Origin: Candidatus Thorarchaeota archaeon
Lineage (GTDB): Archaea; Asgardarchaeota; Thorarchaeia; Thorarchaeales; Thorarchaeaceae
NCBI GenBank assembly: GCA_046758445.1
Contig: JBHIAE010000075.1
Location: 1 to 11,855, forward strand
DNA: 11,855 nucleotides
Reading direction: 5' to 3'
The position numbers and the translations under genes were made by a program. Shown here piece after piece: positions 1 through 11,855 of this stretch. The notes beneath the pieces were generated by a model that did not search any database, was not told where the DNA came from, and saw only the letters and a program-made list of their open reading frames with translations. Each line of letters begins with the position of its first letter. Position 1 is the stretch's first letter.

Positions 1-565
1 GTGGCTCCAGGGTTGGCTGCCTTATGTGACATCTGACTACGTAGTCACAGGACATTATCAGGACATGCAGCCCATTGCCTGTGGAGAGGTTGAGCTGTTT
101 CCGCTTCATCTTCCAGGACACTCCTTGGACCATACATGTTTCGGCATCAATGGATTCGAAACCATCTTCCTTGTCGACATCGACCTCACAAGATTCGGGC
201 CATGGTATGGAAACATGGTCAGCGATATCCATGATTTCAAGCAGTCAATCGAGAGAGTCATTGAGCTCTCTCCAAAGATAGGAATTAGCAGTCACTTACT
301 GGATCCAGTTACTGACGATCTTCTAATCCGTCTAGAGATGTTCCACAAGGTCTTCGATGAGAGGGAAACAGACATCTTAGTGAAGATTTCAGAAGGTCAT
401 AACACAATCGAGAAGCTTGCTGCGCTTCCAACCATCTATCCTCGTGTCCCATATGACGCAATCTACTTCTTTGAGGAAACCATGCTAAGGAAGCACATTG
501 AGCTTATGCTCGAAAGAGATGTCGTCCATCTTGATGGAGAACACTTGGTGGTCGCTAGACAATAG
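1..565 (+). CDS. Metallo-beta-lactamase-fold hydrolase, C-terminal part (5'-truncated by the window edge)
   Basis: The frame is open from position 2 (WLQGWLPYVTSD...), so the GTG at 26 is not the real start. MBL motifs are present: LPGHSLDH, a metal-bridging Asp in LVDIDL, and SSH. The helical, winged-helix-like C-terminus fits long MBL hydrolases. The HxHxDH motif would lie upstream of the window. Confidence 0.8.
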   Translation, partial: WLQGWLPYVTSDYVVTGHYQDMQPIACGEVELFPLHLPGHSLDHTCFGINGFETIFLVDIDLTRFGPWYGNMVSDIHDFKQSIERVIELSPKIGISSHLLDPVTDDLLIRLEMFHKVFDERETDILVKISEGHNTIEKLAALPTIYPRVPYDAIYFFEETMLRKHIELMLERDVVHLDGEHLVVARQ

Positions 566-592
566 CGAAGCAGAAGATTCTTGCTGTGTCTT

Positions 593-1378
593 CTATTTGT
601 GTCTGAATTCTGGCTTGCGTTTGGATAGGAATGCATCGACACCTTCGACCATATCCTCTGTGTCAAAGGTCTGACTGAAGACGTCCATTTCATATGTGAG
701 GTTCTCATCAAGACCCTTCTCCCAGGTATTGTTTAGCGACTGCTTTGCAAGCTTGATTGCAACACCCGGCTTCAGGACTAGCTTCTTCGCAAGTTCCATC
801 GTTCCTTCCATGAGGGCATCAATGGATTCGAACACCTTGTTGACAAGACCAATTCGCATCGCTTCTTCTGCCGTCATGTGATCCCCAGTGAAGACCAGCT
901 CCTTGGCCATCCCAAGACCTACAAGTCGGGGTAGACGCACGGTCCCACCGTACCCGGGAATGACTCCCAGATTAATCTCTGGCTGTCCGATCTTGGCGTT
1001 TGCAGATGCGTAGCGGATATCACAAGCCATAGCAATCTCACAGCCGCCTCCAAGTGCGAACCCGTTTATCGCGGCTACAGAAGGTTTGGACATTGCTTCA
1101 ATGAACTTGCAGAGCGCCTGCCCGTTCTCAACCCGTTGTCTAATTGTCTTCGAGTTCTTGCCCTTGAACTCATTGATGTCTGCTCCCGCCGCAAAAGCCT
1201 TCTCTCCCTTACCAGTCAAGACCACTACTCTCACACTCTCGTCGTCCTCAGCTTGCTTGAACAGTTCTCTCAGTTTCGAAACGACTGACGTGTTGAGAGC
1301 ATTGTACTTCTCTGGACGATTGATTGTTATTGTGGCAATGCCATCAACAGCAGAATATAGCACATCTTGTTCAGACAC
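593..1378 (-). CDS. Enoyl-CoA hydratase/isomerase (crotonase family), 261 aa
   Basis: Motifs INRPEKYNAL, AFAAGADI (oxyanion hole), ALGGGCEIAMACD and GQPEINLG, so both catalytic Glu are present. C-terminus is FLSKRKPEF. The GTG start is preceded by AAGGAGGA. Confidence 0.95.
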   Translation of the reverse strand: MSEQDVLYSAVDGIATITINRPEKYNALNTSVVSKLRELFKQAEDDESVRVVVLTGKGEKAFAAGADINEFKGKNSKTIRQRVENGQALCKFIEAMSKPSVAAINGFALGGGCEIAMACDIRYASANAKIGQPEINLGVIPGYGGTVRLPRLVGLGMAKELVFTGDHMTAEEAMRIGLVNKVFESIDALMEGTMELAKKLVLKPGVAIKLAKQSLNNTWEKGLDENLTYEMDVFSQTFDTEDMVEGVDAFLSKRKPEFRHK

Positions 1379-1384
1379 TGATAG

Positions 1385-1392
1385 TCCTCCTT
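1385..1392 (-). promoter_or_regulatory. Shine-Dalgarno site (AAGGAGGA) of the enoyl-CoA hydratase
   Basis: The minus strand reads AAGGAGGA-ctatca-GTG. Confidence 0.75.
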
Positions 1393-1558
1393 GATAACGA
1401 CTCGTGAGGCCATGGACTTAGTAATAAGCATTCGCAACTTGCGGTTCGTCGTTTCAAGCGGCCACATCTGCCTGGAACAATAGGGTCTGGGCAGGACTCG
1501 GAGCGAATCGGATTCTTTTTCATCCTCGAGTGTAATGTTGACTACAAGGTTGTCCGAT

Positions 1559-2755
1559 ATGAATCGAATATGGCGCATTGCTTCTGAAGAGGAAATACTC
1601 TCGGGCAGAACCACTGACATCTACTTCAAGAGAGCTGTAGACGTGCTCAAAGCAGAGGGCATCGACCCCATCGTCCACGCAGAGGTCACGGTCTCCGGAA
1701 TGCCTGAGGGCATGGATTGGGCCATCTTGGCTGGAGTCAATGATGCATTGAAACTCTTCGAAGATAAGAAAGTCGACGTCTTTGGACTGAGAGAGGGCAC
1801 CGTCTTCAGACCACGAGACCCGCTTGGGGTAAAAACTCCTGTCCTAGCAGTAGAAGGCCCGTACACAGAGTTTGCAACATTGGAAACTCCATTATTAGGG
1901 TTTCTTTGTCACACGTCAGGCATGGTGACCAAGACCGCATGTGTTCGGTTAGCCGCCGGTGACAAGACCCTCTTATCATTCGGAGTGCGTCGTACTCATC
2001 CAGCCATAGCGCCACAAGTTGGGTATGCGGCATATATTGGCGGATGTGATGGAATATCATCTATCCTGGCAGCCGAGATGCTGGGGATGGAGCCTTCTGG
2101 AACAATGCCTCATGCTCTGATCATCGTGGCTGGAGACCACGTAAGAGCGTGGCAAGCTTATGACAAGCATGTTCCAAAAGATGTCCCCAGAATTGCTCTG
2201 ACGGACACTTACTTGGACGAGGTCGTGGAATCAGTTCTCGCCGCTCAGAACATAGACAACCTCCAAGGCGTAAGACTGGATACCACGAGCAGCAGGCGAG
2301 GCGATTTCGTCAAGATTGTCCAAGAGGTAAGATGGGAGTTAGACCTCCAAGGATACCATGATGTGAGAATCTACGCAAGTGGGGGATTGAATCCAGAATC
2401 GATTCGAGAACTTCGAAGAGCGGGTGTTGACGGATTCGGTGTGGGTGGTGCCATCAGCAACTCACCTGCGATAGATTTCGCCATGGACATCGTATCCATG
2501 CAAGTTGACAAGACATGGACTTCATCTGCAAAGCGGGGGAAGTTCTCCGGAAGGAAGACGGTCTGGAGATGTACTGACTGTAATGAGATTCGAGTCACCC
2601 CTATCGGAAGAAAGAGTCCAAAATGCAGCTGTGGCAGCAAGATGGAAAAGGCCACCATTCAGCTGATTGAGAAAGGAACACAAGTGCACCAACCATTGGC
2701 TCCAAAAGGAATCAGGGACAAGGTGTTAGAACAGATTGCGAGGATAGAGAATTGA
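1559..2755 (+). CDS. pncB: Nicotinate phosphoribosyltransferase (archaeal type) with C-terminal Zn-ribbon
   Basis: Motifs TDIYF, SFGVRRTHP, GTMPH (phospho-His), DTY, GVRLDT, ASGGL, GFGVG, DFAMDIV and KRGKFSGRK. CTDC...CSC lies near the C-terminus. The start is probably the ATG at 1559 (MNRIW), with 1535 as the alternative. The gene is adjacent to a nicotinamidase-like gene. Confidence 0.93.
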   Translation: MNRIWRIASEEEILSGRTTDIYFKRAVDVLKAEGIDPIVHAEVTVSGMPEGMDWAILAGVNDALKLFEDKKVDVFGLREGTVFRPRDPLGVKTPVLAVEGPYTEFATLETPLLGFLCHTSGMVTKTACVRLAAGDKTLLSFGVRRTHPAIAPQVGYAAYIGGCDGISSILAAEMLGMEPSGTMPHALIIVAGDHVRAWQAYDKHVPKDVPRIALTDTYLDEVVESVLAAQNIDNLQGVRLDTTSSRRGDFVKIVQEVRWELDLQGYHDVRIYASGGLNPESIRELRRAGVDGFGVGGAISNSPAIDFAMDIVSMQVDKTWTSSAKRGKFSGRKTVWRCTDCNEIRVTPIGRKSPKCSCGSKMEKATIQLIEKGTQVHQPLAPKGIRDKVLEQIARIEN

Positions 2756-3321
2756 AGTTAGACAGACTTGAGGTAGATAAGACAGCCATCCTAGTGATAG
2801 ACATGCTTGTGGACTTTGTCGAGGATGATGGAGCACTAGTCGTATCAGACGCAAAGACGTTGGTTCCAATCCAGAAGAAGGTGCTTGATTTGGCCAGAGA
2901 GAGAAACGTAGCTGTGGTGTATCTTGCAGACAATCATATGCCAGACGATGAGGAGTTTAGAGTGTGGCCTAAGCACTCGGTGGCTGGGACTCGTGGTGCA
3001 CAGGTAATTGACGACCTATCGCCACGAGAGGGAGAAAAGGTCATTCCGAAGAGGAGATACTCAGGGTTCTTCGGGACGGATCTTGATCTTACACTGAGGG
3101 AATCAGGGATTGAGAATGTCGTCCTAATGGGAGTCCTAACAGACATCTGTGTGATGTACACATCTGCTGATGCCGCATCAAGAGGGTACAACGTATTTGT
3201 GGTGACAGATGCCACGGCAAGTACAGGGAAGGGCAACCACAAGTTTGCACTCAACCACATGAGAGATATCCAGACGGCAACTCTAGTCGATTCAAACCAG
3301 GTTCTCGAACAATTGCTCTAG
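2752..3321 (+). CDS. pncA: Nicotinamidase / isochorismatase-family cysteine hydrolase
   Basis: Catalytic triad Asp (IDMLVDF), Lys (KRRYSGF) and Cys (GVLTDICV). Metal ligands D-x-H (DNH) and WPKH. The TTG start overlaps the pncB stop (TTGA), and pncB context supports nicotinamidase activity. Confidence 0.85.
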   Translation: MKLDRLEVDKTAILVIDMLVDFVEDDGALVVSDAKTLVPIQKKVLDLARERNVAVVYLADNHMPDDEEFRVWPKHSVAGTRGAQVIDDLSPREGEKVIPKRRYSGFFGTDLDLTLRESGIENVVLMGVLTDICVMYTSADAASRGYNVFVVTDATASTGKGNHKFALNHMRDIQTATLVDSNQVLEQLL

Positions 3322-3397
3322 ACTATCCGAGCCTATTGGTGATTCTTGGCCTCAAGATGGCGCTCTTCTCTTCAGAGAGCGCGCTTAGTACCTCACG

Positions 3398-3406
3398 TTT
3401 ATTTAG
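3398..3406 (+). promoter_or_regulatory. Putative TATA box (TTTATTTAG) for the orphan ORF at 3452
   Basis: AT-rich TATA-like box about 50 nt upstream of the TTG start. An AGGAG SD-like site lies just before the start. Confidence 0.45.
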
Positions 3407-3451
3407 CTGTTCAGACTCGTCTTTGATAACGAACTGTCAGAGGAGAGCAGA

Positions 3452-3799
3452 TTGGACCTTAGAACCAGACGTGAGGTTTGGAAAGACTCGCTCAGAGCAA
3501 TGAAGACCTCACTGGCCACCTCCTATGATATGAGTACGGCGGTTGATGAACAGAGGAGATTCCTGAATGCTTGGCAAGAGCAGGACCTGGAGTACATGGT
3601 TTTCTCTGATTATAGACGTAATGATGGTAGGAGAAGGCTTAGAGACGTCATGGAAGTGATTGACACAGCTCTTGAGAGGATTGATAGCTGTGACACTTCG
3701 ACAGCGTCCCAGCTCTACCTTGATACGTTGAAGACTGTAGCACTATTCTCCAAGTGGGCAAGGGTTCTCGAAACATCTGCTTCTTGGTTCAGCTCCTAG
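3452..3799 (+). CDS. Hypothetical protein, 115 aa, predicted all-alpha
   Basis: The ORF fills the gap between pncA and the convergent DUF35 gene. It has an AGGAG SD before the TTG and amphipathic helical patterning. No family motif was recognised. Confidence 0.75.
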   Translation: MDLRTRREVWKDSLRAMKTSLATSYDMSTAVDEQRRFLNAWQEQDLEYMVFSDYRRNDGRRRLRDVMEVIDTALERIDSCDTSTASQLYLDTLKTVALFSKWARVLETSASWFSS

Positions 3800-3809
3800 A
3801 AAAGAAAGT
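3798..3809 (-). terminator. Putative U-rich archaeal terminator for the thiolase-DUF35 transcript
   Basis: The minus strand reads ACTTTCTTTTCT about 30 nt after the DUF35 stop, in a convergent intergenic gap. Confidence 0.4.
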
Positions 3810-3837
3810 GGAGGAGGGCGTTGTGCCGTCTATTCGG

Positions 3838-4254
3838 CTATACAAGCCACCTGTAAGTAATCTTCTTCTCATCTATGTGGTCGAATCCCAGCTTGAGAGT
3901 CATTCCAACCTCAGGCATGCCCATTAGGTTTGTAATGTGTGCCGTGAGCCTCAAGCCCGATGGGAACTCCCCGATGGCCACCACATATGGGGCCTTTGAG
4001 GATAGGCTCTCAGGCGCAAAGTCCACGACTACAAACGAAACTAACTTGGCTTCAGTTTCTGTAAACTCTTTGAACTCGGTCAGACTAAGGCATTTCTGAC
4101 AGTGCTGTCTTGGAGGAAGGAACTCAGCACTGCACGATGTGCAGACACTCTTCATTACTTTCTCCTGATCGAGGTAGCCGAGCCACTCGGAATACCAAGG
4201 TGTTATGGCCTTGTCCGTTGCGTATCCGAGATAGAGTTCTTTCTTCTCCGTCAC
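3838..4254 (-). CDS. DUF35-family Zn-ribbon + OB-fold acyl-CoA-binding protein (thiolase partner)
   Basis: Zn-ribbon CTSC...PPRQHCQKC followed by an OB-fold (APYVVAIGE...GLRLTAHI...EVGM). The GTG start overlaps the thiolase stop (TAGTG). Confidence 0.92.
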   Translation of the reverse strand: MTEKKELYLGYATDKAITPWYSEWLGYLDQEKVMKSVCTSCSAEFLPPRQHCQKCLSLTEFKEFTETEAKLVSFVVVDFAPESLSSKAPYVVAIGEFPSGLRLTAHITNLMGMPEVGMTLKLGFDHIDEKKITYRWLV

Positions 4255-5426
4255 TAGAATCCCCTCTCGAAGATGAAGACGTTGACGAACTGGCCACTCT
4301 GACCGACATTGTGGGCTAAGCCATATTGAACGTCCTTGATTTGACGAGATGAGTTCTCAGCCTCGCCTCGCATCTGTTTGAGTATCTCATATGTCATGGA
4401 AATTCCGGTTGCGCCAAGGGGATGACCCTTGCTCTTCAGACCGCCATCACAATTTACGGGGATTCGTCCGTCATGGTAGTTGTCCTTGTTTTCAACAATC
4501 TCAGGGCCCTTGCCTGGTTCGGCAAAGCCTAGGTCCTCGTAGGCGACCAACTCAGCAATGCTGAAACAGTCGTGTACCTGGGCCATGTTGACGTCATCTG
4601 GTCCTATGCCAGCCATCTCGTAGGCAGCCTTGCCCGCTCTCCTTGCCCCATGTATCGAGGTAAGGCTTGTACGGTCCTGAATCATCATCTCAGAGGCCCC
4701 GGCACCGATGCCTTTGATCCACATCGGCCTGTCGGTGAACTCCTTCACTCGGTCTTCAGCCGCAATTACAACAGCTGCAGCGCCATCAGTGATCAGGCTG
4801 CAATCGTATAGATTGAGCGGCCGTGCGATTGGCACAGCATTGTTAGCCTCCTCAAGTGATACCTCCTTTGGCAGGTGGGCTTTCGGATTCTGTGCACCGT
4901 AGTGGTGGGATTTCACCGAGATCTTAGATAGCACTTCATGTTCCATATTGTAGTCAGCCATGTAACGCGATGCCATCAACGCATAGAAAGCGGGGAAGCT
5001 AATTCCAAACGGATACTCCCAACGCATGTCGCCTGCTTGAGACATGTACTCAGTTGCGGTGGCTGAAGAAACCCTGTTCATCTGCTCGACACCGAGTACA
5101 AGCATTACATCATAGAGACCAGCGGAAACGAGACCCCATGCAGCCCTTAGAGAGGCAGTTCCTGTTGTGCATGCCGACTCTACACGCATGTGAGGCTTGT
5201 CCTGGAGGCCGAGGTAGTCAGCTATGAGCGCGGATCCTGCGCCTTGGCCAGAGAACTGTGATGCAGCATACGAGAGAACGGATGCATCAATCTTGTCCTG
5301 AGTAATACCCTCATCATAGATGGGCTTGTATGCCTCAGCACACAGCTCTCTCATGGTCGCATCGTATCGTTTTCCGAACTTGCTATGGCCGCCAGCTACG
5401 ACAGCTACTTTTCTTCCCAATTTCAT
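4254..5426 (-). CDS. Thiolase, SCP2-thiolase/archaeal type (acetyl-CoA C-acyltransferase)
   Basis: Motifs VESACTTG (nucleophilic Cys), DGAAA, VHDCF, GGLKSKGHPLGATG and the C-terminal HNVG. The start is the ATG at 5426 or the TTG at 5420 (GGAGG lies 8 nt before the TTG). The 5480 start in the ORF track is probably too long. Confidence 0.95.
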   Translation of the reverse strand: MKLGRKVAVVAGGHSKFGKRYDATMRELCAEAYKPIYDEGITQDKIDASVLSYAASQFSGQGAGSALIADYLGLQDKPHMRVESACTTGTASLRAAWGLVSAGLYDVMLVLGVEQMNRVSSATATEYMSQAGDMRWEYPFGISFPAFYALMASRYMADYNMEHEVLSKISVKSHHYGAQNPKAHLPKEVSLEEANNAVPIARPLNLYDCSLITDGAAAVVIAAEDRVKEFTDRPMWIKGIGAGASEMMIQDRTSLTSIHGARRAGKAAYEMAGIGPDDVNMAQVHDCFSIAELVAYEDLGFAEPGKGPEIVENKDNYHDGRIPVNCDGGLKSKGHPLGATGISMTYEILKQMRGEAENSSRQIKDVQYGLAHNVGQSGQFVNVFIFERGF

Positions 5427-5590
5427 TTCCTCCGTGGACGGAACCCACTCGATGTGTTTCAAGCAGGTTCTGACATTCACGTTACTATACTAGCGGAATC
5501 ACCGGTAACGTGGTCTTAAGGTTGACGATTAGTGGAGCAATCGATTCTTGAGGCATTATCTTATTGATTGTGGCAATCTAGACTGAAGCG

Positions 5591-5624
5591 AAAAAGAAGA
5601 GAAAGACCCCGGTGAGCCGGGGTC
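5591..5624 (-). terminator. Hairpin + U-tract terminator downstream of the second enoyl-CoA hydratase
   Basis: Perfect 8-bp stem GACCCCGG-N4-CCGGGGTC (5605-5624), followed on the minus strand by TTTCTCTTCTTTTT. It begins 15 nt after the stop at 5640. Confidence 0.8.
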
Positions 5625-5639
5625 AGAGCAGGATTCAAA

Positions 5640-6452
5640 CTACTCGCCAGTGAACTTGCCACGGCGTTTCTCAAGGACTGCAGATATCCCTTCAGCAAGG
5701 TCCTTTGTTTTGAAGCACTCGACTAAGGCTTTCACCTGATACTTGAGGTTATCTTTGTACTCTTCCTCGAACGCCATGTGAGTCGCTTTCTTCGCCAACC
5801 TCACTGCAACAGGAGCATTGCCACCAAGCTTTGCACCATACCACATCGCTTGACTCAGAAGTTCATCCTTTTTGACGACTTTACTGACAAGTCCCATGTC
5901 GAATGCTTCTTGGGCAGTGACCTGGCCCCCGGTGAGTATGAGTTCCATAGCTTTCCCAAGACCCACGATTCTTGGAAGTCTGACACAGCCACCCCAGCCT
6001 GGAATGAGTCCAAGACTTACCTCTGGAACCCCAATCTTTGCTTCATCTTCAGCTATTCTTATGTCACAGGCAAGTGCAATCTCTAGACCTCCAGCAAGAC
6101 ATAGACCATTGATCGCTGCAATAGTCGGCTTTGGGAAATCTGCCAGCTTGTTGATTATTCCCTGGCCTTCCTGAATAATACCTTCAACTTGATCGATGTC
6201 ATCGAGGAGTGACTGAGCCATCTTCAGATCTGCACCTGAACTGTATACCTTATCATGTGCTGACGCAAGCACCACCGATCGGACTTCTTTATCTTTCTCG
6301 GCCTCGTCCAGGGCATCACTGAGGTCTTGAAGAAACTGAGCGCTGATTGCGTTCAGAGCATCAAGTCGATTGAACTTAATTAGGGCCGTGTTCTTCACAG
6401 GTGAAAGAAAAGACCCTTCCTTACTGTATAGCATCGTTTCGTACTCTGGCAT
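5640..6452 (-). CDS. Enoyl-CoA hydratase/isomerase (crotonase family), about 270 aa
   Basis: Motifs FNRLDALNAI, YSSGADL, CLAGGLEIALACD and GVPEVSLG, so both catalytic Glu are present. C-terminus is EKRRGKFTGE. The ATG at 6452 (MPEYET) is preceded by AGGTG. Confidence 0.95.
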   Translation of the reverse strand: MPEYETMLYSKEGSFLSPVKNTALIKFNRLDALNAISAQFLQDLSDALDEAEKDKEVRSVVLASAHDKVYSSGADLKMAQSLLDDIDQVEGIIQEGQGIINKLADFPKPTIAAINGLCLAGGLEIALACDIRIAEDEAKIGVPEVSLGLIPGWGGCVRLPRIVGLGKAMELILTGGQVTAQEAFDMGLVSKVVKKDELLSQAMWYGAKLGGNAPVAVRLAKKATHMAFEEEYKDNLKYQVKALVECFKTKDLAEGISAVLEKRRGKFTGE

Positions 6453-6509
6453 TCCATGCACCTTTTGTTATACTATGCTTCAGAATGGAATATGTGCTGC
6501 TTAAAAATC

Positions 6510-6517
6510 CGCTCCTG
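6510..6517 (-). promoter_or_regulatory. Putative TATA box (TTTTTAAG) for the enoyl-CoA hydratase at 6452
   Basis: Archaeal TATA-like box about 60 nt upstream of the start and downstream of the preceding terminator hairpin. Confidence 0.5.
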
Positions 6518-6565
6518 AACGAATTGGGAATCTGGGAGTACCAAGTCCACAAAACATCGGAAGGA

Positions 6566-6604
6566 ACAAAATGAAAGAGGTAAGCAGGGCCTGACGCCCT
6601 GCTT
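6566..6604 (-). terminator. Hairpin + U-rich terminator after the 3-hydroxyacyl-CoA dehydrogenase
   Basis: Perfect 9-bp stem AAGCAGGGC-N5-GCCCTGCTT (6582-6604), 14 nt after the stop. It is followed on the minus strand by ACCTCTTTCATTTTGT. Confidence 0.7.
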
Positions 6605-6618
6605 CTTGTCATATTTGA

Positions 6619-7743
6619 TTACTTCAGCATCTTTGGAACGCTGTAACACTCGCCAAACTCCTCTTCGAGCTTTGAGATGTGTTCGCGGATCTTGTTCATC
6701 CCATACTTGTCTGCCATTTCGAACGGCCCGGCAGGCCAAGCCGCGCCCAGTTTCATGGCCATGTCAATGTCCTCTTTGTTTGCAATTCCGTCATCGACGA
6801 GAATCATAGCCTCCCGAATTCCAGCAATCTGAATCCTCTCTGCGATCCAATTCGGATCGGCACCCTTTGGTTCCTCAGGTTCTGCTTTGTCGGGCCCATA
6901 CTCATAGAAACCCTTCTTTGATTTCATTCCGATGGCACCAGAATCAACGAGATTCTTCAGCGTTTCAGGGGGTTTGAAGCAATCACCAATCTCTCGGTAG
7001 AGAGTAGACATGGCGTTGAAGGCTATGTCAAGACCCACAAAGTCACCCAAAGCGAATGGACCCATGGCGGCCTTCCCAATGCCAACCATTGCTGTGTCAA
7101 TCTCCTCCTTGGTGGCCTCTCCACGTTCGTACATTAGGAGCGACTCTCGCATGCCTGGCATGAGAAGACGATTGACAATAAAGCCGGGGCTGTTCTTGGC
7201 CAACACAGTGAGCTTGCCCTGCTTCTCACCAACTGCCTTGGCAACTGCAATCGTATCATCACTGGTCTTATCGCCGATTACAATCTCAAGGAGCTTCATG
7301 GCCGGAACTGGAGAGAAATAGTGCATACCAATGAACTTGTCAGGCCGGTTGGTGGCTGTTGCAAGTTCATCTATGCTTAGCGATGAAGTGTTGGAAGCCA
7401 GTATTGCGTGCGCCGGTGCGGCAGCATCGATCTTGGCGAACACCTCCTTCTTGACCTCCATGTTCTCGAATATGGCCTCAATCACAAGATCGGCGTCCTT
7501 GACTGCTTCCTCGGTGTCAACAGTGCCGTTGACTCTGCCCATTAGGCCTTCTGCATCCGTGATAGACATCTTCCCCTTGTCAATGCCAGTCATTACATCA
7601 TTTCGGATTCTCTCAATGCCCTTGTCCACTAACTCTTGATTGATGTCTACCATGGTGACTTCGTATCCATTCCACGCAGAAACGTAGGCGATGCCCGAAC
7701 CCATCAAACCAGAACCAATTACTGCGATCTTATTGATGCCCAT
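6619..7743 (-). CDS. 3-hydroxyacyl-CoA dehydrogenase with a duplicated C-terminal dimerisation domain, 374 aa
   Basis: Rossmann motif GSGLMGSGIA, then IEAIFE, ASNTSSLSI, the catalytic GMHYFSP...LLE and PGFIVNR. Two copies of the C-domain: EIDTAM...MGPFALGD and EDIDMAMKLGAAWPAGPFEMAD. SD is GGAGG. Confidence 0.95.
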   Translation of the reverse strand: MGINKIAVIGSGLMGSGIAYVSAWNGYEVTMVDINQELVDKGIERIRNDVMTGIDKGKMSITDAEGLMGRVNGTVDTEEAVKDADLVIEAIFENMEVKKEVFAKIDAAAPAHAILASNTSSLSIDELATATNRPDKFIGMHYFSPVPAMKLLEIVIGDKTSDDTIAVAKAVGEKQGKLTVLAKNSPGFIVNRLLMPGMRESLLMYERGEATKEEIDTAMVGIGKAAMGPFALGDFVGLDIAFNAMSTLYREIGDCFKPPETLKNLVDSGAIGMKSKKGFYEYGPDKAEPEEPKGADPNWIAERIQIAGIREAMILVDDGIANKEDIDMAMKLGAAWPAGPFEMADKYGMNKIREHISKLEEEFGECYSVPKMLK

Positions 7744-7754
7744 TTCAGACCCTC

Positions 7755-8117
7755 CTACATCGCACCCATAAGTGCTGCAAGAATGAGATTCGCCAGAGGA
7801 TCGCTCTCGTGGGCGTTACCTATGACCTCGAGACGGCCGTCTTTCATCGTGTCCTTGAAAGGCACCTCTCCAGTGAAGATTCCCAGAAGCGTTTCTGAAC
7901 TGGCCTTATAGATACAGTCTGGACTTGGGTAGATACCATCATGAATGGTCATGTCGTCCTTCGTGATTACCATGTATTGGGGACCTGCCTCAGTATAGAC
8001 CTGCAGAACCTTACCGTCATAAGGTCCGACCCAGTCCTCCAGCATCTTTCTGATGTCTTCCTTCTCCCTCACCTTAGCTATCAGGAACTTGAAGAACTCA
8101 TCAAGTTGTGTAGACAT
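7755..8117 (-). CDS. Stand-alone SCP2 (sterol carrier protein 2) domain lipid/acyl-CoA-binding protein, about 120 aa
   Basis: SCP2 C-terminal signature PDCIYKAS...LLGIFTGEVPFKDTMKDGRLEVIGN. The ATG at 8117 follows GGAGGAG (alternative GTG at 8126). Confidence 0.8.
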   Translation of the reverse strand: MSTQLDEFFKFLIAKVREKEDIRKMLEDWVGPYDGKVLQVYTEAGPQYMVITKDDMTIHDGIYPSPDCIYKASSETLLGIFTGEVPFKDTMKDGRLEVIGNAHESDPLANLILAALMGAM

Positions 8118-8122
8118 ACCAT

Positions 8123-8395
8123 TCACTCCTCCTTCGCCATCCAGTCATCGATGGCCTCCTGCATTGCTGATTCGATGGAAACTGTCCAAATGTTGCCTTT
8201 CCTCTCCTTGACTTTGTCAAGGAATTCGTCATACCGGTCTCCCCCCATCAGGACAACAATTCGACCTTTTCGGTCATCAATGAACGCCTGATGATACATC
8301 TTCTTGGACGTCCAATACTCATGTTCGATGTCGCCTTCTTTCAGTCGAGGGTAGAAGGGCCACTCACCGGTCGGATGCTTTCTGAATTTTGCCAA
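8123..8395 (-). CDS. Hypothetical 90-aa protein with a C-terminal ribbon-helix-helix-like domain
   Basis: TTG start with GGAGGT (8404-8409) 8 nt upstream, tightly packed in the operon. Residues 45-86 read strand (RIVVLM), helix (DRYDEFLDKVKERKG), helix (SIESAMQEAIDDWM), as in archaeal CopG/MetJ-like RHH proteins. This is pattern recognition only. Confidence 0.7.
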   Translation of the reverse strand: MAKFRKHPTGEWPFYPRLKEGDIEHEYWTSKKMYHQAFIDDRKGRIVVLMGGDRYDEFLDKVKERKGNIWTVSIESAMQEAIDDWMAKEE

Positions 8396-8659
8396 CTAAC
8401 TCAACCTCCATTTCTTGACGATGTCCCCCGTTGCCTCGAAGAAGCCTGGTCTGAACGGCCATTGACACACATAGCGGAATCCTTTGACCCCGTCTTTTTC
8501 ACCGCCTGACCATCGTCCAGTGTAGACTCTTGCACCCGTGTTGTGCACAAACTGCATGATCACACACTCGACAAAACCTTCAGGCTTCAGGTTCGCTTCG
8601 TCAGCCAATTCCTTGATCTTCTCAAGGGTTTCTTTGTTGAAATCTACTTCCAAGATCAT
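8396..8659 (-). CDS. Hypothetical 87-aa protein with an N-terminal ribbon-helix-helix-like domain
   Basis: The ATG at 8659 overlaps the nitroreductase stop (TGATG), so the 8701 start is unlikely. Residues 1-38 read strand (ILEVDF), helix (KETLEKIKELADEAN), helix (PEGFVECVIMQFV). Confidence 0.7.
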   Translation of the reverse strand: MILEVDFNKETLEKIKELADEANLKPEGFVECVIMQFVHNTGARVYTGRWSGGEKDGVKGFRYVCQWPFRPGFFEATGDIVKKWRLS

Positions 8660-9420
8660 CACCCCTTCCTGAAGGCCAAGCGCTTGTATGGCTTCCCCCA
8701 TCGTTCCTCGTACATCAGACCCTCCAAAGGTGGTCTGCTAGGTCCGAGAACACGTGGCGATATTCTCTTTCCAATACAGAACGCAGTCAAGGGCGTCCAA
8801 GTTGGCGGGATTCCCAATCTGTCACGAATCAACATTGCATGTCGCGGGTCCGAACAGACTAGAGCCTCATATCCGCAGCCATATCCTAGTTCTGTGGCAG
8901 TAAGCCACATGTTCTGAACGGCCATACCGGCCACTACTGACCCGAACAGTTCGTTCGGATACTGGTAACCCGCATCGTGCCACATTTCGCTTGCACAGAC
9001 GATAATCACGGCATCGCTCTTTTCGGGGTATCGGAAGAGCTCTCCATCCCTCAGCCTCGCGTACACAGCAGCTCGATATGGGTCGCTGATGAACCAGTTC
9101 CTGCCGCTTGTGAGCTCAAACGGAGCCCCGCCAAACGCAGTCTGGGCCATCTCCTGTGCAATGTCGGCCAGGAACACTTTCATGTCCTCATCATCCCTGA
9201 TTACAATGAAACGTATCATGAGCATGTTCTCCGGGCTCGGTGCATGTCGAGCCGCCTCCAGAATCATCTCAATGTGATCGTCAGGCAGCTTCTCGCCAGT
9301 GAATTCGCGGATGGACCGCCTATCTCGGATGAGCTGCAGAGACTGTAACTCCTCCGTAGTCTTGGCGACATCCTCGGTTTCCTCAGCAGCCTTCGACTTG
9401 CCATTAGCATCTGTTGCCAT
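8659..9420 (-). CDS. Nitroreductase-superfamily FMN-dependent oxidoreductase, 253 aa
   Basis: FMN-binding motifs IRDRRSIREF and ILEAARHAPS..N, then AGMAVQNMWLTATELGYG, LGIP...IG and SRPPLE. A strong GAGGTGA SD is present. Confidence 0.92.
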   Translation of the reverse strand: MATDANGKSKAAEETEDVAKTTEELQSLQLIRDRRSIREFTGEKLPDDHIEMILEAARHAPSPENMLMIRFIVIRDDEDMKVFLADIAQEMAQTAFGGAPFELTSGRNWFISDPYRAAVYARLRDGELFRYPEKSDAVIIVCASEMWHDAGYQYPNELFGSVVAGMAVQNMWLTATELGYGCGYEALVCSDPRHAMLIRDRLGIPPTWTPLTAFCIGKRISPRVLGPSRPPLEGLMYEERWGKPYKRLAFRKG

Positions 9421-9424
9421 TAAT

Positions 9425-9431
9425 TCACCTC
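9425..9431 (-). promoter_or_regulatory. Shine-Dalgarno site (GAGGTGA) of the nitroreductase
   Basis: The minus strand reads GAGGTGA-atta-ATG, a canonical archaeal SD. Confidence 0.8.
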
Positions 9432-9474
9432 ATGGTTGTTGTTTAACGCGGGAGTCGCAAACAACACGAGCCAT
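9432..9474. repeat. Imperfect inverted repeat abutting the nitroreductase SD
   Basis: ATGG..TGTTGTTT(9437-9444)..GCG-N5-CGC-AAACAACA(9459-9466)..CCAT. Confidence 0.7.
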
Positions 9475-9721
9475 AAATGTATTCGCTTTCGCATAGAGAG
9501 TCGGCACTTCGTCTAAGCTGTTAGAATGAAACATTGTATCTCTGGGAGGCCAGAGGTTCCGGCAGAGTGATGGACTATATACCACCGCATCTTGTCTAGA
9601 GAACATCCTCAATACTAGCCCAATATTGGCATGAATACACAAGCTGACTTATTCCTGCCTGCCCGAAACACAGATTGGAGTGCATCGCAATCTCCCGGTG
9701 GATGATGTGCTCCGTTCTTTC

Positions 9722-9772
9722 TTGAGTTGGAGCAAGAATGCTCCTTCTCAATCCCATTTTCATCGGATGAAA
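9722..9772. repeat. Two adjacent inverted repeats just downstream of the DRTGG gene (possible terminator/processing hairpins or operators)
   Basis: TTGAG-tt-GGAGCA-agaa-TGCTCC-tt-CTCAA (9722-9751) and TTTCATC-g-GATGAAA (9758-9772). Confidence 0.65.
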
Positions 9773-9779
9773 GCGTTCT

Positions 9780-10844
9780 TCACGGATCGAAGCCGGTAAG
9801 GTCGATTGCCTTTCCCACAATGTTCTGGACTGTTGCCACTCTCTTCTTGTTCTCAGGTGTCACGGTGCCTACCAGACTATCCACCTTTTGTGCTGTTGTG
9901 TAGGTATCGTGGGCAGTCATCATGATTGGGACCCCCAGGTCTTTTGCCCTAGAGAGCGTGCGAATATCAGGACCCATTCCACCGGTCAGGATCAGTAGAT
10001 TCGTGTCTGTTTCGAGGGCAGCTACGCAAATGTCAGACCGATCACCGCTCGTTATTACTGCCTTGTCCTTTGCACGTCTGAACCACTTCAAGGCATTCTC
10101 GGGAGCCATGCTGCCGACCATGAATCTATCAACGAGAAGATCCATTTGATCCTCTCCACTAATCATCTCTCCATTGAGAGCCTTGAGAATGTCCTTGACG
10201 GTCGGACTAAAGAGTTCTCTTCTCTGATAGACTACGCCTAGGAACTTGAGTCCACTGTCTTCAAAGAATGGTCTAATATGCTTCTCCACGGTAGTCTTTA
10301 GCATAGGGGGAACCATGTTCAATATCAGACCTATCTCCTCGATGCCGTGTTGCATGAAGAAATCTCTCTGTAGGAACACCTCATCTATAGCAGTGATATC
10401 AGGAAAGTTGACTAGACAGATGACCGAAGCGTCAAGCATCTTGGCAATCTGAGGAGTCGAGAGTTCGACATGAAGAAGATGCCAAGGTGCTCTCGCACCT
10501 TCTATTACAACGTAGTCATTGCCTTCTGCCACCTTGGCATAGCATTGTTGTATCCTCCCAATCAAAGCGTCGCGTCCGACGCGTATTAACTCGTCATAGC
10601 TTGATTTGGTTCTGACAATGGGACATATGCAGGATACCTCGGCATCTAGGCCAAGCACCTCCTTCATGACCGCCGCGTCTTCATCCACGTCAAGCGACTC
10701 CCTGCTATGCTCAAAGCTCTTGAAGCCAACTGGTTTGAAGTAGCCAACTTTGTGCCCCTTCTTCTGCAACTTGGCTGCAATTGCCAATGCTGCCATGGTC
10801 TTGCCTGAGAGAGTTCCTCCGCTGATCACGATATTCTTAGTCAT
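9780..10844 (-). CDS. Phosphotransacetylase N-terminal-like protein (BioD-like P-loop + DRTGG domain, no catalytic Pta domain), about 354 aa
   Basis: P-loop GGTLSGKT, VGYFKPVG and VVIEGA. The DRTGG domain shows VGSM, VITSGDRSD, LILTGG and HDTY. The ATG at 10844 (MTKNIV) lies 1 nt after the upstream stop and follows GGAGGAG, so the 10937 start is too long. Confidence 0.88.
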   Translation of the reverse strand: MTKNIVISGGTLSGKTMAALAIAAKLQKKGHKVGYFKPVGFKSFEHSRESLDVDEDAAVMKEVLGLDAEVSCICPIVRTKSSYDELIRVGRDALIGRIQQCYAKVAEGNDYVVIEGARAPWHLLHVELSTPQIAKMLDASVICLVNFPDITAIDEVFLQRDFFMQHGIEEIGLILNMVPPMLKTTVEKHIRPFFEDSGLKFLGVVYQRRELFSPTVKDILKALNGEMISGEDQMDLLVDRFMVGSMAPENALKWFRRAKDKAVITSGDRSDICVAALETDTNLLILTGGMGPDIRTLSRAKDLGVPIMMTAHDTYTTAQKVDSLVGTVTPENKKRVATVQNIVGKAIDLTGFDP

Positions 10845-10845
10845 C

Positions 10846-11855
10846 CTACTCTCCTCCAATTGTAATCTTAACATCCACCGCAGACACGCCTTTTCCCCTA
10901 ACATAAGCGAATGCCGGGTTGATATCCAACTCAACAATCTCCTCGAAGTCAGTGACTAGTTGAGAGATCCTCAATATGGTTTCCTCTATAGCCGCAATGT
11001 CACTTGGCTCCTCTCCTCTTACGCCTCCGAGGATGGTCCCCATCTTTGTTTCTCCAATCAGCTCTGATGCGTTTCTTCGAGTCATCGGTGCAAGGCGGAA
11101 AGCCACGTCTTTCACGTAGTTGACGAATATTCCGCCGGCACCGAACATTACCAGCGGTCCAAATTGAATGTCACGAGAGCATCCGATTATGAGCTCCTTG
11201 CCTTTCTCAACCATCTCTTGTACATCGACGCCGTAGATCACAGCCCTAGGCACATGTGTACGTACACTATCAAGAATCTGGAGAAACGCATCTTCTACTT
11301 CTTCTGAATTCTTCAGACCCAAGTGAATACCACCAATGTCGGTCTTGTGCACGATGGCCGGACTCGAGATCTTGAGTACTACAGGATAGCCAAGCTCGTC
11401 TGCGATCTTCTTCGCTTCCTCGGTACTCGTAGCCAGACCTATACGGGCGACAGGAATACCGTATGCCTCCGCGATCTGGTGAGCCTCACTCCCCAGGAGA
11501 ACACGACGTTCGTCGCTTCTCACTCCTTGGATGATTTTCTCAATCCTCTTACGGTCGACCTTGAATCTAGGTGGTTTCTCATCCTTCAGGGAGTCCCTCA
11601 ACACCATGTATCGATATAGCTCTGCGATGGCATTCACTGCACGTCCAGGGAAGTCGAATACAGGGATTCCACCCTCGTTGAGCACCTTTCGGGGATTGGT
11701 CATGGAGTGACCTCCCATGAACACTGCAAGAAGTGGTTTGTGGGGGTACTTTTTGTGTGATTCTACCAGTATCTGTGCAGTCTCGTCTTCCTTCGTCATA
11801 GCTTGAGGAGTCAGTAGCACGAGAAGACTGTCGACATTTTCATCACTTAACGCCG
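10846..11855 (-). CDS. ADP-forming acetyl/acyl-CoA synthetase (fused alpha-beta ACD), C-terminal part; 5'-truncated by the window edge
   Basis: The frame is open to the window end (ALSDENVDSLLVLLTPQ). The ligase-like flavodoxin domain (KPLLAVFMGG, GIPVFDFP) is followed by an ATP-grasp (GYPVVLKISSP, IVHKTDIGG with the conserved His, VQEM, ELIIG..RD.QFGPLVMFGAGG, ELDINP). There is no C-terminal GNAT domain. Confidence 0.92.
   Translation of the reverse strand, partial: ALSDENVDSLLVLLTPQAMTKEDETAQILVESHKKYPHKPLLAVFMGGHSMTNPRKVLNEGGIPVFDFPGRAVNAIAELYRYMVLRDSLKDEKPPRFKVDRKRIEKIIQGVRSDERRVLLGSEAHQIAEAYGIPVARIGLATSTEEAKKIADELGYPVVLKISSPAIVHKTDIGGIHLGLKNSEEVEDAFLQILDSVRTHVPRAVIYGVDVQEMVEKGKELIIGCSRDIQFGPLVMFGAGGIFVNYVKDVAFRLAPMTRRNASELIGETKMGTILGGVRGEEPSDIAAIEETILRISQLVTDFEEIVELDINPAFAYVRGKGVSAVDVKITIGGE

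Follow-up and report, generated by a model that had tools for sequence, protein, structure and literature searches.

A contig of a Candidatus Thorarchaeota archaeon, analysed here as a window of 11,855 nucleotides, carries a gene for a nitroreductase-fold flavoprotein packed against genes for two small proteins, an SCP2-like protein and a 3-hydroxyacyl-CoA dehydrogenase. The question raised by this locus is whether these genes form an undescribed operon in which the flavoprotein, assisted by its small neighbours, acts on a C=C bond of an acyl-CoA or lipid, perhaps in place of an acyl-CoA dehydrogenase (ACAD).

Organisation of the locus

Reading of the sequence together with domain searches confirmed all five open reading frames on the minus strand. 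The first encodes the nitroreductase-fold FMN protein (NTR; 8659..9420, 253 aa), the TGA of which overlaps by 1 nt the ATG of small protein A (8396..8659, 87 aa). Small protein B (8123..8395, 90 aa) starts at a TTG that abuts the TAG of A (0 nt) in frame, and is followed by the SCP2-like lipid-binding protein (SCP2; 7755..8117), which has 120 aa and a 5-nt gap from B if read from the ATG at 8117, or 123 aa and a 4-nt overlap if read from the GTG at 8126; SCP2 homologues begin MS.QL, which bears on the choice of the ATG. The 3-hydroxyacyl-CoA dehydrogenase (HBD; 6619..7743, 374 aa) lies 11 nt further on. With GGAGG-like (SD-like) sites before all five starts, the close packing set out in the preliminary description stands at every junction; the NTR/A/B/SCP2 junctions (-1, 0 and 5 nt) are translationally coupled, and the five genes probably form one transcript.

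The domain assignments of the last two genes are straightforward. SCP2 matches PF02036 at 24.6 bits (gathering cutoff 21.3, E 3.3e-5), as do 13 of 15 orthologues from other cassettes (best E 1.7e-9), and its alignment shows conserved W.G.Y.GK and G.YPSPD motifs. HBD matches 3HCDH_N (E 2e-64) and 3HCDH_C (E about 2e-40; 2.2e-40), the latter in two C-terminal stretches, and scores 355 bits against NF004474, which is under the subfamily cutoff of 408. Pfam matches identify the flanking genes, also on the minus strand: an enoyl-CoA hydratase (5640-6461), an SCPx-type thiolase (4254-5480) and a DUF35/ChsH2 OB-fold partner (3838-4254) form a downstream block (3838..6461), while the beta part of an ADP-forming acyl-CoA synthetase (ATP-grasp_5) and an AAA_26+DRTGG protein lie upstream (9780..11853).

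The 360 bp ahead of NTR had been taken for a leader. However, a BRE/TATA-like block (GAAAGCGAATACATTTATG; 9472..9490, minus strand), which is conserved when 17 Thorarchaeota upstream regions are aligned, lies ~50-55 nt from the NTR ATG, so that the 5' UTR is probably ~25 nt long and the 360 bp are a spacer; an Rfam search of the window matched no family. The terminator proposed at the other end is plausible: 3' of the HBD stop is a hairpin (AGCAGGGC-GTCAG-GCCCTGCT, 6603-6583) with an 8-bp GC-rich stem and a 5-nt loop, which with its T-rich tail (6563..6603, minus strand) probably terminates or attenuates transcription. Its folding energy is -24.4 kcal/mol (z = -5.05), none of 200 shuffles folding as well, and it was not called by a bacterial-type terminator scanner.

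Conservation across Asgard archaea

At every one of the 39 distinct A-B loci examined, NTR, A, B and SCP2 lie side by side in the same orientation. These loci come from several Asgard lineages (20 loci, 8 contexts, 2 further and 9 new loci; L066 was counted out as a duplicate of L043/L044), and NTR identity among them falls to ~46%. The synteny on which the preliminary description asked to be judged is therefore strongly conserved, and the conserved unit is NTR-A-B-SCP2, an undescribed cassette so far seen in Asgard archaea only. Of the five-gene operon originally put forward, the first four genes are kept together, whereas HBD lies outside the conserved unit, though it recurs downstream. It follows the cassette directly in the Thorarchaeota loci, at Hodarchaeales locus L050, at L051/L052 and in family f18 (L062), all of which show the full order NTR-A-B-SCP2-HBD-hydratase-thiolase-DUF35. 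In Hodarchaeales L047/L048 there is no free-standing SCP2 gene, the SCP2 domain being fused instead to a neighbouring ACAD.

Acyl-CoA genes adjoin the cassette in other arrangements as well. Acyl-CoA synthetase and AAA_26+DRTGG genes lie upstream in most Thorarchaeota loci, CoA ligases or CoA-transferases are neighbours in Helarchaeota and at L053, L056 and L065, the Hodarchaeales ACAD::SCP2 fusion is directly upstream of NTR-A::B, and ACADs are found within ~3-4 kb in family f12 and ~3-9 kb in f13. The cassette is thus usually beside fatty-acyl-CoA genes, a link that recurs in several independent Asgard lineages. It is also separable from beta-oxidation genes: in Jordarchaeaceae it follows cobalamin-salvage genes (CobD/CbiB, CbiZ, CobS, CobY-like), in family f7 it lies beside Trp genes (with an upstream AAA_26-like gene that matches weakly, E 1.7e-4, below the Pfam cutoff), and in Freyarchaeota and at L049 its surroundings contain no acyl-CoA genes. 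The earlier proposal that the flavoprotein is tied to acyl-CoA chemistry gains from the recurrent neighbourhood, but is weakened by these cobalamin and unrelated contexts.

Given such contexts, the cassette might serve detoxification or quinone/nitro reduction in a generic way, or do something unrelated, and tend to lie near acyl-CoA genes where these are abundant. Asgard genomes are rich in them (5-12 matches to ACAD and 5-13 to 3HCDH_N in each), so that chance alone should place some of them nearby, and about one third of the non-Thorarchaeota contexts show none. Yet acyl-CoA genes occur within 7 kb in about 14 of the 20 non-Thorarchaeota contexts, against a chance expectation of ~1/4 that is a rough estimate and was not computed. 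Furthermore, the HBD-hydratase-thiolase-DUF35 genes are joined to the cassette co-directionally and with tight spacing in at least four lineages whose NTR proteins share 51-65% identity, and the SCP2 component suggests a hydrophobic ligand. We regard a generic unit as improbable.

The nitroreductase-fold protein

NTR matches PF00881 with 84.8 bits (cutoff 23.5, E 1e-23) over the whole family model, positions 1-167 of 167, and its AF2 model (pLDDT 84.8, pTM 0.80) finds 194 PDB matches by Foldseek at E <= 0.001, all of the top matches listed being NTR-fold entries. R34, R35, S36 and R38 of the conserved RRSIR motif, the RRSxR motif that binds the FMN phosphate, are invariant or nearly so in the clade, which is further marked by a large helical insertion at about residues 85-135 and a distinctive C-terminal tail (WG.PYKRLAFR). 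All named homologues are from Asgard archaea. In these comparisons NTR forms an Asgard-only subfamily, with uncharacterised Geobacter nitroreductases, the FbiB C-terminal domain and BluB as its nearest solved relatives. Placement within the superfamily, a check suggested at the outset, sets NTR apart from NfsA/NfsB-type nitroreductases, which we rejected as an assignment: scores against the NCBIfam models are far under the equivalog cutoffs (46.2 bits against 223 for NfsA model NF008033, over the N-terminus only; 16.9 against 183 for NF008088).

The best named NCBIfam matches are instead BluB (2.7e-15) and FbiB_C (6.1e-13). These are also the nearest characterised structures, the FbiB C-terminal domain being the best Foldseek match (E 3.8e-12, TM 0.59-0.73, 23-24% identity), followed by BluB and Geobacter 4dn2. 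NTR might accordingly work in cofactor biosynthesis, as a BluB-like enzyme supplying the lower ligand of cobalamin or as a stand-alone archaeal dehydro-F420-0 reductase like FbiB_C. The position of the Jordarchaeaceae cassette behind cobalamin-salvage genes would suit the former, although it is a context seen in one lineage only. As BluB, however, NTR scores 56.3 bits against a cutoff of 150 (TIGR02476), and in the alignment to 2isj the nearly invariant Ser36 of RRSIR stands opposite the Asp of BluB RRDVR, which we take to be the catalytic Asp32. As FbiB_C it scores 49 bits against 249.55 (TIGR03553). The genome, which is 92.7% complete, yielded no CobS and no CofD, and its CofE-like genes are not adjacent to the cassette. 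We rejected both assignments, and a role in cofactor synthesis, largely disfavoured by these data, is very improbable, even though the archaeal dehydro-F420-0 reductase is still unidentified (PMC6450877). The chemistry of the FbiB C-terminal domain is of interest in its own right, since with FMNH2 this domain saturates a C=C adjacent to a carboxylate (PMC6450877); unlike FbiB, NTR is not fused to CofE and carries the insertion and tail described above.

The closest functional precedent for the role that we propose for NTR is CLA-ER of Lactobacillus plantarum (PDB 4qlx), an enone reductase of the nitroreductase family. Together with a hydratase and a dehydrogenase, it hydrogenates a carbonyl-conjugated C=C of a fatty acid (PMC13365329). 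It is distant from NTR (E 9e-8, over an N-terminal stretch only), acts on free fatty acids rather than CoA esters, and has no RHH or SCP2 partners.

The small proteins A and B

A second precedent, raised in the preliminary description, is cyclodipeptide oxidase, in which AlbB is the obligatory small partner of AlbA and completes the active site for alpha,beta C-C dehydrogenation (PMC11055893). The cassette resembles this system in coupling an NTR-fold FMN protein to an overlapping small-partner gene (by 1 nt at the NTR/A junction), and the NTR profile matches AlbA (8uc3) at E 2e-18. The suggested likeness of the small partners to AlbB was not borne out: AlbB is a four-helix protein (PF19585), whereas A and B are two RHH-like proteins, and none of the 39 A/B family members matches PF19585, even at E <= 1. 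We therefore rejected the cassette as a cyclodipeptide oxidase of the CDO-A plus CDO-B type, from which it differs also in its fixed fourth member, SCP2, and in a context of acyl-CoA rather than CDPS genes.

A and B belong to no Pfam or NCBIfam family, and their own family comprises only 29 clusters among 1.84 billion representatives. A consists of an N-terminal RHH-like strand-helix-helix followed by a beta-hairpin and a QWPF.PG motif, while B has an N-terminal EWP(F/G)YP.L motif, a conserved RKGR and then a C-terminal RHH-like domain. A profile of A (A1, positions 3-42) weakly matches CopG (E 0.006), ORF56 (E 0.026) and ParG (E 0.89). Residues 126-175 of an A::B model match NikR, AmrZ, TacA, Arc and others by VIA-align (Z 4.0-4.7; rmsd 1.6-2.5 A over 43-49 residues, the whole small domain), and ranges 1-77 and 1-90 match Arc/HicB clusters in the Atlas, where TM by target for A::B is 0.61-0.79 across RHH, Arc and CopG clusters and an RHH_6 cluster (0.79, for the B part). 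These matches, which are consistent but weak, suggest that A and B are each RHH-like. RHH domains work as dimers. B always adjoins A, and the two are naturally fused as one 175-aa ORF in a subset of Thorarchaeota (L031-L035) and as one 166-177-aa ORF of 30% identity in Hodarchaeales L047/L048; because each is RHH-like and fusions have arisen in two lineages, A and B probably pair with each other. In the AF2 model of A::B (pTM 0.43), however, the halves are not packed together, a point against the complex proposed below.

Since the partners are RHH-like and not AlbB-like, their modelled fold is that of DNA-binding regulators, which opens the possibility that A:B may be an RHH transcription factor, a heterodimer or in the fused cases a single chain, autoregulating the cassette together with linked acyl-CoA genes and perhaps sensing acyl-CoA or redox state through the segments bearing the WPF motifs, while NTR and SCP2 are ordinary stand-alone proteins forming no enzyme complex. 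The matches at both ends of the A::B model, the basic RKGR conserved just ahead of the B ribbon strand and the fit of the natural fusions to dimeric action all point this way. On the other hand, A and B match no Pfam RHH family, and unlike CopG, Arc, NikR, ParG and the antitoxins, with which they share the strand-helix-helix and a dimeric logic, they form an obligate hetero-pair with mirror-image extra segments. The outward-facing ribbon of A is often acidic (E/D at position 2 in 9/17, position 4 in 6/20 and position 6 in 10/20), and the combined A::B pI is near-neutral or acidic. The inverted repeat GTTGTTT-N14-AAACAAC (9438..9465, unstranded), between the TATA block and the SD site, is unique in the window and has two strict copies in the genome, where no regulon-like repeat was seen; among the 17 aligned loci only L041 and L042, which are the closest relatives, share it, with mismatches, so it does not qualify as a conserved operator. 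In addition, the pair is locked between NTR and SCP2 by coupled junctions, fixed inside an enzyme cassette while the flanks change completely, which would be unexpected for a regulator of those flanks. A regulatory role is unlikely, though it is the chief alternative.

The acyl-CoA dehydrogenase step

A Pfam search found no ACAD in the window, as the preliminary description had observed, but the argument that a step is missing fails. The host genome encodes six ACADs plus EtfAB, and five other cassette-bearing genomes have 5-12 ACAD matches each, so there is no missing beta-oxidation step; other HBD-hydratase-thiolase-DUF35 operons were seen that have no cassette and no ACAD beside them. Because ACAD and EtfAB are present separately in the genome, the cassette is an addition to, and not a substitute for, a Bcd/AcrC-type ACAD with EtfAB. 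The latter is the classical catalyst of the enoyl-CoA/acyl-CoA interconversion absent from the operon itself; its fold is unrelated to that of NTR and it uses FAD, and it adjoins NTR or an NTR paralogue in several lineages, a proximity that is awkward for a simple model in which NTR replaces ACAD.

This adjacency could indicate that NTR is an NAD(P)H:flavin/acceptor oxidoreductase that serves its neighbours without acting on the acyl chain, exchanging electrons between NAD(P)H and a Bcd-like ACAD as a non-bifurcating surrogate for ETF, or recycling NADH/NAD+ for HBD. Besides the Hodarchaeales ACAD::SCP2-NTR arrangement, an NTR paralogue (34% identity) lies directly downstream of a Bcd/AcrC-like ACAD, by thiolase-DUF35, at all nine Thorarchaeota loci fetched (nine genera), an arrangement that counts equally towards the acyl-CoA context of the favoured reading. 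The model that gives these ACADs their highest score is that of the acryloyl-CoA reductase AcrC. Genome G020 has a further NTR copy (L034) that directly precedes an HBD paralogue and is without A, B or SCP2, and PDB titles show many nitroreductase-family enzymes to be NAD(P)H-flavin reductases. Nitroreductases, however, transfer electrons strictly in pairs, and their usual acceptors are free flavins or small molecules rather than protein-bound FAD. EtfAB is already present, acyl-CoA oxidation to NAD+ is thermodynamically uphill, and SCP2 and A/B would be left without a role. Electron shuttling by NTR is therefore quite unlikely.

A proposed function for the cassette

We favour, at somewhat less than an even chance, the reading that NTR-A-B-SCP2 is an acyl-CoA- or lipid-linked FMN C=C oxidoreductase module, a self-contained four-gene unit that in Thorarchaeota would be transcribed with HBD from its own BRE/TATA promoter just upstream of the hydratase/thiolase/DUF35 genes. 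Gene order, conservation, the A::B fusions, the folds and the acyl-CoA neighbourhood are observed; substrate, direction and physical association may be as follows. In a two-electron step, a dimeric FMN NTR would donate a hydride to, or accept one from, a C=C in conjugation with a carbonyl or thioester. NAD(P)H-driven reduction of an enoyl-CoA or dienoyl-CoA would be the most probable reaction, acyl-CoA dehydrogenation being less likely. SCP2 would hold the hydrophobic chain. A and B would form one RHH-type heterodimer, sitting on the NTR dimer as an adaptor or as a cap over the active site, functionally akin to AlbB of cyclodipeptide oxidase though unrelated to it in fold. In Helarchaeota two NTR copies are fused in tandem; the halves have diverged to 46% and 30% identity and one of them has lost its RRS motif, an asymmetry that would fit an asymmetric A:B partner.

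In its most specific form, which we consider doubtful, the proposal is that NTR2-A:B-SCP2 is a multi-subunit NTR-fold flavoenzyme, an enoyl-CoA/dienoyl-CoA reductase or acyl-CoA dehydrogenase independent of ACAD and ETF. Its RHH heterodimer would serve not to bind DNA but as a recruited structural or catalytic subunit, and the acyl chain would be presented by an SCP2 of its own. If this were true, Asgard archaea alone would possess this previously unrecognised kind of flavoenzyme, which would complete their operons for beta-oxidation or reverse beta-oxidation.

Gene organisation of the locus

The window spans an entire contig (C75, 11,855 bp), whose minus strand carries five consecutive ORFs in head-to-tail order: a nitroreductase-fold protein, here NTR (9420–8659, 253 aa; Nitroreductase by Pfam), two small ribbon-helix-helix-like (RHH-like) proteins, A (8659–8396, 87 aa) and B (8395–8123, 90 aa, TTG start), neither of which matches any Pfam family, an SCP2 protein (8117–7755, or from a GTG at 8126; SCP2 by Pfam) and a 3-hydroxyacyl-CoA dehydrogenase, HBD (7743–6619, 374 aa; 3HCDH_N/C by Pfam). 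The close packing reported in the preliminary description is borne out by the window sequence, with junctions of -1, 0, 5 and 11 nt, as are the Shine-Dalgarno-like sites, a GGAGG-like site preceding every one of the five starts, and the hairpin after HBD, which combines 8 GC-rich base pairs with a T-rich tail (-24.4 kcal/mol, z = -5). Pfam matches identify an enoyl-CoA hydratase, an SCPx-type thiolase and its DUF35/ChsH2 OB-fold partner 3' of HBD on the same strand, and the beta part of an ADP-forming acyl-CoA synthetase (ACS-beta) together with an AAA_26+DRTGG protein upstream of NTR. Read as its longest ORF, the DRTGG gene overlaps ACS-beta by 92 nt (window 10842–10848); its likely true start is an ATG at 10844 (MTKNIVISGG), 1 nt past the ACS-beta stop, and these two genes are therefore also tightly coupled.

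Two further features were noted on the plus strand. A 115-aa ORF without a Pfam family (3452–3799) adjoins the DUF35 gene and has similarly placed homologues (41–82% identity) in other Thorarchaeota loci. A pair of ORFs with a 4-nt overlap (1535–3321), located between two beta-oxidation gene blocks and kept in some relatives (loci L031 and L035), is nicotinate-phosphoribosyltransferase-like and isochorismatase/nicotinamidase-like on reading of the translations, and may serve NAD salvage.

The 360-bp gap upstream of NTR had been described as a leader, but alignment of 17 Thorarchaeota upstream regions revealed instead one conserved block close to the start codon, GAAAGCGAATACATTTATG, approximately 50–55 nt before the NTR ATG. 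This block looks like an archaeal BRE/TATA element, and transcription probably starts about 25 nt upstream of the NTR start codon. A riboswitch or leader RNA in the gap was rejected, given this conserved TATA-like block and the lack of any Rfam match in the window at E <= 1. An inverted repeat between the TATA and the Shine-Dalgarno site (9438–9465) is present in a single copy in the window; it was discarded as a conserved operator, since among the 17 aligned loci it occurs only in the closest relatives (L041/L042), with mismatches, and we found no regulon-like recurrence of it in the genome.

Conservation and distribution of the cassette

The conserved unit is not five genes but four, NTR-A-B-SCP2 (hereafter the cassette). 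NTR adjoins the A-B pair at all 39 distinct A-B loci examined, so that the synteny of the proposed operon holds for this part. When A and B were searched in 41 related genomes both were found, adjacent every time, and the order NTR-A-B-SCP2 was present in 20/20 loci fetched, including those of the distant genome families f7 and f12 (NTR identity 52–55%). In the protein collection and further genomes the quartet turned up in Jordarchaeaceae and Freyarchaeota, Hodarchaeales (two types), three metagenomic lineages, Helarchaeota and families f8, f13, f16, f18 and f19. The sole departure involving SCP2 among the 39 loci is in one Hodarchaeales type, which has no stand-alone gene and carries an SCP2 domain fused to the adjacent acyl-CoA dehydrogenase (ACAD). 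The relationship of this domain to the cassette SCP2 is only remote (hhalign probability 57%, nothing by BLASTP), and orthology of the two is therefore unsupported; no fusion of a cassette SCP2 to a larger protein was found.

Of 201 Asgard genomes searched with a profile of A plus B, 77 were positive for the pair, including 47/48 Thorarchaeota, with 0/24, 1/45 and 0/12 genomes positive in several large Asgard families. Against 1.84 billion representative proteins, the form in which A and B are fused in a single ORF (A::B) recovered only 29 clusters, none exceeding 175 aa, the few named ones being from Freyarchaeota or Jordarchaeaceae. Among named NTR homologues the closest are from Thorarchaeota or Promethearchaeota and the farther ones from Hodarchaeales, Freyarchaeota and Jordarchaeaceae; the window is accordingly assigned to an Asgard archaeon. 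The Asgard-only range is defined by these named homologues, the 201-genome Asgard survey, and the A::B clusters and their names; A and B are so far orphan proteins, found nowhere else. Full-text literature searches returned no paper describing the cassette. One Thorarchaeota relative (G020, L034:15007–16499) encodes a second cassette-type NTR (72% identical), and the next gene is an HBD paralogue (55%), without intervening A, B or SCP2.

Proteins A and B

Each small protein contains a predicted strand-helix-helix segment, at the N-terminus of A and the C-terminus of B, and an aromatic-proline motif (QWPF.PG in A, EWP(G/F)YP.L in B). A family profile gave weak matches to CopG (E 0.006) and ORF56 (E 0.026) for the N-terminus of A and to ParG (E 0.89) for the C-terminus of B. 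In the window A and B share a frame and are split by a single TAG followed directly by the TTG start (8393–8398); relatives with a sense codon at the TAG position encode a single 175-aa protein, while in other loci the two differ in frame or are plainly distinct genes. Verified fusions are confined to a subset of Thorarchaeota (one 175-aa ORF, L031–L035) and Hodarchaeales (166–177 aa, just 30% identity). Single long read-through matches had pointed to fusions in f12 and f18 as well, but ORF calling gave separate genes.

In the AF2 model of a natural A::B fusion (pLDDT 81, pTM 0.43), residues 126–175 match almost exclusively RHH domains by VIA-align (NikR, AmrZ, TacA, VapB, MazE, RelB, Arc and ParG; Z 4.0–4.7, rmsd 1.6–2.5 Å over the whole 43–49-residue domain), and Atlas shape searches with both ends of the fusion returned RHH_6, Arc, CopG and HicB clusters. 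Foldseek comparison of the whole model with the PDB gave nothing at E <= 0.001, only noise, and leads from an ESM Atlas feature search were all below 0.9. RHH domains function as dimers, and an A:B heterodimer is therefore the natural reading. The earlier comparison of the small partners with AlbB was not upheld, as neither matches the AlbB/CDO-B family, and no PADLOC defence family was matched.

The RHH-like fold also raises the chief rival to an enzymatic role, namely that A:B is an unusual heterodimeric RHH regulator. DNA binding is favoured by the basic RKGR that B retains just before its strand; against it stand the frequent acidic residues at outward-facing ribbon positions of A and the pI of 5.6–6.9 of the fused proteins.

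Relationships of the nitroreductase

The FMN-binding motif RRSIR and many further positions are invariant in the NTR clade, which also has a helical insertion (approximately residues 85–135) and a signature C-terminal tail, WG.PYKR(L/I)AFR. NTR is not of the NfsA/NfsB type (NfsA score 46 vs cutoff 223) and also falls far below the cutoffs for BluB (56 vs 150) and FbiB_C (49 vs 249.55). Its best solved relatives by profile are two uncharacterised Geobacter nitroreductases (E ~1e-30), followed by BluB (7e-22) and AlbA (2e-18), with CLA-ER distant (9e-8); fold comparison ranks the FbiB C-terminal domain first (E 3.8e-12), with 4dn2, 3e39, BluB and many others close. At the Asp of the BluB RRD motif, NTR carries Ser. 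Searches of the window's source genome (3.25 Mb, 92.7% complete) recovered no CobS and no CofD, hence cofactor-biosynthesis readings of NTR are weak for this organism, despite a cobalamin context in Jordarchaeaceae. There (L043/L044:1–7593) the cassette lies downstream of same-strand cobalamin salvage/assembly genes (BtuCD-like ABC transporter, aminotransferase, CobD/CbiB, CbiZ, CobS and nucleotidyltransferase) and is followed by a Fae/OMP-decarboxylase-like fusion gene. The window's genome, in which CofD was not found, has three or four CofE-like F420_ligase (PF01996) genes (contig positions C87:6621–7271, C23:21125–21769, C60:3–527 and C5:3–170).

NTR was not found joined to A, B or SCP2 in one protein, the sole longer forms being tandem NTR-NTR proteins. 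In Helarchaeota (P0150–P0153, 473–489 aa; genes at L054:7001–8470 and 10649–12091, and L056:7001–8449) the halves have diverged (46% and 30% identity), and P0153 has lost the RRS FMN motif in its first half, which would give a built-in asymmetric dimer beside the asymmetric A/B pair. In one locus, two such tandem genes accompany a pair of family-III CoA-transferases and an NMO-type flavoprotein.

Association with acyl-CoA genes

The series NTR-A-B-SCP2-HBD-hydratase-thiolase-DUF35 is found again, complete and in this order, in Hodarchaeales (65% NTR identity), a second non-Thorarchaeota lineage (L051/L052, 55%) and family f18 (51%), and in Thorarchaeota an HBD orthologue adjoins the cassette at every locus with both positions listed. 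In the second Hodarchaeales type the ACAD::SCP2 gene is immediately upstream of NTR-A::B, ACADs and thiolases occur within approximately 3–9 kb of the cassette in families f12 and f13, and in Helarchaeota and others the cassette lies amid CoA ligases, family-III CoA-transferases, an SDR and an NMO-type flavoprotein. Around one third of non-Thorarchaeota cassette contexts contain no acyl-CoA genes, and family f25 has similar HBD-hydratase-thiolase-DUF35 operons without the cassette and with nothing in its place. These patterns best fit a self-contained module, joined to acyl-CoA pathways in several Asgard lineages. The cassette as replacement for a missing ACAD was rejected at the genome level: the window's genome encodes six ACADs and EtfAB, and five further cassette-bearing genomes have 5–12 ACAD matches each.

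The same genome encodes an NTR paralogue (34% identical) directly 3' of a Bcd/AcrC-like ACAD and beside a thiolase-DUF35 pair (C57:11224–16895, loci L003/L008; also L067–L076), and this arrangement is kept in 9/9 Thorarchaeota loci fetched, from nine genera. A third option for the cassette NTR itself is that it acts as redox partner of the neighbouring ACAD or HBD. In the paralogue cluster, which is shared by all nine of these loci and partly present in f12, thiolase-DUF35 is divergent from the ACAD, the paralogue, a 182-aa orphan protein and a gene resembling isopropylmalate synthase. In the ESM Atlas this orphan is similar to DUF6125/ATC_hydrolase-fold proteins (TM ~0.65), and it is unrelated to A, B or SCP2.

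Proposed function and significance

Precedents within the nitroreductase fold include FbiB-C, which reduces a C=C bond with FMNH2 (PMC6450877), CLA-ER, which hydrogenates fatty-acid enones together with a hydratase and a dehydrogenase (PMC13365329), and AlbA, which needs a small partner as the source of its catalytic base (PMC11055893). Because of these precedents we favour a reading in which NTR would be an FMN-dependent ene-reductase or dehydrogenase acting on enoyl-/acyl-CoA or an SCP2-held lipid, with A:B as adaptor or cap rather than DNA binder. The reductive direction would better suit nitroreductase chemistry, and would also fit the neighbouring acyl-CoA synthetase, an ADP-forming, ATP-yielding enzyme. 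With four genes in ~1.7 kb, the cassette is compact and within reach of expression in standard hosts.

No known prokaryotes are more closely related to eukaryotes than the Asgard archaea, and the way they process fatty acids is relevant both to how eukaryotic lipid metabolism arose and to the "lipid divide". With its SCP2, SCPx-type thiolase and DUF35, hydratase and dehydrogenase, the operon recalls the SCP2-decorated pathway of peroxisomes, with a flavoprotein and two orphan proteins in addition. As an enzyme, the cassette would represent a new way to the C2–C3 redox step and a rare use of the RHH fold outside DNA binding; should A:B instead be a regulator, it would count as an unusual RHH factor formed by an obligate heterodimer, which some lineages make as a single chain.

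Follow-up and report, generated by a model that had tools for sequence, protein, structure and literature searches.

A mirror-image pair of small proteins with predicted RHH modules forms an invariant cassette with a nitroreductase-fold protein in Asgard archaea

Two small genes, here called A and B, form an invariant cassette with the gene of a nitroreductase-fold FMN protein (NTR) in Asgard archaea, and this NTR-A-B cassette was duplicated and diverged as a unit. A and B are genuine, translationally coupled minus-strand genes, and they define an unannotated protein family, all public copies seen being 'hypothetical' and without a Pfam or NCBIfam model. The pair is near-universal in the Thorarchaeaceae and occurs in several other Asgard lineages too; it is always accompanied by a private NTR subfamily and almost always by an SCP2 gene, among enzymes of CoA thioesters. 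A and B would be the two halves of one functional unit, and our favoured reading, which we hold at about even confidence, is that they are the small accessory subunit(s) of an undescribed Asgard-specific nitroreductase-fold FMN enzyme acting on CoA thioesters or lipids. New here are the family, its mirror architecture, its split/fused dimorphism and its obligate link to the nitroreductase, whereas the RHH fold element was already known. No description of the NTR-A-B cassette was found in the searchable literature.

The window, that is the whole stretch of 11,855 nucleotides analysed here, comes from a metagenome-assembled genome of a Thorarchaeota archaeon (Asgard; 3.25 Mb, 49% G+C, 93% complete). 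The following features were assigned:

10846-11820, minus strand: ADP-forming acyl-CoA synthetase domain (ATP-grasp_5), from ORF and domain annotation
9780-10937, minus strand: DRTGG/AAA_26 protein, from ORF and domain annotation
9421-9779, minus strand: conserved leader/promoter region of 360 nt upstream of the nitroreductase gene, from the alignment of 10 Thorarchaeota orthologous regions
8659-9420, minus strand: nitroreductase (NTR), a nitroreductase-fold FMN protein (Pfam PF00881 at E 1e-23)
8396-8659, minus strand: gene A, 87 aa, with the order RHH module, beta-hairpin, QWPFRP..GDI..W tail (ORF, homologs, AlphaFold2)
8123-8395, minus strand: gene B, 90 aa, TTG start, with the order EWPFYP..GDI..W head, helix, RHH module (ORF, homologs)
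8405-8409, minus strand: GGAGG Shine-Dalgarno sequence for B, within the Trp-Arg codons of A and 9 nt 5' of the TTG
7755-8117, minus strand: SCP2 lipid-binding protein (Pfam PF02036 at E 3.3e-5; ATG 8117 preferred to GTG 8126 as start)
6619-7743, minus strand: 3-hydroxyacyl-CoA dehydrogenase (HCDH)
5640-6461, minus strand: enoyl-CoA hydratase (ECH)
4254-5480, minus strand: thiolase
3838-4254, minus strand: DUF35 OB-fold partner of the thiolase

The operon thus encodes the beta-oxidation steps of the hydratase, the 3-hydroxyacyl-CoA dehydrogenase and the thiolase/DUF35 pair. An acyl-CoA dehydrogenase, which would supply the flavin step, is absent from it according to the Pfam annotation of the window genes. 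Canonical acyl-CoA dehydrogenase genes are present elsewhere in the same genome in six copies, so that a substitute is not strictly required, a point against the subunit reading. In the ten aligned regions the leader contains long invariant blocks and a conserved hairpin; a search of it against Rfam gave zero matches.

The start codon of A (ATG 8659) overlaps the stop codon of the nitroreductase gene as TGATG, and A ends with a TAG at 8396-8398. B begins directly after it in the same frame with a TTG (8395-8393) and ends with a TGA (8123-8125). In a comparison of the A/B junction at 60 distinct loci, each of the three possible relative frames was found among the split forms; the stop is TAA, TAG or TGA and overlaps or abuts the start codon, and the B orthologues start with TTG or ATG at an unchanged position. 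The Shine-Dalgarno sequence TGGAGG is kept in every split orthologue, and fused orthologues read TGGAAA at this place. In the fused forms ...KKW-KSGGKK-FR... stands in place of the stop codon and the Shine-Dalgarno sequence, resulting in one ORF. These natural fusions comprise 168-180 aa, many Thorarchaeota having one protein of 175-180 aa, and both states are present inside the window's own genus. The existence of two states among orthologues, by fusion or fission, indicates that A and B act as one unit with a 1:1 stoichiometry.

Since A and B are in frame with the TAG alone between them, and since fused orthologues exist, the window could in principle encode one 178-aa protein with the TAG recoded by pyrrolysine or read through. 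We give this reading hardly any credence and reject it. Neither PylS nor PylD was detected in the 93%-complete genome, a PylD-like match being sub-threshold only, and no CUA anticodon occurs among the tRNAs predicted by aragorn, a weak check given that only 16 tRNAs are listed in all. In addition, the Shine-Dalgarno sequence and the TTG or ATG start are conserved solely in split forms, and these vary in stop type and frame, which identifies the TAG here as an ordinary stop.

Judged by its sequence matches, the A-B family is rare and almost confined to Asgard archaea. A phmmer search with the A-B read-through chain against 1.84 billion representative proteins yielded 25 clusters, among them proteins that resemble A alone, proteins that resemble B alone and two that are natural fusions (P0005, 175 aa, 70% identity; P0010, 166 aa, 31% identity). 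The B profile matched 208 clusters among 5.8 billion proteins, all of them unnamed or 'hypothetical' and none with a Pfam domain; the named sources are Thorarchaeota, Hermodarchaeota, Promethearchaeota and one MAG labelled as Bathyarchaeia (P0112). B is present in 113 of 400 species genomes within the phylum and in 73 of 85 in the window's own family, the Thorarchaeaceae. Neither A nor B was assigned to a Pfam or NCBIfam family, and the ESM Atlas returned nothing at 0.9 or above, the nearest named clusters being RHH_3, Arc and HicB at 0.86. The A-B homologs show no conserved Cys/His cofactor motif.

In all Thorarchaeota loci, as well as in one Heimdallarchaeota locus (36-55% identity), the order is NTR-A-B-SCP2-HCDH-ECH-thiolase-DUF35. 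A more distant sample comprised twenty Asgard loci, some of which are the second, third or fourth paralog in their genome, and gave 21 cassettes; A lies directly upstream of B in all of them (21/21), with the NTR gene always adjoining. The two genes were never found apart and are naturally fused in many genomes, which bears out the preliminary description in that A and B co-occur. It had further pointed to the neighbouring nitroreductase and SCP2 genes, and this association also holds. Counting distinct genes, NTR adjoins A-B in 77/77 testable cases, one of them with the permuted order A-B-SCP2-NTR, and SCP2 is found downstream of B in 77/80 cases. At the three loci without SCP2 next to B we found an ADP-forming CoA ligase, a family-III CoA-transferase and unrelated genes (one each).

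The sequences of the cassette proteins also diverged together. For 17 cassettes, the distance matrices of NTR and A+B correlate with r 0.87 (Mantel p ~2e-4), a statistic that is inflated by relatedness. Paralogs from one genome group by cassette type and not with each other, in both NTR and A+B, which reveals a joint duplication and divergence of the whole cassette. The NTR subfamily is restricted to Asgard archaea among the named matches, and in one lineage NTR has a double domain and a length of 471 or 492 aa. A search for fusions of A or B to NTR or SCP2 found none, A-B fusions being the only ones.

NTR keeps an RRSxR motif, which we take to be the FMN-phosphate motif. Its C-terminal tail, RxxGPSRxPLEGxxYxExWGxPYxRxAF, is strongly conserved, yet modelled as disordered (pLDDT < 50). 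A read-through chain of NTR-A-B was modelled from an orthologue (L058) in which a single TAA separates NTR from a natural A-B fusion, using an alignment with five triple and five NTR-A read-through rows. Foldseek matches of the NTR part were ordinary nitroreductases (BluB, FbiB-C and IYD), the type that NTR resembles; the FbiB C-domain reportedly reduces dehydro-F420-0. Nitroreductases are obligate dimers, and in this single-chain model, in which NTR does not stand as a dimer, no confident docking was obtained (pLDDT 79.6, with lower values in A-B; pTM 0.53).

A and B share a Trp-Pro motif, which is located at the C-terminus of A and at the N-terminus of B. Its conservation was scored on an 80-row alignment with members down to 20-30% identity:

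8408-8482, minus strand: A tail with the WPF motif, residues 60-84, GFRYVCQWPFRPGFFEATGDIVKKW (W 92%, P 98%, F 64%, aspartate of GD 57%)
8312-8389, minus strand: B head with the WPF motif, residues 3-28, KFRKHPTGEWPFYPRLKEGDIEHEYW (W 84%, P 59% with L in 27%, Y 70%, second P 86%, D 90%, I 76%; pLDDT 54-73)

In a BLASTP comparison of A with B exactly two blocks are similar, the WPF block (E 0.017; QWPFRPGFFEATGDI aligned with EWPFYPRLKE--GDI) and a strand-helix block (E 0.2). Taken alone, these similarities are marginal, of borderline significance. The persistence of the Trp-Pro core across the whole alignment, including the most distant members, indicates that it is a real conserved feature of both families, and the mirror order of the modules (RHH then WP in A, WP then RHH in B) is kept in every homolog. 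The preliminary description had recognised a WPF pattern shared in opposite module order, which both lines of evidence corroborate. Its longer pattern, FR..WPF..GDI..W, holds in part: the WP core recurs in both families, GDI is well conserved in B only, and the trailing W only among close relatives. It had also taken A and B for a circularly permuted pair of paralogs. This origin lacks sequence support and is no more than an idea: in a profile-profile comparison (hhalign), A and B align over 8 columns only, the WP block QWPFxPGF / EWPGYPxL, with a probability of 2% and E 0.023.

For structure prediction, AlphaFold2 was applied to the window's A and B as a single chain, with the TAG read as Gly and the 80-row alignment as input. 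The model has a mean pLDDT of 87.3 and a pTM of 0.50, and comprises the following elements in the numbering of the fused chain:

A, 1-8: extended
A, 9-21 and 26-39: helices
A, 44-55 and 58-66: beta-hairpin
A, 67-77: WPF loop
A, 78-84: helix
B, 89-113: extended head with WPF, pLDDT 54-73
B, 114-129: helix
B, 130-139: extended, RKGRIVVLM
B, 140-154 and 159-177: helices

On the DNA, the predicted modules map as follows:

8540-8659, minus strand: RHH module of A (residues 1-40; ribbon 1-8, helices 9-21 and 26-39), from AlphaFold2 and VIA-align
8462-8530, minus strand: beta-hairpin of A (residues 44-66; GGRVYTGxW ... KGxRYVVQ), from AlphaFold2; G48 100%, G60 97%
8126-8269, minus strand: RHH module of B (B residues 43-90; RKGR and ribbon RIVVLM, two helices), from AlphaFold2 and VIA-align

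Comparison of this model with 48,161 PDB representatives by VIA-align gave RHH proteins as matches for two separate parts, residues 1-44 and residues 131-178 (Z 4.5-5.3, rmsd 0.9-2.4 A, 39-46 residues). The module of A superposes on the RHH domain of PutA (Z 5.3, rmsd 1.8 A, 43/44 residues) and on VapB12 (Z 5.1, rmsd 0.9 A), with further matches to AmrZ, Arc and NikR; that of B matches StnY and NikR (both Z 4.9), MazE6 (Z 4.7) and RelB (Z 4.5). TacA and CopA are also in the list. RHH proteins dominate its top for both modules, at Z values around 5 that are modest and about what a 45-residue domain can give. A Foldseek search of the PDB with the whole A-B model returned only meaningless matches to elongated chains. 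At the profile level, A aligns in register with two RHH proteins, ORF56 (E 0.013) and CopG (E 0.16), and B matches ParG (E 0.95), whereas the window's own A and B gave zero matches to the Pfam RHH models (RHH_1, Arc, CopG_antitoxin and similar). Among the 80 family members, four match RHH_1 (best E 0.0062), three a NikA-like model and one RelB, and individual members also match 56B_RHH, all below cut-off. Taken together, the model supports at the level of fold that A and B each carry an RHH module, as had been suspected from the letters alone, and neither belongs to a curated RHH sequence family.

The two ribbons are extended but unpaired in the single-chain model, with no strand pairing for residues 2-7 or 133-138, and A is not confidently packed against B. 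Neither an intramolecular RHH ribbon nor the heterodimeric one envisaged in the preliminary description is thus formed in this model.

To our knowledge, RHH domains almost always bind DNA, and A-B might accordingly be a heteromeric or, when fused, single-chain RHH transcription factor that autoregulates its operon in the manner of PutA or NikR. The hairpin/WPF part would then be the sensor, either of acyl-CoA or of the nitroreductase's redox or occupancy state. This reading draws on the RHH fold at both ends of A-B, on the weak profile matches to CopG, ORF56, ParG, RelB and NikA, and on the leader, whose invariant blocks and hairpin could hold operator sites. It is also consistent with the ribbon of B, which lies behind a conserved basic RKGR cluster and is presumably comparable to the N-terminal R-x-T-x-T ribbons of NikR/CopG-type proteins. 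The module of A, in turn, has a net charge with a median of -4.5 and a range of -10 to +2, and carries E/D, N/E/D and D/E at the ribbon-face positions 4, 6 and 8. The ribbon face of B has R133 (93%), then V, then L or T, in a module of median charge +1.5. A polar or basic ribbon on a neutral-to-basic domain, as a DNA-reading face has it, is thus clearly missing in A and ambiguous in B, and the acidic module with its E/D/N face argues against DNA binding by A-B. Moreover, the genes lie in the middle of the operon among enzyme genes, with overlapping stop and start codons, and not at its head. The pair also follows the NTR gene in every paralogous cassette, despite wholly different neighbours and upstream regions, and the ribbons stay unpaired in the model. 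We therefore regard a regulator as possible but improbable. The preliminary description had left two options for the pair; of these, the structural subunit of the flavoenzyme fits the data better, and the DNA-binding regulator is weakened by the acidic A, the position within the operon and the 1:1 association with enzyme genes.

The linkage evidence for a subunit, namely the junctions, the A-B order, the 77/77 association with NTR and the co-diversification, would equally fit a non-catalytic helper. A-B could be a chaperone for assembly or flavinylation, or an adaptor that tethers NTR to SCP2, to the membrane or to other beta-oxidation enzymes. The lack of a conserved Cys/His cofactor motif is in agreement with such a role, as is the finding that SCP2 is dispensable in 3/80 loci and NTR in none. 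Translational coupling and fusion, however, imply a 1:1 stoichiometry, and this is typical of stable subunits more than of chaperones; we consider a chaperone or adaptor quite unlikely.

Returning to A-B as accessory subunit(s) of NTR, a mechanism can be proposed. The RHH modules would serve as protein-protein (beta-ribbon) oligomerisation elements and would not read DNA. Hydrophobic anchors may be provided by the two Trp-Pro-aromatic segments, perhaps along with the conserved ExWGxPY tail of NTR. In the models, the low-pLDDT WPF head of B and the conserved but low-pLDDT tail of NTR look typical of segments that become ordered on binding. This likeness, a conserved segment modelled as disordered in NTR and in B alike, leads us to propose that the WP segments and the NTR tail interlock and dock A-B on the two-fold-symmetric NTR dimer near its FMN sites. 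Docked in this way, A-B would complete or gate the active site, as AlbB does for AlbA. SCP2, the usual fourth component, would present the substrate, delivering the acyl chain. The chemistry is probably an alpha,beta-dehydrogenation or an ene-reduction of an acyl-CoA; nitroreductase-fold enzymes can do both. With six ordinary acyl-CoA dehydrogenases encoded elsewhere in the genome, the NTR enzyme may serve a special substrate or the reductive direction. In its most specific form, which we put forward tentatively and think rather unlikely as a whole, the proposal reads that NTR, A and B (with SCP2) constitute an unrecognised Asgard-specific multi-subunit FMN acyl-CoA dehydrogenase or enoyl-CoA reductase, in which RHH modules have taken on a role in assembly without binding DNA and the active site is completed by Trp-Pro anchors.

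If A and B are enzyme subunits, a role apart from DNA would be documented for the RHH fold, and an unrecognised flavoenzyme would be added to the fatty-acid or lipid metabolism of Asgard archaea, a central element in models of eukaryogenesis. Should this enzyme be an acyl-CoA dehydrogenase or enoyl-CoA reductase, it would represent a new architecture for the redox step of beta-oxidation, or of its reversal, in the closest archaeal relatives of eukaryotes. If A-B proved instead to be a regulator, it would stand out among RHH factors, being heteromeric or single-chain and forming part of an enzyme cassette. On either reading, the natural split and fused forms of A-B offer a ready experimental handle.

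Among known systems, the RHH superfamily (CopG/Arc/MetJ; PutA, NikR, VapB/RelB/MazE) is closest to the end modules of A-B, which are predicted as strand-helix-helix and superpose over the whole domain. Most fused and distant A sequences also keep the G-x-T turn before helix 2 (AGLTPEG), for which the window's A has ANLKPEG. In contrast to this superfamily, A-B matches no RHH Pfam model at cut-off, its modules are joined to a new hairpin/WP segment in opposite order in A and B, both the module of A and its ribbon face are acidic, and the genes are inherited together with the enzyme cassette in which they lie. Covalently linked RHH dimers, single-chain Arc among them, exist, and the fused A-B likewise has two RHH modules per chain, with about 90 residues between them, ample for an intramolecular pair. 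It differs in that AlphaFold2 left the ribbons of A-B unpaired and in that its two modules are not detectably paralogous. In the ubiquinone metabolon, the SCP2 protein UbiJ and its small helical partner UbiK assist flavoenzymes on a hydrophobic substrate. The likeness to A-B, drawn from general knowledge, is that of an SCP2 lipid-binding protein and a small partner beside a flavoenzyme; sequence and fold are unrelated, and the enzyme class and the substrates differ.

The cyclodipeptide oxidase AlbAB provides a precedent for the favoured subunit reading. It is composed of the nitroreductase-fold AlbA and the 11-kDa helical AlbB, which supplies residues to the FMN site and without which no alpha,beta-dehydrogenation takes place (PMC11055893). 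The window's nitroreductase has a weak sequence match to AlbA (8uc3; E 4e-4). AlbB is a four-helix-bundle homodimer without an RHH element, whereas A-B is predicted as RHH modules plus hairpin, and the A and B profiles retrieved no AlbB chain from the PDB even at E 10. Furthermore, the A-B system has two different small proteins (or one fusion) plus SCP2. Common to both systems is a nitroreductase-fold FMN protein encoded beside a partner of about 10 kDa, and the reaction of AlbAB, alpha,beta-dehydrogenation next to a carbonyl, is the very step that is missing from the A-B operon.

The junction between the small proteins A and B (8393-8410 in the window, together with the orthologous junctions) is an evolutionary toggle between split and fused forms. 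Comparing orthologous junctions, we found that the split form carries a stop codon and TGGAGG, in which the Trp-Arg codons also serve as Shine-Dalgarno site, while the fused form reads TGGAAA-TCC-GGN-GGN (W-K-S-G-G). Both forms are present within the genus of the window. A and B also appear to share a second, weaker internal resemblance, the pattern K-G-(x)-R-h-V-V, seen by sequence comparison in two segments:

8482-8456, minus strand: second hairpin strand of A, KGFRYVCQW
8269-8243, minus strand: RHH ribbon of B, RKGRIVVLM

A third Trp..Pro-aromatic motif besides those of A and B, WGxPY, lies in the C-terminal tail of the nitroreductase (about 35 residues, 8659-8760). The tail pattern RxxGPSRxPLEGxxYxExWGxPYxRxAF is kept in 28 of 28 cassette nitroreductases, whose overall identity is as low as 33%; despite this conservation, the AF2 model gives the tail a pLDDT below 50. 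Tandem double-domain nitroreductases were seen in one Asgard lineage (genome G125), in the two cassettes of locus L095:

L095:3248-4660: tandem nitroreductase, 471 aa
L095:10634-12109: tandem nitroreductase, 492 aa

One of these two cassettes has the permuted gene order A-B-SCP2-nitroreductase. Three divergent cassettes lack SCP2 and still have the nitroreductase-A-B core; B is followed by a family-III CoA-transferase (L096), an ADP-forming CoA ligase alpha-type protein (L098) or unrelated genes (L100).

For the window's own genome (93% complete), aragorn, run without intron mode, returned only 16 tRNAs. This low number fits with archaeal tRNAs being split or carrying introns, or with some of them missing from the assembly.

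Upstream of the nitroreductase gene, the intergenic leader (9421-9779, minus strand) contains long invariant blocks across the 10 Thorarchaeota loci compared. Among them are a hairpin, GGAGCG...CGCTCC, that shows two compensatory changes; the block ATAAGTCA.CTTGT.T.T.CA.GCCAATA.TGGGT; and, about 65 nt 5' of the ATG, a promoter-like GAAAGC.AATACATTTATG. An Rfam search of the leader gave no match; the leader may have a regulatory role or correspond to a small RNA.
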